Below are positions 1 through 64,000 of a stretch of 64,000 bases of DNA, one piece after another. The stretch lies in the sequence record LR756501.1. One strand, 5' to 3'. The notes beneath the pieces were generated by a model that saw only the letters and a list, made by a program, of their open reading frames with translations, made no database searches and was not told the origin of the DNA. The position numbers and the translations under genes were made by a program. Positions within the stretch are counted from its first letter, which is position 1. Every line of letters begins with the position of its first letter.

Positions 1-13
1 ATATCTTGACAGG

Positions 14-562
14 TTGGAAAAAGATACTCAAAATAAATTAATTGAGAATAAAAATGATTTAGATCCTTATGGTGAAGAAAATTGGGATGAGAAGAATCCA
101 AATGGTAATTTTCTTCTTAATTTTGAACAGCGTAGATTACAAGAAGCTGAGGATATGTTACCTAAAATACAACAATATTTACCTAACGCGTATATAGATC
201 AAGAAAATCAAAACTTTGCTGCTATATTATGTGACGCTGATGAATATTTAACATTAGATAGTTTTGATCCAGCAAATCCAGGTGTATCTTACGGTGAATT
301 TGCCAGTAACGCCTTTGAAGATTTAGAAGGATTAAGAGAAATTGTAACAAGTTTAAAAAATATTGGAGCTAAAAATATTTTAGTTGCTTCAATACTTATA
401 GATGATATACAAGTTGAGGAAAAACCATATCAAGTAATTACATCAGATACATTATATTTTGAAGGAATAAGTAGAAGACAAGCTAATGAAGACGTGGATT
501 GGGGAGTACATCCAAATGAATTAGATGGTGGTAATAGATCATGGAGAGCTTGGTGGGATTAA
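14..562 (+). CDS. Hypothetical protein with DPYGEENW tag (start uncertain, TTG)
   Basis: 182-aa ORF; NDLDPYGEENWDE near N-terminus. Confidence 0.75.
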   Translation: MEKDTQNKLIENKNDLDPYGEENWDEKNPNGNFLLNFEQRRLQEAEDMLPKIQQYLPNAYIDQENQNFAAILCDADEYLTLDSFDPANPGVSYGEFASNAFEDLEGLREIVTSLKNIGAKNILVASILIDDIQVEEKPYQVITSDTLYFEGISRRQANEDVDWGVHPNELDGGNRSWRAWWD

Positions 563-572
563 AAGAAAAGAT

Positions 573-1463
573 ATGATAACTAAATTTAAAATATTTGAGG
601 CTATATCGCTAGACTATCCACTACCTTTATTTAAGGTTGGGGATACTGTTTATTATCACGGAAGACTTAGAAAACATCATGGTTATTATAAAGTAAAAGA
701 ACGTTATCATTCTAGTTTATTTCAACAATCTGAATTAGAAAAAGGTGATACTGGATGGAGATATGATTTAAGTGAAGATGGTGTTCATATATTTATCAGA
801 GGTTCTTGGGAAATGTCGTCTTCACCAACAGAAGAGGAAGGTAAAAGAAAAGATAAAGAATATCAAGATAAAAAAGAAGAATTAAGAAAACTTCATATGG
901 ATTTTGATCCTTACGGTGAAGAGGTTTGGGAATCAATCAGACAGGATGATCCTTACGGTGAAGAAATTTGGGAAAATGAAGAAGTATTTAAAATAGGTGA
1001 TAAAGTTATATGTATGAACACTGAAAACGCCATTGGTGTAACATTACATAAAAAATATATTGTGTCTAATCCTAATCCACAGATATTTAATAATAATTGT
1101 GTAGAAATAATAAATGATTTTGATAAAAAAGGAATTTATATTAACAGTAGATTTAGAAAAGTTTTAAATGAAAATGTGAATATTTTAGATCCTTACGGTG
1201 AAGAAGATTGGGAAGATAAAAACAAAGCATCTGAATTTGATATATTTGATGATGACGACAGAGAAGAAAATCTTTATCATAGAGTGGGTGAATGTAGATT
1301 ATGTGGTAGATACGCTCCTCACGGATTGATGTTAGACGACGTTTGTCCAGCTTGTAGGTTCGAAGATGATCATTGCTATATGTGTGGAAGTTACGTACCA
1401 CACGAATTTCTACACGACGGTGCTTGCGATTTATGTTTAAAGGATCCAACATGGAATATGTAA
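573..1463 (+). CDS. Modular protein: CTS-like leader, two SH3/KOW-like segments, three DPYGEE tags, Cys-rich C-terminus
   Basis: ATG at 573 gives MITKFKIFE; FKVGDTVYY and FKIGDKVIC segments; four CxxC pairs at C-terminus. Confidence 0.8.
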   Translation: MITKFKIFEAISLDYPLPLFKVGDTVYYHGRLRKHHGYYKVKERYHSSLFQQSELEKGDTGWRYDLSEDGVHIFIRGSWEMSSSPTEEEGKRKDKEYQDKKEELRKLHMDFDPYGEEVWESIRQDDPYGEEIWENEEVFKIGDKVICMNTENAIGVTLHKKYIVSNPNPQIFNNNCVEIINDFDKKGIYINSRFRKVLNENVNILDPYGEEDWEDKNKASEFDIFDDDDREENLYHRVGECRLCGRYAPHGLMLDDVCPACRFEDDHCYMCGSYVPHEFLHDGACDLCLKDPTWNM

Positions 1464-1494
1464 AAAATAATTTTTTAATTTAATATATAGCGGT

Positions 1495-1830
1495 ATGTTA
1501 AAAAAATTCGATAAATTCGCAAATGAGAAACTGAACTCCGAACTTGACCCTTATGGTGAAGAAAGGGATGAAGACGACGTGTTTGAGGAATTTGATATTA
1601 ATGATGACTTATCGGTTGAAGATGTATGGGTTGAAACCACTTATACATACAATGTGAAATTAGGTAAATATAAATTGAAATATAAATTAGTATATGACGA
1701 TGATGGTTTTTCTTCGTTAGATAGAGTAGAAGAAAATGACGAAAAATTACCAGAACATGTTTTAGATTTCTGTGAAGAATATGACGAAGAAATAAAAGAA
1801 ATATTAGTGGCTGAGAGATATGGTAGATAA
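1495..1830 (+). CDS. Acidic hypothetical protein, CTS-like leader + DPYGEE
   Basis: MLKKFDKFANE...ELDPYGEE; TATATA motif upstream. Confidence 0.8.
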   Translation: MLKKFDKFANEKLNSELDPYGEERDEDDVFEEFDINDDLSVEDVWVETTYTYNVKLGKYKLKYKLVYDDDGFSSLDRVEENDEKLPEHVLDFCEEYDEEIKEILVAERYGR

Positions 1831-2197
1831 TTATAAAAAGTTTATAAAAGAAAACGACGAACATAAAGACGTTGATCCTTACGGTGAAGAAAACTGGAAG
1901 GAAAAACCTTATTTAGATTTTGATAAAGATAAAATGGTAAGTGATTGTCTTGATATGATTTATCAAGATATGAGTGGATATAGAGATTGGATAATGCAAG
2001 TTATAAATAACTATTTCAACGACCAATCTATTGATTATTTAAAAGAGTTCTTAAACTACGAATACGACGAACCCTGTGAAGGATGTGACGGAACAGGAAT
2101 AATACACGATGAAGTCACCGGCGCTGAGGTTGAATGTGGTGAATGTAACGGAGAAGGGGAAGTTGATATATATGAATACAAATATGGCAAAAAATAA
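1820..2197 (+). CDS. Hypothetical protein, CTS-like leader + DPYGEE + DnaJ-type zinc finger
   Basis: MVDNYKKFIKE; CEGCDGTG and CGECNGEG. Confidence 0.8.
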   Translation: MVDNYKKFIKENDEHKDVDPYGEENWKEKPYLDFDKDKMVSDCLDMIYQDMSGYRDWIMQVINNYFNDQSIDYLKEFLNYEYDEPCEGCDGTGIIHDEVTGAEVECGECNGEGEVDIYEYKYGKK

Positions 2198-2206
2198 ACG
2201 AATAAC

Positions 2207-3835
2207 ATGAAAAAAATGGAATTAAAAAATTTAACAGAATTTGAGCAATTTAGATTATTGATGAAGGAAAGTGTTTCAGGAACAGTGCGTTGCAGATTTG
2301 CCCCTTCACCTACCGGAGGCCTTCATATTGGGGGTGTTCGTACTGCTCTATATAATTATCTTTTCGCTAAGAAACATAACGGAGTATTTTACATTAGAAT
2401 TGAAGATACCGATCAAGGTAGATTCGTTTCAGGTGCAGAATCCTATATCCTTAAAGCTTTAGATTGGTGTGGTATTCATCACGAGGAAGGACCAGATGTT
2501 GGTGGACCTTACGCTCCTTACAGACAATCTGAAAGAAGTAATATCTATCCTAAATACGCTAAAGAGCTTATTGATAAAGGACACGCTTATTACTGTTTCG
2601 ATACACCAGATGATATTGAGAACATGAAAGCTAAATTGATCGAAAAAGGTGTACAATCACCTCAGTACGATCATATAACAAGAATGACCATGAAGAACTC
2701 GCTTACTCTAAAACCAGAGGAAGTAGAAGATTTAATGGCTAAAAAAGTTCCATTTGTAATTAGAGCAAAGTTCCCACCAGACGAGATTATAGTAGTCCAC
2801 GATATCATCAGAGGTAACGTTGAAGCTAACACGAATACTCTTGATGATAAAGTTCTATTCAAATCAGATGGTCTTCCAACATACCATTTAGCTAATATAG
2901 TTGACGACCATTTGATGAAAACAACTCACGTTATTCGTGGTGAAGAGTGGCTCCCAAGTGCTCCACTTCACGTATTTTTATACAAATCTTTAGGTTGGGA
3001 ACCACCTGAATTCGCTCACTTAGCCCTCCTACTTAACCCGGGCGGTCAAGGTAAACTATCGAAAAGAATGGGTGACGAATTAGGTTTCCCTATTTTCCCA
3101 TTAGCTTGGACTGATCCAAAGACTGGAAAAGAATCATTAGGTTATAAAGAAAAAGGTTATATACCTCAAGCTTTCATAAACTTCTTGGCTTTCTTAGGTT
3201 GGAATCCTGGCACAGAACAAGAAATGATGACTATGGACGAACTCATCCAATCATTCTCATTAGAGAGATGTGGTAAAGCTGGAGCCAAGTTTAATATTGA
3301 AAAAGCCAAATGGTATAACGGACAATATATGAAACAAATGTCTGACGAAGAAGTTACTGAACTTTTAAAACCTATTTTGAAAGAAAGAGGAATTGATCTT
3401 CCAGATAGAACCATAAAGAAAATGGTTGAAATGAATAAAGGTAAAGCTAACTTTATATCTGATATTTATGAGGCTTCACTATATTTATTTGAGCCACCAA
3501 AGGTCTATGACGAGAAAACAGTTGCTAAGAAATGGAATGATAAATGTCCTGCTCTTATGGCTCAAATAAAAGAAGCTTTGGCTCCTGTTCAAGATTGGAC
3601 ATCCGAAAGTATTCAAAAAGCATTTGAGGCTTATGTTAATCAAAATGGTTTGAATTTTGGTGAAATTTCAGCACCTTTAAGACTTGTTTTAACAGGTATG
3701 GGATTTGGACCTAATCTTTTTGATATTATGGAAATTATTGGTAAAGAAGGAACACTGGATCGTCTTACCAACTTCAAAATTAAAGCCAAGAAAAAGTTTG
3801 CACCTATGGTGTTACCTATTCCTGGAGCTGAATAA
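2207..3835 (+). CDS. gltX: Glutamyl-tRNA synthetase (class Ib) with short N-terminal extension
   Basis: RFAPSPTGGLHIGG (HIGH), RIEDTD, HVIRGEEW, KLSKR (KMSKS); resembles Bacteroidota GltX. Confidence 0.97.
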   Translation: MKKMELKNLTEFEQFRLLMKESVSGTVRCRFAPSPTGGLHIGGVRTALYNYLFAKKHNGVFYIRIEDTDQGRFVSGAESYILKALDWCGIHHEEGPDVGGPYAPYRQSERSNIYPKYAKELIDKGHAYYCFDTPDDIENMKAKLIEKGVQSPQYDHITRMTMKNSLTLKPEEVEDLMAKKVPFVIRAKFPPDEIIVVHDIIRGNVEANTNTLDDKVLFKSDGLPTYHLANIVDDHLMKTTHVIRGEEWLPSAPLHVFLYKSLGWEPPEFAHLALLLNPGGQGKLSKRMGDELGFPIFPLAWTDPKTGKESLGYKEKGYIPQAFINFLAFLGWNPGTEQEMMTMDELIQSFSLERCGKAGAKFNIEKAKWYNGQYMKQMSDEEVTELLKPILKERGIDLPDRTIKKMVEMNKGKANFISDIYEASLYLFEPPKVYDEKTVAKKWNDKCPALMAQIKEALAPVQDWTSESIQKAFEAYVNQNGLNFGEISAPLRLVLTGMGFGPNLFDIMEIIGKEGTLDRLTNFKIKAKKKFAPMVLPIPGAE

Positions 3836-3849
3836 AATAATATACGAAA

Positions 3850-4167
3850 ATGAAACACGTAGAAAAATTGAAATTAAACGAAGATTTTGGTCCTCAGAAT
3901 TGGCATAATCCATTCGATAAGAAGAATGATCCTTATGGTGAAGAGAAACCAGATCCAGTAAGACCACCATGTAAAATAGACGATAGTTTAATTGAAGCAG
4001 CTGGTCTTAAAAATTTGAAAGATCAAGTAGATGAATATATAACTAAACATGAAACTGGTGAGAGTTACGATGATAACGATTCAGATATGGAACATTATAT
4101 GTTTGAATCTGTAATGACCACTTTTTACGGTAGAGATATATGGAAATATCTACGTAAATTTGATTAA
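3850..4167 (+). CDS. Hypothetical protein, xNE leader + DPYGEE
   Basis: MKHVEKLKLNE; KNDPYGEEK. Confidence 0.75.
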   Translation: MKHVEKLKLNEDFGPQNWHNPFDKKNDPYGEEKPDPVRPPCKIDDSLIEAAGLKNLKDQVDEYITKHETGESYDDNDSDMEHYMFESVMTTFYGRDIWKYLRKFD

Positions 4168-4185
4168 TAAAATAAGTTAAATTAA

Positions 4186-4596
4186 ATGCCAAATAACATA
4201 ACAAAAGACTTCGAAGAATACAAACAGAAGAAAGTGGATAAGTTTAAGAAGGACAAAACCTTCGATCCACTTTCATCTGATATTGTAGCCTTGAGGGAAC
4301 TAGAAGACGGGAATATAGAAAAAGTTTCTGGACCGATTGAGATAATTCAAGTCACTGGCGTCATAACTGATAAAGATAGAATTGAAAAATTAGAAGAAGC
4401 CTCTGTTGTCGGACCTCAATTTAACGCTGATCTTGGTAATAAAGAAGTTAAAAGAGGTGACGTAATTTGGGTTACTGCTTTAGCACAAAGACCTGGCACT
4501 ACATCTTGGAACGCTCAACCATCTTATCACGTTTTAAAATGCCGTATTATGGATATTTTTTACGGTCTGAACAAACTAAAAACAATTGGAAAATAA
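4186..4596 (+). CDS. Hypothetical protein
   Basis: 136-aa ORF in operon context ending at a terminator. Confidence 0.7.
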   Translation: MPNNITKDFEEYKQKKVDKFKKDKTFDPLSSDIVALRELEDGNIEKVSGPIEIIQVTGVITDKDRIEKLEEASVVGPQFNADLGNKEVKRGDVIWVTALAQRPGTTSWNAQPSYHVLKCRIMDIFYGLNKLKTIGK

Positions 4597-4621
4597 AAAG
4601 TAAATTACTTACTTTATAGCA

Positions 4622-4657
4622 TAAAAAAAGATCCGATTCACTCGGATCTTTTTTTTA
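4622..4657. terminator. Bidirectional intrinsic terminator
   Basis: aagatccga-ttcac-tcggatctt hairpin with A and T tracts, between convergent genes. Confidence 0.85.
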
Positions 4658-4669
4658 TGATCGTTTCGA

Positions 4670-5185
4670 TTAATCTACATCTGGATCGACTTCTTCGGGT
4701 CCGTCAACTGTTTTACCCATTCCTTCCCAACCCGCTTCACCTTCTTCAGCGACTTCGACTGGTTTTATCTTATTCATTTCCCTAGACTTGGCTAATTCTT
4801 TATCTTCTAGTTCAAATCTATTTGGGAAGAACGTAAAAATCTTTTCAACGCCTGTTCCATCTGGTTCATTTTTAGAGATATGGCAACCAAGATCTAATTT
4901 ACCTTTATCATTTACTTTAATAACAGTAAATTTTTTATAGGTCATGAGAAAATCATAGGCGTCCATTGGTAACTTATTTGATTTCTTTGTATCCACAAGT
5001 ACAATGACGTCACCAACTTCAAAGTGTTTAAGTTCCTTTTCGGGTTTTCCGTCTTCGCCTTTACCTTTTTTACCTTTTTTTGGAGCTGGTACTGGTTCAT
5101 CTCCCCAATCGTCTCCACGTCCACCTGGTGCTTCTTCGTTGACTTTCTTCACTATTTTATCTTTTAAGAATTCTGTAAATTTCAT
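4670..5185 (-). CDS. Hypothetical protein, CTS-like leader, SH3-like core
   Basis: MKFTEFLKDKIVKKVNE; FEVGDVIVLVD. Confidence 0.75.
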   Translation of the reverse strand: MKFTEFLKDKIVKKVNEEAPGGRGDDWGDEPVPAPKKGKKGKGEDGKPEKELKHFEVGDVIVLVDTKKSNKLPMDAYDFLMTYKKFTVIKVNDKGKLDLGCHISKNEPDGTGVEKIFTFFPNRFELEDKELAKSREMNKIKPVEVAEEGEAGWEGMGKTVDGPEEVDPDVD

Positions 5186-5310
5186 ATCTCTTTTAATTCT
5201 TTTTTATGTACAAAGGTATATATTTTTAATAAAAAACCAAAATATTTCTAGATATATATTAAATTATAATTTTGGTTTTTTATATATAGCATAAAACAAA
5301 AAAGGTTTTT

Positions 5311-5883
5311 ATGGAAAAATTCACAAACGTTAAGAAGAACGAACCTAAAACAGAAGCCAACGAAGATCTCTTCAAGAACGACGAAATATCAATTATAAAG
5401 TTTGACGAGAAAGATATTATTATTAGTAACGCTCAAATAGTCATTCTACCTTATTTTAAAGACGAAGGCTTCTTCCTTCTTAAATACGAAAAATGTCCAG
5501 CCTTTAAATTCAAATATAAAGATAAATCAGAATATAACACACAAGACTACTATCTCACAAGTATTAAATCTGACTTTAATGACGATCAAACACCTACACA
5601 GAATGTTAGACGTATTCTACATGAAAAGACTGGAGTTGTTTTAAATCAACTATTTCCAATTGAAGTAGATAAAGTACTTTTCAAAGAAGATAATAACGTA
5701 GGACAATATCATATTTGTATATTACCAATAAACTATAACGATTATAAACAATCAAGTGTACAAGTAACAGAAGAAAATAGAGTTGTTAAGATTAGTCTTG
5801 GTGATATAGATAGTGTAAAAATATATGATTTGATTACAGATTACCTATTATTAAAGTTGAAATTTGAAAATAATATGAAATAA
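5311..5883 (+). CDS. Nudix-fold-like protein with degenerate Nudix box
   Basis: VILPY...DQTPTQNVRRILHEKTG resembles an eroded GX5EX7REUXEEXG. Confidence 0.45.
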   Translation: MEKFTNVKKNEPKTEANEDLFKNDEISIIKFDEKDIIISNAQIVILPYFKDEGFFLLKYEKCPAFKFKYKDKSEYNTQDYYLTSIKSDFNDDQTPTQNVRRILHEKTGVVLNQLFPIEVDKVLFKEDNNVGQYHICILPINYNDYKQSSVQVTEENRVVKISLGDIDSVKIYDLITDYLLLKLKFENNMK

Positions 5884-6341
5884 TGGATAAGTATAACAAT
5901 TTTATAAATGAAGCAGTTAACGAAGACGAATTTGCCGTAAAAAGATTAACCAATCTTGTAGATATGGCTATACCTTTATTTCATGAGGCAAGTCTAATAT
6001 ACCCAGCAATTAAAAAATATAAGAGGACAACAAAACTCACAACTGAACTAGGTGAGTCTTTAGTAAAAACATTTCCAAAACCAAAACCAAAAGCTGGCGA
6101 TTTAATACCTGGAAACATGTATGTTTACTCACCAGACGTTGATACAAAAATAGAATACACAAATGCTTATAATAAACAAAATGTTAGATTAATTGAAATT
6201 AGTACTCCAAGAAATTTTGAATATTGTGATTCAAAATATATAAAATGTTGTAATCATTTAGTAGAAGTAAAAGTAATGTACGGTGGACCAAGAAGATTCT
6301 GGACCAGGAAACATTGCCTTAAAACAATGAAAGCATATTAA
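5883..6341 (+). CDS. Hypothetical protein, CTS-like leader
   Basis: MDKYNNFINE. Confidence 0.75.
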   Translation: MDKYNNFINEAVNEDEFAVKRLTNLVDMAIPLFHEASLIYPAIKKYKRTTKLTTELGESLVKTFPKPKPKAGDLIPGNMYVYSPDVDTKIEYTNAYNKQNVRLIEISTPRNFEYCDSKYIKCCNHLVEVKVMYGGPRRFWTRKHCLKTMKAY

Positions 6342-6342
6342 T

Positions 6343-6531
6343 ATGGCAGAACAAGTAGATAGATACGAAGAAATCGTAAATGTTTTAATCCCTATACTGG
6401 ATGAAATGAATCATCTTAAAAAATATATGGACACTAAGACATTTAACGGAATAACAGACAAATTGAAAAAGTATATACAACAACCATCCAATCCACCACC
6501 AACAATTGGTACAGCAAAAATGTTTATGTGA
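6343..6531 (+). CDS. Small hypothetical protein
   Basis: 62-aa ORF tightly packed between neighbours. Confidence 0.6.
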   Translation: MAEQVDRYEEIVNVLIPILDEMNHLKKYMDTKTFNGITDKLKKYIQQPSNPPPTIGTAKMFM

Positions 6532-7169
6532 TGATAAAGAAATATATACAATTCATTAACGAAGCGTCCTCAGATATGTGGGACGACCTATATAAAAAAA
6601 TAGGTACAGATAAATATACTGAAAGTGTACCAGACCTATTAAATATAAATAGAATATCTGTTACTAAATCGGGCAAAGTGCTCGACGTTGGCGTCGGCGA
6701 CGGCTCTAATTCTAAATATTTTCTACAAAAAGGTTTTGATGTTTACGGTATAGACGTATCTAAAGTAGCCCTACAAAGAATGACCAACTATACCCAAAAA
6801 GGTCACTGGATCGAACACGACGTTACTAAAAAATTACCATTTGAAAATAAATTTTTCGATGTTATATTTTCAAGATTATCAATACATTACTTTGATGACG
6901 AACAAACTTCTGAAATTATAAAAGAATTTAGACGTGTAATTAAAGATGACGGTTTACTATTTATTTCAGTTAAAGTTGCTAATGTTGGTAATATTAATAC
7001 AGGTAAAGTCATGAGAACTAAAGATCAATGGGAAGAGATAATATCAGAATATTTTGGAATGATAGAAATGAATGAAGTTGTTAGAAAACCCTATGATTAC
7101 GATCCTGCTCCTTCTAATATGTTAGAGATATACGCTAAACCAGAACTTCGCCAGAAAATCCAACGTTAA
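6528..7169 (+). CDS. Class I SAM-dependent methyltransferase with CTS-like leader
   Basis: VLDVGVGDG motif I, GIDVS, FDVIFSRLSIHYF; MMIKKYIQFINE. Confidence 0.88.
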   Translation: MMIKKYIQFINEASSDMWDDLYKKIGTDKYTESVPDLLNINRISVTKSGKVLDVGVGDGSNSKYFLQKGFDVYGIDVSKVALQRMTNYTQKGHWIEHDVTKKLPFENKFFDVIFSRLSIHYFDDEQTSEIIKEFRRVIKDDGLLFISVKVANVGNINTGKVMRTKDQWEEIISEYFGMIEMNEVVRKPYDYDPAPSNMLEIYAKPELRQKIQR

Positions 7170-8007
7170 AGTTCTCACCATCAAATACAAGAATTTGTTT
7201 TAATTCAACGTTCTCAGTTCTCTTATTATAAACTCTTATTGGATCACCTAAATCTTTTGGTACATAAACCCAACCGTAACACTGGCATTTATTACCAAAT
7301 TTCCAGTGTTTTGTAAATACTAACCTCTCGTTCTTTAAATCTAAATCTTCAAATTTTACTTGATTATCTTCACAGTAATTATTTAAAGATATAAGAGTCA
7401 CAAACCCTACCCATGTTACATCTATCTTAGAAGCCTCATCTAAATATCTAAATACCTCCTTATCATTATCAATATAACCTTTAATAAGATTACAACTTAA
7501 ATTTAAAAGTCTTTTGTTTTCTAATTTAGAAGATATAGATTTAATTATTTCACCCGTAACTGATTTAAAACCAAGTATTTCGTCGTTTATTTTATCGTTA
7601 TAATGGTGTCTTGATAGTTGAATATTATCAACTATTTCGTGTAAATTTTCTTCGAACAGTTTTTCAAAATTATAACCATTTGTATTTATGGCTATTATAG
7701 ATTTTGGTAAAAGTTCTCTAGTTTTTATTACAAGACTTTTGAGTCTTTCTATATTTAGAGTTGGTTCACCACCAGTGAAATTGACTTTATTAATTGGTAT
7801 TCTTTCTGATATATCTTTAAGTTTTTCAAAATATTTATCTTCGTCAAATGTGCCAGATTCTTTACTGGTACAGAAAGAACAATCAGCGTTACAACCTTTT
7901 ATTTTAACTTGTACGTTTATATATGGAATTTCAACTTCGGTAGGATCGCTATCGAAAAGTTGGCAAAAATGTGTTCTGGGTTCTATTTCTTTATTGAAGA
8001 GTATCAT
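7135..8007 (-). CDS. Radical SAM protein
   Basis: CNADCSFC, FTGGEP, INTNG. Confidence 0.88.
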   Translation of the reverse strand: MILFNKEIEPRTHFCQLFDSDPTEVEIPYINVQVKIKGCNADCSFCTSKESGTFDEDKYFEKLKDISERIPINKVNFTGGEPTLNIERLKSLVIKTRELLPKSIIAINTNGYNFEKLFEENLHEIVDNIQLSRHHYNDKINDEILGFKSVTGEIIKSISSKLENKRLLNLSCNLIKGYIDNDKEVFRYLDEASKIDVTWVGFVTLISLNNYCEDNQVKFEDLDLKNERLVFTKHWKFGNKCQCYGWVYVPKDLGDPIRVYNKRTENVELKQILVFDGENFNVGFSGEVLV

Positions 8008-8008
8008 A

Positions 8009-8506
8009 TTAACACCCGCTATATGATGGTTTATTTACTTGTCTTTCAACTGCGTGACCACCGTGACGAACTTTACCCATACCTCCTCTTTTTGGTAGAT
8101 TTTTAAGAATATCAAGGGCTACTTCTTCTTCCCAATTTTCTTCACCATAGGGATCTATAGTTTTTTGTTTTGTTTTGAGGTTAGCTTCTTTTATAAATTG
8201 TTCTTTGGCTGATAAACTTAAATCACCGTCAGCCACCATTTGGTCTAATATTCTAAAGAGTCTTTCTATATTTTTTGGTTTACCTACTTTCTTAACAGAA
8301 GAAGGATCAGCGTAAAGAATAATATTATCTAATTTCAATTTAACTTTACCGTCGTCACGAACACCTTTATATGTGCCAACTTTACCGTGATGCTTTGAAC
8401 CAATTCTATTATAAGTGATTTCATCGCCTTCACCAAAATCAGTACCAGCATCTTCTGAATAGAAAACATATAATGTCTGTAATAATTCTTTTTCTTTAGC
8501 CGTCAT
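8009..8506 (-). CDS. Hypothetical protein, SH3-like segment + DPYGEENW
   Basis: FGEGDEITYNR; TIDPYGEENWEEE. Confidence 0.75.
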   Translation of the reverse strand: MTAKEKELLQTLYVFYSEDAGTDFGEGDEITYNRIGSKHHGKVGTYKGVRDDGKVKLKLDNIILYADPSSVKKVGKPKNIERLFRILDQMVADGDLSLSAKEQFIKEANLKTKQKTIDPYGEENWEEEVALDILKNLPKRGGMGKVRHGGHAVERQVNKPSYSGC

Positions 8507-8844
8507 AAGTCCATTCTTTCTATTTGATCAATAGGTACATTTTTCACTACCCAGTGATTACCTCTTGCTCTTCTCACGTTTCTATATCTGGTATCTATTT
8601 TCAATACTATTGGATGATGAATGGCTGCTTCTTCTGGTGTTTCTGTTAAATATATTTCACCATTTAAACCATCTCTCATTATACTATCTATCGCTTCAAT
8701 TTCAACAGCGTGATATAAAAAATCTGGAACACCGTTACCATCAACGTCATTCTCATTATCTGCTGGATCTGGTTCGTCTTTAACTAAAAGTTTTTTCAGC
8801 CAANNNNNNNNNNNNNNNNNNNNNGTACAAGATTTAATTCTCAT
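8503..8844 (-). CDS. Putative ART/Tpt1-fold small protein (spans assembly gap)
   Basis: LYHAV...GL...IYLT pattern; N run at 8804-8824. Confidence 0.45.
   Translation of the reverse strand: MRIKSCXXXXXXXXWLKKLLVKDEPDPADNENDVDGNGVPDFLYHAVEIEAIDSIMRDGLNGEIYLTETPEEAAIHHPIVLKIDTRYRNVRRARGNHWVVKNVPIDQIERMDL
8804..8824. other. Assembly gap
   Basis: 21 N bases. Confidence 1.
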
Positions 8845-8947
8845 CTCAGAATATTTTTATTTTATATATTAATTTTAAAAAATAGTTTTTCTGTAAAATC
8901 AAACCTTTACTGAAATTTTTAATATAAAGAAAAAATAATGTTCATCT

Positions 8948-9238
8948 ATGGCAAGGAAAAAAGATTTCCCATCATTACCAGGCTGGGGTGATAGTTCGTC
9001 AAATGAAAGTTACGAACTTAAATATCTCAGAATAGAAAACCAAAAACTTAAAGACGATAACGAAGCTTTAAGTCACAATAAAATGGATAAAAATATGGAA
9101 AGAGATATTGCCGCACTTCTACAAATTTCCATGAAAATGAAATATTTACTTGAACAATGTCGCTCACAAACAATGTTACCAATTGAGTTAGGTAGAAGCA
9201 TTGATAAAGTTATAAAAGAAATTGAAAATTATGGCTAG
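8948..9238 (+). CDS. Hypothetical coiled-coil protein
   Basis: 96-aa ORF starting an operon. Confidence 0.7.
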   Translation: MARKKDFPSLPGWGDSSSNESYELKYLRIENQKLKDDNEALSHNKMDKNMERDIAALLQISMKMKYLLEQCRSQTMLPIELGRSIDKVIKEIENYG

Positions 9239-9545
9239 TATTACAGAAAGATTAGAAGAACTAGAAGCTAGGATGGAACTAATAGAAAACACTATTGGTA
9301 TTGGTTCAAAACCTGAACCACATTCTAAAAAGAGACAACCGAAACAACAACAAGAACCAGAACCAGAAATGGAAAAGACTATAAATGGTTTTGGTAAAGA
9401 ACAACTTAGGGTAATGTTATCTTGGGCTAAAAGTATGAGATTAGATCAATTATCTAAAAATGATTTTGACGAGCTCAGAAAATGGGACATGTTAAAGGAT
9501 TTCTTTCCTAACGCCCCAGATAGATATGAAGATATAGTATTATAA
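9222..9545 (+). CDS. Hypothetical protein (probable start 9231)
   Basis: ORF overlapping the previous gene's stop region. Confidence 0.65.
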   Translation: MKIMASITERLEELEARMELIENTIGIGSKPEPHSKKRQPKQQQEPEPEMEKTINGFGKEQLRVMLSWAKSMRLDQLSKNDFDELRKWDMLKDFFPNAPDRYEDIVL

Positions 9546-9559
9546 AAAAAAGATAAAAT

Positions 9560-10114
9560 ATGAAAAATATTATAACAGATGATATGGTTCAAAAAGCTTT
9601 TGAACATATGAACAGTAAAGCGGACCCAATCTATGGTGAGTATAAAGAATTCCAGTTAGGTAATCCTTATATTAACGCTGGTTTTGCTGTAGCAATAAAA
9701 GAATTATTTGATATAGAAATATGCGAGAGTATGGTTCCAACTTTAGAAGAAATAAATAATCTTAGAGGAAAGAATGAAGTATATGTGATACACGAACAAG
9801 ATTACGACGTATTCTGGGTAGATGCAGTCTTAACCAAAGACAAATTCGAAGAATTCGTAGAAAAATTTGCGGAGAAAAATTTAGAAAAATATCAAGATGA
9901 TAAAAAAGTTAAATCTATCACACCTATAAGAAAAGACGGGCAAGTTCTCTGGGAAATAGAATATACTGACGAATACTTACAGAAAGTATATAGCGGATAT
10001 TTAGGAATAAGAGGCAATACTTTAGACGATTTGAAGAAACAAAGAAGTCATGTATCGCACGTTGGATTTGATTACTCTATATTTAAAATAAACGAATATA
10101 CAATATATGGCTAA
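9560..10114 (+). CDS. Hypothetical protein
   Basis: 184-aa ORF. Confidence 0.7.
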   Translation: MKNIITDDMVQKAFEHMNSKADPIYGEYKEFQLGNPYINAGFAVAIKELFDIEICESMVPTLEEINNLRGKNEVYVIHEQDYDVFWVDAVLTKDKFEEFVEKFAEKNLEKYQDDKKVKSITPIRKDGQVLWEIEYTDEYLQKVYSGYLGIRGNTLDDLKKQRSHVSHVGFDYSIFKINEYTIYG

Positions 10115-10979
10115 ACTATTTTTTAGATACAGCTCAATGGGAGCAGGTAAAAGTCTAGACCTCTTAAAGACTTGTTATAACTACGAAGAACACCACAAAC
10201 GTGTTCTAATTTTCACGTCAGCTAAAGACGATAGATACGGTAAAAATATAGTAAAATCTAGAACAGGACTAGAAAGACCAGCAGTTAGTGTTGATGACGA
10301 CATGAATGTTTTTGATTATATAAAAAAATATCATCGCCCAATAGATTGTGTACTTGTTGACGAAGTACAATTTTTCCAAAAACATCACATATACGAACTG
10401 GCAGATATAGTTGATAAAATGAACATACCTGTTATAGCCTACGGTCTAAGAAGCGATTTCAGAATCGAACCATTTGAAGGCTCAATATATATGCTCATAC
10501 TGGCAGACCAAATAGAAGAACTCAAAACCCTCTGCCATAACTGTGAAAAGAAAGCAGTCCTAAATATAAGATATTCAAAAGTGGAAGGCACTAGAGGATT
10601 CACTAAAATGATTTTAACAGAAGGCGAACAAGTGCAAGTAGGTGGTAATGAAAGTTATATACCACTATGTAGAAAATGTTATAAAGAGTTGTTAGATTTA
10701 ACAGCTAAAATGAAGGCTAAGGACACTTCAATTATTCCAGAAGGTCCTTATTGTTATATAGGATTAAGTTACGAAAAGGGAGTACTACATACAAAAGTAT
10801 GTCCTTATTTTGATCATATAGAAAAAGGTGGAAGTCAATCAGATGGATATTGCCATTTTCTCGAAGAAGGTGATTCTCATTTAGATGGCAGTGATAATAT
10901 GGAAGGTTGTGGACTTTTATGGGATCAGTGTAAATGTTGTGGAATAAATGACGAAATAAATGAAAGTGATATTAAATAA
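10107..10979 (+). CDS. tdk: Thymidine kinase with Cys-rich C-terminal extension
   Basis: YSSMGAGKS, VLVDEVQF, YGLRSDF, CHNC...CRKC zinc site. Confidence 0.95.
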   Translation: MAKLFFRYSSMGAGKSLDLLKTCYNYEEHHKRVLIFTSAKDDRYGKNIVKSRTGLERPAVSVDDDMNVFDYIKKYHRPIDCVLVDEVQFFQKHHIYELADIVDKMNIPVIAYGLRSDFRIEPFEGSIYMLILADQIEELKTLCHNCEKKAVLNIRYSKVEGTRGFTKMILTEGEQVQVGGNESYIPLCRKCYKELLDLTAKMKAKDTSIIPEGPYCYIGLSYEKGVLHTKVCPYFDHIEKGGSQSDGYCHFLEEGDSHLDGSDNMEGCGLLWDQCKCCGINDEINESDIK

Positions 10980-11988
10980 AACCAAAACGAAAATCAAAAC
11001 AAAACAATATGATTACCAAAAAACAAAACAAAACAAAATGGAAAAACAAATTGAATTGGGGTTATATAAAGTAACCCTCAGCGAAGAAGGATTAGTATTT
11101 ACTCCTAGGAGAGATATTATACCAAGGGAACAATGGAACACAAGATTGAACGCTACAGCAGGTGAAGTATGGTTAAAACCAGAATCAGTGAGTAAATTAA
11201 AAGATTGGTTAGATAATTCTGGATCAAGCGAACTCTATGGTGGTAAACAAATAGCCAAGAAAGAATACAAAGTTGACTACAAAGATAAGATGTACGTTGA
11301 AAAAAGAAAAATTCTACGTCAATTATCTATTAAAGACGAGATCAGGAATTGTCTTGATGTAGTTACAGATGAAATTTTTGATTGTATTATGTATAATTTT
11401 AGAAATTGTGCATATAAATCAATAAAAGATAGAATAGGAATAGAAATGAACGATCTTCATTTCTGGCATTATATAAGAACCTTTTTAGTTGATGGATTCT
11501 TAGCATTCGAAATCATATTTGACGGAGATAAACCCATCGATTTACACCCAGTAGATCCAAGCACTTTAGTGCCTCAATACGATCCAAAAACAAACAATAT
11601 GTTTTGGATTCAAAATCCAGATAAAGAAAGCGTGAAAAGAATATTAACAAATAAACAGATCATATATCTTGGATACTCTGGTAACGCTACTGAATTACAT
11701 ACTTCTTATGTAGAAGAACTCAAAGAATCATACGAAAGATTGAAAATGGCTGAAAGTTCAGTATTTTTTCCATCTGTGGATCCATCTATGAGACCTCCTA
11801 TTGAAGCTGTAAGATGGTTATACGAAGCATTTGAGAACATATCTAGGATTCCAAAATTACGCCCAGTTCAGTATAAAGTAGGAGAATGCTCTGAATCTGA
11901 TGTACTTAGGTACAATAAATTTATTGGAAGAATTGTGAAAATTTTTGATACAGAATTTTTCGATAAGATTAACTCGTTAAACAAATGA
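10960..11988 (+). CDS. Truncated T4 gp20-like portal paralog (probable start ~11038)
   Basis: RKILRQLSIKDEI..LDVVTDE, FLVDGFLAFEIIFD, SYVEEL resemble the N-terminal part of jumbo-phage portals (recalled, not searched). Confidence 0.6.
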   Translation: MKVILNKTKTKIKTKQYDYQKTKQNKMEKQIELGLYKVTLSEEGLVFTPRRDIIPREQWNTRLNATAGEVWLKPESVSKLKDWLDNSGSSELYGGKQIAKKEYKVDYKDKMYVEKRKILRQLSIKDEIRNCLDVVTDEIFDCIMYNFRNCAYKSIKDRIGIEMNDLHFWHYIRTFLVDGFLAFEIIFDGDKPIDLHPVDPSTLVPQYDPKTNNMFWIQNPDKESVKRILTNKQIIYLGYSGNATELHTSYVEELKESYERLKMAESSVFFPSVDPSMRPPIEAVRWLYEAFENISRIPKLRPVQYKVGECSESDVLRYNKFIGRIVKIFDTEFFDKINSLNK

Positions 11989-12170
11989 TATATTTTTTAA
12001 TATATTTAATATTAGCGACAGTATGGGCATTATATGCTGGTTATAGACAATACCAACTATGTAAGAATTTATATGGTAAATGGTCTAACACCCTCAAAGG
12101 ATTTGTAATTAACCTTCTATTATTCCCATACTGTTTCTATATTTCTATAAAAAATAAGAAAAATAAATAA
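11985..12170 (+). CDS. Small membrane protein
   Basis: Two hydrophobic stretches. Confidence 0.6.
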   Translation: MIYFLIYLILATVWALYAGYRQYQLCKNLYGKWSNTLKGFVINLLLFPYCFYISIKNKKNK

Positions 12171-12173
12171 AAT

Positions 12174-13301
12174 ATGTATAAGAAAATAAAATCACCTACC
12201 CCGATGTCTGGCTTTTACGTTGCCTACTACGGAAGCACTATGAACGAACGTAAAGGAATTTATGGAATATCACACCTTATGGAACACCTTGTCTGTAAAG
12301 GTATAGATAGTTTAATGGAAGATTTCGAAAGAGACGCTGTTAACTGGAACGCCTATACATCAGATAAGGAAATTGTTTTCTACATGACTGGTATGGATAA
12401 GAAAATTAAGAAATGGAAACAGAAATTTTACGAACACATTTTAAGCTTTGATCACGTTACAGAAGAAGTATTCCAAAACGAAAAGAAAATTGTTATAGAA
12501 GAATATAAAGATTCTTTTAATAAACAATCAGAAGCACACATGCAAAATCTTTTCAGAAAACTCTACGATTATTACGAAGCAATAGGTTTACTCGAAGATT
12601 TAGAAAGCTTAACTCTACAAGATTGTAAGGATTTCTTTGAATTACAATACAGAAAACCTACAATGATCATCGATATATCAAAGAGCACAGATACCAAAAT
12701 GGAAGAGTTCTTCTCTAAAGTGGAATACGATAAAAGAACATATAGCGATAATAGAATAGAACAAAATATCAACGAAAACTTCTTGTACGAAAAAGGAAAT
12801 AAATATAAAGATAAATCATCTATTATTAACCTTTCCCCAGTAATTTACGCTGATTTCCCATATATCACATTCATTAACAGAATGTTAGGTGCTGGTTTGA
12901 AATCGCCCATTTATAGAGAGATAAGGGAGAAGAACGGGTTAGTATATTATTTTCATTGTTACCAGAGAGAAATAACGAATAATTCTGTTGTGAGTATTTT
13001 ACAGACAGAAACTTCTAATAAGAATGTAGATAAGGTACAAAAGATATTAAAAGATATTTTAGGTAATCCTGATAAATATTTAACCAAAGAAAGGTTTGAT
13101 ATTATAAAGGAATATTACACTAATAAATACGAAAAGGAAAACATAATGCTTCATAACAACGGTTATAAGTTTATTGAGCAGGAACATTTCTCACTTGAGA
13201 AGATTTTACCAACTTTAACTTATGAAGACGTTAGAAGAGTATATGATAAATATTTTGATTTTTCTAAATTTTATCAATCAATAGATAAAAAAGAATTTTA
13301 A
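12174..13301 (+). CDS. M16-family (pitrilysin-like) zinc peptidase
   Basis: GISHLMEHL (HXXEH), NAYT, EKKIVIEE, YREIREKNGLVY. Confidence 0.92.
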   Translation: MYKKIKSPTPMSGFYVAYYGSTMNERKGIYGISHLMEHLVCKGIDSLMEDFERDAVNWNAYTSDKEIVFYMTGMDKKIKKWKQKFYEHILSFDHVTEEVFQNEKKIVIEEYKDSFNKQSEAHMQNLFRKLYDYYEAIGLLEDLESLTLQDCKDFFELQYRKPTMIIDISKSTDTKMEEFFSKVEYDKRTYSDNRIEQNINENFLYEKGNKYKDKSSIINLSPVIYADFPYITFINRMLGAGLKSPIYREIREKNGLVYYFHCYQREITNNSVVSILQTETSNKNVDKVQKILKDILGNPDKYLTKERFDIIKEYYTNKYEKENIMLHNNGYKFIEQEHFSLEKILPTLTYEDVRRVYDKYFDFSKFYQSIDKKEF

Positions 13302-13369
13302 TTATGGATTGGAACTGAAAGTGATATTTTTAGACGTCGTAATTTTTATATATAAAATAAAAAGAATAT

Positions 13370-14170
13370 ATGAAAATTAAAGATAAAAACGTGATACTGG
13401 ATCTATATAAAGAAAATTTATCACAGAAGGAAATATCTAAAAAATTGGGAATAACTCAAAGTTATGTCTCTAGAGTTATAAATCAATTTGGGTTAAAGAG
13501 AGATAAAAGTATTTTAAAACTAAATAGATTAGGTATAGATTTAGATTATTTTAAATGTATTGATAATGATGAAAAATCTTATTGGTTAGGTTTTATTTGT
13601 GCTGATGGCAACATTAACAAAAATGATAATAAAATGACTTTAACATCAAAAGATTTGGAAATAATTGAAAAATTTAAAAAATGTATAAAATCTGATCATC
13701 AAATAAATCATTATGAATATTTAGATAAAAGAACCAATAGAAGATATAAAAGACACACTATACAAATTACGACAAAACCTTTTACAACTAATCTAATAAA
13801 TCTAGGTGTGACTAAATACAAAACTGATAAGCTAGATTTTCCTAGCATAGATGAAAAATATATACATAGTTTTATTGCTGGATTATTTGACGGTGATGGC
13901 ACAATCTGTAATAGAAAAAAGAATAAACAATTATTACTCAGTTTAATATCTACTATGGAAATGTTAAATTTTATTCAAAATTATTTAGATAAGAATTTCA
14001 ATATAAATCGCACAGAAATTCAAAGAGTTACAAAAAGAAAAAATAATGTTTATAAAATGCCTTTATATAAAAGAGAAGATATACTTAAATTTTTAAATTT
14101 TATTTATAGTGGCAACAGTGATATGTATTTACAAAGAAAATATAACACATATAAAAAAGAAATAGTCTAA
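13370..14170 (+). CDS. LAGLIDADG homing endonuclease with N-terminal HTH
   Basis: YWLGFICADG and FIAGLFDGDG motifs. Confidence 0.9.
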   Translation: MKIKDKNVILDLYKENLSQKEISKKLGITQSYVSRVINQFGLKRDKSILKLNRLGIDLDYFKCIDNDEKSYWLGFICADGNINKNDNKMTLTSKDLEIIEKFKKCIKSDHQINHYEYLDKRTNRRYKRHTIQITTKPFTTNLINLGVTKYKTDKLDFPSIDEKYIHSFIAGLFDGDGTICNRKKNKQLLLSLISTMEMLNFIQNYLDKNFNINRTEIQRVTKRKNNVYKMPLYKREDILKFLNFIYSGNSDMYLQRKYNTYKKEIV

Positions 14171-14171
14171 T

Positions 14172-14525
14172 ATGGAAAATAAAGTCGTGTTCCTTGATAT
14201 AGATGGTTGTTTAGTCAAACATCACGGTGGACATTCATCTTCACTAATATCCCAGAAGACCCAACTTTTACCTGGTGTAAAAGAAAAATTAGATGAGTGG
14301 GAAGTAGCTGGATGCCAAATAATTATAACAACTGGTAGAAAAGAATCTTACAGAAAGTTTACTGAGGATCAGTTATTTAAAGCGGGTGTAGCTTACGAAC
14401 AGTTGGTGATGGGATTAGGTAGAGGAGAGAGAATTGTTATTAATGATAAAAAACCTGATGGTACACCGACGGCTAGGGCTATAATGGTAGATAGAAATGA
14501 AGGAATAGGAGGAATTGAGTTATGA
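14172..14525 (+). CDS. HAD-superfamily phosphatase
   Basis: VFLDIDGCL, ITTGR, INDKK. Confidence 0.85.
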   Translation: MENKVVFLDIDGCLVKHHGGHSSSLISQKTQLLPGVKEKLDEWEVAGCQIIITTGRKESYRKFTEDQLFKAGVAYEQLVMGLGRGERIVINDKKPDGTPTARAIMVDRNEGIGGIEL

Positions 14526-14827
14526 TATTAACACCGTTATTTGTAAAAAATTCTATTGATAATTATAACAATAAGATGAATAAGGATCGTGAGCAACAAG
14601 CAATACTTGTCGGTAAGATTAATGCTGCAGCTAATATTATAGCTAAATCTGGAAGAAGAGTGGGGGCAGCTAGTTATATAAATGGAGAATATATCAAAGA
14701 TTTATGTATGCCATTTACAAGGGAGTTAGATCCTAAAACAAATACATGGAGAGATTATAAACCAAAGGAAGTGAAAAGGATAGTATCTGCTTTAGATCCT
14801 TACGGTGAAGAAAATTGGGAGAACTAA
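14522..14827 (+). CDS. Small protein resembling a major-capsid-protein segment, C-terminal DPYGEENW
   Basis: KINAAANIIAKSGRRVGAASY resembles the gp23-like ILAAANxIAxRGRRG segment. Confidence 0.55.
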   Translation: MILTPLFVKNSIDNYNNKMNKDREQQAILVGKINAAANIIAKSGRRVGAASYINGEYIKDLCMPFTRELDPKTNTWRDYKPKEVKRIVSALDPYGEENWEN

Positions 14828-14830
14828 ATT

Positions 14831-15067
14831 ATGATAGGCAGAAAAGGAATAGAACAGGGTTACGTATATCTTCCATATAGATTGGAACAAACTGTTCCTA
14901 TAATAGTGGAAGGGAGATTTGCACCAAAAATGCTTCTTAAAAGTAGGTATAGCATGGTTGTTCCAAATGAAGGATTTTTTCAGAAGATTTCATCTGGAAT
15001 TAAAAAAGAAATAGTAAGAGTCTTTTCTGATTTAGATCCTTACGGCGAGGAAGATTGGAATAATTAA
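14831..15067 (+). CDS. Small protein resembling the major-capsid-protein C-terminal segment, C-terminal DPYGEEDW
   Basis: GYVYLPY...EGRFAPKMLLKSRY resembles T4 gp23 GIYYAPY...QPVMGFKTRY. Confidence 0.6.
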   Translation: MIGRKGIEQGYVYLPYRLEQTVPIIVEGRFAPKMLLKSRYSMVVPNEGFFQKISSGIKKEIVRVFSDLDPYGEEDWNN

Positions 15068-15068
15068 T

Positions 15069-16034
15069 ATGATAGGTTGTAAAACAAGCATAACTGGAAA
15101 TAGAATAGATGTTAATTGCACTAATACAGAGGGTGAGAAATCAGTCACACTAGAAATATATGAACTAGAAAGCAATTTCAAATTAGTAGATTATAAATTT
15201 AATATAGTTGATATAGCTAATATTTGGAATACGTTAATATTCAACACTTCACAATTTGAATTCATTAACGGTTTTAGAATTAAAATAATTAATAACGAAA
15301 CAAAAGATATTGAATACGACGATATTCTTTTAACTAAACCTTACACTAAAACTAAATTCGTGGATAAAGATAATATCCTATCTCATAGTATAATAGGTTC
15401 TCTCAGTTATAATTTTTTTGAATCTTTTATAACATTTAAAGACGATCCTCTAAATATTAAAAATGATAAAGTTCTTTTGGATTTAGGTAGCACTGTTGGA
15501 GTTTTTACAGCTTACGCTTTAGAACAAAATCCTAATTTGAAATCTATTTGCGTAGAAATGAATCCGAATCTTCATAAAGTTTGTGTAGATACATTTAAAG
15601 ATAATCCTAATATAATACCTATTCACGCAGCTATTTACAAAGAATCAGGTACAACAGTTCCTTTTAAATCATTAAGTGAGGATTTGTACGATTTAGGTAA
15701 TACCATAGTAGATAATCTTTATATTGATCAAACACACGTATTAAATGTAAGTACCATATCAGTTGAAGATATAATGAAAACATATGATATAGAAAGAATA
15801 TCTTTAATGAAAGTTGATATAGAAGGGTATGAATACGAATTATTTGAAAATTTAAGTGACGAAATATTAGATAAAACGGATAAAATCTTACTTGAATTTC
15901 ATAGAGTTCACGATCCAAATAGAAGATTGAATTTAATAAATAGATTACAAATAAAAGGATTTAAGATGCACGTTTACGATCAAAATATCAATATGTATTC
16001 TGATCATATGTTTACCTTACTCTTTACAAAATAA
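15069..16034 (+). CDS. FkbM-family methyltransferase
   Basis: LLDLGSTVG, CVEMNP, LMKVDIEGYE. Confidence 0.88.
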   Translation: MIGCKTSITGNRIDVNCTNTEGEKSVTLEIYELESNFKLVDYKFNIVDIANIWNTLIFNTSQFEFINGFRIKIINNETKDIEYDDILLTKPYTKTKFVDKDNILSHSIIGSLSYNFFESFITFKDDPLNIKNDKVLLDLGSTVGVFTAYALEQNPNLKSICVEMNPNLHKVCVDTFKDNPNIIPIHAAIYKESGTTVPFKSLSEDLYDLGNTIVDNLYIDQTHVLNVSTISVEDIMKTYDIERISLMKVDIEGYEYELFENLSDEILDKTDKILLEFHRVHDPNRRLNLINRLQIKGFKMHVYDQNINMYSDHMFTLLFTK

Positions 16035-16043
16035 TTTAAAATC

Positions 16044-16790
16044 ATGAGTAGAAAATTAGAAAAACTAGAATTTATCAAACTTCTTAAAGAGGTATCTGAT
16101 AAACTTGATGAGAAAGGAATTCGTAACGAAATACCTTTCGTGTATAAAGATAAACATACATTTGATTTTATTAAAATACTTATACCCCAAGAGACAGACG
16201 TTACCATACTCGAAGATATATTCAAAAGTAACGAATATAATGTCGTTAATAGACATATAGATTTCTATTACAAAGACTTTAGATTTATCTTTATTAGAAC
16301 TGCTGAGACTGAATTCTTCCCTACATTCTTTTATTATAGTTGGGATATTGTTCCAACTCTTATGAATGTTATGTTGAATAAAATGGGACTCAATCTTATA
16401 CCAAGTGGTTTACAATACGTAGCAGGAGAAAAATCATTTATGGTTTCTAATAACATTAAATTCATACTTGAATACTTGGGATTAGATTTTGAATTATACA
16501 TGAAAAAAGGATTTAAATCTTTGTTTGATGAAGTAAGTTTCTTAACTTTGTCCCCTTATTTTAACGTTAAAATATTTAAAGAATACCACTTAAACGAAAG
16601 AGATTTCTTTTATTTTGATAAAGAACCACAATATAAATACGCTTTAAGTCTATTTGATAATTTTGAAAATATTAGATTTGAAGGATACGACTATGATAAA
16701 GAACTAGATACATACCTACTGAATATAGACTTAATGTTTCCTGGTTCTAATTTCTTAGAAAACGTCACAAAATTAAAATTTGTTAAATAA
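16044..16790 (+). CDS. Degenerate phage nucleotidyltransferase-like protein
   Basis: Pattern resembles a jumbo-phage NTase family but lacks the GDxD acidic motif. Confidence 0.4.
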   Translation: MSRKLEKLEFIKLLKEVSDKLDEKGIRNEIPFVYKDKHTFDFIKILIPQETDVTILEDIFKSNEYNVVNRHIDFYYKDFRFIFIRTAETEFFPTFFYYSWDIVPTLMNVMLNKMGLNLIPSGLQYVAGEKSFMVSNNIKFILEYLGLDFELYMKKGFKSLFDEVSFLTLSPYFNVKIFKEYHLNERDFFYFDKEPQYKYALSLFDNFENIRFEGYDYDKELDTYLLNIDLMFPGSNFLENVTKLKFVK

Positions 16791-16808
16791 TATATAAAAA
16801 TAAACTGA

Positions 16809-17294
16809 ATGTCTTTAATAGGGGAAATAAATAATTATTTCATCAGATATGGTGATATGTTTGATCTTCAAACTATTAACTATACCAAACAAGTAGTTCA
16901 CAAAATAAAAACTTCTCCTGTGTTAAAGAATTTCTTAACAGAGAATCATATCTCTGCGTCCGTCCTTTTAAATGAAATCACTCCTTACAGTCAATTCAAG
17001 TTAAGACAATATGGTGACGAGAAACTTGATATGAAAGAAATTCAAAGCATCTTGAATATTATATTGTTCTCTAATGAAATAGAAAAACTAATGATGGAAG
17101 ATCATATAGAATTTTCGTCTATTGGTGAGGCTGGTGAATTATATTATTTAGCAGATGAGCACGCTGCTGAGTATTTCAATAATAAATACGAAATAGAAAT
17201 AGTAGAGGGTGAGGAATTTGATTTTACCATTCTTGATGGGCACGGTGGAGATAATAATTTGAATTTTGGTGGCGGTGGATTTGGAATTAACTAA
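16809..17294 (+). CDS. Hypothetical protein
   Basis: 161-aa ORF after a TATATA motif. Confidence 0.7.
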   Translation: MSLIGEINNYFIRYGDMFDLQTINYTKQVVHKIKTSPVLKNFLTENHISASVLLNEITPYSQFKLRQYGDEKLDMKEIQSILNIILFSNEIEKLMMEDHIEFSSIGEAGELYYLADEHAAEYFNNKYEIEIVEGEEFDFTILDGHGGDNNLNFGGGGFGIN

Positions 17295-17337
17295 ATCATT
17301 TTTTATTTTTAATATATACAAAAAACAATTTTAAGCA

Positions 17338-17721
17338 ATGGCTAGATTAACACTTTGGTATTCAGTAGGTAATGGTGGTGATGGATCAGCTTATCCACAA
17401 TTCTTTGAGAATGAAAGATTAACAGAAATGGAACAGGAGTTAATGCCTGAGGGTTGGGGCGAATGTTGTAATGGCTCTATTGTTATAGAAGGTGGTGAAG
17501 ATATGAGAGTTGTTAGACCTCATGTTGTAACAAAAGAAGAATTCATTAAAGAATTAGATTCTCAAATAAATAGTAAAGGTAACTATTACAATAAAAAATT
17601 AGCAAAGAAATTCAGGGACGAATTAAAACCTGAACCCATTATAAGAAATATTGGACCAGATGATCCTTATGGCGAAGAATTAGTCGAAGAGAAGATCAAA
17701 AAATACAAAGACTTCAAATGA
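17338..17721 (+). CDS. Hypothetical protein with DPYGEE
   Basis: IIRNIGPDDPYGEE. Confidence 0.75.
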   Translation: MARLTLWYSVGNGGDGSAYPQFFENERLTEMEQELMPEGWGECCNGSIVIEGGEDMRVVRPHVVTKEEFIKELDSQINSKGNYYNKKLAKKFRDELKPEPIIRNIGPDDPYGEELVEEKIKKYKDFK

Positions 17722-18398
17722 AGATAAAGAAAATTAGTGAACAATTAGAAGAGGAAGAAAGAGTGCCAAAAACCAGAGAAGAAATTCTGGATAGTATGAT
17801 ATTCCTTAATAAAATTGAAATTATTAAGGACGTCAATCCACTCAAAAAAGGTTTAACTATTGATATAAAAAGACCTATTCTTTTTTTGGTTGGTGATAAT
17901 GGTGCTGGTAAATCTACCATTATGGAATGTCTTGCAGATACTTTTGGGTTCCAAGATGATACTTATATGAAAAGACAAGGCATGAAGAAAAATATACAAT
18001 TAACTGGTAAGAAATGTAAAGTTAACTATATTGATTTTCATGGGGGAGATAAGAAATTCGCTTCAGCTTTTGGATCCAATATGGAGTTACAATTAAGACA
18101 AATGAAAGCATCTGCTGGTGAATCTACCATTGTTCAAATGTTACAAATGGCTAAATTTACAGATGGTTTACTTATTCTTGACGAACCATGTAGAGGATTA
18201 TCTATTAAGAACCAAATACAGATTGGTAGAATAATTGAGAAGAAATTCTTTATTGATGGATGCCAAGTTATTTGCACAACCCACTCTGATATTATATTAA
18301 AGAAGTTTAGAAATATCGCTCAGTATTTTGAAGTGAAAGCTGGAACAGATACTTCTTATAAAGAATATGTAAAAGAACAAGGATTGGAGGTAGAATAA
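17718..18398 (+). CDS. ABC-type ATPase (AAA_21-like)
   Basis: GDNGAGKST, SAGE signature, LILDEP, THS. Confidence 0.9.
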   Translation: MKIKKISEQLEEEERVPKTREEILDSMIFLNKIEIIKDVNPLKKGLTIDIKRPILFLVGDNGAGKSTIMECLADTFGFQDDTYMKRQGMKKNIQLTGKKCKVNYIDFHGGDKKFASAFGSNMELQLRQMKASAGESTIVQMLQMAKFTDGLLILDEPCRGLSIKNQIQIGRIIEKKFFIDGCQVICTTHSDIILKKFRNIAQYFEVKAGTDTSYKEYVKEQGLEVE

Positions 18399-18610
18399 TG
18401 ACGCTAGAAGAAATGTTAAGAACAAACGCAAACGAATGGGGAGTTGTAGCTTCTGAATATATTGTTAGAGTTCAACGTGATTTAAATGAAGATGGATTAC
18501 AAATTTATATTCGCCCCTCTGATAGAGGTGGGGATACACTGGATTTAATTGTTAAAGGAGATGATATAAAAATACCAGATTGGGATAAGTTGAATAAAAT
18601 AAACTTTTAA
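18398..18610 (+). CDS. Small hypothetical protein
   Basis: 70-aa ORF coupled to the previous gene. Confidence 0.65.
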   Translation: MTLEEMLRTNANEWGVVASEYIVRVQRDLNEDGLQIYIRPSDRGGDTLDLIVKGDDIKIPDWDKLNKINF

Positions 18611-18671
18611 AAACAATTGAATGTAATAAGTATGATCAAAATATTCTTAATAACAATAACGTAAACATGCG

Positions 18672-18703
18672 AAGGGTGGAGAAATTCCACCCTTTTTTGT
18701 TTT
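18672..18703 (+). terminator. Intrinsic terminator
   Basis: aagggtgga-gaaat-tccaccctt + T tract. Confidence 0.85.
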
Positions 18704-18722
18704 AAAAAATAAATGAAAAATT

Positions 18723-19718
18723 ATGTATAAATATGAATATGTGTGGTTAGACGGTTATAAACCAGAACCTAATTTAAGATCAAAAACAAAAGTAATTAAA
18801 GAACTTACACCATTAGAAGGACTCCCAGTGTGGAGTTTCGATGGTAGTTCCACTAAACAAGCAGACGGACATACATCTGATTGTCTTATAAAACCAGTTA
18901 GAATGATTACAGATCCACAAAGAAAAAACGCTTTTCTCGTTATGTGTGAAGTTCTTAATCCAGATGGAACACCCCACCCATCAAATAAAAGAGCAACATA
19001 CGAAGAAGACGAAGATTTTTGGTTTGGTTTCGAACAAGAATATACTTTAATAAATCCTTTAACTAACCGACCAGCAGGATTTCCAGATAACGGTTATCCC
19101 GAAGGACAAGGAATGTATTATTGCTCAGTTGGTTACGGACACGTTGAGGCAAGAAATTTAGTAGAAGAACATCTTGATGTTTGTTTAGAAGCAGGATTAG
19201 ATGTGACTGGTATAAATTCAGAAGTTCTTTTAGGACAATGGGAATATCAACTTTTTGGAAAAGGAGCGAAGAAAACATCTGATGATCTATGGTTGAGTAG
19301 ATTTTTATTGAATAGACTATCTGAAAAATATAAATTGAGAATTGAACTTCATCCTAAACCAGTTAAGGGTAATTGGAACGGTAGTGGATGCCACGTTAAT
19401 TTTTCTAATACTCAAATGAGAGAAATTGGTGGAGAAGAATACTTTGTTTCTATTTGTGAAGCTTTAAGAACTACTCACTTAGATCACATTAAGGTATATG
19501 GTTCTTCAAACGCTGAAAGATTGACTGGTGAACACGAAACACAGAAGATAGACACTTTTAGTTACGGTTTATCAGATAGAGGAGCATCAATAAGAATTCC
19601 TATTGCTGTACCTTTAAATGGTTGGAAAGGTTATCTCGAGGACAGACGTCCAGCTTCAAATATGGACCCTTATAGAGTAACAAGAAAGATTCTAAAAACT
19701 ATGAAAACATTGGAATAA
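18723..19718 (+). CDS. glnII: Glutamine synthetase type II
   Basis: EYVWLDG, WSFDGSST, GFEQEY, WNGSGCH, GYLEDRRPASN. Confidence 0.95.
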   Translation: MYKYEYVWLDGYKPEPNLRSKTKVIKELTPLEGLPVWSFDGSSTKQADGHTSDCLIKPVRMITDPQRKNAFLVMCEVLNPDGTPHPSNKRATYEEDEDFWFGFEQEYTLINPLTNRPAGFPDNGYPEGQGMYYCSVGYGHVEARNLVEEHLDVCLEAGLDVTGINSEVLLGQWEYQLFGKGAKKTSDDLWLSRFLLNRLSEKYKLRIELHPKPVKGNWNGSGCHVNFSNTQMREIGGEEYFVSICEALRTTHLDHIKVYGSSNAERLTGEHETQKIDTFSYGLSDRGASIRIPIAVPLNGWKGYLEDRRPASNMDPYRVTRKILKTMKTLE

Positions 19719-19748
19719 CAAAAAGGGGAACTAAGTTCCCCTTTTTTT
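19719..19748. terminator. Bidirectional intrinsic terminator
   Basis: aaaaaggggaac-taa-gttcccctttttt. Confidence 0.85.
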
Positions 19749-20049
19749 ATGATTTGAAAAATCTTTCAAATTGATCTGGTCTTCTATTTTTAACCATATC
19801 CCTTTCTTGTTTTGTAGATTCTAAAATTTCAGCGTGGTCTATGTGAATAGCAAGTCCTATAAGCTCTCCTGATGGCTTTTCATTAAAAAGTTTTTCGTGT
19901 ACTTCTCTGAAATTCTTTACTTCGTAATTTGTGCCAATATATCTTGTCACAACGTCGACTTCAAATTCTTGACCGACTAAATTCTTGTACCACTCACCTG
20001 GTTTAGTTATTTTTATTTTCATTTTTCTTGTATTTAAAATATTGAACAA
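19747..20049 (-). CDS. Hypothetical protein
   Basis: ORF ending at a terminator. Confidence 0.6.
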   Translation of the reverse strand: MFNILNTRKMKIKITKPGEWYKNLVGQEFEVDVVTRYIGTNYEVKNFREVHEKLFNEKPSGELIGLAIHIDHAEILESTKQERDMVKNRRPDQFERFFKS

Positions 20050-20108
20050 TTTTATCAGTAGTATATAAAAAACTGATAGATAATAATATAATTATAAATA
20101 GCGACATA

Positions 20109-20600
20109 TTAATTTGATCCTAATAATTTTTGTATGTAAGAATATTTATTGGTTTCGTAATTCTCCTGAGGTAAATATATTGTGTACTGAACACCAGTAT
20201 TGAAATTAGATACTATCCAAGCGTAAACCCATGTGCCTTGATTCCATATTTTCCAAACATCTGTTTTCTTATTCTGAGTACATGGATCGTCAAAAGCTCT
20301 ATGATATCTCTCGTCAAAATACTTACAAGTGGCAAAATAGTTTTCACCGTAATATCTTTCTACAATAATATAGAAATAACATATATTTTCATCTGTGAAG
20401 GAATATGAAGTCGAATAATTCTGGAATTTGGCGGTTATAGAATAAAATCCGTTCTCAGCTTTTTCTGGTTTATCTATTTTCATAGCCTTTTCTTTAATGC
20501 TACTCATAATCTGGTTTTTAGTCATACCTAAATATGTTTGACTAAATACACTTGTTATCATAAAGATAACACCAATAACTGTTAATAATAATTTCCTCAT
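20109..20600 (-). CDS. Putative exported protein
   Basis: Signal peptide MRKLLLTVIGVIFMITSVFS-Q. Confidence 0.7.
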   Translation of the reverse strand: MRKLLLTVIGVIFMITSVFSQTYLGMTKNQIMSSIKEKAMKIDKPEKAENGFYSITAKFQNYSTSYSFTDENICYFYIIVERYYGENYFATCKYFDERYHRAFDDPCTQNKKTDVWKIWNQGTWVYAWIVSNFNTGVQYTIYLPQENYETNKYSYIQKLLGSN

Positions 20601-20610
20601 AAATTTAGTT

Positions 20611-21078
20611 TTAATTTGTATAATCCTTTTCTTTACATTCTACATATATAGACATTTGATTTGAATCCAATGATCTTAGAGTTAATTCCATATCGTAATC
20701 TCCACCATCAAAAGTCCATTTTAAGTTGCCTTTCTTTTTTAATAATCTGTTATAAAAATCATAATAATCCCAATATTCTTCTATATCATCAAATAGAAGA
20801 AAATACTTAACAGTCTTATCTGTCTTATTATCAAATACAAAAAGTGCTTTTACGTTCTCGTAATATACTAACCAAGTGTAGTAATCATCACTTAATGCCC
20901 ATTTACCATTTGAATCAACGTCTACATATAATTTTTGTTCAAATTTATATTTGATACCATCTTCCTTAAAGAAACCCTTTATTTCTTTTTTGGTAGAGTT
21001 TTCGTAAAAATTGTAATCAACCTGTGAGTAAACTAGTGATGATAACAGTAAAAATAGTATAACAAGAAACTTTTTCAT
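20611..21078 (-). CDS. Putative exported protein
   Basis: Signal peptide MKKFLVILFLLLSSLVYS-Q. Confidence 0.7.
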   Translation of the reverse strand: MKKFLVILFLLLSSLVYSQVDYNFYENSTKKEIKGFFKEDGIKYKFEQKLYVDVDSNGKWALSDDYYTWLVYYENVKALFVFDNKTDKTVKYFLLFDDIEEYWDYYDFYNRLLKKKGNLKWTFDGGDYDMELTLRSLDSNQMSIYVECKEKDYTN

Positions 21079-21161
21079 TTATCTTTTTATAAATTTATAT
21101 CAATGAAGTTTAAATTTTAGAAAAATTTATTTTATATATAGTAAAAAATGATAATACGTTA

Positions 21162-22376
21162 ATGATTAGCAACTACGATAATTTCATGAACGAAAGCCTA
21201 AAGAAAGAATTTACTAAGCTTCTTCATAACATCACCAAACACTTTGGCAACGAAGATAATATGGAAAAACTTGAAGCTGATCTTATTAGATTACTCAACG
21301 GTTACAAGAATAATATATTGTCTGGTCAAATCAGAAAAATAGATAATAATTTCATAGAAGGTATTAAACACGAAGTTAATAAAGACGTTGTTGAATTACT
21401 TAACATTGATACATTTTTTAGAGGTATAAACAACCTTAAAGTTAAAGGCAAAGACAAGAAAATAGAAGAATATTTTAACGATTATATCGCTTCTATTCCT
21501 AATAGATTAAAGACATTATATAATTCAGAGCAAGATGTTAAACTTGACGATCCACACGACGTAGATACAGAAGATATGTATTACGATCCTTATCTTGACG
21601 ATAACGAATTTTCAGAATGGCGTAAAGTTGTTTCTACAGCACCAAGATTCAGAGTTAAAAGAAGAAGATTTGAAATAGAAAAGGCCTCTTTACATATCGA
21701 ATTACTTAAAATGAGAGATTGGTTAGCTGAGAACGACAAGAAATTAGTGATAGTTCTAGAAGGTAGAGACGCTGCAGGTAAAGGTTCTTTCATTAGAACA
21801 GCAACAGAAAATCTAGCACCAGCTTATTATAAAATAAATACATTTGGTGTTCCAACACAAGAAGAGAAAGAACATTGGTTTGAAAGATACGAAAAGGTTT
21901 TACCTACAACACAACAGATCGCTTTTTACGATAGAAGTTGGTACAATAGAGCTGTAGTTGAACCAGTTATGGGTTATTGTACAACAGATCAATATTCAGA
22001 ATTTATGAGAGACGTTGTGCCATTTGAAGAAAGTTTAATTGATAGTGGTATTTATCTTATCAAATTATGGTTCTCTATTACTGATAAAACACAAGAATTA
22101 AGATTTAAATTAAGACAAACAAGCCCTATTAAATATTGGAAGTTCTCACCAAATGACGCCAAGGCAATGGAAAAATGGGACGCCTATACCGCTTATAAAG
22201 AAGAAATGTTTAGAACAACATCGACTGAAAAATCTCCTTGGGTTATAGTAGATTCAAATGATAAGAGAGTGGCAAAACTTAACGCTATGAGATATATCTT
22301 AAATCAAATTCCTTACGATAATAAGAAAGAAGAGATATTAGAAGTATATCCCGAAGTTGTATATCCTATTATATAA
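21162..22376 (+). CDS. ppk2: Polyphosphate kinase 2 with ~170-aa N-terminal extension
   Basis: LEGRDAAGKG, YDRSWYNRAVVEPVMG; starts MISNYDNFMNE. Confidence 0.95.
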   Translation: MISNYDNFMNESLKKEFTKLLHNITKHFGNEDNMEKLEADLIRLLNGYKNNILSGQIRKIDNNFIEGIKHEVNKDVVELLNIDTFFRGINNLKVKGKDKKIEEYFNDYIASIPNRLKTLYNSEQDVKLDDPHDVDTEDMYYDPYLDDNEFSEWRKVVSTAPRFRVKRRRFEIEKASLHIELLKMRDWLAENDKKLVIVLEGRDAAGKGSFIRTATENLAPAYYKINTFGVPTQEEKEHWFERYEKVLPTTQQIAFYDRSWYNRAVVEPVMGYCTTDQYSEFMRDVVPFEESLIDSGIYLIKLWFSITDKTQELRFKLRQTSPIKYWKFSPNDAKAMEKWDAYTAYKEEMFRTTSTEKSPWVIVDSNDKRVAKLNAMRYILNQIPYDNKKEEILEVYPEVVYPII

Positions 22377-22598
22377 TTACCAAATAAAATAATTATCAGG
22401 ATATTTTGTATTATTAGAATTATAGTTTATAAGATTCTTCAATTTGACTACGGCCCAATATATTGGATAACAAGCGAATATCAAAGCGTAACCAATGAAA
22501 AAGAATAATATGCCCACAATTCCTAAAATCATGTAATGAAAAAAGAAAAATAGATCTCTCATATTTTTAAAATATTTGTTTAAATCTTTCACACGCAA
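22377..22598 (-). CDS. Small membrane protein
   Basis: Long hydrophobic segment. Confidence 0.5.
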   Translation of the reverse strand: MRVKDLNKYFKNMRDLFFFFHYMILGIVGILFFFIGYALIFACYPIYWAVVKLKNLINYNSNNTKYPDNYFIW

Positions 22599-23748
22599 TC
22601 TTAATATCTTCCAAATTAACAGCAGAATAAGATATTCTTATATTATCAAGGAAGTAACCGTGTTTTGTAAATCCCCAACCTGGTACCACACATATACCGT
22701 TTTCCATTAAAACATCTAATACTAATCTACCAGGATATTTTTTCATACCTTCAGCCACATTAGGATAGAAGTAAAAAGCGCCTTCTGGTTTTGTAACATT
22801 CATTCCTTTAACGTCTTTTAAACCGTCGTAAAATAAATCCCTTCTCTTTTGGAATTCTGTTTGTTGTGGTTTTAAATCAACGTCTCCAAAATTACAAAGT
22901 CCGTACTGTAAAAATGTAGGAACACCAGCGGTATGTGTATATTGAACACCATTCATTAATTTTATAACGACACTATTCTTAGATACTATATATCCAACAC
23001 GAATACCTGTAGCTGAGAAGGTTTTTGAGAATGTGAAACAAGTTATTATATCACTATAATTTTGAGCTTCGTAAACAGACATTGTACTTATATGTTTCTT
23101 ACCATCAAATATAACGTCTTCGTAAGCTTCATCTGAAATAATAAATACACCATATTTCTTACAGAGTCTTACCACATTAGATATTTCTTCGTAAGAAAAG
23201 ACTTTACCACTTGGATTCTGTGGGTTGTTAAAATAAAAGAATTTAATCTCGTGTAATATATTCTCAAAGACTTTCCAATCGATACTAAAATCTTCATTAA
23301 GAGGAACCTCTAAGAATGTTACATTAGAATAAGGTACAAAATTTTCAACTGCCACACTCCAAATAGGTGAAAAACCTGCGCCCGTTTGATTTGCAAACAA
23401 ATTGAAAGCCATGTTAAGTGCTTCTTGACCACCCGCTGTTACAACTATATCGTGTGTAGTGATATCAGGGATTTTATTTTTAGTCTCTAGTTTCTTACAT
23501 ATGGCTTCTTTGAATGCTAATTCACCACCAGACTTTGGGTATTTTGTTTTACCGTCATCAAGTGATTTTTTAATATTATCAATGAGTAATTTAGGAGTAG
23601 ATAAATTCAATTCACCTCTTTCGAGATGAATAAATTTCTGACCTGTTCTTTCCTGGTATTGTGGTTCAATAACCCTAGCCTGTTCAGCGATTCTAACAAT
23701 AGGTGATATTTCTATTTTATGTAGTGGTGAAAAGAATTTTTCTTGCAT
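22567..23748 (-). CDS. PLP-dependent aminotransferase, class I/II
   Basis: NNPQNPSG, SDEAY, FSKTFSATGIRVG. Confidence 0.93.
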   Translation of the reverse strand: MQEKFFSPLHKIEISPIVRIAEQARVIEPQYQERTGQKFIHLERGELNLSTPKLLIDNIKKSLDDGKTKYPKSGGELAFKEAICKKLETKNKIPDITTHDIVVTAGGQEALNMAFNLFANQTGAGFSPIWSVAVENFVPYSNVTFLEVPLNEDFSIDWKVFENILHEIKFFYFNNPQNPSGKVFSYEEISNVVRLCKKYGVFIISDEAYEDVIFDGKKHISTMSVYEAQNYSDIITCFTFSKTFSATGIRVGYIVSKNSVVIKLMNGVQYTHTAGVPTFLQYGLCNFGDVDLKPQQTEFQKRRDLFYDGLKDVKGMNVTKPEGAFYFYPNVAEGMKKYPGRLVLDVLMENGICVVPGWGFTKHGYFLDNIRISYSAVNLEDIKIACERFKQIF

Positions 23749-23802
23749 ATTATTATTATTTTTTATTGTTATAAATAATAAATGAAGAAAAGTTTAACCC
23801 AA

Positions 23803-26800
23803 TCACTTAAATTCCTCATATGATTTTTTAACAATTTCAGCTAGTTCCTCTTTACTCATAAAAGGATCATCAAGGTACATTTCACCGAGAACCTTTAATA
23901 TCTTACCAACTATCGGTCCTTTTTTTATACCCAATATATCCATTACGTCGTCACCGCTCAACGGTGATTTTGGAGGAGCGGTCTTATCCTTTTCCTCTAA
24001 CTCTGCAAACCTTCTCCTTATATTAGATACCTGGTTTGGCATATTAGAGTCATCTGAGTGTGATACGTTATCAGCGTGTATCACATCAAGAGTGTGTTGA
24101 AGATGTGGACCTAAATCCTGTTTCATCTTTCTTAACGACCTATCACTTATAACACCTTCATCACCAGTCTGTTTTGTTCTCATGTGATGTTCGACAGCAG
24201 TTGCCACAGCGTCAATTATATCACTGGGGTACCTTAATCTTTTCATTATATCCCTAGCCATAAAAGCACCCAACTCTTCGTGTCTGTAAAAATGTACTTC
24301 ATTATCTATTATTTCTCTAGCCTTAGACTTACCTACGTCGTGTAAAAGAGCAGATAATCTTGTAACTAAATCAGGTGGAGTATTCTTTAACACTTCCAAA
24401 GTGTGACGCATAGCGTCGTACTTATGAAACTTATTCTGTTTCATCTTGATAAGTTTATCAAGCTCAGGAAAAATATATTTAGATAATCCTAATATTTGCA
24501 ATAATCTAATTGCCTTATCTGGAGTTTTAGTTAGAAGCATTTTATCTAATTCTTCTCTTATCCTTTCGGAAGAAATGTTTTGTAATTTCTTAGCGTTTCT
24601 CTTTAAACTCCTTATCATAAAGAGTGGCAACTTCCAACCGTATTTTGTTGCAAATCTTACAGCCCTTAACATTCTTAAAGGATCATCCGTGAAAATAACA
24701 TCAGGATCAAGTGGTGTTCTAACTATACCAGCCTTGATATCATCCTTACCCATACCTGTTAAATCTAATATTTCGTCAGTAGATAAATCTTTTAAAAGCG
24801 AATTTACGGAAAAATCGCGACGAAAAACATCATCTTTCAATGTCCCTTGTGATACATCTGGTTTACGATCCCCTTCAAAATATGTTTCCTTTCTTGGCAT
24901 AACACATTCAATATCAATATCTGATAAGTCTTCACCGTTGAATTTTTGTCTTCTAAGTGAGAATTTAGCTGTGCCGAATCTAGGGTATATAACAGGGTTT
25001 CCTTTTGTGTGTATTCCTAATTCTTTTGTAATCCAATCTGCGAATTTGATTCCACCGTCGGGAACGTTTATAAGTAGGTCAACGTCTTTAGGATCGTTGC
25101 CCATAAGTTCGTCGCGTACGGCTCCACCAGCAATAAAAACTTTGCCTTCCCATTCAGTTCCTTTGATAGTTTGTTTTATCAATCCTACTGCTGCTTTTAC
25201 TTTTTCTGGTGTTATTGCTTCATTTAACATATTATGATTTTCTTGTATTATTTTCTTTTTAACTTTTCCAGAACGCGAAGATAGTGAAAATTTTTCATTT
25301 ACTCCGTATAAACCAGTGATTTTACTTTCTCCTCTTTCTCCCCATCCCATGTCTTTATCATTATTTTTAAAATGATAAGTGACTACATATTCTTGTTCAA
25401 CTGGTTCTTCTGGTTCATCGTCTTCCACATTAAATTCATCGTCATGGTACTGGTGAGGCCAAAATGGATTTTCATATCTTTCAACGTATTTTGGTTTTAC
25501 TTCTCTAATTATAGCGTATAATTGTTTATCACCAAATTCGACTTTATCTCCCACTTTATATTTTGGTTCTTCCCAATCTTCTTCACCATATGGATCTAAT
25601 TCATCTACATTTTCATTTACACCGTTTTTTTCTAATCTATCTTCATCCATTAAACCATAACCTAAATATCTGTGTGAATTTTTAAAATAATAATCAACAG
25701 TATATTCTCTTTTATATGGATCGAATTCTTTAATAATAGCGTATTTATCGTGACTAATATTGATCTTATCACCATTTTTATATTTAGGTCCATCTTCCCA
25801 TCTTTCTTCGCCATAAGGATCTAATTCGTCTAATTCTACTGGTTCGTATTTTTTAAAAGCCCACTCTGAATACCACCCTGGAAAACCTTTGATAGAAATA
25901 CCAGATTTACTTATACCAGATACTTCGTAATTATTATATCTACTGAAAATAGTACTGCCAGCAATAACGAAATCTTTATCAACCCTAACTATATCTCCAA
26001 CTTTAATTTCATTATCTACATTCTCTCCCAACCAGTCTTCTTCTCCATATGGGTCATTGGGATTAAAAACTCTTGGTAATGGATTGTTAGTGAAATATTC
26101 TCTCATTTCATCTAAATTAAATTGCAGTGCACTTGCGTTATTACTAGCAACAAAGAATTTTTTATCTTTTATACTATAACCAGTTATAACATATCCTTTA
26201 CCTCTTGTGAAACAATCTCCAAAATTGGCTTTTAGAGTTTTTTTACATATTATTTTACTAGACACTTTAAAATCTTCTAAAGATTCATCCACATTTTCAT
26301 TCAATGCTCCTATTCTCCTCATTATTTCTCTTGCTCTTTTACTACCACCTTTAGGATAATTCATCATAGAATTATATCTACCCTTATCATATGCTATATC
26401 CTGTCCTTCAAATTGTCCTGCTGTTGGATCTAATATTTCACCTTTACTGTCTCTCATAAACCAATGGGTTTCACCTTCGTCAAGTCCTTCAGGCCAAGAA
26501 AGATGACTTAATACATAAGTTTTCCAATCACTGGATGGACCTCCAAGCATCCAATAAAGAGCTTCTGTAGCAGCGTAACAATGTCCTGCTAATGGATTAT
26601 CAAACTCTTTATTCCACATACCTTTCAAAAGATCTTTAGTTAAGACTGATTGAATCTTTTTTATCAAATTATCGTACTCAAAATTTTCTTTTAAGAGACC
26701 GATCTTATAATCACCTATAAGATATTTCAATCTATCTTGATGTATTTGTCCCTTCTTAAATAATTGAGAATCTTCTATACATTCATCTATTGTTCTAGGA

Positions 26801-27504
26801 TTCCAACGATCTGGTAAAGGTACAAAAATATGTTGAATATTAAATTTCTTAAAATAAGGAATACATAACTTACAGGTAAATTGTGTCTTAAAGAACAATG
26901 TTCCTGTTTTTGGAAAATAACCAGCTACATAAATATCTGCACCATCTATATTATAACCTTTAGCAAGGGCATCATTCATTGCTTCAACCTCGGCGTGATT
27001 AGCGTATCCTTGTTTAAGTATTCTATCCAATTTGAATTTAGCGTGAGCAATACCTCTATTATAACCTTCCCCAAGTATCTCGCCACCCTTAACTAAAACT
27101 GCTCCGTATCTTTCAGAATCACTTTTACATTTACGAGCGTTAGTTAAACATATTTTATAGTAAGGATCTTTTATTATAGAAGCAGCCGATTCATTTACTT
27201 CCCAATCTTCTTCACCGTAAGGATCTTCTGCTGTGAATTTTCTTACCCTTTTTCTACCCATTCTTAATCTATCAGTCGAACACCAATAAGAGGAACTAGT
27301 CCCGTCAAGGCCTTCCCCGTCGTGTAAAAGATCAGACCACATGTTATCAAATAAAACTAAAATCGAATTACCATCGTCTTCAACTTGTGTTACTACACCA
27401 GGTTCCCAAGCGTCTACTCTATCGTAATCGATGTATTCTACTCTGTCTCCGATTTCGAAACCAGTTAAATCGTTATATTCAAATAATTTAAATTTAGTTA
27501 TCAC
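23803..27504 (-). CDS. 1233-aa polyprotein: SH3-like modules, 4 DPYGEE tags, CMP/dCMP-type deaminase, HC..H..D domain, CCA tRNA nucleotidyltransferase + HD domain
   Basis: GTG start MITKFKLFE; HAEVEA..CKLC; GGAVRD..KDVDL, RRDFSVN, LRMLRAVRF, LLHDVGK. Confidence 0.9.
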   Translation of the reverse strand: MITKFKLFEYNDLTGFEIGDRVEYIDYDRVDAWEPGVVTQVEDDGNSILVLFDNMWSDLLHDGEGLDGTSSSYWCSTDRLRMGRKRVRKFTAEDPYGEEDWEVNESAASIIKDPYYKICLTNARKCKSDSERYGAVLVKGGEILGEGYNRGIAHAKFKLDRILKQGYANHAEVEAMNDALAKGYNIDGADIYVAGYFPKTGTLFFKTQFTCKLCIPYFKKFNIQHIFVPLPDRWNPRTIDECIEDSQLFKKGQIHQDRLKYLIGDYKIGLLKENFEYDNLIKKIQSVLTKDLLKGMWNKEFDNPLAGHCYAATEALYWMLGGPSSDWKTYVLSHLSWPEGLDEGETHWFMRDSKGEILDPTAGQFEGQDIAYDKGRYNSMMNYPKGGSKRAREIMRRIGALNENVDESLEDFKVSSKIICKKTLKANFGDCFTRGKGYVITGYSIKDKKFFVASNNASALQFNLDEMREYFTNNPLPRVFNPNDPYGEEDWLGENVDNEIKVGDIVRVDKDFVIAGSTIFSRYNNYEVSGISKSGISIKGFPGWYSEWAFKKYEPVELDELDPYGEERWEDGPKYKNGDKINISHDKYAIIKEFDPYKREYTVDYYFKNSHRYLGYGLMDEDRLEKNGVNENVDELDPYGEEDWEEPKYKVGDKVEFGDKQLYAIIREVKPKYVERYENPFWPHQYHDDEFNVEDDEPEEPVEQEYVVTYHFKNNDKDMGWGERGESKITGLYGVNEKFSLSSRSGKVKKKIIQENHNMLNEAITPEKVKAAVGLIKQTIKGTEWEGKVFIAGGAVRDELMGNDPKDVDLLINVPDGGIKFADWITKELGIHTKGNPVIYPRFGTAKFSLRRQKFNGEDLSDIDIECVMPRKETYFEGDRKPDVSQGTLKDDVFRRDFSVNSLLKDLSTDEILDLTGMGKDDIKAGIVRTPLDPDVIFTDDPLRMLRAVRFATKYGWKLPLFMIRSLKRNAKKLQNISSERIREELDKMLLTKTPDKAIRLLQILGLSKYIFPELDKLIKMKQNKFHKYDAMRHTLEVLKNTPPDLVTRLSALLHDVGKSKAREIIDNEVHFYRHEELGAFMARDIMKRLRYPSDIIDAVATAVEHHMRTKQTGDEGVISDRSLRKMKQDLGPHLQHTLDVIHADNVSHSDDSNMPNQVSNIRRRFAELEEKDKTAPPKSPLSGDDVMDILGIKKGPIVGKILKVLGEMYLDDPFMSKEELAEIVKKSYEEFK

Positions 27505-28069
27505 TCCCTGTATATACTATTTTTTCGTTATCTTTTCTTACTATACTTGCACCGTCTTCTGATACCTTGTAATTTTTTTGATTATATAAATAAAAATAAC
27601 CTTTAGTCTTATCATCCATCATGTAATTAACTTGTATATAATTATATAAAAATTTCTCTACACAATAATGATAAACTCTATATCTATCTTCTGTACAATC
27701 AAAACTAATTATCCAAGGATTTACTTCATTCTGTAACTCTAAAAGTAAAGCAAATACAGTATTAATAACTTTAACTGCGTCTTTTTTATCTGTATTTTTA
27801 AATTTAATTTCGTAGTGAACGTCCTTATTCTGTAAGTACTGTTCTTCGTCCATAAAATCAAGTGTTAAAAAATTATTCCAATATTCAGTATCTTTCAATT
27901 TATTAAAGAAACTTAACCTAGCGTAATAAGTGGTATCTTTACCAGTGAACCTATAAAGATATAAATCGAAGTTATCTCCTTCTTCTGTGCCGTGTTCTAC
28001 ACTAACCAATTCATAGTCATAGATATTGGTTTGGTCAAATAATTCAAATAATTTAAATTTCTTTATCAT
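27494..28069 (-). CDS. Hypothetical protein, CTS-like leader
   Basis: MIKKFKLFE. Confidence 0.75.
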   Translation of the reverse strand: MIKKFKLFELFDQTNIYDYELVSVEHGTEEGDNFDLYLYRFTGKDTTYYARLSFFNKLKDTEYWNNFLTLDFMDEEQYLQNKDVHYEIKFKNTDKKDAVKVINTVFALLLELQNEVNPWIISFDCTEDRYRVYHYCVEKFLYNYIQVNYMMDDKTKGYFYLYNQKNYKVSEDGASIVRKDNEKIVYTGSDN

Positions 28070-28929
28070 AATTCTTCTAATATTGTTCTTGCGGATTCAA
28101 TTGCTTCATCGTATTCGTATGAAACACCATCTGGTCCTTCAGCACCGTCAACTCCGTTTATTTCAAAATCAAACCAATTATTATCAGTCATCCACATACA
28201 ATCGGCTAAATCTTGATCTGTCCATCCTAGTTCAGTTGCTTTTACTACTGCGTCTCTATTATAATAATATTTGCCATTTTCTTCGAATCTTATTCTAATA
28301 TCACCAGTTGGATAAACTGTTACCCAATTCTCACCTTTTTTTAGTTCGGCTATTGCTTCGCCGTAATACCAAAAGGCGTCTTGTTTATTATCTGCTATTT
28401 TATCGTGAAGATAAATCACTTCAATTTCGTACTGTTTATCTTCCCAATTTTCTTCACCGTACGGATCTAATTCACTATTATCAGCGTTTTCTCTTACATC
28501 AGCCCACACGTTGATTTCTCTTTTTCTACCTTTTTCTGTTCCAGTCATATTCATTCCTCTCCTTTTATAAAATTCATTTGATTTAATATTATCTTGTGTA
28601 GTCTTCAATCTTCTTGGTTTTGGTACCATTTCAAATAATGCTTTACCTATACCCATTGATTGAAAATCTTTTCTTACTCCTATTTCATGTATAGTATTCC
28701 AACCATCTCTTCTCTCGTGAAAATGAACAAAACCAATAACCACACCATCAGATTCAGCTACCATAAGTTCGTCATATTTCATAGCATCTATAAGAGCCAC
28801 GTTCATAACAAAACCAAGTTCGTCTCTGAGTTGATTAGTTATCTTTTTAATATCTTTAAGGTCAGACTCTTTACCTAATCTATAAGATATATTATTAAAT
28901 TGTTCGTACAGTCTGAACTCTGTTATCAT
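28066..28929 (-). CDS. GNAT acetyltransferase domain + DPYGEE + unknown domain
   Basis: MITEFRLYE; IGVRKDFQSMGIGKALF acetyl-CoA motif. Confidence 0.8.
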   Translation of the reverse strand: MITEFRLYEQFNNISYRLGKESDLKDIKKITNQLRDELGFVMNVALIDAMKYDELMVAESDGVVIGFVHFHERRDGWNTIHEIGVRKDFQSMGIGKALFEMVPKPRRLKTTQDNIKSNEFYKRRGMNMTGTEKGRKREINVWADVRENADNSELDPYGEENWEDKQYEIEVIYLHDKIADNKQDAFWYYGEAIAELKKGENWVTVYPTGDIRIRFEENGKYYYNRDAVVKATELGWTDQDLADCMWMTDNNWFDFEINGVDGAEGPDGVSYEYDEAIESARTILEEL

Positions 28930-29756
28930 ACTTTCTTAATTTTTTCTAAATCGTTTTCTATTTTACCACATAAATCACATTGTAAAAAATATTTCATTAC
29001 TCTTTCAAAATTTTCAGGATTACGCATTACTCTACTTCTCAAAGACCATTTATGTTCACATTCTTTTATTTTAACTTTTTCTGCTGGTTCTAATTTACCG
29101 TTCCTAAACCATCTTGTTCCTTCTGATAATCTACCTTTACTGTACCATCTTATTTTTACCAACTTATTAACTTCAAGTGGTGTTATCTCCTCGGGTGATA
29201 CGTTATAACAATATCCGTCTTTACCATTCCCGTTACAATCGTGACCGTCGTCAAACGTTTTATCAAATTGCACACCAATTTCTTGACCACCGCTTCTTAC
29301 CCTTATAACAGTACCCTCAAATCCTTCTATTTCTCTATTGGCTCCGTGATAACCGTTATTAACGTAGTGATATATAACTCTTTGACCCAATTCAAAATTA
29401 TCGTTTTTTCCTTCGTTTAATAATTTTCCTTTTTTGTACCATCTTATTTTAGGAGGAGTTTTATCTTCTAATTCAACAAAATTGCTAGTTAAATAATAAG
29501 AAGATCTTGTTGGATCTTCATTATTATCACCAGCCATCAAATTAGTATTGAATCTATTATCAAATTTAATGAGTATTTCTCTCTTTTGTGATTTATCCCC
29601 AGCCTCGTAAAAATTTATAATATTTCCAACTTCCCCTTTAAAAGTAATATCATTATATTTACCAGTAACAATTACTCTATCCCCAGCACTGAAATTACCA
29701 TCTGGATCGTAATCTGTATATTGATTGGACTCGAATATTTTAAACTTTCTTATCAT
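28926..29756 (-). CDS. Tandem SH3-like protein with three RW[YF]xxG[KR]L motifs
   Basis: MIRKFKIFE; FSAGDRVIV, FELGQRVIY. Confidence 0.75.
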   Translation of the reverse strand: MIRKFKIFESNQYTDYDPDGNFSAGDRVIVTGKYNDITFKGEVGNIINFYEAGDKSQKREILIKFDNRFNTNLMAGDNNEDPTRSSYYLTSNFVELEDKTPPKIRWYKKGKLLNEGKNDNFELGQRVIYHYVNNGYHGANREIEGFEGTVIRVRSGGQEIGVQFDKTFDDGHDCNGNGKDGYCYNVSPEEITPLEVNKLVKIRWYSKGRLSEGTRWFRNGKLEPAEKVKIKECEHKWSLRSRVMRNPENFERVMKYFLQCDLCGKIENDLEKIKKV

Positions 29757-29793
29757 CTTTTCTATATATAAAAATAAAAAAGAGATAGTTTGA

Positions 29794-30822
29794 ATGGACT
29801 TTAATAAAAATTATTACGCCACCCTAGGTGTTAACAAAGAAGCTACAGCAGAAGAAATCAAAAGTAATTATAGAAAATTAGCTAAAGAGCACCACCCAGA
29901 CGCTAAAGAGGGTTCTGACGATACTGTGATTAAAGAATTAAATGAAGCCTACGGTGTTATTGGTGACGAAGGCGAACGTCAAAAATACGACATACAAAGC
30001 CCTCACGGTAAGAATTTCCAACCAGGATTTGGTAATCAATTCTTCCACATGAATATTAATGGACAAGACTTCAATCCATTTGGAGGAGGATTTGGTTTTA
30101 ATCCTTTTGGCGGTAGTCCTTTTAACGACCCTTTCTTCAACGATATATTTAACAGGAAAGAAGAATTTATAGAAAATTTAGATATACACTATCCTGTAAA
30201 TGTTACACTTAAAGATATTTATAACAATTCTAATATACCTATAAAATTTAAACACGACGTAAAATGTGACGCTTGTAACTTCACTGGATTTGATCCAAAT
30301 AGTGAAGAGTTCCAATGTGACGCTTGTGACGGTAAGGGTGGAGATAAATTCACTAAATGTAAATATTGTAACGGTACAGGTAAGATTCACTCTGGTCCTT
30401 GTACTAAATGTAATACAACTAAAGTCATATCCAGAGAGGAAGAACTAGCTTTTTCAAATACTTTTCAAATAGACAAGAGTTTCATTAAATATATGAGAGG
30501 ACTTGGACACCAATCTAAACATTACGCCAATAAAGTTGGCACTCTTATAATTGAAGCCAATTATCAACACGACGATAGGTACGTAAGAGAAGGACCAAAT
30601 TTAGTTTATCTATTAAACTTACATTATCAACATGCTATAGATGGTTATATGTTTGAACACGAACATCTTGACGGTAAGAAATATTCACTTAAAATCCCAC
30701 CTAAAACAAAAGACGGTGATATACTAAGAGTTGCTGGTAAAGGACTTTTAGCTAACGCTCAACAAAGAGGAGATTTACTTGTTAAAGTAAATGTTATTAT
30801 CGATTACGAACTTTTGAAGTAA
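29794..30822 (+). CDS. dnaJ: DnaJ-class chaperone
   Basis: J domain with HPD, G/F region, CxxCxGxG repeats, C-terminal domain. Confidence 0.93.
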   Translation: MDFNKNYYATLGVNKEATAEEIKSNYRKLAKEHHPDAKEGSDDTVIKELNEAYGVIGDEGERQKYDIQSPHGKNFQPGFGNQFFHMNINGQDFNPFGGGFGFNPFGGSPFNDPFFNDIFNRKEEFIENLDIHYPVNVTLKDIYNNSNIPIKFKHDVKCDACNFTGFDPNSEEFQCDACDGKGGDKFTKCKYCNGTGKIHSGPCTKCNTTKVISREEELAFSNTFQIDKSFIKYMRGLGHQSKHYANKVGTLIIEANYQHDDRYVREGPNLVYLLNLHYQHAIDGYMFEHEHLDGKKYSLKIPPKTKDGDILRVAGKGLLANAQQRGDLLVKVNVIIDYELLK

Positions 30823-30841
30823 TATTTTTATATATAGGTTT

Positions 30842-32428
30842 ATGTCTATAATATCAAAATATTCTGATTTCTTAAATGAAACTTTAAAATCTTACGAGAT
30901 AGAAGTAGTAGTTAAAAAATTAGCTAATTTCTTTGATAATCTTGGGTTCACTAGAAAATATAATTTCACAGAAACAAAGTCGCCTTATTACCAATTAGTC
31001 ACGGATAGGGAGTATATGAAACGTGAACTCCTTAAATATAAAACAGGAGAAGGGGCTGGTGATATAGAATTAAAGTACATTAAGAAATTACCAAAGGATA
31101 AAAGAGAATTAATGGTTAATTCATATGAGAGAGCTCTAGAAGAATTTAAATATGGTGATATAACTATTTTTACTGATAAAAATTCACCAGAGATAACGGA
31201 TTCATTATTACATTTAATAAACACATCTGGTTATTTTGTATCTACTATAATGAAAACAGGATTGAAAATTGATAAAAAAGACATAAGGAATCATCTTATA
31301 AATCAAGATAGAATATCAATTATGATAGAACCAAATTTTGATTCTAAAGTGGATTTCAAAGGGGAATATCTTTATCATTCAACTGAAAAACAATATTTAG
31401 AAAAAATATTAAAAATTGGACTGGCCCCAAAATCAAAAAACACAAGAAGTTTCTATCCCGAGAGAATATATTTATCTCCAAATATTGAATATTTAAAAGC
31501 TATAAAGGATCAATTATCAATAGATAAATTTGGTGACTATGTAGATTTAAAGATTAAAAATTTTTCAGGTCTAGAACTCTATAAAGATGTTAGATATAAA
31601 GGAGGATTCTTTACTTATAATAATATACATCCTAAATATATTGAAGTCATTAATAGTGCCAATGAATCTGTTTTTTTAAATGAAAGTGATAGGGGTATGG
31701 AAATATATCTAAGAATGAAGAAAGCCTTCGAATCATTTGATATTGGAGATAGAGTTGTTTATAAAGGCAGAGGATTACAACTAAAAGATAGAGTTGGAGA
31801 AGAATGTGAAATTATAGATAAATCTCGTTCTCACACTCAAGTTAAAGTTAGATTTGATGATAATTTTAAAACATGGATAGATGCTATAGCTCTAAAGAAG
31901 GTAACACATAAAGCCAAAGTTAAGTGGTATTCTAAGGGTAAATTAGAAGAAGAAGGATGGGAAAATGAATCAAAAGATTTTACTGGAATGCCTGTTATAT
32001 CAAAAACTGATAAGTATATGAATCTATCTTACGAATTAGAACCTTTAAAGGATTTAGAAGAGATGGCTAGTAATCTTACCGCTGAACAATATGCTGGATA
32101 TATTTTCGAAAATGTGAACAGAGTATTTGAACATTTAATACACAGAAGAGTGGTACTAGTTGCCAAAAAATGTAAAGATGTGTCTAAATCTTTTGTAGAT
32201 CCAGATAGATGGGATCAAGAAAAGAAACATTCCATATATATTTATTCTTATTTACCACGACCAGATGGAGGTTTAATAATAAGAGGTGATGATATGGGAG
32301 GCGATATTTATTCAGTTGATTTAGTGAAATGTGCAAACGACCCTGAAAAATATCCAATATTATTAAGAAATGTTAGAATATTCTCAAATGACGATTCCTA
32401 CGGTGAAGAAGAGTGGAGTGACGAATAA
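30842..32428 (+). CDS. Modular protein: CTS-like leader, ART/Tpt1-like domain, SH3-like domain, terminal DSYGEEEW
   Basis: MSIISKYSDFLNE; YLYHSTE..GLAPKS..RIYLS; FDIGDRVVY. Confidence 0.7.
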   Translation: MSIISKYSDFLNETLKSYEIEVVVKKLANFFDNLGFTRKYNFTETKSPYYQLVTDREYMKRELLKYKTGEGAGDIELKYIKKLPKDKRELMVNSYERALEEFKYGDITIFTDKNSPEITDSLLHLINTSGYFVSTIMKTGLKIDKKDIRNHLINQDRISIMIEPNFDSKVDFKGEYLYHSTEKQYLEKILKIGLAPKSKNTRSFYPERIYLSPNIEYLKAIKDQLSIDKFGDYVDLKIKNFSGLELYKDVRYKGGFFTYNNIHPKYIEVINSANESVFLNESDRGMEIYLRMKKAFESFDIGDRVVYKGRGLQLKDRVGEECEIIDKSRSHTQVKVRFDDNFKTWIDAIALKKVTHKAKVKWYSKGKLEEEGWENESKDFTGMPVISKTDKYMNLSYELEPLKDLEEMASNLTAEQYAGYIFENVNRVFEHLIHRRVVLVAKKCKDVSKSFVDPDRWDQEKKHSIYIYSYLPRPDGGLIIRGDDMGGDIYSVDLVKCANDPEKYPILLRNVRIFSNDDSYGEEEWSDE

Positions 32429-32477
32429 AAACGACATTTATAAATTAATATATAACGCAAAAATAAATTAGAATAAG

Positions 32478-33149
32478 ATGGACATTTTAAGAAAATATAG
32501 ACACTTTATAAATGAAGCTGTCGATTCAGATAAAGAGATCAAAACATTGAACGATGTCCCAGGTGAAGTCATTGAATCAGCTAAAAAAATAGCTGGTGAT
32601 ATGTTTGATAGAGTTAGAAAACCTGTATTCGAATTATCACCCGAAGGACTGATTATGAAATTTCAAGTTACTCAACAAGATTTCAATTATATAGATGAGA
32701 ACGAAACTCTTAAATTAGATATGACCGAAGGAGCTAGAAAGAAAAGAACTTATGATGTTACACTTTCTTATTTAGATAGAATATCAGAAACATTTGAGGT
32801 TACTTATTTAGTCAATTTTGAAATTTTTGAATTCGTTCCAGAAGACGACGAAGACGAAATTGTGGACGACGATATTGAAGACGAAATTGAATACGACGAC
32901 GTTGACGACGCTGTAATGACTAAATATCAAGAATTACTCGCTAAATGGAAAAAAGAACAAATCAAAAACAACGCCAATACCAATCCAGGTGAAGGAACAA
33001 GAAGAAGATTAATGGATCAAGCAAAGAAAGAACTTGGTGAAGACGAAGAATATTTCGATGAAGACGTTGCAGATCAAAACATTAAAAAAGGTAAAATTAA
33101 AATTCAGGACGTGGATCTAGAAGAAGATATAGATGACGAAGATGAATAA
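32478..33149 (+). CDS. Acidic protein, CTS-like leader
   Basis: MDILRKYRHFINE; D/E-rich C-terminal half. Confidence 0.75.
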   Translation: MDILRKYRHFINEAVDSDKEIKTLNDVPGEVIESAKKIAGDMFDRVRKPVFELSPEGLIMKFQVTQQDFNYIDENETLKLDMTEGARKKRTYDVTLSYLDRISETFEVTYLVNFEIFEFVPEDDEDEIVDDDIEDEIEYDDVDDAVMTKYQELLAKWKKEQIKNNANTNPGEGTRRRLMDQAKKELGEDEEYFDEDVADQNIKKGKIKIQDVDLEEDIDDEDE

Positions 33150-33169
33150 TAAAAAATAATATAACAACA

Positions 33170-33631
33170 ATGAAGAAATTTAATAATTTGATGACGTATG
33201 AATCATACAATATGGTAAATGAAGGGATTAAAGTTCCTGAACTTAGTCAACAAATGAAAGCAGATATCGACGCTTTTGTAGCTAAAAACAAAGCTTGGTT
33301 ACAAAAGGTTCTGATTAACTTTAAAGGTAAGTCGGCACAAGAAATAACAACTATGTTGGCCACACCTAGCGCTCCAACTTCACCTGTAACAGAAGGTGTT
33401 ATAACTGATAAACTAAAAGAGGTTGGCAATAAAATTAAATCAAATATTGGTAACTGGTTAACAAGTTTATCAACAGGTGTATCTGTGGCTTCATTTGGTA
33501 CAATGTTATTTGGATTATTCCAATTAGCCCAATCTGGTGCAGTAACTAACTTTCTATCAGGTGGTGCACTCGCGTTATTAGCTTCTGTTGTTATATACGC
33601 AGTGGGTAAAGTTTTCGGTGGACAAAATTAA
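33170..33631 (+). CDS. Protein with xNE leader and two C-terminal transmembrane helices
   Basis: MKKFNNL..MVNE; VNE/ITE motifs; hydrophobic hairpin. Confidence 0.75.
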   Translation: MKKFNNLMTYESYNMVNEGIKVPELSQQMKADIDAFVAKNKAWLQKVLINFKGKSAQEITTMLATPSAPTSPVTEGVITDKLKEVGNKIKSNIGNWLTSLSTGVSVASFGTMLFGLFQLAQSGAVTNFLSGGALALLASVVIYAVGKVFGGQN

Positions 33632-33649
33632 ATTGGTCTTAATATAAAC

Positions 33650-33681
33650 AAAAAAATCGCACATTAATGTGCGATTTTTTT
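33650..33681. terminator. Bidirectional intrinsic terminator
   Basis: aaaaaatcgcacat-ta-atgtgcgattttt. Confidence 0.85.
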
Positions 33682-33698
33682 ATGCAAATATTTTTATA

Positions 33699-33896
33699 TC
33701 AAGATGTTGCTTTGATAAATCCTAATCCTCTAGTGAGTTCGTAAGAAACAGGCCAAAAGACTAACATAAATATAATATAATCCATTCTATTTACATAGAT
33801 GGTTGTAGCAATCAGAAATACTATTAAAAAAAATCCAAGTGAATAACAAAGAAACGTGATAAACTCGGCCATGGTGAATTTTCTGAATGTTTTCAT
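33699..33896 (-). CDS. Small membrane protein
   Basis: Two hydrophobic stretches; TAnnTTTG promoter upstream. Confidence 0.65.
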   Translation of the reverse strand: MKTFRKFTMAEFITFLCYSLGFFLIVFLIATTIYVNRMDYIIFMLVFWPVSYELTRGLGFIKATS

Positions 33897-33933
33897 GGGA
33901 TTACATGTGTTGAGGGTTTTTACTTTTCTAAAA

Positions 33934-33941
33934 CAAAGATA
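33934..33941 (-). promoter_or_regulatory. Bacteroidota-type -7 promoter element
   Basis: TATCTTTG = TAnnTTTG, with an upstream AATTTTTTA tract. Confidence 0.65.
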
Positions 33942-33964
33942 ATAAATTTTTCTGATATAAAAAA

Positions 33965-34309
33965 TTAATGATAAAATTTAAACCTCACTGGATCACCAAC
34001 TTCGACAAATTTTAAAACTAATCTTTTATCGTCTTCGTGGCAAACGAGATCTCTGAAATATGGGAGCTTTTCAAATAAAAATTTCTTAATCTTGGTAATG
34101 TTTTTTTCACTATCATCTGATTTTTGGAAATATTCGAATGATATACTATTTTGATTATTATATATGAACCAACAACTCATATCGAAGTCTTTCAAAGCTT
34201 CTATGATTACATCTATATCTATGTGAATATCGTTAAGAACAAATCTATAAAATTCTTTCTTCTTAACCTCTTCTAATAAAAATTCATTATAATTCTTGTA
34301 CGCCGTCAT
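33965..34309 (-). CDS. Hypothetical protein, CTS-like leader
   Basis: MTAYKNYNEFLLE. Confidence 0.72.
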   Translation of the reverse strand: MTAYKNYNEFLLEEVKKKEFYRFVLNDIHIDIDVIIEALKDFDMSCWFIYNNQNSISFEYFQKSDDSEKNITKIKKFLFEKLPYFRDLVCHEDDKRLVLKFVEVGDPVRFKFYH

Positions 34310-35015
34310 TAGATTGCTTTGGTTTTATTTTAACATAAAATGTTACTTTATCATCATCTTCACTATCAATGTAATAAAAGACTTTATTAAACCATTTGAA
34401 TTTTTCACACCATTTTTCGTACCTGTGAAGTAAACCGTTCACGTTTTCTAAGTCTTCTTTACAATCTTCTTTACTAATAGATTTTTTTACTATTGTTTCA
34501 TTTAAAATTAATATATCCCCTTTACCTTCAAACCAAGTTTTTAAATGACTTTTAATTTCTTGTAACATATTAAGATTCACCAAATTAGAATTTTTTAATA
34601 TGCCTTCTATAAGAGCTATACATTTATAAGATTTAAGACTTCTAACGTATTTTGTATCTACTTTGAATAATCCAGTTTTATAAATTTCTCTGGTCATATC
34701 ATTTTGGAGACCGTATTCTAAATTATTACTCTTTATACCAAAATAAAAAGATAATCTATTGTCTTTTATTTGATTAGCTGTTTCACATGTGGTTTTAAGG
34801 GACATTGAATCGCTGAAATATCCAAGGAGATCTTCTTTATTTTTTATATGATCAGTTGTGAAGAAGTACTGATATTTACCAGTGTTAAGATAATGACTTG
34901 TCTTTATAAAATGCATCTTCATATCATCAAGTAGTTTAAGGAACATAAAGAACCCGTGCTTTCCATCTAATCTAGGACCTTCATTTTCTTTTATGTATTC
35001 GTAGTAACTTCTCAT
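34287..35015 (-). CDS. Hypothetical protein, CTS-like leader
   Basis: MRSYYEYIKE. Confidence 0.72.
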   Translation of the reverse strand: MRSYYEYIKENEGPRLDGKHGFFMFLKLLDDMKMHFIKTSHYLNTGKYQYFFTTDHIKNKEDLLGYFSDSMSLKTTCETANQIKDNRLSFYFGIKSNNLEYGLQNDMTREIYKTGLFKVDTKYVRSLKSYKCIALIEGILKNSNLVNLNMLQEIKSHLKTWFEGKGDILILNETIVKKSISKEDCKEDLENVNGLLHRYEKWCEKFKWFNKVFYYIDSEDDDKVTFYVKIKPKQSNDGVQEL

Positions 35016-35644
35016 TAATTCATATATTTTTTATAAAAGTGCTTAAACGCACTATCAAATTGTTCTCTTGATATTTTATGATATGTATCAGGTAATATTA
35101 ATATTTCACCACCTTTTTCTTCAAAATTAATCTTCTTTAAATCTTCTATTGTTAAAGCACCATCTACTCCAAAATCGGCTTTAGTGTCTTTATCACCAAT
35201 TATAATCAACTGTTTTGGAAATAAAGGTAGATTTTTCATATCATCTGGTAAAGGTTGAAGCGTTGGAGCTTCACTTGTAGCACACATTGCTGGATTAATC
35301 CCCATAGACGGAATCTTATATTTGTTAGCCAAATAAAATGAAGCGTAACCACCAGCAGAATTACCTACAATTGCTTCAACGTTGTGACTTTCAATTATTT
35401 CCCTCATATCTTCAAATATAATTTCGCCTGCTCTCCAATAAACACTACCAGTTATAACGTGATGACCAAATTGTGATAATATATTAGATGTATCTTGATT
35501 TCTCCTATATATATTTAAAGATAAATCGTCTTTTAACCACCCTCTAGAACCGTTGATAAATAATATACATGGTTTATCCCCAGGATCTTTTAGTTGGGTA
35601 TGAATCTCGTTTATAAAAGAATTAAATTTTTTCATCTTAGGCAT
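35015..35644 (-). CDS. Alpha/beta hydrolase (YqiA-like esterase), CTS-like leader
   Basis: GNSAGG nucleophile elbow; MKKFNSFINE. Confidence 0.78.
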   Translation of the reverse strand: MPKMKKFNSFINEIHTQLKDPGDKPCILFINGSRGWLKDDLSLNIYRRNQDTSNILSQFGHHVITGSVYWRAGEIIFEDMREIIESHNVEAIVGNSAGGYASFYLANKYKIPSMGINPAMCATSEAPTLQPLPDDMKNLPLFPKQLIIIGDKDTKADFGVDGALTIEDLKKINFEEKGGEILILPDTYHKISREQFDSAFKHFYKKYMN

Positions 35645-35704
35645 ATATATAAAAAAACGATTTCCAGTTTTTTATATATAACTGTGAAAAATAATAAAAA
35701 TATT

Positions 35705-36283
35705 ATGAGCCAAATATTAAGATTCAATGATTTTGTGAAAGAGGCTAACGCTTCTTACGCAGGTGATTGGCCACTAAATAAACAACAGATTGGAATGGAC
35801 GACGGTGATGTTGCTAATAATCAAGAATACGCCAAGAAAGAGAATAAGTTTCAAGAGGTACAAGAACATATGAAAGCAATATTAAAACCTATTCTTTTAA
35901 AGAAAAATCCAAACGCCAACGATAGTGATATAGAAAAAGTATCTGATTCATTTTTCAATTTAGGTGATAACAAGGCTCAAGAAGTCAGGAAAATGGTTGA
36001 TAATTGTAAAGACGCAAAACAATGTGCTCAGGATATAGTTAATAGATATTTGAGATACGTTAAGATTAATTTCAATTCAAAAGATAACGTAAATGACGTA
36101 GAACAAGATTCTGTAATGGCATCAGAAGGAATGGATAGTAATATGGCTGGCGTATGTGAAGAATGTGATGGTAAAGGATATACCGATAAAGGTAGATGTA
36201 AAGCTTGTAACGGCACTGGTTTAACACCAGGGGTTAAAAAGAAAAGGAGATCAACAAAATCATTTAAACAATACAATGGATAA
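35705..36283 (+). CDS. Hypothetical protein, CTS-like leader, C-terminal DnaJ-type zinc finger
   Basis: ATG at 35705 gives MSQILRFNDFVKE; CEECDGKG, CKACNGTG. Confidence 0.75.
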   Translation: MSQILRFNDFVKEANASYAGDWPLNKQQIGMDDGDVANNQEYAKKENKFQEVQEHMKAILKPILLKKNPNANDSDIEKVSDSFFNLGDNKAQEVRKMVDNCKDAKQCAQDIVNRYLRYVKINFNSKDNVNDVEQDSVMASEGMDSNMAGVCEECDGKGYTDKGRCKACNGTGLTPGVKKKRRSTKSFKQYNG

Positions 36284-36554
36284 TATACTAAAATATGATA
36301 AATTCGTTATGATCAACGAAGGGAAAATTAAAGATGTTGAGAGCTTCGGTAACTATATTTTATATCACAAAGAACAATTTCCTGGTATGAACTTCCCTAA
36401 AAGATATATTGGAAAAGGAAAATTTAGATATAGAGTTCTTGCTAGGGAAGGTGATAAAGTGAAACCTATTAATTTTGGTGATAGAACTGCTAAGATAAAG
36501 CCATTTAACAGATTGAGTAAAAAATACTGGGAAGCACTCCCACATTATAAGTGA
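36276..36554 (+). CDS. Small basic protein, CTS-like leader
   Basis: MDNILKYDKFVMINE. Confidence 0.72.
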   Translation: MDNILKYDKFVMINEGKIKDVESFGNYILYHKEQFPGMNFPKRYIGKGKFRYRVLAREGDKVKPINFGDRTAKIKPFNRLSKKYWEALPHYK

Positions 36555-36555
36555 T

Positions 36556-37314
36556 ATGGAAAATTTAAGGAATTACGATAATTTTTTATCTGGATTAAAT
36601 TTCGCTAAAATTAAATCAGATAAGAATACCACTTTGTTTCTAGAAGGCATGATGACCGAGAAAGAGTGGAAAGAATACTGCAATGATTCACTAAACGAGA
36701 GTTGGTGGGACGATATGAAAAATTGGTTTAGTGAAAAAATTATATCTAAACTTAAATCAATATACGAAGCAGTAATGAATGGTGTAGCGGGTGCTTATTT
36801 GAAAATAAAAGCTATCATAGATACTATTGTAAATGGAATTTCAGGATTTAAACAAAAACACCCTATTCTATTTAAAGTTATAGTTACTTTTATAGTTGCA
36901 GCCTTGGTTATTATATTTTTTATAATAACGTCTAATAGTGCAAAAGCAGGTGAACCAGCTAAAAATTCAACAATGATGTGGGAATACGCAAACGGTATAA
37001 TAAATAACTATTCTAACGATCCAAGTTCGACTGTTGATAAGAATTTATTAATGCACGCACAAGCTTATTGTATGGATATGAAAGACGGTATTCTTGGTAA
37101 CGAAGGTATTGATTGGGCAAAAGAGAAATTACCAGAAATAGAAAAAATTGTAAATATCGCTACTAAAAACTTTGATACTTTAAGTCAAGAGGCTATGAAG
37201 GGCGATAAAAACGCTGGATCATTTATTATTAAAATGTGTGAACAAGGTAAAGAATTTATCTCATTTATACACGAACATATTGGTGGCAGAGAAAGAATCG
37301 CTTTAGGAAAATAA
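36556..37314 (+). CDS. Protein with central transmembrane segment, CTS-like leader
   Basis: MENLRNYDNFL; SLNE; VIVTFIVAALVIIFFII. Confidence 0.72.
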   Translation: MENLRNYDNFLSGLNFAKIKSDKNTTLFLEGMMTEKEWKEYCNDSLNESWWDDMKNWFSEKIISKLKSIYEAVMNGVAGAYLKIKAIIDTIVNGISGFKQKHPILFKVIVTFIVAALVIIFFIITSNSAKAGEPAKNSTMMWEYANGIINNYSNDPSSTVDKNLLMHAQAYCMDMKDGILGNEGIDWAKEKLPEIEKIVNIATKNFDTLSQEAMKGDKNAGSFIIKMCEQGKEFISFIHEHIGGRERIALGK

Positions 37315-37315
37315 T

Positions 37316-37558
37316 TTATCTATTAATAACGTTGTTAATAGCGTATAAATTAAACAAAGTCATTAAAGGTTCCAATTTTTCCTTGCCCCAAATATACACC
37401 ATCACGAAAGGTGATAATAAGAAGTAAAAAACTTGTGATAAAATATTATTCAACATCATAGGGACGTAGAATAATATTTTACCAACAAGTTTGAATTCAT
37501 CCATAGACGTATCCCATTTATTCATTATGAATAATATAGATTTTATCAGAATTTCCAT
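37316..37558 (-). CDS. Small membrane protein
   Basis: Hydrophobic 80-aa ORF. Confidence 0.6.
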   Translation of the reverse strand: MEILIKSILFIMNKWDTSMDEFKLVGKILFYVPMMLNNILSQVFYFLLSPFVMVYIWGKEKLEPLMTLFNLYAINNVINR

Positions 37559-37559
37559 T

Positions 37560-38723
37560 TTAGTTATATTTTTTATTATCAGTCAATCTTGGAATTTCAG
37601 AGTCTGGAACTAGTCCTTTCTCTACTTGTGCCCAAAGTTTCTTGAATGTATCTTTAGCTTCTTCTCTTCTATCAGACCAGTAACAAGATATATTATGTAA
37701 ATCATATATCTTCCAGTTGTATATATCTGCTTCGTAGAATAAGAAATTATTATTTCCTTTTTCAGCAAATCTCATAGCGTATGATGAATAAATATAAGCT
37801 ATATCAAATTCTTTCATAATATGATAATAGAAAATTATAGGAATTAAATGCTCACATCTATTCATATTTAATTTACCACATTTTAAAAAAGAATCAGCAA
37901 TATCCCACATAGGATATCTCATCAATTCTTTTATTCTGGCAATTTTTAACTGAGATACATAGAGTTCTTCTTGGTTACCGTGACCAATATCCATTCTTTT
38001 CTCAAACCACTGTAAAGCTTTCTTCAAATTCTTTTCTGTTCCAGCGTCAAAATAAGAACAAGCTAAATAAAAAGTCCACCTAGGATGACCAGCGTTTTGT
38101 TCTCTTGAAAGGTATCTTTCTAAAGCTCTAGCGTGATCCTCATATTTTTCTTGTTTAGTCATTGTGGTCCAAGACATACCATCTTCTGTCTGTATAACAG
38201 AAAGACCTTTAACTAAATTATTAGCTTCCACTTTGGCCCCATCGTATATACCGCCACATAATAAAATTTCGTGTCTTGGACCGTACCATTTCCAAGGTTT
38301 ATCTGTGGATATAAAAGATATGCGATTAAAAGTTTCCGAACCCTTTGTATATAGAAGTTCTATACTGTTAAAATCTAACATTTTCGTTTTAAATTCATCA
38401 ACATCAAAAGATGGATCTATAACAAGTATATCGTCAGCGTCCATAATAAAATTATAGTCAGCTTTACCAACAGCTGCTTCCAAAGCCAAATTTCTTGGTT
38501 CTTCAGCGATAAAAAAATCCATAGGACGATCTATTACGACTCCTTCTACATTCTTTTCTTTAAAAAATTCTCTGATAATTTCTTGTGTTCCGTCGTTTGA
38601 TCCAGTATCTACTACCACAAAATAATCTATTATTGGGAGTACTGAATTTAACATGTTAAGAATTACTCTGGATTCGTTCTTAACAATAGTGGATAGGGAT
38701 ATTTTTGCCTTTTTGTCTGCCAT
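37560..38723 (-). CDS. Family 2 glycosyltransferase with helical C-terminus
   Basis: STIVKNE, VDTGSNDGT, MDADD. Confidence 0.88.
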   Translation of the reverse strand: MADKKAKISLSTIVKNESRVILNMLNSVLPIIDYFVVVDTGSNDGTQEIIREFFKEKNVEGVVIDRPMDFFIAEEPRNLALEAAVGKADYNFIMDADDILVIDPSFDVDEFKTKMLDFNSIELLYTKGSETFNRISFISTDKPWKWYGPRHEILLCGGIYDGAKVEANNLVKGLSVIQTEDGMSWTTMTKQEKYEDHARALERYLSREQNAGHPRWTFYLACSYFDAGTEKNLKKALQWFEKRMDIGHGNQEELYVSQLKIARIKELMRYPMWDIADSFLKCGKLNMNRCEHLIPIIFYYHIMKEFDIAYIYSSYAMRFAEKGNNNFLFYEADIYNWKIYDLHNISCYWSDRREEAKDTFKKLWAQVEKGLVPDSEIPRLTDNKKYN

Positions 38724-38783
38724 TGTTATATTGATTGTTTTTCTATTTTATATAGAATATAACAAATAGTTTAAAAAAAGCAT

Positions 38784-38812
38784 AAAAAAACAGGACGTAA
38801 AGTCCTGTTTTC
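38784..38812 (-). terminator. Terminator after the tRNA-Glu trio
   Basis: aacaggac-gtaaa-gtcctgtt with A tract on +. Confidence 0.8.
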
Positions 38813-38815
38813 TAG

Positions 38816-38887
38816 TCACCCCAACGGAAGTCGAATCCGTATCTTCGCTGTGAGAGAGCGATTACCTAACCATTAGTAGATGGGGCG
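38816..38887 (-). tRNA. tRNA-Glu(CTC)
   Basis: Cloverleaf; anticodon arm tcgct-CTCTCAC-agcga. Confidence 0.88.
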
Positions 38888-38899
38888 TTATGTAATTTG

Positions 38900-38974
38900 T
38901 ACTCCCGACGAGACTCGAACTCGCAAATCTTCGCCGTGAAAGGGCGATGTCCTAACCAATTAGACGACAGGAGC
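38900..38974 (-). tRNA. tRNA-Glu(TTC)
   Basis: tcgcc-CTTTCAC-ggcga. Confidence 0.92.
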
Positions 38975-38990
38975 ATTTAGTTTCATTGTG

Positions 38991-39064
38991 TGACGCTATG
39001 GGGATTCGAACCCCAGATTTCAAGGATGAAAACCTTGCGTCCTGACCAACTAGACGATAGCGCC
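38991..39064 (-). tRNA. tRNA-Glu(TTC)
   Basis: caagg-TTTTCAT-ccttg. Confidence 0.9.
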
Positions 39065-39114
39065 AAAAATCTTAAAAACTTCTTAATATATATATTGAAA
39101 TAGAAATTGTTTAT

Positions 39115-39540
39115 TTAAACACTATCCTTGATATTCTTTTGTTCTACCGTCAATATTTGCCCTCTGAACCAAGGAGATAAGAAAATCTCTTTATCATCGT
39201 CATACATAACAGCTTCTTGTTCGAAGCCTTCACCAATGCCGTCAGACATTTGACCTTGAGTATAACTTTTCAGAACTTCTACTTCTTCGTCATTTAAGAG
39301 TTCTCTTGATTGGTACTCAATAATAGCGTAGAGAATACCAGCCTTGTAAGCGAACCTCATATATCCACCTTTAACACCTCTGTCTATAAGACATTGCTGA
39401 CCCGGATAATGTTTATCTCCAATTCTAAATGCTTCGTGGAAATATTCTGAAAAACAATCTTGGCAATCTATACCGTCTAATTTGCTTCTATCGTCGATGT
39501 TTGACGAACCAGCTGGTCCTTTTACTGTGATTTTATACAT
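39115..39540 (-). CDS. Hypothetical protein
   Basis: 141-aa ORF. Confidence 0.7.
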   Translation of the reverse strand: MYKITVKGPAGSSNIDDRSKLDGIDCQDCFSEYFHEAFRIGDKHYPGQQCLIDRGVKGGYMRFAYKAGILYAIIEYQSRELLNDEEVEVLKSYTQGQMSDGIGEGFEQEAVMYDDDKEIFLSPWFRGQILTVEQKNIKDSV

Positions 39541-39817
39541 TTTCTAGTTTGTTTTTTGCTTCATTTAAAACTTTTATAAGAACGTCTATTGATTTAGGAT
39601 TTGTAAAAGTCAATACTGCCTCAGGTTTAATATCTTCAAATTTACCTTGTGGTCCGTCTTCGTCATATTCACCAATTTCAAAAGGTTCAGTATTCTTAAA
39701 AAGAACAATCACTTTATTTTCATCCAAAGATTTGTTGTTCATTATAGATATATCACCTTTACCAAATTCTGCCAGTGTACAAATTATTCCATTAACTTTA
39801 GCGTTGAGATATACCAT
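39533..39817 (-). CDS. Hypothetical protein
   Basis: 94-aa ORF. Confidence 0.7.
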   Translation of the reverse strand: MVYLNAKVNGIICTLAEFGKGDISIMNNKSLDENKVIVLFKNTEPFEIGEYDEDGPQGKFEDIKPEAVLTFTNPKSIDVLIKVLNEAKNKLENV

Positions 39818-39818
39818 T

Positions 39819-40082
39819 TTACCTTTTCTTTTTAGTATCTTTCTTGGATTCTTTCTTGTCTTTCCTTACTTCTTTCTTTTCAGATTTAGCTTCTTTCTTA
39901 GCTTCTTTCTTAGCTTCGGCTTTGGCTTCAGTTGCAGTCTTTTCAGCCTTGAAGGCGTCTTTATAATCTTTCTTAGCTGCGTAAGCCCAACCTCTTTCAG
40001 TCATGGAATTGATTTTGATAATGTCTTCCATAGTCTTGTCGTTAACTTTAACGAATTCATCACCTTTTCTGAGAACCTTCAT
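39819..40082 (-). CDS. Small protein with K/E/A-rich repetitive tail
   Basis: AKAEAKKEAKKEAKSEKK. Confidence 0.7.
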   Translation of the reverse strand: MKVLRKGDEFVKVNDKTMEDIIKINSMTERGWAYAAKKDYKDAFKAEKTATEAKAEAKKEAKKEAKSEKKEVRKDKKESKKDTKKKR

Positions 40083-40117
40083 ACTTTTCGTGTTTTTTAA
40101 GATTAGTAAATAAAAAT

Positions 40118-40244
40118 ACAGTTCCAGTTAGATCAGTCACGCGTCTCTACTGCCTTAATTATTCCCTCTTTGTCCTCTTTCGAGATTAGGCTACAGACTC
40201 GATGCCTGTAGCACGCCCAACGCGTAGGGAAGCTGGTTTACTGC
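40118..40244 (-). ncRNA. Candidate structured ncRNA
   Basis: Closing pairing gcagt..ccag/ctgg..actgt; gctacag/ctgtagc hairpin; ctc-GAAA-gag. Confidence 0.45.
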
Positions 40245-40250
40245 ATTTAG

Positions 40251-40323
40251 TAGCAATGGAGGGACTTGAACCCCCAACCTCGAAGGTATAAGCTTCTTGC
40301 GCTAACCATTGCGCCACATTGCT
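40251..40323 (-). tRNA. tRNA-Ile(TAT)
   Basis: gaag-CTTATAC-cttc; normal D and T arms. Confidence 0.85.
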
Positions 40324-40329
40324 ATTTAG

Positions 40330-40401
40330 TTGCGGAGGAGGGGATCGAACCCTCGACCTTCAGATTATGAGCCTGACGAGCTACCGCTGCTCTACTCCAC
40401 G
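40330..40401 (-). tRNA. tRNA-Met(CAT), initiator-like (C1xA72)
   Basis: tcagg-CTCATAA-tctga; D arm gagcagcggtagctc. Confidence 0.88.
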
Positions 40402-40416
40402 ATATATTTTTCCTTG

Positions 40417-40489
40417 TAGCGGAAGAGGGATTCGAACCCCCGACCTACGGGTTATGAGCCCGGCGAGCTGGCCACTGCTCTATTCCGCA
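40417..40489 (-). tRNA. tRNA-fMet(CAT)
   Basis: GGG/CCC anticodon stem, 1:72 mismatch. Confidence 0.9.
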
Positions 40490-40503
40490 ATATTTCTTAT
40501 TAG

Positions 40504-40593
40504 TAGCGGGGATCCGATTCGGACGGATGATGACTTTTCACAAGCCATTTTGGGTTATGAGCCCAATGAGTTAGTCCACTACTCTACCCCGCG
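40504..40593 (-). tRNA. tRNA-Met(CAT), initiator-like with long variable arm
   Basis: ttggg-CTCATAA-cccaa; ~21-nt variable region; T loop TCCGAAT. Confidence 0.7.
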
Positions 40594-40705
40594 ATATATT
40601 TTAAATTGTGTTACCCAATCACTTTCGTGAATACAGCCTCTCTGTCTATAAGGAGTAACCACAATTTATTTTTTAGTCAAAATTTCAAAGTACAATTTCA
40701 CTATG

Positions 40706-40713
40706 CAAATATA
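40706..40713 (-). promoter_or_regulatory. Bacteroidota-type -7 element for the Met/Ile tRNA block
   Basis: TATATTTG; boxA-like GTACTTTGAA at 40684-40693. Confidence 0.6.
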
Positions 40714-40740
40714 CGATAATCATTTCAATTAAAAAAATTT

Positions 40741-41271
40741 TTAAAAATCTTTTATACACCTTAAAGAATATCCATATTTCTTATCACCATCAATCTTTCC
40801 TACACTCGACACTCCATCAAATAAGAAGTAAACCCAAGCTGTTGAAGCGTCTCTTTCTGTTGAACTCCAGTAATAAGAATGAGTATTCATATTTTCTCTT
40901 ATCTTCTTATCAGCGTTATACCTACCATTAAACAAAGAATTAAAACCATTCTTATCTTCTAACTTATCTGCAGCAAACTGTTTACCTATTGTGAGAAACA
41001 ATTTATTCCATTCACTTACTCTTGGAATATGCCAACCATCTGGACAGATACCTTTCATTTGTGAAGTATCTGGTTTTCTTTCATTTAGAATGGTTGTATA
41101 GTTATATAAAGTTGTATCATTATATTTCAAATTTTCACCCATCCAAGTTTGTTCTCCGATTTTGATCCACTTGTAAGATTTGTTATCCCTATTATCAATG
41201 AACGTTCCTTTTGTTTGTGCATTCAATAAGAATGTAGTTAAGACAAACAATAATGTAATTAACCTTTTCAT
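40741..41271 (-). CDS. FISUMP-domain exported protein
   Basis: Signal peptide; TWMGENLKY, ICPDGWHIP, GYSLRCIKD. Confidence 0.85.
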   Translation of the reverse strand: MKRLITLLFVLTTFLLNAQTKGTFIDNRDNKSYKWIKIGEQTWMGENLKYNDTTLYNYTTILNERKPDTSQMKGICPDGWHIPRVSEWNKLFLTIGKQFAADKLEDKNGFNSLFNGRYNADKKIRENMNTHSYYWSSTERDASTAWVYFLFDGVSSVGKIDGDKKYGYSLRCIKDF

Positions 41272-41292
41272 ATTATTCCGATTTTTAATGAG

Positions 41293-41364
41293 TTGCCCCT
41301 AATGGATTCGAACCATTACACCGAGCTCCAAAAACTCGTGTGCTAACCGTTACACTAAAGAGCA
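41293..41364 (-). tRNA. tRNA-Gln(TTG)
   Basis: cgagt-TTTTGGA-gctcg; U1-A72. Confidence 0.88.
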
Positions 41365-41506
41365 ATATATCTTTAACTATATATTGTTTTATTATCTTTA
41401 AGTTTAGAGATAATTTTTTTTAATCTTTCGTCCCTAGTTTTAATGTACTTCATAAGTCTTTCTTTTCCTTCTGTTGATATGCTCAAAACAGTAAATGTTA
41501 TACCTT

Positions 41507-41761
41507 TCATAATTTAAATTTTTTTAAGTCTAATAATCTTACGTTGCCTTCACCCATTGATAAAACTTTATCTAAAGCTTCTTTATCACCAGGTACCCAT
41601 CCAACGAAGTTATTTTTTAATTTTTCCTCTAACTCGACTAATTTATTTAAGTCGTGGTCACAAAGTTCAAAAAGATATTCTGTTTGTCCTCTGGACCTAT
41701 TAGTTGCTGATGTGAATTCTTCAAAGAACTCTTTACCGTAAGTATCTTGTAGTGTTTTCAT
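41507..41761 (-). CDS. Hypothetical protein
   Basis: 84-aa ORF. Confidence 0.65.
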   Translation of the reverse strand: MKTLQDTYGKEFFEEFTSATNRSRGQTEYLFELCDHDLNKLVELEEKLKNNFVGWVPGDKEALDKVLSMGEGNVRLLDLKKFKL

Positions 41762-41774
41762 AGTTTTATATCTT

Positions 41775-42464
41775 TCATCTTAATTTCATTATTTTAAATA
41801 TGTTACTAATAGTTCCTTTACTAACTTCAAAATGTTTTGATATTTCTTTTTGGTTCATTCCTCCATCATGTAATTCTTTAATTTTTATCTTATCCAATTT
41901 ATACTTGATTTCTTTTATGTTTTTTGATTTTTCTAAAATTTCTTCATAATTATTATCAAAAAATCCATCGTTGAAGTGTAAATCCATATGGCAATTTTTA
42001 CATAAAACAATACATTTCTGTAGTTCTTCTTCTAAATCTCTTTTTATATCACTAATCCCACTATCTAACAACAACCTGGATATGGTGATAATTTTATTTT
42101 TTGGTTCTATGTGATGAAAATCTAATGATCCGCTACATTTATCATACCCACATTTTTCACATTTTATATTATTAACATACTCTAATAATATTTTCTTATT
42201 TCTTGTTCTATAACCGTCAATATCGTAATGCAATTCGTGATGGCAATTATAACATAATAAAGAACATTTTTTTAATTCTTTCTCTATTATAGACCATCTC
42301 AGAATTTCTGATATATTCAAATCCTTATCTTCTCCCTCTTTATGATGAAAACATAATTTATAATAACTATTTTCACCACATTTCTCACATTTGCCCCCCA
42401 AATAATTTATAGCTTTAAATTTTTTAGAATATCTATCTATTTTTAACCATCTAATTTTATCCAT
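41775..42464 (-). CDS. HNH homing endonuclease, tandem HNH + HTH
   Basis: Two CxxC..FHH..LCxNCH units. Confidence 0.88.
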   Translation of the reverse strand: MDKIRWLKIDRYSKKFKAINYLGGKCEKCGENSYYKLCFHHKEGEDKDLNISEILRWSIIEKELKKCSLLCYNCHHELHYDIDGYRTRNKKILLEYVNNIKCEKCGYDKCSGSLDFHHIEPKNKIITISRLLLDSGISDIKRDLEEELQKCIVLCKNCHMDLHFNDGFFDNNYEEILEKSKNIKEIKYKLDKIKIKELHDGGMNQKEISKHFEVSKGTISNIFKIMKLR

Positions 42465-42523
42465 TAGTTGTAATCTTTTTTATTATATATATAAATAAAA
42501 AATACAACTTTTTCTCGTTTTTG

Positions 42524-42594
42524 TAGTTCCATCTGGTCATGATCCAGAACCTTTAGTTTCAGAAACTAACTTGCATCCGTTACAACATGGAACT
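42524..42594 (-). tRNA. tRNA-Gln(CTG), atypical T loop
   Basis: ttagt-TTCTGAA-actaa; T loop ATCATGA. Confidence 0.7.
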
Positions 42595-42599
42595 TTTTG

Positions 42600-42672
42600 C
42601 AGCCCCAACTGGATTCGAACCAATACCCGCTCCTTCAAAGGGAGAAATGCTCAACCATTACACTATGGGGCC
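42600..42672 (-). tRNA. tRNA-Gln(TTG)
   Basis: ctcc-CTTTGAA-ggag; G73. Confidence 0.88.
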
Positions 42673-42681
42673 ATGTTTTTG

Positions 42682-42753
42682 TACCGTGAGGAAATTTCGA
42701 AATTCCGGCCTAGCGAATATGAGTCGCTTGCTCTGCCTCTGAGCTACCACGGC
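42682..42753 (-). tRNA. tRNA with CAT anticodon, Ile2-like (or elongator Met)
   Basis: gagcaagcga-CTCATAT-tcgct resembles E. coli ileX. Confidence 0.8.
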
Positions 42754-42758
42754 GTTTG

Positions 42759-42897
42759 TTGGAAGGGGATGAATCGAACATCCGGTCACGGCTTATGATG
42801 CTTGGTTTGTGTTGCTGTACGTAATTTTTATCCGTTTAAAGTCGAATATCAAATTACGGTTTTTGTTTACGTCGTGTTACCACTACACTACCTTCCA
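42759..42897 (-). ncRNA. tRNA-like element with ~65-70-nt insertion in the anticodon arm
   Basis: Acceptor tggaagg/ccttcca, intact D and T arms; insert holds a cgtaattt/aaattacg hairpin and TACAGCAA. Confidence 0.65.
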
Positions 42898-42914
42898 ATT
42901 TCTATTTCAATACG

Positions 42915-42923
42915 TCAAAGAAC
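42915..42923 (-). promoter_or_regulatory. boxA-like element
   Basis: GTTCTTTGAcgTATTGAAATA. Confidence 0.65.
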
Positions 42924-42940
42924 TTAATCTTTATTATTTG

Positions 42941-43011
42941 AACTCCCAACGGATCCCGAGACCGTATCCAGACTGTGAAAAAGTCTAATCCTTCCTTTAG
43001 ACGATAGGAGC
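42941..43011 (-). tRNA. tRNA-Glu(TTC), atypical T loop
   Basis: agact-TTTTCAC-agtct. Confidence 0.7.
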
Positions 43012-43020
43012 ATATGTAAA

Positions 43021-43052
43021 ACAAAAAACCCAATCATTTCTGATTGGGTTCC
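43021..43052 (-). terminator. Attenuator terminator before the Glu/Met/Ile/Gln array
   Basis: aacccaatca-GAAA-tgattgggtt + U tract. Confidence 0.88.
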
Positions 43053-43073
43053 TCGAATATCTTATTAACATTC

Positions 43074-43154
43074 TTAATATGATATAGTCCCTCCAATCAG
43101 GTTTTGAATCTGTTGCATCTGTTCTTGTATCATATTAATTATTCGAAAGTTCAT
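43074..43154 (-). CDS. Leader peptide MNFRIINMIQEQMQQIQNLIGGTISY
   Basis: 27-codon uORF; contains CTGATTGG (43093-43100), complementary to the terminator 5' arm. Confidence 0.8.
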   Translation of the reverse strand: MNFRIINMIQEQMQQIQNLIGGTISY

Positions 43155-43196
43155 AATATTTATTTTTTACTATTTCTATATATTAGACTAAAAAAG

Positions 43197-43379
43197 TCAT
43201 TTTTTTCTATTTTCAGCAGGATAACCTTTTTCTGTTATCGCCTTCATCAATTCATTTAATGTTACTCCAAACCCTTTATCCTTTAAAACCTCTTGTACTA
43301 CTTCTGTTGGTGCTTCTGATGTAAAACTAACATTCTGTAAGTTAGTGTAATCCATATTCGTAAGATAGTATGCAGTCAT
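43197..43379 (-). CDS. Small hypothetical protein
   Basis: 60-aa ORF; TAATTTTG promoter at 43407-43414. Confidence 0.65.
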   Translation of the reverse strand: MTAYYLTNMDYTNLQNVSFTSEAPTEVVQEVLKDKGFGVTLNELMKAITEKGYPAENRKK

Positions 43380-43443
43380 ATAGTTTTTGTTTTTCTAATT
43401 ATAACACAAAATTAAGAAAAGTTTGCGATATAAAAAAATTTAT

Positions 43444-43740
43444 TTATACTTTTTTAAAAATAGTTTGTGTCCTACCATTGTTAGATACGTACCTAGCTGT
43501 TAGAGTACCATTCTTTAGAAGTCCGTGTAGAAATCCTGAAATCAAATTAAAGTGATAGTAGTAATTAGGTATTAAAGTAATTACTGGTCTATACTTACCC
43601 CAATTTGATGTTCTATAACCACGATTAATTTTATTGAACTGGTTAATAAACTGTTCAACAGTGAATTCACCTGTTAATTCTACTTTTGGAAAAATATAAT
43701 ATTCGAAATAATTCGGCTCCCATTCCCAATACATTTTCAT
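43444..43740 (-). CDS. Hypothetical protein
   Basis: 98-aa ORF. Confidence 0.6.
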   Translation of the reverse strand: MKMYWEWEPNYFEYYIFPKVELTGEFTVEQFINQFNKINRGYRTSNWGKYRPVITLIPNYYYHFNLISGFLHGLLKNGTLTARYVSNNGRTQTIFKKV

Positions 43741-43817
43741 AACTTTAAGATTTATGAAAACTGTCGTGTTTCTGTTACGCCGCCACCTATTTTTAATCAG
43801 ACTAGGAACTGTTTAAT

Positions 43818-44057
43818 TTACCAAGGCATTTCTGCCAAAGCTGCTGAAGTCATATCTTCAGGTATGTTTTTAATTCTCTGATACGTTGCCACATCTTTCA
43901 TTTCAACAAATCCCAAACCCTTCAAATGTGAAATATAAGATCCAATGGTTCCAGTGATTTTCACACCAATTGCTTCTTTCATTTCTTTCTTGGTGAAGAC
44001 TTCGTCGTGTTTGTTAATAAAGTCTTTGGTTAATTGCCATTTATTTACTTTCGCCAT
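43818..44057 (-). CDS. Small winged-HTH-like protein
   Basis: 79-aa helical pattern; TATCTTTG promoter at 44087-44094. Confidence 0.55.
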   Translation of the reverse strand: MAKVNKWQLTKDFINKHDEVFTKKEMKEAIGVKITGTIGSYISHLKGLGFVEMKDVATYQRIKNIPEDMTSAALAEMPW

Positions 44058-44118
44058 CTTGAATAGTTTTTAACTGTTTAACTATACAAAGATACTGCGA
44101 TTTTATCAAATAAAAAAA

Positions 44119-44352
44119 TTATACTACTTCAAATCCTAATCTTTTTATCCAATTCTGGCAATCTTTTTCAGTTGGCATCGAGACAAGATCTATTTCAAAA
44201 TTCTTATCCATCACATGATAACCAACATACTTACCGTCAACTTCCTTCACTTTGATCTTACCACCACCTTCGAGTGTCCAATTCCAAAGTTTCTCAAGTT
44301 CTTCCTTTGAAAACCATTCATTGTAGAACCAATCATTTCTAAAATCTACCAT
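44119..44352 (-). CDS. Hypothetical protein
   Basis: 77-aa ORF. Confidence 0.65.
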   Translation of the reverse strand: MVDFRNDWFYNEWFSKEELEKLWNWTLEGGGKIKVKEVDGKYVGYHVMDKNFEIDLVSMPTEKDCQNWIKRLGFEVV

Positions 44353-44353
44353 A

Positions 44354-44824
44354 TTACCAATTTTTATAAGGATTGTTAATTAAATTTGAATTCAAATATC
44401 TTACTTGTTCTGTAACTTCTTCTGCTACCCAACTTGGTTTTTCAAACCTTTCGTCCACTGAATCCAATTCAATTTCAGCGACAATCAATCCGTCATTATC
44501 ATCCAAGAAAACATCCACTTCCCAAATGTGTCCCTTGAAAGGGATTTTAGTTCTTATTTTCTTGATAACTTTATCACAGAATAAATCAACCATTCTTTTA
44601 CCATCTTCTTCTGGTATAGAGTATTCAAACTCTTCACGAGATATGGTTCCATTACCTTTTATGGTTATGAAACATTCTTTATCTTCTATGATTCTTATTC
44701 TGACTGTCTTTTCAACACTATTGAGAATATATCCTTGAATGTATAATTCACTTGGATATAGTGTTAAGACGTTGTTTAGGAAGGCGTCTGTTTTAGGGAT
44801 TAAAAATTTTCTTTCTATTTCCAT
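44354..44824 (-). CDS. CYTH-domain protein
   Basis: EIERKFL, VRIRI, TIKG, WEVDVF, VAEIEL. Confidence 0.93.
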   Translation of the reverse strand: MEIERKFLIPKTDAFLNNVLTLYPSELYIQGYILNSVEKTVRIRIIEDKECFITIKGNGTISREEFEYSIPEEDGKRMVDLFCDKVIKKIRTKIPFKGHIWEVDVFLDDNDGLIVAEIELDSVDERFEKPSWVAEEVTEQVRYLNSNLINNPYKNW

Positions 44825-44860
44825 TTCGCTAATATAAATAAAAATGTTGAAATTAAAAAA

Positions 44861-45145
44861 TTATCTGCGTTGATTTACGAGAAATTCTATACTGTAAATT
44901 TCTTCTCCTCTTTCTTCACAATCTAAACAATAATATTCGTAGTGCATTTCATCAGCAAAAATATCTTGGTCCCCCCAATCTATATTTTCACTACCACAAT
45001 TTGCACAGACTCCTTGTCTGTCGCTATATTTGTTTGGATTATCACTCCAGTTCTCTTCACCGTAAGGATCTATCTTGCTTCTATCCACTGGTTCTGGTCC
45101 TTGCTCAGGAGTATCTAATTGTTCGTTAAATTTTTTTATTTTCAT
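44861..45145 (-). CDS. Zinc-ribbon protein, xNE leader + DPYGEENW
   Basis: MKIKKFNE; CANC, CLDC. Confidence 0.75.
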   Translation of the reverse strand: MKIKKFNEQLDTPEQGPEPVDRSKIDPYGEENWSDNPNKYSDRQGVCANCGSENIDWGDQDIFADEMHYEYYCLDCEERGEEIYSIEFLVNQRR

Positions 45146-45146
45146 A

Positions 45147-45497
45147 TTAATAATTTGGTTTTAATTCTTCCGCTAAATCTGTATAAGCGTCAACGAATTC
45201 TCTTTCAGTTAATTCCCTTAAAACCTTAATCATATGGTTAGGAACGCCAAATCTTATAGTCATTGTGGTCACATTTTTCCTGAGATCATCAATAATATAA
45301 TAATATAAAATTCCTCTATGTGGATAATCAATAGTAAAAATGAATTCTTTTATGTATTGACTATGTACCTTAATTTCAGTAGGATTTAAATTGAGATTTA
45401 CTGCTATTTCCCTTATAATTTCTATATTATCTCTATCGTCCCATCTTTCTTCACCGTACGGGTCAAATTTATTGAAATTATCAAATTTTTTAATCAT
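45147..45497 (-). CDS. Hypothetical protein, CTS-like leader + DPYGEERW
   Basis: MIKKFDNFNKFDPYGEERW. Confidence 0.75.
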   Translation of the reverse strand: MIKKFDNFNKFDPYGEERWDDRDNIEIIREIAVNLNLNPTEIKVHSQYIKEFIFTIDYPHRGILYYYIIDDLRKNVTTMTIRFGVPNHMIKVLRELTEREFVDAYTDLAEELKPNY

Positions 45498-45501
45498 GAA
45501 A

Positions 45502-45711
45502 CTATATATTAAAAATAGTTTTAATATAATTTCTTATTGGTAATTGCTGTTCGTCTGGTAAAAGTTTAATGGATTCAACCGTAACCTCAAATTCGTCTTC
45601 ACGTAATATTCCAAGAAATAATCTTATTCTTGGCGATGTGTTATTGTAAAGGATCATGTGATGGTCGAGTTTTTCGATATCAACGTAAAGAATGTTATCT
45701 TCGTAAGTCAT
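45502..45711 (-). CDS. Small hypothetical protein
   Basis: 69-aa ORF. Confidence 0.6.
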   Translation of the reverse strand: MTYEDNILYVDIEKLDHHMILYNNTSPRIRLFLGILREDEFEVTVESIKLLPDEQQLPIRNYIKTIFNI

Positions 45712-45740
45712 AATATTTTTTTATTTTTATATCACAAAAA

Positions 45741-46961
45741 TTAAGCTTTTGTTTCAGCTTTCTTTAAATTTTGTGAAGTATATTTTCTCAATTCTTTTAC
45801 CTTCTTATCAAAGTGTTGAATTATCTTACTATTCACTTCGTAATTGGTTTCATCCGTCGTATCTAATATGTGAACAATATAACTCGTTAACTCATCATCA
45901 TTACCCTTCAACGAATCCAAAAATCTTAACATATTGGCAAATTGATATTCTTCCAACGTCCTTAAATCCATATGTCTCAGATTACTAATGAGTTCTGATA
46001 TTCTAGCTCTACCAAACCCTGATACTTCTTTTTTAACTTCGTCCCATTTTATTAGAATATCGTTTATGTTTATATTTGATACGTCTTGGCAATATCTAAC
46101 GAAATTAGTTATACTATGTCCAACGAAATATCTACCGTTATCCAATAAGAATTTGATTATTTCCTTAAAATCTTCTGGGTTCTTTCCCCACTTGTGAATT
46201 ATAAATTTAGATAAGTTAGTCCAACTTCTTGGAGTAGCGTAACGTAATTCTTTCTCATTTGGAAGTTTATAATATTCACCTGGGTTTGCTCTAATATAAT
46301 CTATAATTATATTCCAAACGTGGTACTGAGCGTATTCACTTATCCACTCTTCAAATGGAAGGTCGTGATCAACGATAACAAGTCTATTAGACAGAGCCAA
46401 ATCCATCTCATCTACTTCTGTACCGTCTTCTTCGCCGAGGTTACCAGAACTCATTAGAAACACATTATCATTCAATTTTAAGTCACCAATCTGTCTCTCA
46501 TTAAGTAATTGTAAGGCTGCGTTTCGAACGTGTACGTTTGCTCTATTTAATTCTTCTAAGTGAATTATAGTTGGCTCGACATTAGCGTTGAAAGCCCACT
46601 CGGGAACAGCAAAGTGGAGAAGGTCAACTTGTCCTTCTTTTATGGTTTTAAGTAGAGGTTCTTTAAGTTCAATAAATTCTTTTTCTGTAATATAGTCAAG
46701 TTCTCTTAATTTACCAGCTTTTTCTAGTTTTGTAAAAGCGTCATTTAAAACTGGGTACAAACCAATATCAGTTTCGTCGATTTGGCTAAGGCGTCTATCA
46801 ATATATTTTATTCCTAATTTCTTGGTCATGGACAATCCCATAGCTGATTTTGCCATACCTGGCTTTCCTCTGAGGTAGAGGCAATTTCCTGAGTTCATTA
46901 TATCAAAGTATAATCGCTCGCGTTTAGATAGTTTACTTAATAATTTTTCATTAATTTTCAT
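45741..46961 (-). CDS. MoxR-like AAA+ ATPase
   Basis: GKPGMAKS, LEELNRA, LMSSGN, ATPRSW. Confidence 0.9.
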   Translation of the reverse strand: MKINEKLLSKLSKRERLYFDIMNSGNCLYLRGKPGMAKSAMGLSMTKKLGIKYIDRRLSQIDETDIGLYPVLNDAFTKLEKAGKLRELDYITEKEFIELKEPLLKTIKEGQVDLLHFAVPEWAFNANVEPTIIHLEELNRANVHVRNAALQLLNERQIGDLKLNDNVFLMSSGNLGEEDGTEVDEMDLALSNRLVIVDHDLPFEEWISEYAQYHVWNIIIDYIRANPGEYYKLPNEKELRYATPRSWTNLSKFIIHKWGKNPEDFKEIIKFLLDNGRYFVGHSITNFVRYCQDVSNININDILIKWDEVKKEVSGFGRARISELISNLRHMDLRTLEEYQFANMLRFLDSLKGNDDELTSYIVHILDTTDETNYEVNSKIIQHFDKKVKELRKYTSQNLKKAETKA

Positions 46962-47220
46962 AAGTTTTGTCGATCCACTTATTTCTTTTTATATTTTTTA
47001 TTTCGTCTTCTGTTGCTGGTTGTCCGTCTATCCAGTACTCTATAAACTCATTTTTACCAACAATAGCAGGACCGTTATCTCTATGAAGTTTACCTTTTTG
47101 TAAATACCAAAGATTTCCATTTTTAAAATCGATAGCTGGTCCATCCACTCTATGAAGATAGGTTCTTCTCCTAACTTCATCTAAATAAAAAATATCTCCA
47201 CATATATCAATACTCTTCAT
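46951..47220 (-). CDS. LHRxDGPA-repeat protein
   Basis: LHRVDGPAI, LHRDNGPAI. Confidence 0.75.
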   Translation of the reverse strand: MKSIDICGDIFYLDEVRRRTYLHRVDGPAIDFKNGNLWYLQKGKLHRDNGPAIVGKNEFIEYWIDGQPATEDEIKNIKRNKWIDKTYEN

Positions 47221-47255
47221 ATTTAATATATTCTATTTTTCTTAATTTGTTTTTC

Positions 47256-48563
47256 TTAATCTTTCACTACAATTTGTTTAGCGTTTCCTACTACTTTACA
47301 TTTATCGTGATGACTTATAATCATGCATTTTTTCAAAAGAGTTACATTCAATTCATCAGTCATACCGTCAGTTAATATCAACGTATTCATTTTATTAATC
47401 TTTTTATTAGAAGCTATAAAATTAATACCAGTTTGTAAGGTGGTTCCACCTAATCCAAATATTGCTAATTTTCTAAACTCCGCTTTACTCCTAATCACTT
47501 TGAAATCCTTTACCTCTGTATCACATTGAACTAGATTAATTCTTATACCGTTTTGAAAAATATAAGATAAAGATTTCTCAAAATATCCTTCCATACTACC
47601 AGACACATCCAACATCACATTAAGAGCGTAAGATTCTTTCCTTTTACCTTTAACACCAGGAATACTTCTTCTATTCCTTTTAGTCATAGACTTTTGTTTG
47701 AAATTACCAAATAACTCGTTTATACCAATTTTTATATCTTTAATATAATCTTTCTTTGATTTAGTAATTTTATCAAGAGTTGCTTGTATATCACCTGTAA
47801 GTAATCCTCTGTTCTTCAGTGCGTTCTTCACGTTCTCAATTATACTTTTTCTATATTCTGCTGGTAAATCACAAGGTAAATGGCAGTCTAAAAATTCACA
47901 TAATCCCAATTCTAATTGATCAAATATCCTTCTAAGATAATCACTTACTGGACAATCTGGACAACTACATGGTGCCTTACCGTGCATTCTGTTACATTTA
48001 CATTCTAAATCTTTATCACACTGGCAGTTAGCTTTCCATTCGTCGTACTTTTGTTTTTCAATTATTATCCATTCGTACATTTCTTCAAAAGAAAGTGTAC
48101 CTTTATATTCCTCTGGTTTATGAAGAACCCAAACTTTATTAGTTTCTCTATCGATGGGTATTTCGGCGAATCTAAGGTTTCTTTTATTGATTTTGTTATG
48201 TTGATTCATTTTATCAACGATATCTGTCTTGATAACGTCGTTAATGATCATATCTTGTACGACGTTACTAAGTTCGTGATCGTAACCACATCTTCTTGTT
48301 CTAGCTTGGTGGTCCCAAAGTAGGTGGAATATTTCGTGTAACATAATGAAATTCATTTCTTCTTGGGTAAGAGTATCAATAAACTCTTCGTTGAAATAGA
48401 ATCTCATTCCGTGAATATCAACTGTAACACCACATGTCTTGATATTTTGGAATTTCTTAAAATTTATGAATTGGCAGAACTCTCCGTAATATTGAAGTCC
48501 TAACATAGCGTCAGAAATCATTACGTCAACAGAGTTAATTATTTTTTGATGATTTTCAGCCAT
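47256..48563 (-). CDS. Metallopeptidase-like + VWA domain protein (DUF2201-like)
   Basis: HEIFH (HEXXH); DVSGSM MIDAS, GGGT-like GLGGT, LTDG. Confidence 0.88.
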   Translation of the reverse strand: MAENHQKIINSVDVMISDAMLGLQYYGEFCQFINFKKFQNIKTCGVTVDIHGMRFYFNEEFIDTLTQEEMNFIMLHEIFHLLWDHQARTRRCGYDHELSNVVQDMIINDVIKTDIVDKMNQHNKINKRNLRFAEIPIDRETNKVWVLHKPEEYKGTLSFEEMYEWIIIEKQKYDEWKANCQCDKDLECKCNRMHGKAPCSCPDCPVSDYLRRIFDQLELGLCEFLDCHLPCDLPAEYRKSIIENVKNALKNRGLLTGDIQATLDKITKSKKDYIKDIKIGINELFGNFKQKSMTKRNRRSIPGVKGKRKESYALNVMLDVSGSMEGYFEKSLSYIFQNGIRINLVQCDTEVKDFKVIRSKAEFRKLAIFGLGGTTLQTGINFIASNKKINKMNTLILTDGMTDELNVTLLKKCMIISHHDKCKVVGNAKQIVVKD

Positions 48564-48597
48564 AGCTAGTTATATATGGCTACTAGTAAATTAAGTT

Positions 48598-48638
48598 TAA
48601 AAAAAAAACCGAACTATTGGTGTATAGTTCGGTTATTT
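48598..48638 (-). terminator. Intrinsic terminator
   Basis: aaccgaacta..tagttcggtt hairpin with A tract on +. Confidence 0.75.
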
Positions 48639-48680
48639 AAAAAGAAAGGGACGCATTAGAGGGACACCACCATATTTTTA

Positions 48681-48854
48681 TTAGTTTTCACCGCTACTTT
48701 CACCTTCATATTTAGTGACTTTAGCGTCAATCTCATCAAGTTTTCTCATGATGTCTTTTAACATTTCTCCTATATTTGGATTAACATTTCTTAACCATTT
48801 ATCAACTAAACCTTCGTTGACCTTATCATTTATAATATCGTCAAAACTTTTCAT
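48681..48854 (-). CDS. Small protein with xNE leader (below ORF-track cutoff)
   Basis: 57 aa, MKSFDDIINDKVNEGLVDKW... Confidence 0.65.
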   Translation of the reverse strand: MKSFDDIINDKVNEGLVDKWLRNVNPNIGEMLKDIMRKLDEIDAKVTKYEGESSGEN

Positions 48855-48869
48855 GGTACCTATTTTTTA

Positions 48870-49349
48870 TTAATCTTCAGCTCTTTCCTTGAGTGCATTG
48901 TAGATAGCTGTAGCTTCACCCTTTGCAATTGGAATAGTTACTTCGATTTCTTCACGTGTTTTGGTACGTTTCTTCTCTTCTTTCTTACGTCCACCTTCAT
49001 CTGTGTAAGTTTTTCTGAAAGAATTAGCTTTAGTTCTCCAAAGAGTTAACGATCCTTCGTTCTTGTTGATTTTATGTTTACGTCCACGAATAGTGAAAGT
49101 AACACTTGAATCGGTCACACTAATATCTTTTATTTGATTTTCGTTAACAGACTTCATAATTTGTTGAATGAACTTTGTGCAATTTTCTTTCCAACCTGCA
49201 GCTGTTTGATCCATAACCTTCATGTAAAGGTTTTCGTTAACTACATCAAGACCAACTTCTGTTCTCTTGGTAGATTTTTGTTCTTTTGCCTTCCAACCCG
49301 ATTTATCAAAATCGTCAAAACTTAAAAGGTTTTCTAACTTGTTTCCCAT
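48870..49349 (-). CDS. Basic hypothetical protein
   Basis: 159-aa ORF after a TATATA motif; VVNE site. Confidence 0.72.
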   Translation of the reverse strand: MGNKLENLLSFDDFDKSGWKAKEQKSTKRTEVGLDVVNENLYMKVMDQTAAGWKENCTKFIQQIMKSVNENQIKDISVTDSSVTFTIRGRKHKINKNEGSLTLWRTKANSFRKTYTDEGGRKKEEKKRTKTREEIEVTIPIAKGEATAIYNALKERAED

Positions 49350-49399
49350 ATCTTTAATTGTTATTTTTTTAGTATATATTAATATTTTTTTCCCATTTT

Positions 49400-49597
49400 T
49401 TATTTGCTTGGGTAAAAGAATCTATCGTTGACGAAATTAAATATTCTTTCTTGAACGTCATCGTCTAAATCACCAAATTCGTTTTCTATTTGACGATTTA
49501 AGTCCTCTTGTTCTTCTTCCGAGAATTGAAATGGACCACCTTTTTTATCCACAACTTCTTCCTCACTCATATATTCTAACAACTTTTTAACTTTCAT
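49400..49597 (-). CDS. Small acidic protein
   Basis: MKVKKLLE; TATATA motif upstream. Confidence 0.65.
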   Translation of the reverse strand: MKVKKLLEYMSEEEVVDKKGGPFQFSEEEQEDLNRQIENEFGDLDDDVQERIFNFVNDRFFYPSK

Positions 49598-49643
49598 AAC
49601 GATAAATTATTTTTTCGTATATATTATTTATAAAAATCCGTTT

Positions 49644-50177
49644 TTATTCAGATAAAACATAAAGATCTTCATCAGGTGGCATCGGACAATCTGTAATCCA
49701 CTTAGTACTCCTTACGTCCCAATCCCCCATATCACCAAATTTTTTCACACTAAATACCTTGAGTCTCATATCTTTACCTGGGAATTTCATCTTATCGTAA
49801 CCGTTATCATAAAATAACATTCTATCAAGGGCTGCGTGTAAAGTGAGAGTAACACCATCTAAATGTTTCAAAACTTCTAAAAATTTCTTCTTTGGGTGTG
49901 GCCAAGCGGTATAAAGAAATATCTTTTTATTTCCGTTGCTTCTTAAAATATCTATAACTTGTATTAATCTATCTGGATATAACATTGGTTCACCCCCTGT
50001 TACAAAGACTTCTTCGTAACCCTTTATTTCTTCTACTTTGGCAAGTATGTGGTCGAAATCCATTATTTGATTGCAACAACCTTTACATTTTCTATTACAT
50101 TTAAAGCTCATTACAACTCTTGCAAATCGCTTTTGTGTTTTGTTCTCAAATAGGAATTCGTTAAATTTTGTTTTCAT
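49644..50177 (-). CDS. Radical SAM protein with CTS-like leader
   Basis: ATG at 50177 gives MKTKFNEFLFE; CNRKCKGC, VTGGEP. Confidence 0.85.
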   Translation of the reverse strand: MKTKFNEFLFENKTQKRFARVVMSFKCNRKCKGCCNQIMDFDHILAKVEEIKGYEEVFVTGGEPMLYPDRLIQVIDILRSNGNKKIFLYTAWPHPKKKFLEVLKHLDGVTLTLHAALDRMLFYDNGYDKMKFPGKDMRLKVFSVKKFGDMGDWDVRSTKWITDCPMPPDEDLYVLSE

Positions 50178-50203
50178 ATTACGTATATATAAAAATATAA
50201 AAA

Positions 50204-50240
50204 CAAAAAAGGGGTACTGATTTCTCAATACCCCTTTTTA
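50204..50240 (-). terminator. Terminator after RNase P RNA
   Basis: aaggggta(t/c)tga hairpin + U tract on -. Confidence 0.8.
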
Positions 50241-50251
50241 TGGTTCTTCAC

Positions 50252-50478
50252 GTAATTATCTCGTAGCCGCGATCCTGTTTCTAATCTTACATTTATCTAA
50301 GTCTTTCGACTTCCTTTCCAATGAAAGGTGCACCAACCCGTTCTCATAGACCAGCTCACCGTCTCGAACTGTTTGGCTTGCAACCTCAGTTGTGCAAACG
50401 ACTGATTAGGTCTCCAACTTTAAGCTGTGTTGTCGCGAACTTCCTCTAGTTTTCACCAGCGTAAGATCGAATAACTAC
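50252..50478 (-). ncRNA. rnpB: Minimal RNase P RNA (catalytic domain, reduced specificity domain)
   Basis: P1 gtagttattcg/cgagataattac; P2 atcttac/gtaagat; P3 with GAAA loop; GAGGAAGUUCGCGA pairs with UCGCGGCU (P4, bulged U); P5 caac/gttg then CAAGCCAAA; UAGAUAAAUG; ACAGGA. Confidence 0.85.
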
Positions 50479-50479
50479 C

Positions 50480-51508
50480 TTACTCCCCATACTTTAACAA
50501 GAACTCTGGATTAATAGCCTTGAAAGATACTCTTCCATTCACTAAATCAAAGTCATTCAAAATTGTAATGTCGAAGTCTTGCAACTCAACCAATGGTCTA
50601 ATAACAATACCTTCACGAGGTCCATTACCATTATCTACAACTGTCTTACCCTTTGATAATTCCACAAGTTCGTCAATGTTATTTGTAATAACAAAATCTG
50701 TGAAAAGAACTGGAACAGTTTCCAAACCAAGGCTTTCAATGAAGTTAATAAACTCATCGAAATTGTAGTACTTTTGATCGTCAATGTCGAACACATTGAA
50801 GAATCTAATATTCTGACCCTTGATCTTGTACTTATTGCTTTGGATTCCTTCGCCGTAAATTTCACCTTGTAAACTTACGTTCTTTCCAATACTTCTTAAC
50901 TTGTTCTCGATGTCGAACTTTCTTGTTAACTTCCACAAAGAATTGCCCTCTGTTTCGTTTAACTCTAAGTTCCTCGAACATACACCAAATTCACCGTTAT
51001 TTAAGTAAACTGTGTATGACGAACCGTCAACCTTTTCTGTGTAGTAACACTTTACACCGTTGTACTTATCAAGCAATGCTTGTAAAACTTGTACTCTGGT
51101 TTCATCACTCTTAACGATGAATGAAGGGAACTTACCCTTTGTATCACCACCCAAACAAGCAGGCTCGGCTGGTTCGTACTTGGTAACACCAAGAATTTCT
51201 GTTACATCCATTTCCTCTACAATTTCAATTCCTTCTGGAAGAATTGAAAGAGGGAAACAGATACCTTGACTGATAGCACCACGTAAACGAATTGTACGAA
51301 TACGGAATCCTACCTTTCTCAAGAATTCAAACTTTGGTGAATCTGGAAGTAAACTATCAATCTCACAGTAAACACAAAGATCACCAATATTAAATTCTCC
51401 CTTTTGCACGACTACGTGCCACCCTAAAACTCTTGCCAATTCTAATTGATCTGCGTTAGGGATTGATCTCAAGTCTGAGATCCTCTGAATTGAAGCTAAA
51501 TTTCTCAT
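50480..51508 (-). CDS. ATP-dependent RNA ligase (DRB0094-like)
   Basis: TEKVDGSS motif I, QGEIYG, FFNVF, REGIV, FKAIN; TATATTTG promoter at 51595-51602. Confidence 0.92.
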   Translation of the reverse strand: MRNLASIQRISDLRSIPNADQLELARVLGWHVVVQKGEFNIGDLCVYCEIDSLLPDSPKFEFLRKVGFRIRTIRLRGAISQGICFPLSILPEGIEIVEEMDVTEILGVTKYEPAEPACLGGDTKGKFPSFIVKSDETRVQVLQALLDKYNGVKCYYTEKVDGSSYTVYLNNGEFGVCSRNLELNETEGNSLWKLTRKFDIENKLRSIGKNVSLQGEIYGEGIQSNKYKIKGQNIRFFNVFDIDDQKYYNFDEFINFIESLGLETVPVLFTDFVITNNIDELVELSKGKTVVDNGNGPREGIVIRPLVELQDFDITILNDFDLVNGRVSFKAINPEFLLKYGE

Positions 51509-51626
51509 CTCTTTTCTTATTTTTTAGTTACTGATTATTCTTGGGGAATGTAGCTCAGTAGCCAAAAAATAGTAAGTCGAGTGATACAAGACTACAAATA
51601 TACTATAATTTTTCTGAAATAAAAAA

Positions 51627-51809
51627 TTACCAATTAATAATTTTAAAATTTACACCCTTACTCTTTACTATCTTTCCATCAGCCTCAAGTTCAGCAGTTA
51701 TATTTTTAACCAAAACCTCACTTAAACCTGTGACGTCCCAGTAGTAATGTAAATCACCTTTCTTCGCGCTTTTTAAGATTTCTCTCTTAATTTTCTTAAT
51801 ATCATCCAT
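51627..51809 (-). CDS. Small hypothetical protein
   Basis: 60-aa ORF in operon. Confidence 0.6.
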   Translation of the reverse strand: MDDIKKIKREILKSAKKGDLHYYWDVTGLSEVLVKNITAELEADGKIVKSKGVNFKIINW

Positions 51810-52001
51810 TTAATCTACCTCCCTAAATCTTTTTATTATTCTCTTAAGCTCCTTATAAGCTTTATCTTTAGTTGATTCTTTTACAACAAGTCTTTCATTT
51901 AGTTTCAGATATGCTGTAAAAGAATCTTCTAAAGTGTTTTGAATGTATATAATGTTACCTAACTTCTCATCGTTTTCTTCTGTTACTCTTATATAATTCA
52001 T
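51810..52001 (-). CDS. Small hypothetical protein
   Basis: 63-aa ORF in operon. Confidence 0.6.
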   Translation of the reverse strand: MNYIRVTEENDEKLGNIIYIQNTLEDSFTAYLKLNERLVVKESTKDKAYKELKRIIKRFREVD

Positions 52002-52019
52002 TAATTTATATATTTATTT

Positions 52020-54047
52020 TTAAACCTCCATTCTTTCGTAATGCGAAAATGTTAAATTATTTATCGCTCTCCCCTGTGATAAAGTTCTTAAAGTTGTTAT
52101 AAACCCAAACTTCTCAGATAAAGGCGATTTAACCTTTAATATCACAGTTGAATCAGCTAAAGTATCTATTGATACTACCTGCGAACGACGCCTATTCAAC
52201 TCTCCTATTATATTACTTAAATATTCTTCTGGTGTCGCAACTTCTTCATCCATAATTGGTTCCAATAAAACTGGATTGCCTTTCATGTAAGCTGTTGGAA
52301 ATGAAAGTTTAACACAAGTTTCAAAAGCCAACGGACTAGAATCCACAACGTGAATTGCTCCGTCTATAATAGTTACTTTCAAACTTTCAATTTCATTACC
52401 AGCTAAAGGTCCGCTAACCATACAATCTTTGAAAGCTTTTTCAATAGTTGGCATATATTCTCTTGGAATATTTCCACCTTTGACTTCGTTAACAAAGATT
52501 AAACCTTTAGTATCATCAAGAACTGGCTCCATTCTATATTCGATTTCAGCAAACATACCTTTACCACCAGTTTGTCTTGATAATCTTTCTCTATGTGTTA
52601 CTGGTCTTGTAATAGTTTCTCTATAAGAAACTTTAGGTTGACCAGTATTACAATCAACGTTAAATTCAGTTCCTAATCTACTAACTATAACATCAAGATA
52701 GAGTTCACCCATTCCACTAACAACAGTTTGTCCGTTTTCATCAACCTTTACAGAGAAAGTGGGATCTTCTTCAGCCAATTTTTGTAAAGCAAATCCTAAT
52801 TTATCGTTATCTTTATTAGTTAAAGGTTCAATAGTAATTGATATAACCGGTTTAGCATTTGTTATACTTTCAAGTGTAAAGACGTTCTTATCTCCACATA
52901 AAGTATCACCTGTCCAAATATCTTTCATACCAACTATTGCACAAATATCACCAGCACTAGCCGATTTAATATCTGACTTTTTATCAGCCTGAATTGAGAA
53001 CAATCTTGATATTCTCTCAGCCTTTTTAGTTCTAGCGTTGTAAATAGTCTGTCCAACTTTAATAGTGCCAGAGTAAATTCTAATCATAGATAATTTACCA
53101 GCGTTCTTATCAGACATTATCTTAAACACAAGAGCAGATAAAACTTCATTTTCATTTGTTTTAATTTCTATATCTTCTTCGTCTTTCACTGCTGAAATTG
53201 TACTTCTATCCATTGGTGAAGGAAGAAAATTTACAACCGCGTCCAGTAAAGTTTGTACTCCTTTATTTTTCTTAGCTGTTCCACATAAAACTGGAACTAC
53301 TTTAAAATCAAGAGTTAACTTGCGAATTTTATTGAATATATCTTCTTTGGTTATTGTTTCTATTGCTTCAAAATATTGATGCATGAAATCACTATCGTAA
53401 TCACAAATAGTTTCAAGTATTTGTTCGTGATAGTATATTGCGTTAACCAAATATTCTTCTGGTATTTCAGATACTTCGTATTCTTCGCCTAACGTTTCAC
53501 TATTCCAAGTGATATATTTCATATTGATTAAATCAATAACTCCTTTGAAATTATCTTCACTACCAACAGGTAATTGTATAATAAGAGGTTTTGATTTTAA
53601 TCTATTTTCAATTTGTTCAACAACTTTAAAGAAATCAGCACCAGTTCTATCCATTTTATTAATGAAAGCGATTCTTGGAACTTTATATCTATTAGCTTGA
53701 CGCCAAACTGTTTCAGATTGTGGTTGTACACCGCCAACACCACAGAACACTACAACTGCACCATCTAATATTCTAAGTGAACGTTCTACTTCACCAGTAA
53801 AATCAATATGTCCAGGAGTATCTATAATTGTAATTTTATGATCGTTCCATTCGCAAGTAACTGCAGCAGACATAATTGTAATGCCTCTTTCTCTTTCTTG
53901 TGGCATGGAATCTGTGGTTGTATTACCGTCGTGGACTTCGCCCATTTTATGATTTTGTCCAGTATAATACAATACGCGCTCAGTCAACGTGGTTTTACCA
54001 GCGTCGATGTGTGCTATAATTCCTATATTTCTATTTTTTAAGTTCAT
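52020..54047 (-). CDS. fusA: Elongation factor G
   Basis: [35 protein letters not shown], domain V. Confidence 0.97.
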
Positions 54048-54232
54048 TTTATTTCTATTTTTTTCAACCAGTGTTTTGTGTACACTGTTGTTTTATCTTT
54101 ATCATCGAAACTTACTTTTGTACCGTCCCAGATGCCAACAAGTTCGATATGGATCGTAATCCAACCTTTTCCTCCCCAACCAGACTTAGCATCAATGTAA
54201 ACGACAGTATCACCCGCTTGTATATCATCCAA
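54044..54232 (-). CDS. Small hypothetical protein
   Basis: [11 protein letters not shown]3-like start. Confidence 0.6.
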
Positions 54233-54304
54233 TATGGTCCCTATGGGTTTCCCATATGAATTATACTTCTTATTTATGTATTCAGTATTTGCGGCACATG
54301 TCTC

Positions 54305-54601
54305 CTATAATTTAGATTTTAAAATAGCAATCTCTTTTGAACTTCCTATCTTTCTGTATAATTCATCGGGATGAAATCCATCAGCCCAAGTTTTTCCGCA
54401 AGATTCGTGATATTTTTCAGCAAGTCTGTGATGCTCACCACATAAAGATATACCATTTTCTTTTACGTAACCACCTTCAGGCATTTCATTTCTATCTGTA
54501 ATGTGGTGAGCGTCAACTGCCTCCTTATCACAAAAGACACATTTATATCCGTCTCTTTTAAAGACTTCTGTGCGGAAAATATGTCTAATCAATTTCTTCA
54601 T
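54305..54601 (-). CDS. HNH endonuclease
   Basis: RDGYKCVFC, DAHHI, NGISLCGEHH. Confidence 0.85.
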   Translation of the reverse strand: MKKLIRHIFRTEVFKRDGYKCVFCDKEAVDAHHITDRNEMPEGGYVKENGISLCGEHHRLAEKYHESCGKTWADGFHPDELYRKIGSSKEIAILKSKL

Positions 54602-54605
54602 CCTT

Positions 54606-54773
54606 TTATTCTGTTCCTAATCCGAAATTTGTTTCGTCAATTACGTCTTCAATCAACTCCATTATTTCGTCTTTGATATTCTGCTTGTAAACTTCAGTTC
54701 CTTCCCAGGGATGTTCGATACAGTTTCTATCAATTATTTTTTCAATTTTAGCTTCTAATTTCCATCTGTCCAT
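54606..54773 (-). CDS. Small hypothetical protein (start 54773)
   Basis: MDRWKLEAK...; aggagg-like RBS upstream. Confidence 0.6.
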   Translation of the reverse strand: MDRWKLEAKIEKIIDRNCIEHPWEGTEVYKQNIKDEIMELIEDVIDETNFGLGTE

Positions 54774-54792
54774 AACATCCTCCTTTCTTAAT

Positions 54793-54868
54793 TGGCGGCC
54801 CATACGGGAGTTGAACCCGCTCCATACTCCGTGACAGGGAGACATCTTAACCGTTTGACCTATGAGCC
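54793..54868 (-). tRNA. tRNA-Asp(GTC), CCA encoded
   Basis: ctcc-CTGTCAC-ggag. Confidence 0.92.
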
Positions 54869-54873
54869 ATTTG

Positions 54874-54944
54874 CAGTACCGGCAGGATTCGAACCTACAA
54901 CCCCCGCCTCACTGGCGGTACACGTCCAATTGTGCTTCAATACT
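54874..54944 (-). tRNA. Atypical tRNA, possible GTG (His) anticodon in an aberrant loop
   Basis: Acceptor, D and T arms present; ccgcc-AGTGA-ggcgg, no U33. Confidence 0.5.
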
Positions 54945-55004
54945 AACACATTGATTTTATTAGCTCTTATTACAATGTGACTTATACTTTTGATATAAGA
55001 TTTG

Positions 55005-55078
55005 CAGTATGGACGGGATTCGAACCCGCGACCTTCGCCGTGACAGGGCGACATTCTAACCAACTGAACTACCAAACT
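55005..55078 (-). tRNA. tRNA-Asp(GTC)
   Basis: tcgcc-CTGTCAC-ggcga. Confidence 0.92.
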
Positions 55079-55083
55079 ATTTG

Positions 55084-55164
55084 TGGGAGTAGAAGGACTC
55101 GAACCTCCGAACTCTATGAGAACAGATTTACAGTCTGCTGCAATTGCCGCTATGCGATACTCCC
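55084..55164 (-). tRNA. tRNA-Tyr(GTA)
   Basis: gcaga-CTGTAAA-tctgt; long variable arm. Confidence 0.92.
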
Positions 55165-55169
55165 ATTTG

Positions 55170-55242
55170 TCGTGATGATTGGATTCGAACCAACGGTCGC
55201 CTGTTTATCCGACAGGTGCTCTAACCTCTGAGCTACACCACA
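55170..55242 (-). tRNA. tRNA-Ile(GAT), G33 variant
   Basis: cctgt-CGGATAA-acagg. Confidence 0.75.
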
Positions 55243-55331
55243 TCGCCCTGTTTTATTAAGCTTTTATGTGCACTTATTACTTTTTTATTCAGAACGTATT
55301 AACACCTTCCGATGTTAAATATTTTAAAGAA

Positions 55332-55391
55332 CAGAATACATTTGTTGTTTCAATTTACAGTTGAGTCGTTTTTGTTTGCTGTAAGTATTCT
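55332..55391 (-). ncRNA. UUACAGCAA stem element with a Tyr-type anticodon loop
   Basis: agaatac/gtattct stem; tcaa-CTGTAAA-ttga. Confidence 0.55.
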
Positions 55392-55402
55392 TTAATCTCT
55401 TG

Positions 55403-55476
55403 CGGGCCCAGTGAGAGTCGAACTCACATCTGATCGGTTAACAGCCGAGGGTTTTATCCATTAGTACTACAGGCCC
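55403..55476 (-). tRNA. tRNA-Asn(GTT)
   Basis: tcgg-CTGTTAA-ccga. Confidence 0.9.
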
Positions 55477-55491
55477 ATTATGCTTTAATCT

Positions 55492-55566
55492 TGGAGGACG
55501 AGGGGAATATCGAAATCCCGACCCATTGGTTAACAGCCAATCGCTCTGCCTCTGAGCTACTCATCC
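55492..55566 (-). tRNA. tRNA-Asn(GTT), CCA encoded
   Basis: attgg-CTGTTAA-ccaat. Confidence 0.9.
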
Positions 55567-55568
55567 AT

Positions 55569-55645
55569 TGGCTCCCCAGACAGGACTTGAACCTGTGACC
55601 CTTTGATTAACAGTCAAATGCTCTAACCAACTGAGCTACTGAGGA
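55569..55645 (-). tRNA. tRNA-Asn(GTT), CCA encoded
   Basis: tttga-CTGTTAA-tcaaa. Confidence 0.93.
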
Positions 55646-55653
55646 ATATTTTG

Positions 55654-55730
55654 CGGACCCAAAGGGATTCGAACCCTCCTGTTTGTACTGAGTGACAGTC
55701 AGACGGCCACGCCTAGCAGCCCCTGAGTCC
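55654..55730 (-). tRNA. tRNA-Asp(GTC)
   Basis: ctga-CTGTCAC-tcag. Confidence 0.85.
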
Positions 55731-55734
55731 ATTT

Positions 55735-55825
55735 AGTAGTATGTGTATTGTGTAGTTGCATCCGTTGATCAGGCTTTATTACGTAATTATCCTGTAGGAC
55801 TCGGCCGCACATAACCCACACTACT
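55735..55825 (-). ncRNA. Candidate structured ncRNA inside the tRNA array
   Basis: Closing stem agtagtgtg/cacatactact; internal cagg/cctg. Confidence 0.4.
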
Positions 55826-55830
55826 TTTTG

Positions 55831-55905
55831 TCGGCGAGGGAGGACTTGAACCTCCAACCTCGAAGTTATCAGCTTCGCCATCTAACCAATTGATAATACA
55901 CGCCG
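55831..55905 (-). tRNA. tRNA-Ile(GAT)
   Basis: cgaag-CTGATAA-cttcg. Confidence 0.9.
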
Positions 55906-55911
55906 TTGTTG

Positions 55912-55983
55912 AGGTAGTGGAGGGATTTGAACCCCCGTCTCTGGTTTTGCAGACCATCGCCTAAGCCACTCGGCCACACTACC
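55912..55983 (-). tRNA. tRNA-Cys(GCA)
   Basis: tggt-CTGCAAA-acca; U73. Confidence 0.92.
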
Positions 55984-56003
55984 CTATAATAATATTTCAA
56001 TAC

Positions 56004-56013
56004 TTCAAAGAAC
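56004..56013 (-). promoter_or_regulatory. boxA-like element
   Basis: GTTCTTTGAAgTATTGAAATA. Confidence 0.65.
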
Positions 56014-56400
56014 TAATTTATATTCATCATATTTCTTACTAAGAGTAAGTGTACTTTTAGCGTTTATTTCACAACTAGGTATCGAATAAGCATCACCTAT
56101 ATCTGTTAAAATAAACAAAATATCACAATTTCTATTATCAAAGTAATGAATATTGTGATTACTTTTATTTCCACCACACGTTTTAATATTTACATTGTAA
56201 GAACCATATTTAGTCTTATATTGAGTTGTTTTAACTTGAACTTTTTTTAATTCACCATCATCTAATATCAAATCATATTTTTGATTCTCACTTATCGGTA
56301 AAGATACTGTAAATCCCATTTTTTGATATTCATATAGTGCTTTACATAATCCTATATTACCTTGGTCAGTTGTTGTTAAACAGTTTTTAAATAATTCCAT
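56005..56400 (-). CDS. Free-standing PD-(D/E)XK endonuclease (PDDEXK_5-like)
   Basis: GNIG..A, YDLILDD, KVQVKT. Confidence 0.82.
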   Translation of the reverse strand: MELFKNCLTTTDQGNIGLCKALYEYQKMGFTVSLPISENQKYDLILDDGELKKVQVKTTQYKTKYGSYNVNIKTCGGNKSNHNIHYFDNRNCDILFILTDIGDAYSIPSCEINAKSTLTLSKKYDEYKLVL

Positions 56401-56453
56401 TTTCGTTTTTATATTTATATATAAAAAACGGTATGGCCTACCTTTGTAAATAT

Positions 56454-56463
56454 TTCAAAGAAC
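56454..56463 (-). promoter_or_regulatory. boxA-like element
   Basis: GTTCTTTGAAATATT. Confidence 0.6.
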
Positions 56464-56473
56464 TCTTTTTTTG

Positions 56474-56541
56474 TGCCGCCGGAAGGAATTGAACCTTCTC
56501 GCTAAGCTTTTACAGAGCTGTCGTCTCCCTGGATCGTCGGC
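56474..56541 (-). tRNA. Atypical short tRNA with GTA (Tyr) anticodon, no long variable arm, reduced D arm
   Basis: agct-CTGTAAA-agct; gaagg-TTCAATT-ccttc; 68 nt. Confidence 0.55.
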
Positions 56542-56596
56542 TTATAAATTTCTACGCACTATTAGATGCTGCCTATGAAATTTTAACAGTCTGCTG

Positions 56597-56671
56597 TGGG
56601 TATGGCAGGACTTGAACCTACAACCTTGTCGGTATCAGCGACATGCTCTCAACCAATTGAGCTACACACCC
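56597..56671 (-). tRNA. tRNA-Ile(GAT)
   Basis: tgtcg-CTGATAC-cgaca. Confidence 0.92.
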
Positions 56672-56674
56672 GTT

Positions 56675-56806
56675 TAAGATAAGTAATAATGTGGTCTAGT
56701 AATTTATCTTTGAAAGTCCTGATGGGAAGCCAGGCGGGAATCTGTCCTTGTGGGCCAGCCCCCTATTCTCACTAAGTTTCTATACGCGTTTACCAAACTT
56801 ATCTTA
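56675..56806 (-). ncRNA. Candidate rod-shaped ncRNA
   Basis: 10-bp closing stem taagataagt/acttatctta; GC-rich inner stem. Confidence 0.45.
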
Positions 56807-56898
56807 TTTTTAAAGATATTGTTTTCTTTACAATCAGACCTAAATGTTATAGGGTTGAAATCTAATCAACTTTTACAATATCTTATTTTTTCAATATA

Positions 56899-57270
56899 TT
56901 AAAGAACTTCTACTTCTGCACCTATTTCCTTTAAAGAAGCCTCAAGTGCTACTGCCTCTTCCTGACTTATATTCTCTTTCAATTTACTTGGAACATTATC
57001 AACTAATGTTTTTGCTTCCATTAATGTGTTTCCAATCATTTCCTTTACAGTTTTAACAAGTGTTAATTTACTTCCTGTACCAATTGATTTCAATACTACT
57101 GTAAAACTTGTCTTATCTGCGACTAAAGTAGGAATTGGTATTACATTTACTCCTAGAATCTTAGTCTTGGGTGATATACCATACTCTTCTTTCATTATCT
57201 TCGCCAATTGATAACATTCGAGTACAGTAAGATTACTTAATTTCTCGGCGAACTCTTTTATATTTTCCAT
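56899..57270 (-). CDS. rplL: Ribosomal protein bL12 (L7/L12)
   Basis: LTVLE..LAKIMKEEYGI; KTSFTVVL, KLTLVKTVK, LMEAKTLVD, LKEIGAEVEV. Confidence 0.93.
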   Translation of the reverse strand: MENIKEFAEKLSNLTVLECYQLAKIMKEEYGISPKTKILGVNVIPIPTLVADKTSFTVVLKSIGTGSKLTLVKTVKEMIGNTLMEAKTLVDNVPSKLKENISQEEAVALEASLKEIGAEVEVL

Positions 57271-57295
57271 TTCAATTTTTCTATTTTATTTTTAT

Positions 57296-57305
57296 TTCAA
57301 AGAAC
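57296..57305 (-). promoter_or_regulatory. boxA-like element just past the attenuator terminator
   Basis: GTTCTTTGAAAT. Confidence 0.7.
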
Positions 57306-57317
57306 CAAACCCCCTAA

Positions 57318-57352
57318 AAACACAAAACCCCATTCATTTCTGATTGGGGTTA
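57318..57352 (-). terminator. Attenuator terminator before rplL and the Ile/Tyr/Cys/Asp/Asn array
   Basis: aaccccaatca-GAAA-tgaatggggtt + U-rich tract. Confidence 0.85.
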
Positions 57353-57376
57353 GCCGTGTTCCGTAATAAACAAAGT

Positions 57377-57445
57377 TCATCCAATCAGCATTTTCAGCTT
57401 ATCATTAATACAATAATCATTATATTTGCGAACCATGTTTTTCAT
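57377..57445 (-). CDS. Leader peptide MKNMVRKYNDYCINDKLKMLIG
   Basis: 23-codon uORF ending CTG ATT GGA TGA; CTGATTGG (57381-57388) complementary to the terminator 5' arm. Confidence 0.85.
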   Translation of the reverse strand: MKNMVRKYNDYCINDKLKMLIG

Positions 57446-57549
57446 ATCTTTGTTTCCTTATATATTTTATAAAAATAGTCTGTTTTTTCCATTTTCAATT
57501 ACACCGCGAACTTAATGAAAGTTCGCGGTATAATCAAATTATTTCAACT

Positions 57550-57798
57550 TTATTTTCGACTTATATCTAACTTTAGTCGGATTAAGTCAGGAAAACACCT
57601 TACACATCCTACATTACCACAATGACCGTAATGATGATCTTCCAAAATTGTGCTTCTTTTCTTACGTTGGAATCTTTTAGATTTACCATTGATCCCTAAC
57701 CTCTTCAATTCAGCATATTTTGCTTTATTGGCGGCCTTACGATTACGTTTTTCCTGTAAACGTTTTTCCCTGTTATTTAACTTAGCTTTCTTACTCAT
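57550..57798 (-). CDS. Highly basic small protein with His/Cys motif
   Basis: Start 57798 gives MSKKAKL; HHYGHCGNVGCVRC. Confidence 0.65.
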   Translation of the reverse strand: MSKKAKLNNREKRLQEKRNRKAANKAKYAELKRLGINGKSKRFQRKKRSTILEDHHYGHCGNVGCVRCFPDLIRLKLDISRK

Positions 57799-57994
57799 AG
57801 TTTTATGTGTTATTTTGGTTAAACTAAACACTGGATTTTCCAGTGTGGACCCAAGGTAGCGAATCCTGTGTCCAAGTAGTCCGACCAAATCGCACTAAAA
57901 ACCACTAATAAAAAGAACAACTGTTATGTATTATATAATGAAATTATTAAAAGTTTTAATAATCTCAAAAAAATTTTGTTTCTGATTTAGATTA

Positions 57995-58002
57995 CAAAGA
58001 TA
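57995..58002 (-). promoter_or_regulatory. Bacteroidota-type -7 promoter element
   Basis: TATCTTTG with upstream AATTTTTTTA. Confidence 0.65.
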
Positions 58003-58026
58003 CGAAAAGTGTACGATATAAAAAAA

Positions 58027-58230
58027 TTATTCCAATATTCTTTTAATCTTTTTTAAATCTCTGTCTTCGAACACACTAGCAAAAGTTTTATTTGGCATTA
58101 CTCTAATCCAAATAAGTTTCAATCTTTTAAGTTCTTTAACTTTCTCGATGTCCTCTACAAAAATTACTTCACCACTAGGTATTCCTATTATAATATCTTT
58201 TTCTATTCTATCCTCTAAAGTTTTCACCAC
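58027..58230 (-). CDS. Small hypothetical protein
   Basis: 67-aa ORF. Confidence 0.6.
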   Translation of the reverse strand: MVKTLEDRIEKDIIIGIPSGEVIFVEDIEKVKELKRLKLIWIRVMPNKTFASVFEDRDLKKIKRILE

Positions 58231-58490
58231 GACTTAATTAAAGCGATTAATATGATCATTGCTAGTCCCATTATTGTTAACAATCCACCAATATAAAAAG
58301 CCATCGAAATCAAGTAAAATATACATTCAATATTCAAAGGCATTGTTGGTAGATTCGTTCCTAATCTATAGCTCCAAAAAGAAGTCATGATAAGATAACA
58401 AACGAAACTAATTGAAATCCATGAGATTCCCAATTTTAAGAAAAATTGTTTCCAAGTCATTTTCATCACTTTAAGTATTAACCTGCGCAA
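58224..58490 (-). CDS. Membrane protein
   Basis: Two transmembrane segments. Confidence 0.65.
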   Translation of the reverse strand: MRRLILKVMKMTWKQFFLKLGISWISISFVCYLIMTSFWSYRLGTNLPTMPLNIECIFYLISMAFYIGGLLTIMGLAMIILIALIKSW

Positions 58491-58738
58491 TATGAATCTA
58501 ATATAACTCCTCTTGGTTGATCAATATTTGCTACACCTATTTCAGTAACATCAATTTCAGATAGTTTATCAACCCAACCCCAATTCTTTCTTCCTGTTCC
58601 GTCCCATTCTATGAATTCACTTCCGTTGGGTTGAATTTTCTTAGCGTCCTCTGGGGATTCAGCTACCACAATAGCACCAATCCAAACGTCCCAGTCTGGA
58701 CCACTTTTTCTATTATCTTCTATTTTATAGATGTTCAT
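58478..58738 (-). CDS. Small phage protein
   Basis: WDVWIGAIVVAESPEDAK, a pattern common in phage ORFs. Confidence 0.7.
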   Translation of the reverse strand: MNIYKIEDNRKSGPDWDVWIGAIVVAESPEDAKKIQPNGSEFIEWDGTGRKNWGWVDKLSEIDVTEIGVANIDQPRGVILDSYCAG

Positions 58739-58997
58739 ATTTTGTCTAATATATTCTGGTAAAATTTAATCTTTGAATTTAAAGCGTCTCTTATTTCTTT
58801 TTTCAAGGATTCAACAGTTTTACCTTTAAGGTTGAATTCTTTTTTAATCTCCACTTTCCATCCAGTGAAATGTGCCATCAAGCACATTTTCAATATAGTT
58901 ATCTAACTCTGTTCGATCTTTAATATCTTGATCAATCTTAGCGATAGTTTCGTAATAGTCCATTTTGTAATTTTTAACAATTTAAAAAAAATAAGAA

Positions 58998-59178
58998 AGG
59001 AAACCCTGTCCAATTTTCCAGGGAACGGGTCGGGGACATGACCACCACTACACCATCTCTACAACAAACATCGACTACTGGAATAGTCTATAACAACCAG
59101 TCTATACTGCTATTAGTGTATTCCACCGGAGAGTCTTGCACCCTCAATTGTTACTGCTGTCTTCAAGCAGGGTTTCCT
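58998..59178 (-). ncRNA. Candidate ~180-nt structured ncRNA
   Basis: 11-bp closing helix aggaaaccctg/cagggtttcct; GCAA-capped hairpin; ggaata/tattcc. Confidence 0.5.
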
Positions 59179-59183
59179 GTACG

Positions 59184-59473
59184 TACCGAGGATGGGAATC
59201 GAACCCACACTCCCCAAAGGGGAACGGGATTTTCTTACTACTATAACTTTCGTTACCTTTTACAGTTTGTAGTCTGGACTTTACCTTTACCTTGTCATTT
59301 CTGATTTAGGTATGCTCCGTCAAGTCTCTACACCTTCTTCATTTCTGAAGCTTGGCTCGGTATTACCATTTTAAAGGTTTCACCGAATTTGAAGCATTCT
59401 ACATTTAGAGTTTCCTCCAAAGCACTCAAATTATCCATAAGTCCCGCGCGTCTACCAGTTCCGCCACCTCGGC
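59184..59473 (-). tRNA. tRNA-Leu(TAA) interrupted by a group I intron
   Basis: Exons 59439-59473 and 59184-59233 join to gggac-TTAAAA-tccc with a long variable arm. Confidence 0.9.
59234..59438 (-). ncRNA. Group I intron (trnL-UAA/IC3-like), 205 nt, no ORF
   Basis: Follows exon U, ends in G; P AAATTCGGTGAAA, Q AATACCGAGC, R GTAGAGACTTGACGG, S AAAGTCC. Confidence 0.88.
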
Positions 59474-59478
59474 ATTTT

Positions 59479-59501
59479 TTCAAAGAACTACGTCAAAATT
59501 A
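59479..59501 (-). promoter_or_regulatory. TAnnTTTG promoter plus boxA for the intron-containing tRNA
   Basis: TAATTTTG at 59494-59501; GTTCTTTGAA at 59479-59488. Confidence 0.65.
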
Positions 59502-59581
59502 CGACTTTTTTATATATTAAAAAAATTATTCAATATCTTTTTTCCTATTTTTATAAATATGTTTATTTAATCCTCTATAAG

Positions 59582-59608
59582 AAAAAACCCCGATTTCTCG
59601 GGGTCCTT
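59582..59608 (-). terminator. Terminator after csp
   Basis: acccc-ga..tc-ggggt hairpin with A tract on +. Confidence 0.75.
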
Positions 59609-59634
59609 TAGATAAATGTTTATGTTGATTACTA

Positions 59635-59829
59635 TTATATTAGCTTAACATCAATTGCATTTAATCCTTTTTTACCTTGAGTTAATTCAAACTCAACCTC
59701 GTCATTTTCTTGTATTCTGTCGACTAAACCTGTGGCGTGTACAAAATACTCTTTTCCTGTTTCATTTTCTAAAATAAAACCAAAACCTTTAGCTTCATTG
59801 AAGAACTTTACTTTTCCATTCATATTCAT
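59635..59829 (-). CDS. csp: Cold-shock protein
   Basis: GKVKFFNEAKGFGFI, YFVHATG. Confidence 0.95.
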   Translation of the reverse strand: MNMNGKVKFFNEAKGFGFILENETGKEYFVHATGLVDRIQENDEVEFELTQGKKGLNAIDVKLI

Positions 59830-59915
59830 TATTGTATTTATTTTTTTATCGCAGAACAACATGTCCTACGATATACATATTATATATAATAGGAAAAGTT
59901 TGATATTTATCCATT

Positions 59916-60626
59916 TTAATAATTGTAAGCCTGCTCACATTTCCTACATATTACATCACTATCACTAACTACACACTTTGATATAACATCTAACCTGTTC
60001 TTCATAAAAGAATCGTAATGTCCTTCATAAATATTTCCTATCCAATGTTTCAAAGACCAATCATTACAACATAAATATAAATCACCGCTAGGCAAAACAA
60101 CATTAGAAAAATATCTATTAGTCGTACATTTTATAGGTCCAAGTTTCTTTGCGACCTCCCAATTATTACCACTCCTAGACACAGGATTAGTAATCCTAGT
60201 TGTATTAAAAGATTTTGACTTTATACTATCGACGAATTTCTTTTTAACTGATTCAAATTTTTCCAAATTAAAACCGTTACCTTTATATTCGTGAAAATCA
60301 ACGTGTGAAAATACTATTCCAGATTTTGATAATTTCTCAATCTTTTCATCTGTTAAGCTTTCTAACGTTGTATAAAGAACAACTGAAAATCCTCTTCTAT
60401 ACGATTCAATCATCATATCCTCAGCTTCATCTGTTAGAAAAGCCTCTGAGAACCCAGAGAAATGTACTTGTGTTTTAGTAGGATTGATATGACTTAAAAT
60501 GATTCTAAAATCATCAAGAGTCATTACCTTTTTTGTATGTTTATAAGAATCCGATAAAGATTTCTGTGGGCAGTAAACACACATATTTTTACAACCTATT
60601 CTTGTAGTTATTTCAATCCAATTCAT
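59916..60626 (-). CDS. Radical SAM/SPASM protein
   Basis: CKNMCVYC; GDLYLCC..WIGNI; CRKC. Confidence 0.88.
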   Translation of the reverse strand: MNWIEITTRIGCKNMCVYCPQKSLSDSYKHTKKVMTLDDFRIILSHINPTKTQVHFSGFSEAFLTDEAEDMMIESYRRGFSVVLYTTLESLTDEKIEKLSKSGIVFSHVDFHEYKGNGFNLEKFESVKKKFVDSIKSKSFNTTRITNPVSRSGNNWEVAKKLGPIKCTTNRYFSNVVLPSGDLYLCCNDWSLKHWIGNIYEGHYDSFMKNRLDVISKCVVSDSDVICRKCEQAYNY

Positions 60627-60656
60627 TGATTATATATGAAAGAGTAACTTATAAGT

Positions 60657-60863
60657 TTATTTCTTCTTACTCTTTAACCAATCAATGAATTTGAAAATAT
60701 ATTCAACATCAAATTCTGCCCAATATATTATACCACCAAAGGCGAATAAAGCAACTAAGAAATCAGCAAAATGGAAAGGTAATGTATCTATACTCTGACC
60801 AATAGCCCAGAGAACAACCAATAGATAAAATATAACTAATAAAATTTTAACAAAAACTTTCAT
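60657..60863 (-). CDS. Small membrane protein
   Basis: Two transmembrane segments. Confidence 0.65.
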   Translation of the reverse strand: MKVFVKILLVIFYLLVVLWAIGQSIDTLPFHFADFLVALFAFGGIIYWAEFDVEYIFKFIDWLKSKKK

Positions 60864-60891
60864 AATTTATTTTTATCTCTATATATATTTT

Positions 60892-62418
60892 TTACATTCT
60901 GAATCCTGGTGCAATTGGTTCCATCGCGTCCATAATCGCATCATAACCATCCTTCCAGATGTTTATATCTGTTGTCTTCGATATAGCGTTATAAGTTTCC
61001 ATAGCAGTCGAAACTATCGTGTTAAACTTATAAGTCCTCTCATATACATCCTTTGTTCTCTGCTTCATCACTTCAATCCTATTCTTCGCCCAATCTTCGT
61101 TCTTCTTGTTCTCTACGTAAACCATTCCTTTGGTTCTTTCAAATCCGTTCTTAAATTTCTTAAAGAACCTGTTACAACCCGATATATTATCATCTATCCA
61201 CTCAAAATCTTGATCAGGAGGACCAGCAAACATTATATACATTCTTATCACATCACTTCCGTACTTCTCTACCATTTCATCTGGCGATACACCGTTACCA
61301 AAGTTCTTAGACATCTTCTTACCATCCTTCTTTACCATACCCTGTGTGATAACCTTACCAAATGGTTCAGTAGGAGCGTCCTCTGGAATATATCCCATCT
61401 TCTTAAACATTCTCCAAAAAAATCTAGCATATATCATATGACCAGTAGCGTGCTCAGCTCCACCAATATAATAATCAATTGGAAACCAATGTTTTATCTT
61501 ATCCCAATCAAATCTTTTTCCGTTAAAATCTGAAATATATCTGATGAAGTACCAGCTTGATTGAACGAATGTGTCCATAGTATCTGTTTCCTTTTCAGCT
61601 TCTCCACCACAAACTGGACATTCAATATGTTTCCAAGTTGGGTGATTTGATATAGGATTACCTTTGCCGTTAAATTCTACATCGTGAGGGGCAATAACTG
61701 GTATTTGTTCGTTTGGAACAGTACCACATTTTGGACAATTGATCATAGGTATTGGTGTTCCCCAAAATCTTTGTCTTGAGATGCACCAGTCCGTGAAGGG
61801 TCTAACTTCATCACCTTCTCTAATACCATTCTTAATAAATTGTTTCTGCTGTTTTGTAATAATTTCAGGCCAATCTTTCTCAATGTCTTTTATAGATTCA
61901 TACATTTCATCTGCAAACATAGTTGTTTTGAAATAATATTGAACCATCTCTTTCTTCTCAATCTTAGCTCCTGATCTCCACCCCTTTCCATCAATAACTT
62001 GATTCGACGCCATAACTGTTTGATCTACAGGGTCCCAATTTACAATACCAACTTTCTTTTCGATGAAACCAGCTTTCCAAGCGTCTATGAAAAATCTCTG
62101 CTCATGTTTCCAATAATCAACTTCACAAGTTGAAATTTCTTTATCCCAATCGAAAGACATATTCATTCTTTTCATTTGGTCTCGCATGTTATCAATATTG
62201 GCATCAGTCCATTCCATAGGATGAATGTTATTTTTGATAGCTGCGTTTTCTGCTGGCATACCAAAGGAATCCCAACCGATAGGGTGGCAAACTTCGTAAC
62301 CTTTATTTCTCCAGTACCTGGCTATTGCGTCAGATATTGTATAGTTTCTCATATGACCCATGTGGATATTACCGGATGGGTAGGGTATCATAGGAACAAC
62401 AAACATTTTTTTCTTCAT
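60892..62418 (-). CDS. leuS: Minimal leucyl-tRNA synthetase (no CP1 editing domain, no C-terminal domain)
   Basis: MIPYPSGNIHMGH, GWDSFGMPAENAA, DWCISRQRFWGTPIP, TDTMDTF, KMSKN; only 508 aa. Confidence 0.92.
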   Translation of the reverse strand: MKKKMFVVPMIPYPSGNIHMGHMRNYTISDAIARYWRNKGYEVCHPIGWDSFGMPAENAAIKNNIHPMEWTDANIDNMRDQMKRMNMSFDWDKEISTCEVDYWKHEQRFFIDAWKAGFIEKKVGIVNWDPVDQTVMASNQVIDGKGWRSGAKIEKKEMVQYYFKTTMFADEMYESIKDIEKDWPEIITKQQKQFIKNGIREGDEVRPFTDWCISRQRFWGTPIPMINCPKCGTVPNEQIPVIAPHDVEFNGKGNPISNHPTWKHIECPVCGGEAEKETDTMDTFVQSSWYFIRYISDFNGKRFDWDKIKHWFPIDYYIGGAEHATGHMIYARFFWRMFKKMGYIPEDAPTEPFGKVITQGMVKKDGKKMSKNFGNGVSPDEMVEKYGSDVIRMYIMFAGPPDQDFEWIDDNISGCNRFFKKFKNGFERTKGMVYVENKKNEDWAKNRIEVMKQRTKDVYERTYKFNTIVSTAMETYNAISKTTDINIWKDGYDAIMDAMEPIAPGFRM

Positions 62419-63185
62419 TTCTTTTCCTTTCTCGTGAAATGATCTATATTTATATTATATTTTTTTATAGAATAATAAACGTAATGTTTCACTTTACTAT
62501 TATAATTAACATTCAAATTATCAGCTATATCTCGATATGATTTTGATTTTTTAACAACAGTTTCTAAAAATTCTTTATCTAAACTTTTATCAAAATTTCC
62601 ATAATTTCTTTTATTTACATAATCTTTCCAGTTTTCATTTTCAAGAATATCCAATTTGTCTTCGTCATATCTAAAATAACAACTTCCCGCACTACCTTTT
62701 AAATCACAACTAAATTTTATTTGTTGTCTAAATATTCCAGTTTCTCTCTCGGCTCCTCTTATGCTAATGAATTTTTTTATTGGATTTAAATTTAAATCAT
62801 ACATTATTATTGATCTTTTTCTGGTGTTAGATATTTTCATCAATTTTTTACTCTCTTCGCTGTGTTTTTTACCCAACCAAGATACTCCGTCACCACCATC
62901 AGTTTGATTTTTTAACTTAAACCCCCAAACTTTAAATTGGCATATCCAATATTTTTCTAAGCTATTGATATTATTATCATCACCTATATCCAATATTTCT
63001 ATAATTGGAACCAATTTTTTATTTTTTAAATATTTTAACCATTTATTCTTTTTTGTCCAAGGTTCCAATTGAATATAATAATCAGAATAATGTCTTTTAA
63101 CTCTTTTTTCAATATTGTTAGTTTTCCCAATATATTTTATATCACCGTCTTCTGGATCTGTTAAAGTGTAAATGAATTGTTCCAT
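62415..63185 (-). CDS. GIY-YIG homing endonuclease with NUMOD3/NUMOD1-like modules
   Basis: FIYTL..KYIGKT; GKKHSEESK; KKFISIRGAERETG. Confidence 0.88.
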   Translation of the reverse strand: MEQFIYTLTDPEDGDIKYIGKTNNIEKRVKRHYSDYYIQLEPWTKKNKWLKYLKNKKLVPIIEILDIGDDNNINSLEKYWICQFKVWGFKLKNQTDGGDGVSWLGKKHSEESKKLMKISNTRKRSIIMYDLNLNPIKKFISIRGAERETGIFRQQIKFSCDLKGSAGSCYFRYDEDKLDILENENWKDYVNKRNYGNFDKSLDKEFLETVVKKSKSYRDIADNLNVNYNSKVKHYVYYSIKKYNINIDHFTRKEKK

Positions 63186-63240
63186 AATAAGTTTTTATCT
63201 TTATATATAAAAATTATATGGTCCCATTGTTTCATATTTG

Positions 63241-63314
63241 TGGCCCTACCCAGACTCGAACTGGGACATCAAGTTTCTAAGACTTGCGCGACTACGCTAT
63301 TACGCCATAGAGCC
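63241..63314 (-). tRNA. tRNA with TAG (Leu) anticodon, short variable loop
   Basis: caagt-CTTAGAA-acttg; 4-5-nt variable loop. Confidence 0.8.
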
Positions 63315-63319
63315 ATTTG

Positions 63320-63392
63320 TAACCCTGCACGGAGTCGAACCGAGATATTCTGGTTTTAAGCCAGACGCCACTACCAATTAGGCTACAGAGTC
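63320..63392 (-). tRNA. tRNA with TAA (Leu) anticodon, short variable loop
   Basis: tctgg-CTTAAAA-ccaga; 4-5-nt variable loop. Confidence 0.8.
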
Positions 63393-63402
63393 ATTTTTAT
63401 TG

Positions 63403-63486
63403 TACCGAGGATGGGAGTCGAACCCACACGTCCGTAAGGACACTGGTTTTTGAGACCAGCGCGTCTACCAGTTCCGCCACCTCGGC
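63403..63486 (-). tRNA. tRNA-Leu(CAA)
   Basis: ctggt-CTCAAAA-accag; long variable arm. Confidence 0.93.
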
Positions 63487-63489
63487 ATG

Positions 63490-63610
63490 TGATGAAGTAA
63501 TAGGATTCGAACCTATATGACTGATTTCTCAGCGGTTAGCCCTTGTACTTCGGTCTTTCCCATTTTCACCCTAAACGGGTGATACGTTTCCATTTTAGTC
63601 CTACTTCATC
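63490..63610 (-). ncRNA. tRNA-like element, up to 9-bp acceptor, expanded body
   Basis: gatgaagta/tacttcatc; atagg-TTCGAAT-cctat; tcaccc/gggtga; ctga-GAAA-tcag. Confidence 0.55.
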
Positions 63611-63612
63611 TG

Positions 63613-63696
63613 TGCGGTTAAGGGGACTCGAACCCCTACGTCCTTGCGGACACCAGCCCCTCAAGCTGGCGCGTCTACCAATTCCGCCATAACCGC
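63613..63696 (-). tRNA. tRNA-Leu(GAG)
   Basis: ccagc-TTGAGGG-gctgg. Confidence 0.93.
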
Positions 63697-63702
63697 GTTG
63701 TG

Positions 63703-63784
63703 TGCCCTTGACAGGACTCGAACCTGCACATCCGAAGACACTAGATCCTAAGTCTAGCGCGTCTACCAATTCCGCCACAAGGGC
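63703..63784 (-). tRNA. tRNA-Leu(TAG)
   Basis: ctaga-CTTAGGA-tctag. Confidence 0.93.
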
Positions 63785-63790
63785 ATAAAC

Positions 63791-63928
63791 AGATTGCCTT
63801 TTTAAAATAAGGTTGGATTCGAACCAACATTCTCCATCTTTGCTTTTTCTCTGCGTCCAATGGTGTGTTACCCTTACACTACTCTCCCAATTTTTGGCGG
63901 GAGCCGTTTTGTTTGCTGTAAGCAATCT
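63791..63928 (-). ncRNA. UUACAGCAA stem element enclosing a degenerate tRNA body
   Basis: agattgc/gcaatct stem; D arm gtgt/acac; T arm gttgg-TTCGAAT-ccaac. Confidence 0.55.
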
Positions 63929-63944
63929 TTATTATTTCAAAATG

Positions 63945-63953
63945 TTAAAGAAC
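63945..63953 (-). promoter_or_regulatory. boxA-like element
   Basis: TGTTCTTTAACA, one base from E. coli boxA TGCTCTTTAACA. Confidence 0.7.
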
Positions 63954-63954
63954 A

Positions 63955-63990
63955 TAAAAACAAAAAACCCAATCATTGCTGATTGGGTCT
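63955..63990 (-). terminator. Third attenuator-type terminator, before the Leu array
   Basis: acccaatca-GCAA-tgattgggt + U tract. Confidence 0.85.
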
Positions 63991-64000
63991 CTGTGACTTC

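What the first reader, a model, noticed from the sequence alone, without database searches (positions are those of the whole stretch)
43021..43154. Attenuator whose leader codons (M, I, Q, E) match the downstream tRNAs
Seen: uORF MNFRIINMIQEQMQQIQNLIGGTISY with the block ATG ATA CAA GAA CAG ATG CAA CAG ATT CAA. CTGATTGG (Leu-Ile-Gly codons) follows and can pair with CCAATCAG in the 5' arm of a GAAA-loop terminator about 50 nt downstream. The genes after it are tRNA-Glu(TTC), a CAT-like element, an Ile2-like CAT tRNA, Gln(TTG) and Gln(CTG); both Gln codons have their cognate tRNA. Established: in trp/his-type attenuation, stalling on control codons frees the antiterminator. Inference: the phage turns on these tRNA genes only when their host counterparts are scarce, uncharged or cleaved. 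I know of no described translation-coupled attenuator controlling phage tRNA arrays.
Basis: partly seen in the sequence, partly recalled or inferred. Interest (0 to 1): 0.9.

Follow-up and report, generated by a model that had tools for sequence, protein, structure and literature searches.

The report
Leader-peptide attenuators gating phage tRNA arrays
A 735-kb phage puts each of its five tRNA gene arrays behind a short leader reading frame and a transcription stop signal, and each frame is spelled with the codons those tRNAs read, so the phage probably makes tRNAs only when decoding of those codons falters; no such control of tRNA genes was found in the literature.

Summary
The 26-codon ORF (43154-43074, minus strand), its CTGATTGG segment and the complementary arm of a strong intrinsic terminator are all present.

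- **One of five units.** The source genome is LR756501.1, a 735,411-bp phage. Each unit has a conserved promoter-like motif, a leader ORF, an antiterminator/terminator and a tRNA array.
- **Leaders match arrays.** The five match M/I/Q/E, Y/N/D/C/I, L (all six Leu codons), S/K/H/F/W and T/P/A/V/R/G. Together these are all 20 amino acids.
- **Relatives agree.** Twenty-four further units from IMG/VR phage contigs behave the same way. Where amino acids are divided differently among arrays, the leaders follow. All 109 array amino-acid instances occur in the cognate leader in frame, against 74% and 66% out of frame.
- **The antiterminator co-varies.** Across about 12-14 unrelated terminator sequences, 0 of 200,000 permutations reached the observed pairing energy.
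- **The architecture is specific.** A composition-blind scan of 1.4 Mb found it only at tRNA arrays.

No anti-antiterminator is supported. The direction of regulation and the physiological trigger are inferred. No experiment and no decisive RNA data exist. I found no prior description.

The parts
43177..43207 (-). Unit 1: conserved promoter-like motif (GAAAAAA-NN-GAC-W-TTTT ... AATATATA), 22 nt upstream of the leader ATG
   Evidence: The motif precedes all five leaders and a handful of ordinary ORFs in the 735-kb genome. The same motif led to 26 non-identical motif-to-tRNA-array regions in IMG/VR contigs. Promoter function is inferred.
43074..43154 (-). Unit 1: leader ORF, 26 codons plus TAA (MNFRIINMIQEQMQQIQNLIGGTISY)
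   Evidence: Orthologues occur in nine further distinct IMG/VR and JGI metagenome sequences with the same frame and near-invariant control codons.
43104..43133 (-). Unit 1: control block, codons 8-17 (Met, Ile-ATA, Gln CAA/CAG, Glu GAA; one ATT)
   Evidence: Nine of the ten codons are read by tRNAs of the downstream array: Met CAT, Ile TAT, Gln TTG/CTG and Glu TTC. ATT is read by Ile(GAT), which sits in array 2. Among orthologues the only changes in the block are Gln CAA/CAG swaps.
43093..43100 (-). Unit 1: segment 2, the 5' strand of the antiterminator (CTGATTGG, codons 19-21)
   Evidence: It is the exact complement of 43047-43040. The duplex energy is -12.9 kcal/mol. It is the MFE partner of segment 3 when the 3' arm is left out of the fold. 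It is invariant in alignment A1. The equivalent segment co-varies with the terminator arm across families.
43018..43051 (-). Unit 1: intrinsic terminator (5' arm 43051-43041 = segment 3, loop GAAA 43040-43037, 3' arm 43036-43026 = segment 4, then T-run)
   Evidence: -17.8 kcal/mol. The same hairpin occurs only three times in the 735-kb genome, each time after a leader.
42940..43011 (-). tRNA-Glu(TTC)-like gene directly after the terminator
   Evidence: ARAGORN calls it only at a relaxed threshold. Rfam does not call it. Orthologous elements in L143 and L156 are called tRNA-Glu(ttc) at default settings.
42903..42923 (-). Second conserved motif, GTTCTTTGA-N4-TTGAAATA; function unknown (possibly an internal promoter or a processing signal)
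   Evidence: On the gene strand the strict pattern has five copies in the genome, all in tRNA regions. Three of them lie about 7-9 nt before a tRNA or tRNA-like 5' end. The strict pattern also has two opposite-strand matches away from tRNAs.
42758..42897 (-). CAT-anticodon tRNA carrying a 68-nt insertion
   Evidence: ARAGORN with introns allowed. A wastewater relative lacks 42758-42935 (joint table).
42523..42753 (-). tRNA-Met(CAT), tRNA-Gln(TTG), tRNA-Gln(CTG)
38785..41364 (-). Rest of array 1: Gln(TTG) 41364-41292; Met(CAT) x3 and Ile(TAT) 40593-40250; Glu(TTC) x2 and Glu(CTC) 39064-38815; a terminator-like hairpin 38813-38785 closes it. ORFs are interspersed.
   Evidence: Membership in one transcription unit is inferred from the leader's ATA and GAA codons.
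57458..57490 (-). Unit 2: promoter-like motif
57377..57445 (-). Unit 2: leader ORF MKNMVRKYNDYCINDKLKMLIG plus TGA. The control block TAT AAT GAT TAT TGT ATT AAT GAT is at 57424-57401; segment 2 CTGATTGG is at 57388-57381, abutting the stop codon.
   Evidence: All eight control codons are read by tRNAs of array 2.
57316..57351 (-). Unit 2: terminator (5' arm 57351-57341, 3' arm plus T-run 57336-57316)
   Evidence: -13.3 kcal/mol, one internal A.A mismatch that the antiterminator lacks.
54793..57270 (-). Genes behind unit 2: a ribosomal protein L7/L12 homologue (57270-56899), then Ile, Cys, Ile, Asp, Asn x3, Ile, Tyr, Asp x2 tRNAs (56671-54793)
   Evidence: The orthologue L123 has the same order.
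63956..63990 (-). Unit 3: terminator only. Its leader MNNILHINLLNSLCLLGIKLIG lies just beyond the window end, at record 195157-195089.
   Evidence: The leader holds all six Leu codons; the array at 63784-63240 is Leu x5.

Best explanation
The finding is one member of a family of ribosome-mediated (leader-peptide) transcription attenuators that gate the tRNA gene arrays of huge phages.

Layout of a unit: a conserved promoter-like motif drives a short transcript that begins with a 20-44 codon leader ORF. The middle of the ORF is packed with codons read by the tRNAs encoded downstream. The 3' part of the ORF contains segment 2. Segment 2 is complementary to the 5' arm (segment 3) of a strong intrinsic terminator that stands before the first tRNA.

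Proposed working:
- If the ribosome runs through the control codons, it covers segment 2 or sits between segments 2 and 3 at the stop codon. Segments 3 and 4 are transcribed meanwhile, the terminator forms and the tRNA array is not transcribed.
- If the ribosome stalls on a control codon because the matching charged tRNA is short, segment 2 stays naked. It pairs with segment 3 as that emerges, the terminator cannot form and RNA polymerase reads into the array.
- The product tRNAs, once charged, relieve the stall. Each array is therefore under negative feedback from the decoding capacity for its own codons.

Shown by computation: the parts, their conservation, the frame-specific match between leader and array, the co-variation of segments 2 and 3, and the specificity of the architecture.

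Inferred: that the ORF is translated, the direction of the switch, the promoter, and the physiological trigger (codon-usage mismatch, host shut-off or anticodon nucleases).
For: 1. The parts are present at the stated coordinates.

2. There are five paralogous units in the 735-kb genome:
- MNFRIINMIQEQMQQIQNLIGGTISY precedes Met, Gln, Ile(TAT) and Glu.
- MKNMVRKYNDYCINDKLKMLIG precedes Ile(GAT), Cys, Asp, Asn and Tyr.
- MNNILHINLLNSLCLLGIKLIG precedes Leu x5.
- MLQTSKHSKHFSSSSKWFTTFGVETDLLCVS precedes Trp, His, Phe, Lys and Ser.
- MLFNSNISVKFTPAPAVAFRRGTGTGTGTCVPAGCGFEGMNG precedes Arg, Thr, Val, Ala, Gly and Pro.
Together the arrays cover all 20 amino acids.

3. There are 24 more distinct units in IMG/VR contigs, and leaders follow rearranged arrays:
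- L136 (676-kb contig): Q-containing leader before Thr Gly Ala Gln Pro Arg.
- G004 array A: 16 consecutive leader residues all within {L,C,N,Y,M,E,D} before exactly those tRNAs.
- L073: L/S/H/Y.
- L077 and L045: Ile joins both the leader and the array.

4. Statistics:
- Every one of 109 array amino-acid instances is present in its leader, 29 of 29 units.
- The own-array fraction of leader residues is 0.426, against 0.195 +/- 0.029 when arrays are permuted; 0 of 20,000 permutations reach it.
- In the +1 and +2 frames coverage drops to 74% and 66% and the fraction to 0.19 and 0.15.

5. At codon level, ATA goes with Ile(TAT) in unit 1 and ATT with Ile(GAT) in unit 2. Unit 3 has all six Leu codons.

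6. Every unit has a terminator (-12 to -20 kcal/mol) and a complementary segment 2 inside the ORF. For 14 representatives, cognate duplexes average -16.2 kcal/mol and non-cognate ones -8.9 +/- 2.6. No permutation of 200,000 reaches the observed sum.

7. Folding the transcript without the 3' arm gives the 2:3 helix as MFE in all five own units. The full transcript gives the terminator.

8. A composition-blind scan for this architecture on both strands of two genomes (1.4 Mb) returned 4 hits, all tRNA-array leaders.

9. In unit-1 orthologues the control block and segment 2 are near-invariant. The only changes in the block are Gln CAA/CAG swaps. The linker to the terminator varies freely with indels.
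Against: - There is no experimental evidence and no ribosome or 3'-end data.
- A segment 1:2 anti-antiterminator, which classical trp-type attenuators have, is not supported (mean z +0.2 against shuffles). Without translation the default would therefore be read-through.
- In many units the last array-matching codons lie only 3-9 nt before segment 2. A ribosome stalled on them would cover segment 2 rather than free it. The stop codon lies a median of 15 nt after segment 2, and up to 34 nt. The argument that an unimpeded ribosome blocks 2:3 pairing therefore rests partly on timing and sterics, not on direct occlusion.
- A second conserved motif lies between the terminator and the tRNAs in several units. 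It could be an attenuator-independent promoter.
- Metatranscriptome contigs span the terminator but cannot separate read-through RNA from carried-over DNA.
- In unit 4 the leader's TCT, TCA, TCC and AGT codons have no called cognate Ser tRNA; only Ser(CGA) is called.
- One array of the second genome, G004 array C, has no leader next to it.
Confidence: 0.8

Rival explanations
1. The leader units are self-contained small genes (promoter, peptide, terminator). The tRNA arrays are transcribed independently from the second motif, GTTCTTTGA-N4-TTGAAATA, downstream of the terminator. On this view the peptide, or the act of translating it, serves some other purpose, for example a trans-acting peptide or RNA.
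For: On the gene strand the second motif occurs only in tRNA regions. It sits right after the terminator in units 3 and 5 and in L045 and L110, and in three copies about 7-9 nt before a tRNA or tRNA-like 5' end. The terminators are strong. Trans-acting roles of attenuator RNAs and peptides are known in Sinorhizobium (PMC6614838, PMC7298713; listed, abstracts only).
Against: This does not explain why segment 2 inside the ORF co-varies with the terminator's 5' arm. It does not explain why the truncated transcript folds into the 2:3 helix. In unit 1 a tRNA-Glu-like gene lies between the terminator and the second motif, with only about 14 nt and no room for a promoter. In unit 4 the motif is only partial. 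An extra internal promoter and an attenuator can also coexist.
Confidence: 0.08
2. The unit is a switch between the same two RNA structures but is read differently. Either the logic is reversed (stalling near segment 2 favours termination), or the signal is translation-independent. An example of the latter would be direct binding of tRNAs or a protein to the codon-rich leader RNA, as in T-box or TRAP-type systems.
For: There is no supported segment 1. The last control codons are close to segment 2, and the stop codon is often well past it. Bacteroidetes-type leaders lack Shine-Dalgarno sequences, so translation cannot be read off the sequence.
Against: The match to the arrays is specific to the ORF frame. 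An ATG start and an in-frame stop placed before the terminator are conserved in all units. Variation in the control block of unit-1 orthologues is synonymous. There is no T-box or other Rfam family match. Reversed logic would give positive feedback on tRNA shortage, which has no evident use.
Confidence: 0.07
3. This is a chance ORF next to the ordinary terminator of the upstream gene.
For: The genome is AT-rich (32% G+C) and short ORFs are common. For unit 1 alone the pairing reaches only p about 0.017.
Against: There are five paralogues and 24 or more relatives with the same architecture. The permutation tests give 0 of 20,000 and 0 of 200,000. The blind scan shows the architecture is specific to tRNA arrays.
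Confidence: 0.01

Closest known systems
Leader-peptide transcription attenuators of amino-acid biosynthetic operons in Proteobacteria (trpL, hisL, leuL, pheL, thrL, ilvL) (own knowledge)
   Same: A short leader ORF with clustered regulatory codons, and an intrinsic terminator before the regulated genes. An alternative helix uses the terminator's 5' arm, and its formation depends on where the ribosome stands. The thr and ilv leaders are also multivalent, holding codons for two or three amino acids.
   Different: The regulated genes here are tRNA genes, plus one ribosomal protein L7/L12 gene, not biosynthetic enzymes. The setting is a phage. One leader senses up to seven amino acids, and the leaders of one genome together cover all 20. 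No segment 1 (anti-antiterminator or pause hairpin) is supported. There is no sequence or Rfam relationship.
pheM leader attenuator of the E. coli pheST operon (own knowledge)
   Same: Leader-peptide attenuation applied to a gene of the translation apparatus. It senses the charged cognate tRNA.
   Different: It controls an aminoacyl-tRNA synthetase, with one amino acid, in a bacterial chromosome.
T-box riboswitches
   Same: A terminator/antiterminator choice set by the state of a specific tRNA, controlling genes of aminoacylation and amino-acid supply.
   Different: A T-box binds uncharged tRNA directly through a specifier codon and the T-box sequence, with no translation. Here there is an ORF with a frame-specific signal and no T-box match.
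Phage tRNA genes as codon compensation or counter-defence (PMC10264068; PMC11464382, listed, abstracts only)
   Same: These papers address the same question of why and when phages need their own tRNAs.
   Different: From their abstracts, they deal with the function and sequence of phage tRNAs. I did not read their full texts, so I cannot say they contain no cis-regulatory sensor upstream of tRNA arrays.

Membership tests
Ribosome-mediated (leader-peptide) transcription attenuator | Short ORF with a start codon between the promoter and the regulated genes | tested here: met
   An ATG ORF of 20-44 codons is present in 29 of 29 units and in G004 array A.
Ribosome-mediated (leader-peptide) transcription attenuator | Regulatory codons in the ORF that correspond to the regulated function | tested here: met
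   109 of 109 array amino-acid instances are present in the leader. The enrichment is 0.43 against 0.195, is specific to the frame and holds at codon level.
Ribosome-mediated (leader-peptide) transcription attenuator | Intrinsic terminator between the leader and the structural genes | tested here: met
   A hairpin plus T-run is present in all 29 units, at -12 to -20 kcal/mol.
Ribosome-mediated (leader-peptide) transcription attenuator | Mutually exclusive antiterminator that uses the terminator's 5' arm and lies within reach of the leader ribosome | tested here: met
   Segment 2 lies inside the ORF in every unit. It co-varies across about 12-14 terminator types, with 0 of 200,000 permutations reaching the observed value. 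It is the MFE structure when the 3' arm is absent.
Ribosome-mediated (leader-peptide) transcription attenuator | Anti-antiterminator (segment 1:2) or pause hairpin, as in trp | tested here: not met
   The duplex between segment 2 and upstream leader sequence is no better than shuffles (mean z +0.2). This feature belongs to the trp archetype, not to the class as a whole.
Ribosome-mediated (leader-peptide) transcription attenuator | The leader is translated, and read-through rises when the cognate charged tRNA is limiting | not testable with these tools
   Only indirect support exists: the frame specificity and synonymous-only variation.
Rfam leader families (Trp, His, Leu, Thr and similar leaders) and T-box | Match to the family covariance model | tested here: not met
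   At E up to 1, the only matches overlapping the units are tRNA. A sub-threshold S15-leader match falls on the opposite strand across the unit-3 terminator.
Plain rho-independent terminator ending the upstream gene | GC-rich hairpin plus T-run after a gene, with no alternative structure tied to an ORF | tested here: not met
   The hairpin and T-run are present, but a co-varying alternative helix and an array-matched ORF are attached to them.

The most novel reading that the evidence does not exclude
Huge Bacteroidetes-type phages carry a complete, modular demand sensor for translation. A handful of leader peptides partition all 20 amino acids. Each gates its own tRNA array, and in one case a ribosomal protein gene, by ribosome-stall antitermination. 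The virus therefore supplies tRNAs by feedback, only for codons whose decoding is failing. This would be the first case of tRNA genes under leader-peptide attenuation, and direct genomic evidence that phage tRNAs answer a shortage of decoding capacity during infection.
Probability: 0.7. Interest if true: 0.95.

Novelty: new variant of a known kind. Interest (0 to 1): 0.9.

Why it matters
Why phages carry tRNA genes has been argued for decades. The proposals are codon compensation, replacement after host shut-off, and escape from anticodon nucleases.

- **It makes the question testable.** A cis-element that reads out decoding of exactly the codons served by the downstream tRNAs says the phage treats its tRNAs as an on-demand supply. 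Reporter fusions would show which stresses open which array.
- **It extends a textbook mechanism.** Leader-peptide attenuation gains a new class of target (tRNA genes), a new setting (viruses) and a new host phylum where it is little studied.
- **It helps annotation.** The leaders define tRNA operons and predict which odd or uncalled tRNA-like elements should exist in an array.
- **It offers parts for engineering.** The family is a natural set of compact sensors, one or more per amino acid, that could report the supply of charged tRNA.

Tried and rejected
- **Whole genome:** none is held for the window. The public record was read in pieces instead.
- **Anti-antiterminator:** a classical segment 1:2 helix looked plausible in single folds. 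It is no better than shuffles across 29 units and was dropped.
- **Sigma-70 promoter scan:** the number of sites equals the shuffle expectation, so it is uninformative.
- **Rfam:** no leader, T-box or other cis-regulatory family matches.
- **RNA evidence:** two lake metatranscriptome runs hold contigs of a close relative. These span the leader, terminator and downstream elements of units 1 and 3. They are contigs, without ends or strand, and DNA carry-over cannot be excluded, so they count neither for nor against.
- **tRNA(CTA) pair:** the pair at record 690585-690738 has no leader unit.
- **Array C of the second genome:** no leader was found next to it.
- **Literature:** five full-text searches and one paper read found no description of such elements. 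This shows absence in that library, not absence everywhere.
- **Masked stretch:** the N run at 8804-8824 was left alone. Nothing here depends on it.

Full report
**What is at the coordinates.** All genes in this part of the window are on the minus strand.
- The ORF at 43154-43074 encodes MNFRIINMIQEQMQQIQNLIGGTISY.
- CTGATTGG (43100-43093) is the exact complement of CCAATCAG (43047-43040).
- That complement lies in the 5' arm of a hairpin with a GAAA loop and a T-run (43051-43018, -17.8 kcal/mol).
- Downstream, ARAGORN calls Met(CAT), Gln(TTG) and Gln(CTG).
- The Glu(TTC) element at 43011-42940 is called only at a relaxed threshold. The 'CAT-like element' at 42897-42758 is called as a CAT tRNA with a 68-nt insertion.

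The window is identical to LR756501.1, a 735,411-bp uncultured phage. This is the largest genome of Al-Shayeb et al. 2020, placed in the Mahaphage clade with a predicted Bacteroidetes host. That paper does not contain the words attenuator or leader.

**It is one of five units.** The same hairpin recurs at 57351-57316 and 63990-63956 and nowhere else in the genome. Each copy follows a short ORF ending in Leu-Ile-Gly codons that carry (C/T)TGATTGG. Two further units have unrelated terminator sequences. In those units the ORF carries a correspondingly different complementary segment: TTCGGGGTT against AACCCCGAA, and GGGTGTGGG against CCCACACCC.

The genome has 59 called tRNAs. Fifty-four of them lie in five minus-strand arrays, each headed by one unit. 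The leaders and their arrays are:

| Unit | Leader | Array |
|---|---|---|
| 1 | MNFRIINMIQEQMQQIQNLIGGTISY | Met, Gln, Ile(TAT), Glu |
| 2 | MKNMVRKYNDYCINDKLKMLIG | Ile(GAT), Cys, Asp, Asn, Tyr |
| 3 | MNNILHINLLNSLCLLGIKLIG (all six Leu codons) | Leu x5 |
| 4 | MLQTSKHSKHFSSSSKWFTTFGVETDLLCVS | Trp, His, Phe, Lys, Ser |
| 5 | MLFNSNISVKFTPAPAVAFRRGTGTGTGTCVPAGCGFEGMNG | Arg, Thr, Val, Ala, Gly, Pro |

The five arrays together cover all 20 amino acids. At codon level, unit 1 uses ATA and its array holds Ile(TAT). Unit 2 uses ATT and its array holds Ile(GAT).

**Relatives.** All five leaders are preceded by a conserved motif, GAAAAAA-NN-GAC-W-TTTT followed by AATATATA. The motif also precedes a few ordinary ORFs, so it behaves like a promoter class. 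Scanning IMG/VR for it gave at least 120 loci. Twenty-six non-identical motif regions are followed within 200-840 nt by a tRNA array, and 24 of them add a new distinct leader unit.

Leaders follow arrays even where the partition of amino acids differs:
- In the 676-kb contig behind L136, Gln tRNAs sit with Thr, Gly, Ala, Pro and Arg, and that leader contains four Gln.
- Another array in the same genome holds Leu, Asp, Asn, Met, Glu, Tyr and Cys. Its leader has 16 consecutive residues drawn only from those seven.
- L073 combines Tyr, Ser, His and Leu in both array and leader.
- L077 and L045 add Ile to both.

More orthologues of unit 1 came from IMG/VR and JGI metagenomes.

**Statistics.** The leader in each unit was chosen blind to composition, as the longest ATG ORF ending before the terminator.
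- In 29 distinct units, every amino acid with a tRNA in the first 3 kb of the array is present in its leader (109 of 109 instances).
- The fraction of leader residues belonging to the unit's own array is 0.426. With arrays permuted it is 0.195 +/- 0.029, and none of 20,000 permutations reaches the observed value.
- Read in the +1 or +2 frame, coverage falls to 74% and 66% and the fraction to 0.19 and 0.15. The signal therefore belongs to the reading frame.
- Units are related by descent and so are not fully independent. The rearranged cases above carry the argument.

**RNA structure.**
- Every unit has a strong terminator between the leader and the first tRNA.
- Every unit has a segment in the 3' part of the ORF that is complementary to the terminator's 5' arm.
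- For 14 representatives of different terminator sequences, cognate duplexes average -16.2 kcal/mol. Non-cognate pairings average -8.9 +/- 2.6.
- Eleven of the 14 are best in their row, and no permutation of 200,000 reaches the observed sum.
- Folding the five own units without the 3' arm gives the 2:3 helix as MFE. Folding the full transcript gives the terminator.
- A scan that ignores composition looked for a terminator plus a complementary segment inside a 12-70 codon ORF. On both strands of two genomes it returned four hits, all tRNA-array leaders.
- In unit-1 orthologues the control block and segment 2 are nearly invariant, and the only changes in the block are Gln CAA/CAG swaps. The linker to the terminator varies freely.

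**Mechanism, and what is not shown.** The parts fit ribosome-mediated attenuation. A stall on control codons leaves segment 2 free to capture segment 3. An unimpeded ribosome covers segment 2, or stands between segments 2 and 3, while the terminator is made.

Three reservations apply.
- A trp-like segment 1 is not supported, so the design has three segments and would default to read-through without translation.
- The geometry is loose. The last matching codons lie a median of 9 nt before segment 2, and the stop codon a median of 15 nt after it.
- A second motif, GTTCTTTGA-N4-TTGAAATA, is found on the gene strand only in tRNA regions, often just after the terminator. It could be an internal promoter or a processing signal.

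Lake metatranscriptome contigs span the terminators of units 1 and 3 but cannot prove read-through. Translation of the leader, the direction of the switch and the trigger are all inferences.

**Comparison and novelty.** The units work like the trp, his, leu, thr and ilv leaders and like pheM of pheST. The differences are the target (tRNA arrays and one L7/L12 gene), the phage setting, multivalence of up to seven amino acids per leader, collective coverage of all 20, and the lack of segment 1. There is no Rfam match. Five literature searches found no description. I rate it a new variant of a known kind, of high interest.

Noticed in passing
window 42923-42903, 56013-55993, 56907-56887, 63953-63933 (minus); record 367350: The motif GTTCTTTGA-N4-TTGAAATA has five gene-strand copies in the 735-kb genome, all in tRNA regions. 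Three lie about 7-9 nt before a tRNA or tRNA-like 5' end. Two opposite-strand matches lie away from tRNAs. It is also present after terminators in relatives (L045, L110, L143, L156). It may be a promoter or a processing signal.
   Followed up: partly
window 42897-42758 (minus): A CAT-anticodon tRNA carries a 68-nt insertion in the anticodon arm (ARAGORN with introns allowed). The insertion holds a hairpin followed by TACAGCAAC. Similar TYACAGCAA-bearing hairpin elements recur between tRNAs elsewhere, for example upstream of window 55242 and 63784 and at record 363100-363880. A wastewater relative lacks 42758-42935.
   Followed up: partly
window 57270-56899 (minus): A phage-encoded ribosomal protein L7/L12 homologue (Pfam PF00542 and PF16320) sits between the unit 2 terminator and the tRNAs. 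It would therefore be under the same control. The orthologue L123 has the same order.
   Followed up: partly
record LR756501.1 690585-690738 (plus strand; outside the window): Two tRNAs have the CTA anticodon (amber suppressor type) and no leader unit. G001, G002 and G004 also carry suppressor-type tRNAs (CTA or TTA). Only 1 of 29 leaders ends in TAG. This hints at stop-codon recoding in this phage group.
   Followed up: no
window 43138-43128 and 43084-43074 (minus): An 11-bp A/U-rich inverted repeat encloses codons 7-26 of the unit 1 leader, including segment 2 and the stop codon. It is part of the MFE fold. It is partly conserved in orthologues with the 26-codon leader and absent in the shorter ones.
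   Followed up: partly
window 42464-41775 and 41271-40741 (minus): Protein ORFs are interspersed in array 1. One is a 229-aa Cys/His-rich protein with a weak C-terminal HTH match. The other is a 176-aa protein with an N-terminal hydrophobic stretch and a Fib_succ_major domain. HNH-like insertions also interrupt arrays in relatives.
   Followed up: partly
window 38813-38785 (minus): A terminator-like hairpin lies directly after the last tRNA-Glu of array 1. It is a likely end of the transcription unit.
   Followed up: no
L004 1337-1421 (= window 63804-63888) and L003 646-713 (= window 56475-56542), both minus: Rfam scores tRNA-like elements that ARAGORN does not call (38.5 and 28.3 bits). The arrays hold more tRNA-like genes than the default call lists. 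The Ser codons of the unit 4 leader predict further uncalled Ser tRNAs.
   Followed up: no
G004 (IMGVR_UViG_3300035208_009193) 647053-641904: The third array of this 676-kb phage (Trp, Ile, Val, His, Ser, Phe, Lys, then Ile, Arg, Ser) has no recognisable leader next to it. ORFs, including an HNH-like one, lie upstream.
   Followed up: partly
window 8804-8824: A run of 21 N (masked). It was left untouched and is irrelevant to the finding.
   Followed up: no

Follow-up and report, generated by a model that had tools for sequence, protein, structure and literature searches.

The region surrounding the RNA

The window, a stretch of 64,000 nucleotides, lies in LR756501.1 (and LR756503.1), the 735,411-bp genome of an uncultured phage that was the largest genome in Al-Shayeb et al. 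2020 (PMC7162821), where it was placed in the Mahaphage clade with a predicted Bacteroidetes host and where the text does not mention RNase P. Window positions 50200–50490 are 100% identical to positions 181260–181550 of the record. The window is rich in genes for translation, including 27 tRNA genes, all on the minus strand, a gene for EF-G, and a gene for an ATP-dependent RNA ligase of the DRB0094 family. Between the stop codon of the ligase (50482–50480) and an intrinsic terminator is a minus-strand RNA of 227 nt with the architecture of an RNase P RNA (Table 1).

The initial annotation had placed a minimal RNase P RNA at 50252–50478, with helices P1 to P5, a bulged U in P4, a GGU in L15 and two conserved words, UAGAUAAAUG and ACAG. 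All of these elements are present on the minus strand, and the outer pair of P1 gives exactly these ends. The P5 strands are separated by 44 nt (approximately 45 nt was given previously). Elements not listed previously were also found: a P6 pseudoknot, P15, P16 and P17, an extra hairpin, a P18-like hairpin with a GAAA loop, and the terminator.

Table 1. Features of the RNA and its surroundings. Coordinates are those of the window; position n of the RNA equals window position 50480-n.
Feature	Window coordinates	Strand	RNA positions	Observations
Whole RNA	50252–50478	-		227 nt from the outer pair of P1 to its partner; 263 bits with model R1 on 50247–50491
P1	50470–50478 with 50252–50260	-	2–10 with 220–228	all 9 pairs have double changes in the family
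P2	50461–50468 with 50283–50290	-	12–19 with 190–197	covaries; closing C-G pair near invariant
P3 hairpin	50446–50459	-	21–25 with 30–34	5 bp, GAAA loop; length varies in relatives
CR-I: J3/4 (AGGA) and P4 5' strand	50434–50446	-	P4: 39–41 and 43–46	bulged U42 at 50438; GAGGAAG.UC at least 97% conserved; 11 of 14 positions identical to E. coli 61–74
P4 3' strand	50265–50271	-	209–215	pseudoknot with 50434–50441
P5	50429–50432 with 50381–50384	-	48–51 with 96–99	98.6% paired; 3 of 4 pairs have double changes
P6 pseudoknot	50423–50427 with 50352–50356	-	53–57 with 124–128	3' strand in the P17 loop
P7-like stub	50388–50419	-	61–65 with 88–92; 68–70 with 78–80	32 nt; stem capped by a small hairpin, with a GGAG / GUU..AC internal loop
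J5/15	50378–50380	-		CAA, counterpart of E. coli C247-A248-A249; at least 97% conserved
P15-P16-P17 arm with L15 internal loop	50332–50377	-	GGU: 142–144	GGU at 50336–50338, at least 97% conserved; helices covary; 13 of 17 and 16 of 23 positions identical to the E. coli L15 flanks
Extra hairpin between P15 and P18	50313–50328	-	152–167	only in the window's subgroup; absent from the shortest members
P18-like hairpin	50300–50311	-	169–180	GAAA loop; only in some members
J18/2 (CR-IV)	50290–50299	-	181–190	UAGAUAAAUG, at least 97% conserved; last G opens the P2 3' strand; E. coli has UAGAUGAAUG at the same place
J2/4 (CR-V)	50272–50282	-	ACAG: 202–205	ACAG at 50275–50278; A202, C203, A204, G205 and A207 at least 97% conserved
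Intrinsic terminator	50206–50239	-		13 nt after P1
ATP-dependent RNA ligase gene	50480–51508	-		upstream; 50483–51508 without the stop codon, which ends 1 nt before the RNA; TIGR02306, 184.8 bits (cut-off 151)
EF-G gene	52020–54047			TIGR00484, 865 bits
tRNA array	54793–56671	-		nearest same-strand array, 11 genes
Further tRNA arrays	38815–42753; 63240–63784	-

Analysis of the single sequence

Standard models do not detect this RNA. A search of the window with Rfam at gathering thresholds found only tRNAs, and a search of 50000–50700 at E up to 10 found no RNase P family – not even the archaeal type T model RF02357 – and only noise such as mir-268 and CsrB. RF00010 and RF00011 found nothing at the site when the whole 735-kb record was searched. 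Thermodynamic folding of the single sequence gave z = -1.15 for the RNA strand and -2.02 for the other strand, which is uninformative, and minimum free energy folding cannot represent the pseudoknots. The only open reading frame in the region encodes 42 amino acids on the opposite strand (50321–50449), and the pattern of conservation is that of paired RNA rather than of a coding sequence. The case for the RNA therefore rests on comparison with related sequences.

A family of related RNAs in phages

A scan of viral contigs for the pattern of the 3' conserved words returned 67 stretches. In 46 of these, a GGAAG(U/C)UC word lies only 114–272 nt upstream of UAGAU, and the bases following it are complementary to the bases before GGCU, so that covariation of P4 is visible directly (CGCG/CGCG, CAGG/CCUG, CAUC/GAUG, CACG/CGUG and others). 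A P1 helix of different sequence closes almost every one, giving total lengths of 197–350 nt. The window RNA was aligned with its six closest relatives, and a covariance model, R1, was built from these seven sequences without P4 and P6. R1 found 43 matches on the viral loci and 75 matches in 80 metagenome loci. It also found one match each in the huge phages LR745206, LR756502 and LR756511 and in the cultured Stenotrophomonas phage vB_SmaS-DLP_6. The match in DLP_6 (KU682439.2, 105761–106023, 110.6 bits) is in an unannotated gap in a tRNA array, 3 nt before tRNA-Arg. In total, more than 120 relatives of about 195–350 nt were found, and there is exactly one copy in each of the five phage genomes, including that of the window. 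Nucleotide searches of GenBank phages had little reach, finding only the window itself, three huge phages and a 42-nt piece of DLP_6; a search with L031, a full-size relative from the viral contigs, found nothing.

The same pattern was searched in the genomes of 185,579 species and returned 46 stretches, of which 41 were chance matches. The other five are members of the family, but all five are on contigs of MAGs inside same-strand, phage-like tRNA arrays, and are most likely misbinned phage DNA. None is in the chromosome of an isolate.

Covariation

Compensatory changes occur in every helix. Nested helices were paired in 93.1% of cells in the viral set (43 sequences) and in 93.3% in the metagenome set (74 sequences), compared with 60.5% and 59.0% when the 3' letters were shuffled and 35–45% and 35–42% when the 3' partners were slid. 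Changes on both sides were found in 51 of 56 pairs in the viral set and 50 of 56 in the metagenome set. The two inner A-U pairs initially assigned to P15 never covary, and are better read as part of the L15 loop, as in E. coli. These alignments were fitted to the model, which favours the nested helices, but P4 and P6 were not in the model and so give an unbiased test. P4 was 97.0% paired in 38 viral-contig sequences and 99.8% paired in 74 metagenomic sequences, with 36 and 88 double-change cells, against 17–44% when slid. P6 was 90.6% and 88.0% paired, with 46 and 104 double-change cells; for the two pseudoknots together, sliding the partners reduced pairing to 17–57%. The bulged position in P4 is U in all 74 metagenomic sequences.

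One possibility is that the RNA is a decaying remnant of a captured host rnpB gene with no function: it has lost about 150 nt relative to full-size type A RNAs, and full-size phage-borne copies, such as L031, exist. This is very unlikely, because more than 120 diverged copies retain every helix through compensatory changes and retain the core nucleotides. In addition, the RNA is single-copy in five genomes, has its own terminator, and is found in RNA libraries, although DNA carry-over into these cannot be excluded.

Relationship to bacterial type A RNase P RNA

Positions conserved in at least 97% of the 35 best-aligned family members are G34-G40, U42, C43, the first P5 pair, C100-A101-A102, A108, A110, G142-G143-U144, U181-U185, A188-G190, A202-G205, A207 and G212-A216. 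Set against E. coli rnpB (M1 RNA), these are CR-I with U69, J5/15 with A248, the L15 G292-G293-U294, J18/2 and J2/4. The type A core words CR-I (GAGGAA.G.C), CR-IV (AGAU.AAUG) and CR-V (ACAGAA...GGCU.A) are in the right structural places. Four core segments are 64–79% identical to E. coli (11 of 14, 16 of 23, 13 of 17 and 23 of 36 positions), in the right order and structural context. The family-wide P4 word is GGAAGYUC, which reads in register with E. coli GGAAAGUC, and the two differing P4 pairs are changed on both strands. The topology of the P4 and P6 pseudoknots is identical to that of type A, with the bulged U three pairs from the J3/4 end of P4.

Rfam models do recognise relatives of the window RNA. 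L031 (348 nt, with the same P4 word, in a tRNA array) scores 124.4 bits on RF00010, above the threshold of 100 bits. Two further viral loci, L048 and L017, score 66.7 and 63.3 bits, and DLP_6 scores 54.7 bits, all below threshold but significant, with E-values of 4e-18 to 5e-14. Four of the miniature RNAs match the archaeal model RF00373 with E-values of 1e-8 to 1e-3. R1 scores all of these (38.7–122 bits), and the window is therefore tied to canonical RNase P through a graded series. R1 does not score E. coli rnpB itself, so this link is transitive, supplemented by hand alignment. An unrelated structured RNA resembling RNase P by chance or convergence would account for the failure of the Rfam models on the window, but is very unlikely given the graded series, the segment identities and the pseudoknot topology.

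What is missing from the window RNA is nearly all of the specificity domain. P8–P14 are absent, and with them CR-II and CR-III and the T-loop-reading modules; the distance between the P5 strands is about 165 nt in E. coli. Between the P6 5' strand and the P5 3' strand there is a single hairpin, whose assignment to P7 is inferred from its position relative to E. coli. The RNA is thus not purely a catalytic domain, as the initial annotation had proposed, but the reading of a phage-encoded RNase P RNA reduced to little more than that domain is supported. P3 has only 5 bp. The shortest members of the family also lack P18, and their L15/P15 strand abuts UAGAU directly.

Comparison with other reduced RNase P RNAs

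RNase P is one of the two universal ribozymes, and its two-domain build in bacteria has been treated as fixed. Until now the only natural forms without a specificity domain were the type T RNAs of the Thermoproteaceae (Pyrobaculum and relatives; RF02357; PMC3579882, PMC13462272). Like the phage RNA, these are about 200 nt and retain the catalytic domain, but they are archaeal, occur in cellular genomes, and work with the archaeal proteins Pop5, Rpp30 and L7Ae. The phage RNA has a bacterial type A build (P6, P15–P17, L15 GGU), making this an independent, convergent reduction.

Engineered catalytic-domain-only bacterial RNAs, such as the Eco CP RPR (PMC5839562; reviewed in PMC11143913), have the same parts list. 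They cleave pre-tRNA and model hairpins in vitro with and without the protein; P6-type pairing matters for this activity and P18 is dispensable. This matches the phage family, in which P6 is always kept and P18 is optional. However, the constructs are laboratory deletions with reduced efficiency and weaker pre-tRNA binding, while the phage RNAs are natural, are under selection, and keep a conserved P7-like stub that the constructs lack. The reduced RNAs of CPR bacteria and Mycoplasma fermentans (PMC8172020) also fall below Rfam thresholds because helices are missing (P12, P13, P14, P18), and some also lack the GGU motif. These still have a specificity domain (P7–P11) and are the only RNase P RNA of the cell, whereas the phage family goes much further and keeps the GGU. 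No description of a phage-encoded RNase P RNA was found in the literature searched, including a 2024 RNase P review, though coverage was incomplete and this is not proof that none exists.

Genomic context and expression

In 30 of 47 loci there are tRNA genes within 2 kb, and all 192 of these tRNAs are on the same strand as the RNA. In several loci the RNA ends 1–13 nt before a tRNA, so that its 3' end would be made by RNase P cleavage. In the window the nearest tRNA is 4.3 kb away. tmRNA genes are beside the RNA in three viral loci (L073, L066 and L037). Two sister huge phages, LR756502 and LR745206, encode RnpA (51.6 and 43.8 bits against a cut-off of 38.35) with the RNR motif. No rnpA was detected in LR756511 or DLP_6, nor in the window phage, where a search with the phage RnpA as query also found no divergent copy.

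Two metatranscriptome runs contain short contigs, of 189 and 151 nt, that cover only the RNA gene. Two others contain the ligase gene of a relative and diverge exactly at 50480. This suggests a discrete stable RNA but does not prove one; the contigs covering the RNA gene come from relatives at about 94% identity and DNA carry-over cannot be excluded. Elsewhere, 11 viral loci have a related ligase, but none has the RNA within 3 kb, and the ligase linkage is specific to the window.

Probable function

Taken with the precedent of the engineered catalytic domains, the RNA is most likely an active RNase P RNA of bacterial type A descent that cuts the 5' leaders off the transcripts of the phage's own tRNA arrays, although no cleavage assay exists. 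The likely mechanism follows that of the bacterial enzyme: the acceptor stem docks on P4 and J5/15, the 3' end docks on L15, and metal-dependent hydrolysis occurs at the site built by P4 and its bulged U. Because the window phage has no detectable rnpA of its own, the RNA probably works as a ribonucleoprotein with the RnpA of the host.

The absence of rnpA from the window phage could also suggest a decoy, a non-catalytic RNA that titrates host RnpA or competes for pre-tRNA and so shuts down host tRNA maturation. The regions that probably contact RnpA in bacterial RNase P (P2–P4, J18/2 and J2/4) are the best conserved parts. This explanation is unlikely, however – nucleotides needed for chemistry and substrate docking rather than protein binding are invariant (the bulged U, J5/15 A, L15 GGU and the P6 pseudoknot), the gene is inside the phage's own tRNA arrays, which need processing, and two relatives add their own RnpA, which makes no sense for a sponge. 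It is also possible, though doubtful, that the RNA is active but acts mainly on other substrates, such as phage mRNAs, tmRNA or its own precursor, with loss of the specificity domain reflecting a change of substrate. In E. coli the specificity domain is not needed for non-tRNA substrates such as 4.5S RNA (PMC11143913), tmRNA genes are beside the RNA in three loci, and in the window the RNA follows a ligase gene rather than a tRNA. The same-strand linkage to tRNAs (192 of 192), the RNAs that directly abut a tRNA 5' end, and the retention of the CCA-reading L15 argue against it.

More broadly, it is somewhat more likely than not that tailed phages with tRNA arrays carry their own, previously unrecognised architectural class of RNase P RNA, a type A catalytic domain plus a small stub of about 195–260 nt in all, that is widespread in freshwater, sediment, soil, sludge and marine metagenomes, is active in vivo, and in some huge phages is paired with a phage-encoded RnpA to give a complete viral RNase P. 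This would show that the specificity domain is dispensable in nature for a bacterial-type enzyme, and would mean that phages take over tRNA 5' maturation, a new layer in how large phages take over translation beside their tRNAs, synthetases, EF-G, tmRNA and RNA ligase. The family is also an evolutionary experiment on what the catalytic domain needs, and a source of small ribozymes suited to structural and engineering work. Rfam thresholds miss both the window RNA and the copy in DLP_6, an annotation gap.

The initial annotation had further suggested that relaxed recognition of the tRNA elbow would suit phage tRNAs with odd T loops at three sites. This link is weak. Odd T loops are real for tRNA-Gln(CUG) at 42523–42594 (AUCAUGA) and for a 91-nt tRNA-Met at 40503–40593, which has a long extra arm, but nothing is called at the third site, 42941. 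The other 25 tRNAs have ordinary T loops, and the family also accompanies ordinary tRNA arrays elsewhere, so relaxed elbow reading is a consequence of the architecture and is not shown to be its purpose. Only 3 of the 27 tRNA genes encode CCA, although the GGU that reads CCA is invariant. The leaders of the tRNAs mostly end in AAAU or AUAU, with U at position -1.

Phage-encoded RnpA and relatives of the mini RNase P RNA

Two sister huge phages, LR756502.1 and LR745206.1, encode RnpA, the RNase P protein, with matches to TIGR00188 above the cut-off of 38.35 bits. Both proteins carry the RNR motif KKFKRAVDRNR.KRLMRE, and together with the mini RNA of these phages this would make a complete phage-encoded RNase P, while no rnpA was detected in the window phage. 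A family member was also found in the cultured Stenotrophomonas phage vB_SmaS-DLP_6, where it is unannotated and lies 3 nt upstream of tRNA-Arg-CCG. It was found with the covariance model R1, and its RF00010 score is below threshold. This phage provides a system that can be tested at the bench.

One metagenome contig (L214) holds two tandem copies of the mini RNase P RNA. Two further family members, inside bacterial-type tRNA arrays, are on contigs assigned to MAGs – one (L127, PLXT01000115.1, 170,662 bp) was binned as Methanobacterium sp., an archaeal MAG, and the other (L089) as Candidatus Roizmanbacteria, a CPR MAG. These are probably phage contigs that were placed in the wrong bins.

Coordinates of rnpA genes, mini RNase P RNAs and neighboring features in the window phage and in related loci (L numbers are the loci or contigs examined)
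Feature	Location	Strand	Score
rnpA, LR756502.1	525189-525479 (L134:1124-1492)		TIGR00188, 51.6 bits
rnpA, LR745206.1	76444-76749 (L135:1109-1456)		TIGR00188, 43.8 bits
Mini RNase P RNA family member, phage vB_SmaS-DLP_6	KU682439.2 105761-106023 (L084:2296-2558)		R1, 110.6 bits; RF00010, 54.7 bits
Tandem mini RNase P RNA, first copy	L214:1696-1898	minus	145.3 bits
Tandem mini RNase P RNA, second copy	L214:1905-2124	minus	56.9 bits
tRNA genes (27)	window 38815-63784	minus	
tRNA-Met(CAU), 91 nt	window 40503-40593	minus	
tRNA-Gln(CUG)	window 42523-42594	minus	not called by Rfam at threshold
EF-G, full-length	window 52020-54047	minus	TIGR00484, 865 bits
RNA ligase, DRB0094 family	window 50483-51508	minus	
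Small ORF, weak radical-SAM matches	window 49647-50177	minus	about 20-23 bits
tmRNA genes, three viral contigs	L073:1678-1957, L066:1020-1390, L037:1261-1644		97-135 bits
YrlA, sub-threshold match	L033:1299-1413	minus	37.7 bits, E = 1e-4

tRNA genes and other genes near the mini RNase P RNA

Of the 27 tRNA genes in the window, only 3 (at 54793, 55492 and 55569) encode the 3'-CCA. Most of the leaders end in AAAU or AUAU, and some of the spacers are only 2-5 nt. Two of the tRNA genes are unusual: the tRNA-Met(CAU) has a long extra arm and the T loop UCCGAAU, and the tRNA-Gln(CUG), which is not called by Rfam at threshold, has the T loop AUCAUGA. The mini RNA itself is flanked by three phage genes, those for EF-G and the RNA ligase and the small ORF; the radical-SAM matches of the last are weak and far below the cut-offs.

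In three viral contigs (L073, L066 and L037), a tmRNA gene lies within 1-2.5 kb of the mini RNase P RNA – tmRNA precursors are also RNase P substrates. In another locus (L033), the sub-threshold match to YrlA, a Y-RNA-like family, lies inside a phage tRNA array next to a mini RNase P RNA.

Follow-up and report, generated by a model that had tools for sequence, protein, structure and literature searches.

Predicted leader-peptide attenuators ahead of tRNA gene arrays in huge phages

In the attenuators of amino-acid biosynthesis operons (trpL, hisL, leuL, pheL, thrL and ilvL), a promoter-proximal short ORF with clustered regulatory codons precedes an intrinsic terminator whose 5' arm can instead pair with an upstream antiterminator strand, and the position of the ribosome chooses between the two structures. 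Multivalent leaders exist, with thrL responding to Thr and Ile and ilvL to Ile, Leu and Val. The modules described here, which lie ahead of tRNA gene arrays in the largest known phage and its relatives, including the Lak megaphages of the human gut, share this anatomy. However, the regulated genes are tRNA genes instead of biosynthetic enzymes, up to six or more amino acids would be sensed in one leader, the elements are encoded by phages under a late-type promoter, and no trp-type 1:2 anti-antiterminator or pause helix was found, so that the predicted default without translation is read-through instead of superattenuation. The 1:2 helix defines the trp-type design and not attenuation in general. 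No match to the Rfam amino-acid leader families (Trp, His, Leu and Thr leaders) was obtained, either at the gathering score or at E <= 5. The pheST (pheM) attenuator of phenylalanyl-tRNA synthetase applies leader-peptide attenuation to a gene of the translation apparatus and senses Phe-tRNA supply, but it controls a synthetase, senses one amino acid and is chromosomal. The Escherichia coli tRNA-Phe gene pheV itself showed no such leader in the roughly 100 nt upstream of it. The T-box riboswitch also couples the status of a specific tRNA to read-through of a terminator by way of an antiterminator, though it binds uncharged tRNA directly through a specifier codon and the T-box loop, needs no ribosome and controls synthetase, transport or biosynthesis genes, and no T-box (RF00230) match was found here, even at E <= 5. 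The L10(L12)4 rplJL leader places a terminator upstream of an L12 gene, as does the present locus, but RF00557 gave no match, and the present leader is conserved in relatives where no bL12 gene follows. In rrn-type operons, boxA (NusB/NusE) antitermination acts at the head of a long untranslated stable-RNA operon; an 11-mer resembling boxA, a GTTCTTTGA(A/C)A-like motif, follows the terminator in all five modules of the present genome and in 15 of 35 modules overall, being limited to part of the clade. Its function is inferred from this sequence resemblance alone and, as NusB/NusE binding was not assayed, the observation leaves its role as an antitermination site undecided. Full-text literature searches, which did not extend to subscription journals, and the Lak and huge-phage papers gave no description of leader peptides or attenuators ahead of phage tRNA arrays, nor of attenuators ahead of tRNA genes. 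The proposed mechanism is thus a known one, whereas the regulated product (the tRNAs themselves), the setting (huge phages) and the predicted default-ON three-segment design are new.

The window, that is, the whole 64,000-nt stretch of DNA analysed, is identical to bases 131,061-195,060 of LR756501.1 apart from a masked run of 21 N. LR756501.1 is a 735,411-bp uncultured phage, the largest genome of Al-Shayeb et al. 2020, belongs to the Mahaphage clade and has a predicted Bacteroidetes host (PMC7162821). A first-pass annotation made from the sequence alone described an attenuator at 57 kb, in which a short ORF with eight consecutive codons for Tyr, Asn, Asp, Cys and Ile, an antiterminator strand in its last codons, a complementary terminator arm and a boxA precede an array of tRNAs for the same five amino acids, and a recurrence of the same architecture at 43 kb with different codons. 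This observation was confirmed, as all the elements lie where they had been placed, on the minus strand (Table 1). Two points required correction. The terminator is not directly ahead of the array, because a bL12 (L7/L12) gene lies between them, and ARAGORN found one Tyr tRNA instead of two, the additional tRNA called only by Rfam looking like His(gtg). The eleven tRNAs of the array are thus Ile x3, Asp x3, Asn x3, Cys and Tyr. In addition, a third copy of the terminator, which had not been listed, lies ahead of a Leu array close to the window end.

Table 1. Features of the predicted attenuator modules that touch the window (positions are those of the window).
Module	Feature	Position (strand)	Details
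First (57 kb)	Whole element	57316..57445 (-)	Leader to U-tract
First	Promoter motif, late-type class	57459..57489 (-)	GAAAAAA-N2-GAC-N2-TTT-N7-ATATATA
First	Leader ORF	57377..57445 (-)	22 codons plus TGA; encodes MKNMVRKYNDYCINDKLKMLIG
First	Control block, codons 8-15	57401..57424 (-)	TAT AAT GAT TAT TGT ATT AAT GAT (Y-N-D-Y-C-I-N-D); all eight read by anticodons of the downstream array (gta, gtt, gtc, gca, gat)
First	Antiterminator strand	57381..57388 (-)	CTGATTGG; codons 20-22, stop codon starts one base after it
First	Complement of the antiterminator, in the terminator 5' arm	57340..57347 (-)	CCAATCAG
First	Terminator hairpin	57328..57349 (-)	CCCCAATCA / GAAA loop / TGAATGGGG; -10.2 kcal/mol
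First	U-tract of the terminator	57316..57327 (-)	
First	boxA-like motif	57295..57305 (-)	GTTCTTTGAAA
First	bL12 (L7/L12) gene	56899..57270 (-)	Pfam PF00542 and PF16320; first gene of the read-through transcript
First	tRNA array	54793..56671 (-)	Ile, Cys, Ile, Asp, Asn x3, Ile, Tyr, Asp x2, plus a His-like tRNA at 54874-54944
Second (43 kb)	Promoter	43177..43207 (-)	Record position 174267
Second	Leader ORF	43074..43154 (-)	26 codons; control block I-I-N-M-I-Q-E-Q-M-Q-Q-I-Q
Second	Antiterminator strand	43093..43100 (-)	CTGATTGG
Second	Complement of the antiterminator	43040..43047 (-)	Same octamer pair as in the first module
Second	Terminator hairpin	43022..43055 (-)	-19 kcal/mol
Second	tRNA array	38815..43011 (-)	Met, Gln x3, Met x3, Ile(tat), Glu x3, plus tRNA-like genes at 42940-43011 and 42795-42935
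Third	Leader	Beyond the window end	L014:15089-15157, minus strand (L014, the stretch in which this leader was read); antiterminator TTGATTGGGT pairs with the terminator arm
Third	Terminator hairpin	63960..63994 (-)	Copy of the terminator core at 63986..63968
Third	boxA-like motif	63943..63953 (-)	GTTCTTTAACA
Third	tRNA array	63240..63888 (-)	Leu (tag, taa, caa, gag, tag) plus one tRNA-like gene

The elements are far from chance expectation. The octamer CTGATTGG occurs five times in the window against 1.55 expected, and the 19-nt terminator core gives three exact copies in the window, and six places with up to 3 mismatches, against 0.19 places expected. These three copies are the only exact ones in the 735-kb genome, each lying ahead of a tRNA array. 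Furthermore, among 3,990 small ATG-ORFs in the whole genome, only one, the present leader, has a run of 8 or more residues drawn from N, D, Y, C and I. Reading upstream of the two other large array regions of the genome showed two more modules with different terminators, giving five modules in total, three of which touch the window. The same 31-nt promoter motif precedes all five leaders and also the portal, prohead protease and major head genes of this genome, and it was thus read as a late promoter. The five leaders and the tRNAs downstream of them are, respectively, a leader with 7 Leu codons that uses all six Leu codons and Leu x5; the Y-N-D-Y-C-I-N-D leader and Ile, Cys, Asp, Asn and Tyr; the M/Q/E/I-rich leader at 43 kb and Met, Gln, Ile(tat) and Glu; S-K-H-S-K-H-F-S-S-S-S-K-W-F and Trp, His, Phe, Lys and Ser; and a GC-rich run of T, P, A, V, R and G codons, in a 32% GC genome, and Arg, Thr, Val, Ala, Gly and Pro. 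The 5x5 leader-against-array matrix was best on the diagonal in 1 of 120 permutations, and single-leader binomial P values ranged from 3e-2 (P = 0.03 for the whole ORF at 57 kb) to 4e-5 (14 of 25 residues in the array's amino-acid set for the leader at 43 kb). In each module, the strand complementary to the terminator's 5' arm lies just after the control block and changes when the terminator changes, being CTGATTGG or TTGATTGGGT, TTCGGGGTT and GGGTGTGGG(T).

The first-pass annotation had stated in advance that its reading would fail if leader codons and array anticodons were uncorrelated in homologues, and the correlation examined here proved to be strong. An exact search for the terminator in IMG/VR returned no hit, and a search of the phage collection with the bL12 protein found only unrelated phages, whereas the promoter pattern recovered at least 120 stretches from IMG/VR. 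In about 45 of the 133 promoter sites in these stretches, a short ORF and a tRNA array follow, yielding 30 further distinct leader peptides; L157 was left out because the first ATG assigned to it was wrong. Homologues of the 57-kb leader in the IMG/VR loci L151, L131, L161 and L079 keep the composition but not the order of N/D/Y/C/I. Where the grouping of tRNAs differs, the leader composition differs in step. The module L145 has Gln tRNAs and Q in the leader but no Val tRNA and no V, L056 reads S/L/H/Y ahead of Tyr/Ser/His/Leu tRNAs, and L065 adds Ile to both, though some leader residues have no tRNA in the array, for example Ser in L065 and Ala in L149. Across 21 modules with complete arrays, 0 of 20,000 shuffles reached the observed match, with an odds ratio of 14.7 (P = 2e-25, the cells not being independent), and shuffling only within leader classes gave 0.003, 0.05 and 0.083. 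The match was specific to the reading frame, at 0.51 in frame against 0.21 in each of the other two frames.

A second, independent set was obtained by locating relatives through the major head protein. The 634-, 642-, 636- and 462-kb Mahaphage genomes carry at least 12 more modules with yet other groupings, namely P/Q/D (L184 and L188), K/Q/D/Y (L192), E/Y/G/I/A (L186), L/S/C (L193), N/L/T/V/I/M/R, H/E/V/W/L and E/A/I/V/G, the L numbers denoting modules in these relatives. Several arrays in the relatives (L182, L190 and L195-L197) showed no leader-terminator by the scan used, and L189 was dropped because the ORF paired with its terminator is the C-terminus of a protein gene. Two modules were read in each of the Lak-B5, Lak-A1 and Lak-C1 genomes, with C/M/H/P/G/R among their groupings, and both leader-terminator DNA stretches are present at 88-100% identity in all 15 Lak megaphage genomes from gut Prevotella. 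In Lak-B5, one leader carries C-M-H-P-V-C-G-M-I-H-M-F-P-C-G-G-G-R ahead of His, Pro, Arg x2, Gly x2, Cys and Met (P = 6e-6). Across 14 modules from five other huge-phage genomes, 0 of 50,000 shuffles reached the observed match. Among cultured relatives, Tenacibaculum phage PTm1, Chryseobacterium phage MA9V-1 and Flavobacterium phage MaF61 have no tRNAs, and Tenacibaculum phage pT24 has a few tRNAs without a leader, so that no cultivable example was found. Most tRNA gene clusters examined sit behind a small ORF written in the codons that their tRNAs read, followed by a terminator/antiterminator switch, which looks like a sensor that makes phage tRNAs only when decoding of those codons is slow.

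At the level of codons, the match was less clear than at the level of amino acids. For split codon boxes (Ile ATY/ATA, Ser AGY/TCN, Arg and Leu), it was weak, with 37 codons with a matching tRNA against 20 without, though undetected aberrant tRNAs may explain part of this. Codon diversity was significant only for the Leu leader (P = 0.008) and marginally for the T/P/A/V/R/G leader (P = 0.044). The first-pass annotation had also noted that all control codons end in U and that the leader could be sensitive to queuosine status. NAU codons make up 81% of NAY codons in the N-class leaders against about 70% genome-wide, a marginal bias (P = 0.03 on non-independent sequences), and queuosine sensing is speculation.

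The predicted RNA switch was examined by shuffle and cross-pair controls. A MAFFT alignment of the S/K/H/F/W class put the antiterminator out of register between subgroups, and column-wise covariation counts were thus not run. Against dinucleotide shuffles of each leader, the duplex with its own terminator arm was stronger at P <= 0.01 in 22 of 36 modules. Duplex energy with the module's own arm averaged -14.4 kcal/mol against -7.4 kcal/mol for other modules' arms, and the own arm was best in 25 of 35 modules and first or second in 32 (Wilcoxon 6e-11). An intrinsic terminator, that is, a hairpin plus U-tract, lies 16-44 nt after the leader stop codon in all 35 distinct modules of the first set. 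Folding of the nascent RNA up to the terminator loop gave the antiterminator helix as the minimum-energy structure in all five modules of this genome, with the antiterminator strand pairing only with the terminator arm, and adding the 3' arm shifted four of the five to the terminator. In the module at 57 kb, however, the antiterminator is only 8 bp and is less stable at equilibrium than the terminator alternative (-14.0 against -18.9 kcal/mol), so the switch must be kinetic. No helix sequesters the antiterminator strand beforehand, and the design therefore has three segments and is predicted to be ON without translation.

The geometry proposed by the first-pass annotation, in which a ribosome at the stop codon would cover the antiterminator and one stalled on codons 8-15 would leave it free, fits the 57-kb leader, where the last control codon ends 12 nt before CTGATTGG. 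Over the modules, the antiterminator starts a median of 6 nt after the last matched codon that lies upstream of it, the stop codon lies a median of 15 nt after the antiterminator (range -1 to 34), and the terminator arm starts a median of 26 nt after the stop codon. In many modules, the last control codons lie within about 6 nt of the antiterminator, and a stall there would occlude the antiterminator instead of freeing it. Every leader has an ATG, an open frame and a stop codon, and the placement of a short ORF immediately downstream of a promoter and upstream of the array holds in about 50 modules. Most leaders have no clear Shine-Dalgarno sequence, which is expected for Bacteroidota hosts but does not help the case. 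Evidence of transcription is weak, as contigs from RNA libraries cannot show starts, ends or strand and may contain DNA. One run has two perfect 151-nt records, at 57291-57441 and 57169-57319, which cover the leader, cross the terminator and enter bL12, while the flanking genes are almost uncovered in that run. A close strain gives one RNA-library contig that aligns from 57843 to 56879 and, after a strain-specific 94-nt gap, to 56595. In another run, a contig of a roughly 97% identical strain ends at 57455, 4 nt downstream of the promoter motif.

Considering these results, we propose with fairly high confidence that the module is a ribosome-mediated transcription attenuator whose regulated product is the set of tRNAs that read the leader's own codons. 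Transcription would start at the late-type promoter, and the 22-codon leader would be translated as it is made. If aminoacyl-tRNAs for Tyr, Asn, Asp, Cys and Ile are plentiful, the ribosome would run to the stop codon and cover or unwind CTGATTGG, the terminator hairpin would form, and RNA polymerase would stop at the U-tract. If any of these tRNAs is scarce, the ribosome would stall on codons 8-15 and leave CTGATTGG free to pair with CCAATCAG, the terminator could not form, and polymerase would read on through the boxA-like element, the bL12 gene and the tRNA array. As the new tRNAs accumulate and are charged, leader translation would speed up and termination would resume, giving a negative-feedback, supply-on-demand loop. 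The analysis itself demonstrates the sequence elements, their recurrence, the frame-specific match of codons and arrays and the covariation of antiterminator and terminator, whereas translation of the leader, stalling, conditional termination and the feedback loop are inferences from these; no experiment was performed, neither leader translation nor read-through under limiting aminoacyl-tRNA was measured, and transcription-translation coupling in the unknown host is assumed. The attenuation mechanism offered by the first-pass annotation was thus supported, whereas its trigger, tRNA depletion by anti-phage anticodon nucleases, is speculation.

The alternative that survives best, though it is doubtful, accepts the same switch but makes host anti-phage tRNA cleavage or depletion its specific physiological trigger, so that it would be a counter-defence sensor instead of one of general supply-demand homeostasis late in infection. 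The switch reads the decoding speed of defined codons, which is what an anticodon nuclease would lower, the three-segment design is predicted to be ON when translation collapses, and phage tRNAs are reported to counter tRNA-targeting defences. However, nothing in the sequence points to a nuclease, the leaders cover nearly all amino acids and not only the known nuclease targets, and the promoter class shared with the head genes fits ordinary late-phase demand equally well; the sequence does not tell depletion by defences from such demand or from amino-acid shortage. In a broader and still tentative reading, huge Bacteroidota phages of the Mahaphage clade, including the Lak megaphages, may run a distributed, codon-resolved sensor of the cell's decoding capacity, in which most tRNA arrays are gated by their own multi-codon leader that is ON by default when translation fails. 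The phage would therefore detect which host tRNAs have been depleted or cleaved, for example by anticodon-nuclease defences or by its own shut-off of the host, and replace just those. This would be the first case of tRNA genes under leader-peptide attenuation and a new layer of the phage-host contest over translation.

An opposite or different coupling is unlikely. In this view, leader translation serves only to protect the transcript from Rho or to load ribosomes, or stalling causes termination, or the hairpin is a constitutive leaky terminator or processing site that sets a fixed low level of the array. The closeness of the last control codons to the antiterminator in many modules, the need of long untranslated tRNA arrays for protection from Rho and the presence of a boxA-like motif are in its favour. 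However, a fixed terminator explains neither why an upstream complement of its 5' arm covaries with it in 25-32 of 35 modules nor why leader codons track array content, and in the 57-kb leader all eight control codons lie far enough upstream to leave the antiterminator free. Even less likely is a ribosome-independent RNA switch in which the leader RNA binds tRNAs directly, as in a T-box, or binds a protein such as L10(L12)4, with the ORF being incidental. The 57-kb module does precede a bL12 gene, and rplJL leaders that attenuate transcription are known (PMC4538822), but neither T-box, L10_leader nor any other Rfam family matched even at E <= 5, bL12 is absent at this position in the relatives L151 and L079 that keep the leader, and the codon match is frame-specific with composition conserved but order not, which is the signature of codons being read by ribosomes. 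Chance, by which AT-rich intergenic sequence happens to contain a short ORF rich in the N, I, Y and D codons common in a 32% GC genome next to an ordinary terminator, is refuted, in spite of the P = 0.03 for this one leader, by the uniqueness of its run among the small ORFs, by the match in five of five modules in the genome and about 45 more elsewhere, by the covariation of antiterminator and terminator arm and by the GC-rich run of one leader in an AT-rich genome.

Phage-encoded tRNAs are usually discussed as constitutive helpers for codon usage or as decoys against tRNA-targeting defences, and how their expression is controlled is essentially unknown. The modules suggest that the largest phages measure the decoding speed of specific codons and feed the result back onto transcription of the matching tRNA genes, turning the classic amino-acid attenuator into a tRNA homeostat. 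The idea gives a direct explanation for why tRNAs are grouped into particular arrays, namely that each group shares one sensor, and it predicts that codon swaps would re-programme which shortage induces an array. The parts are compact, at about 130-230 nt, and could serve as codon-specific reporters of tRNA availability. The system occurs in Lak phages of human and animal guts as well as in freshwater phages, so it is widespread. In the present phage, the same switch also heads a bL12 gene, and an EF-G gene follows the array on the same strand, which hints at a regulon for translation capacity.

Four tRNA-like genes in the window, at 42795-42935, 42940-43011, 63804-63888 and 54874-54944, were missed by standard ARAGORN. 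One has a 68-nt insertion, one is Glu(ttc)-like and starts 8 nt after the terminator at 43 kb, one has a 13-nt insertion, and one is His(gtg)-like. The genome has several more tRNAs with long insertions. Two tRNAs with anticodon CTA (amber suppressors) were also found on the plus strand of L039, a stretch of the same genome, away from the arrays and without a leader, though whether TAG is reassigned in this genome was not tested. A run of 21 N within the window was left unfilled. PD-(D/E)XK and HNH endonuclease ORFs sit inside the tRNA array on the same strand and look like homing endonucleases, and a group I intron (RF00028) was detected within the tRNA array of L151, a related IMG/VR contig.

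The full-length EF-G homologue lies directly downstream of the array on the same strand and may belong to the same attenuator-controlled transcript as bL12. Between bL12 and tRNA-Ile, a 94-nt stretch is replaced by 14 nt in a roughly 97% identical strain seen in lake metagenome and metatranscriptome contigs, and a GC-rich structured stretch in this region has no Rfam match. In relatives (L151 and L131), the roughly 600-700 nt between the terminator of the N/D/Y/C/I class and the first tRNA has no ORF of 40 aa or more on the coding strand; this interval looks like structured RNA and likewise has no Rfam match. On the other side of the leader, a perfect 11-bp hairpin without a U-tract lies between the upstream ORF (57888..57550) and the leader promoter, and may be the end of the upstream transcription unit.

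Additional features of the window, of other stretches of the genome and of related contigs
Location	Feature
window 8804-8824	Run of 21 N
window 42795-42935	tRNA-like gene
window 42940-43011	tRNA-like gene
window 63804-63888	tRNA-like gene
window 54874-54944	tRNA-like gene
window 56005-56400 and 54305-54601	PD-(D/E)XK and HNH endonuclease ORFs
window 52020-54047	EF-G homologue, full length
window 56785-56878	94-nt stretch between bL12 and tRNA-Ile
window 56700-56790	GC-rich structured stretch
window 57502-57530	11-bp hairpin without a U-tract
L039:10585-10738 (record 690.6 kb)	Two tRNAs with anticodon CTA, plus strand
L008:11900-18200 (record 71.9-78.2 kb)	Promoter motif ahead of portal, prohead protease and major head genes
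L151:5812-6025	Group I intron (RF00028)
L151:4578-5300, L131:6042-6620	Interval between the N/D/Y/C/I-class terminator and the first tRNA

The promoter motif of the leaders was also found, in the stretch of the genome designated L008, ahead of the portal, prohead protease and major head genes. A search of IMG/VR with the motif returned at least 120 stretches, and it is thus a widespread promoter type in these phages.
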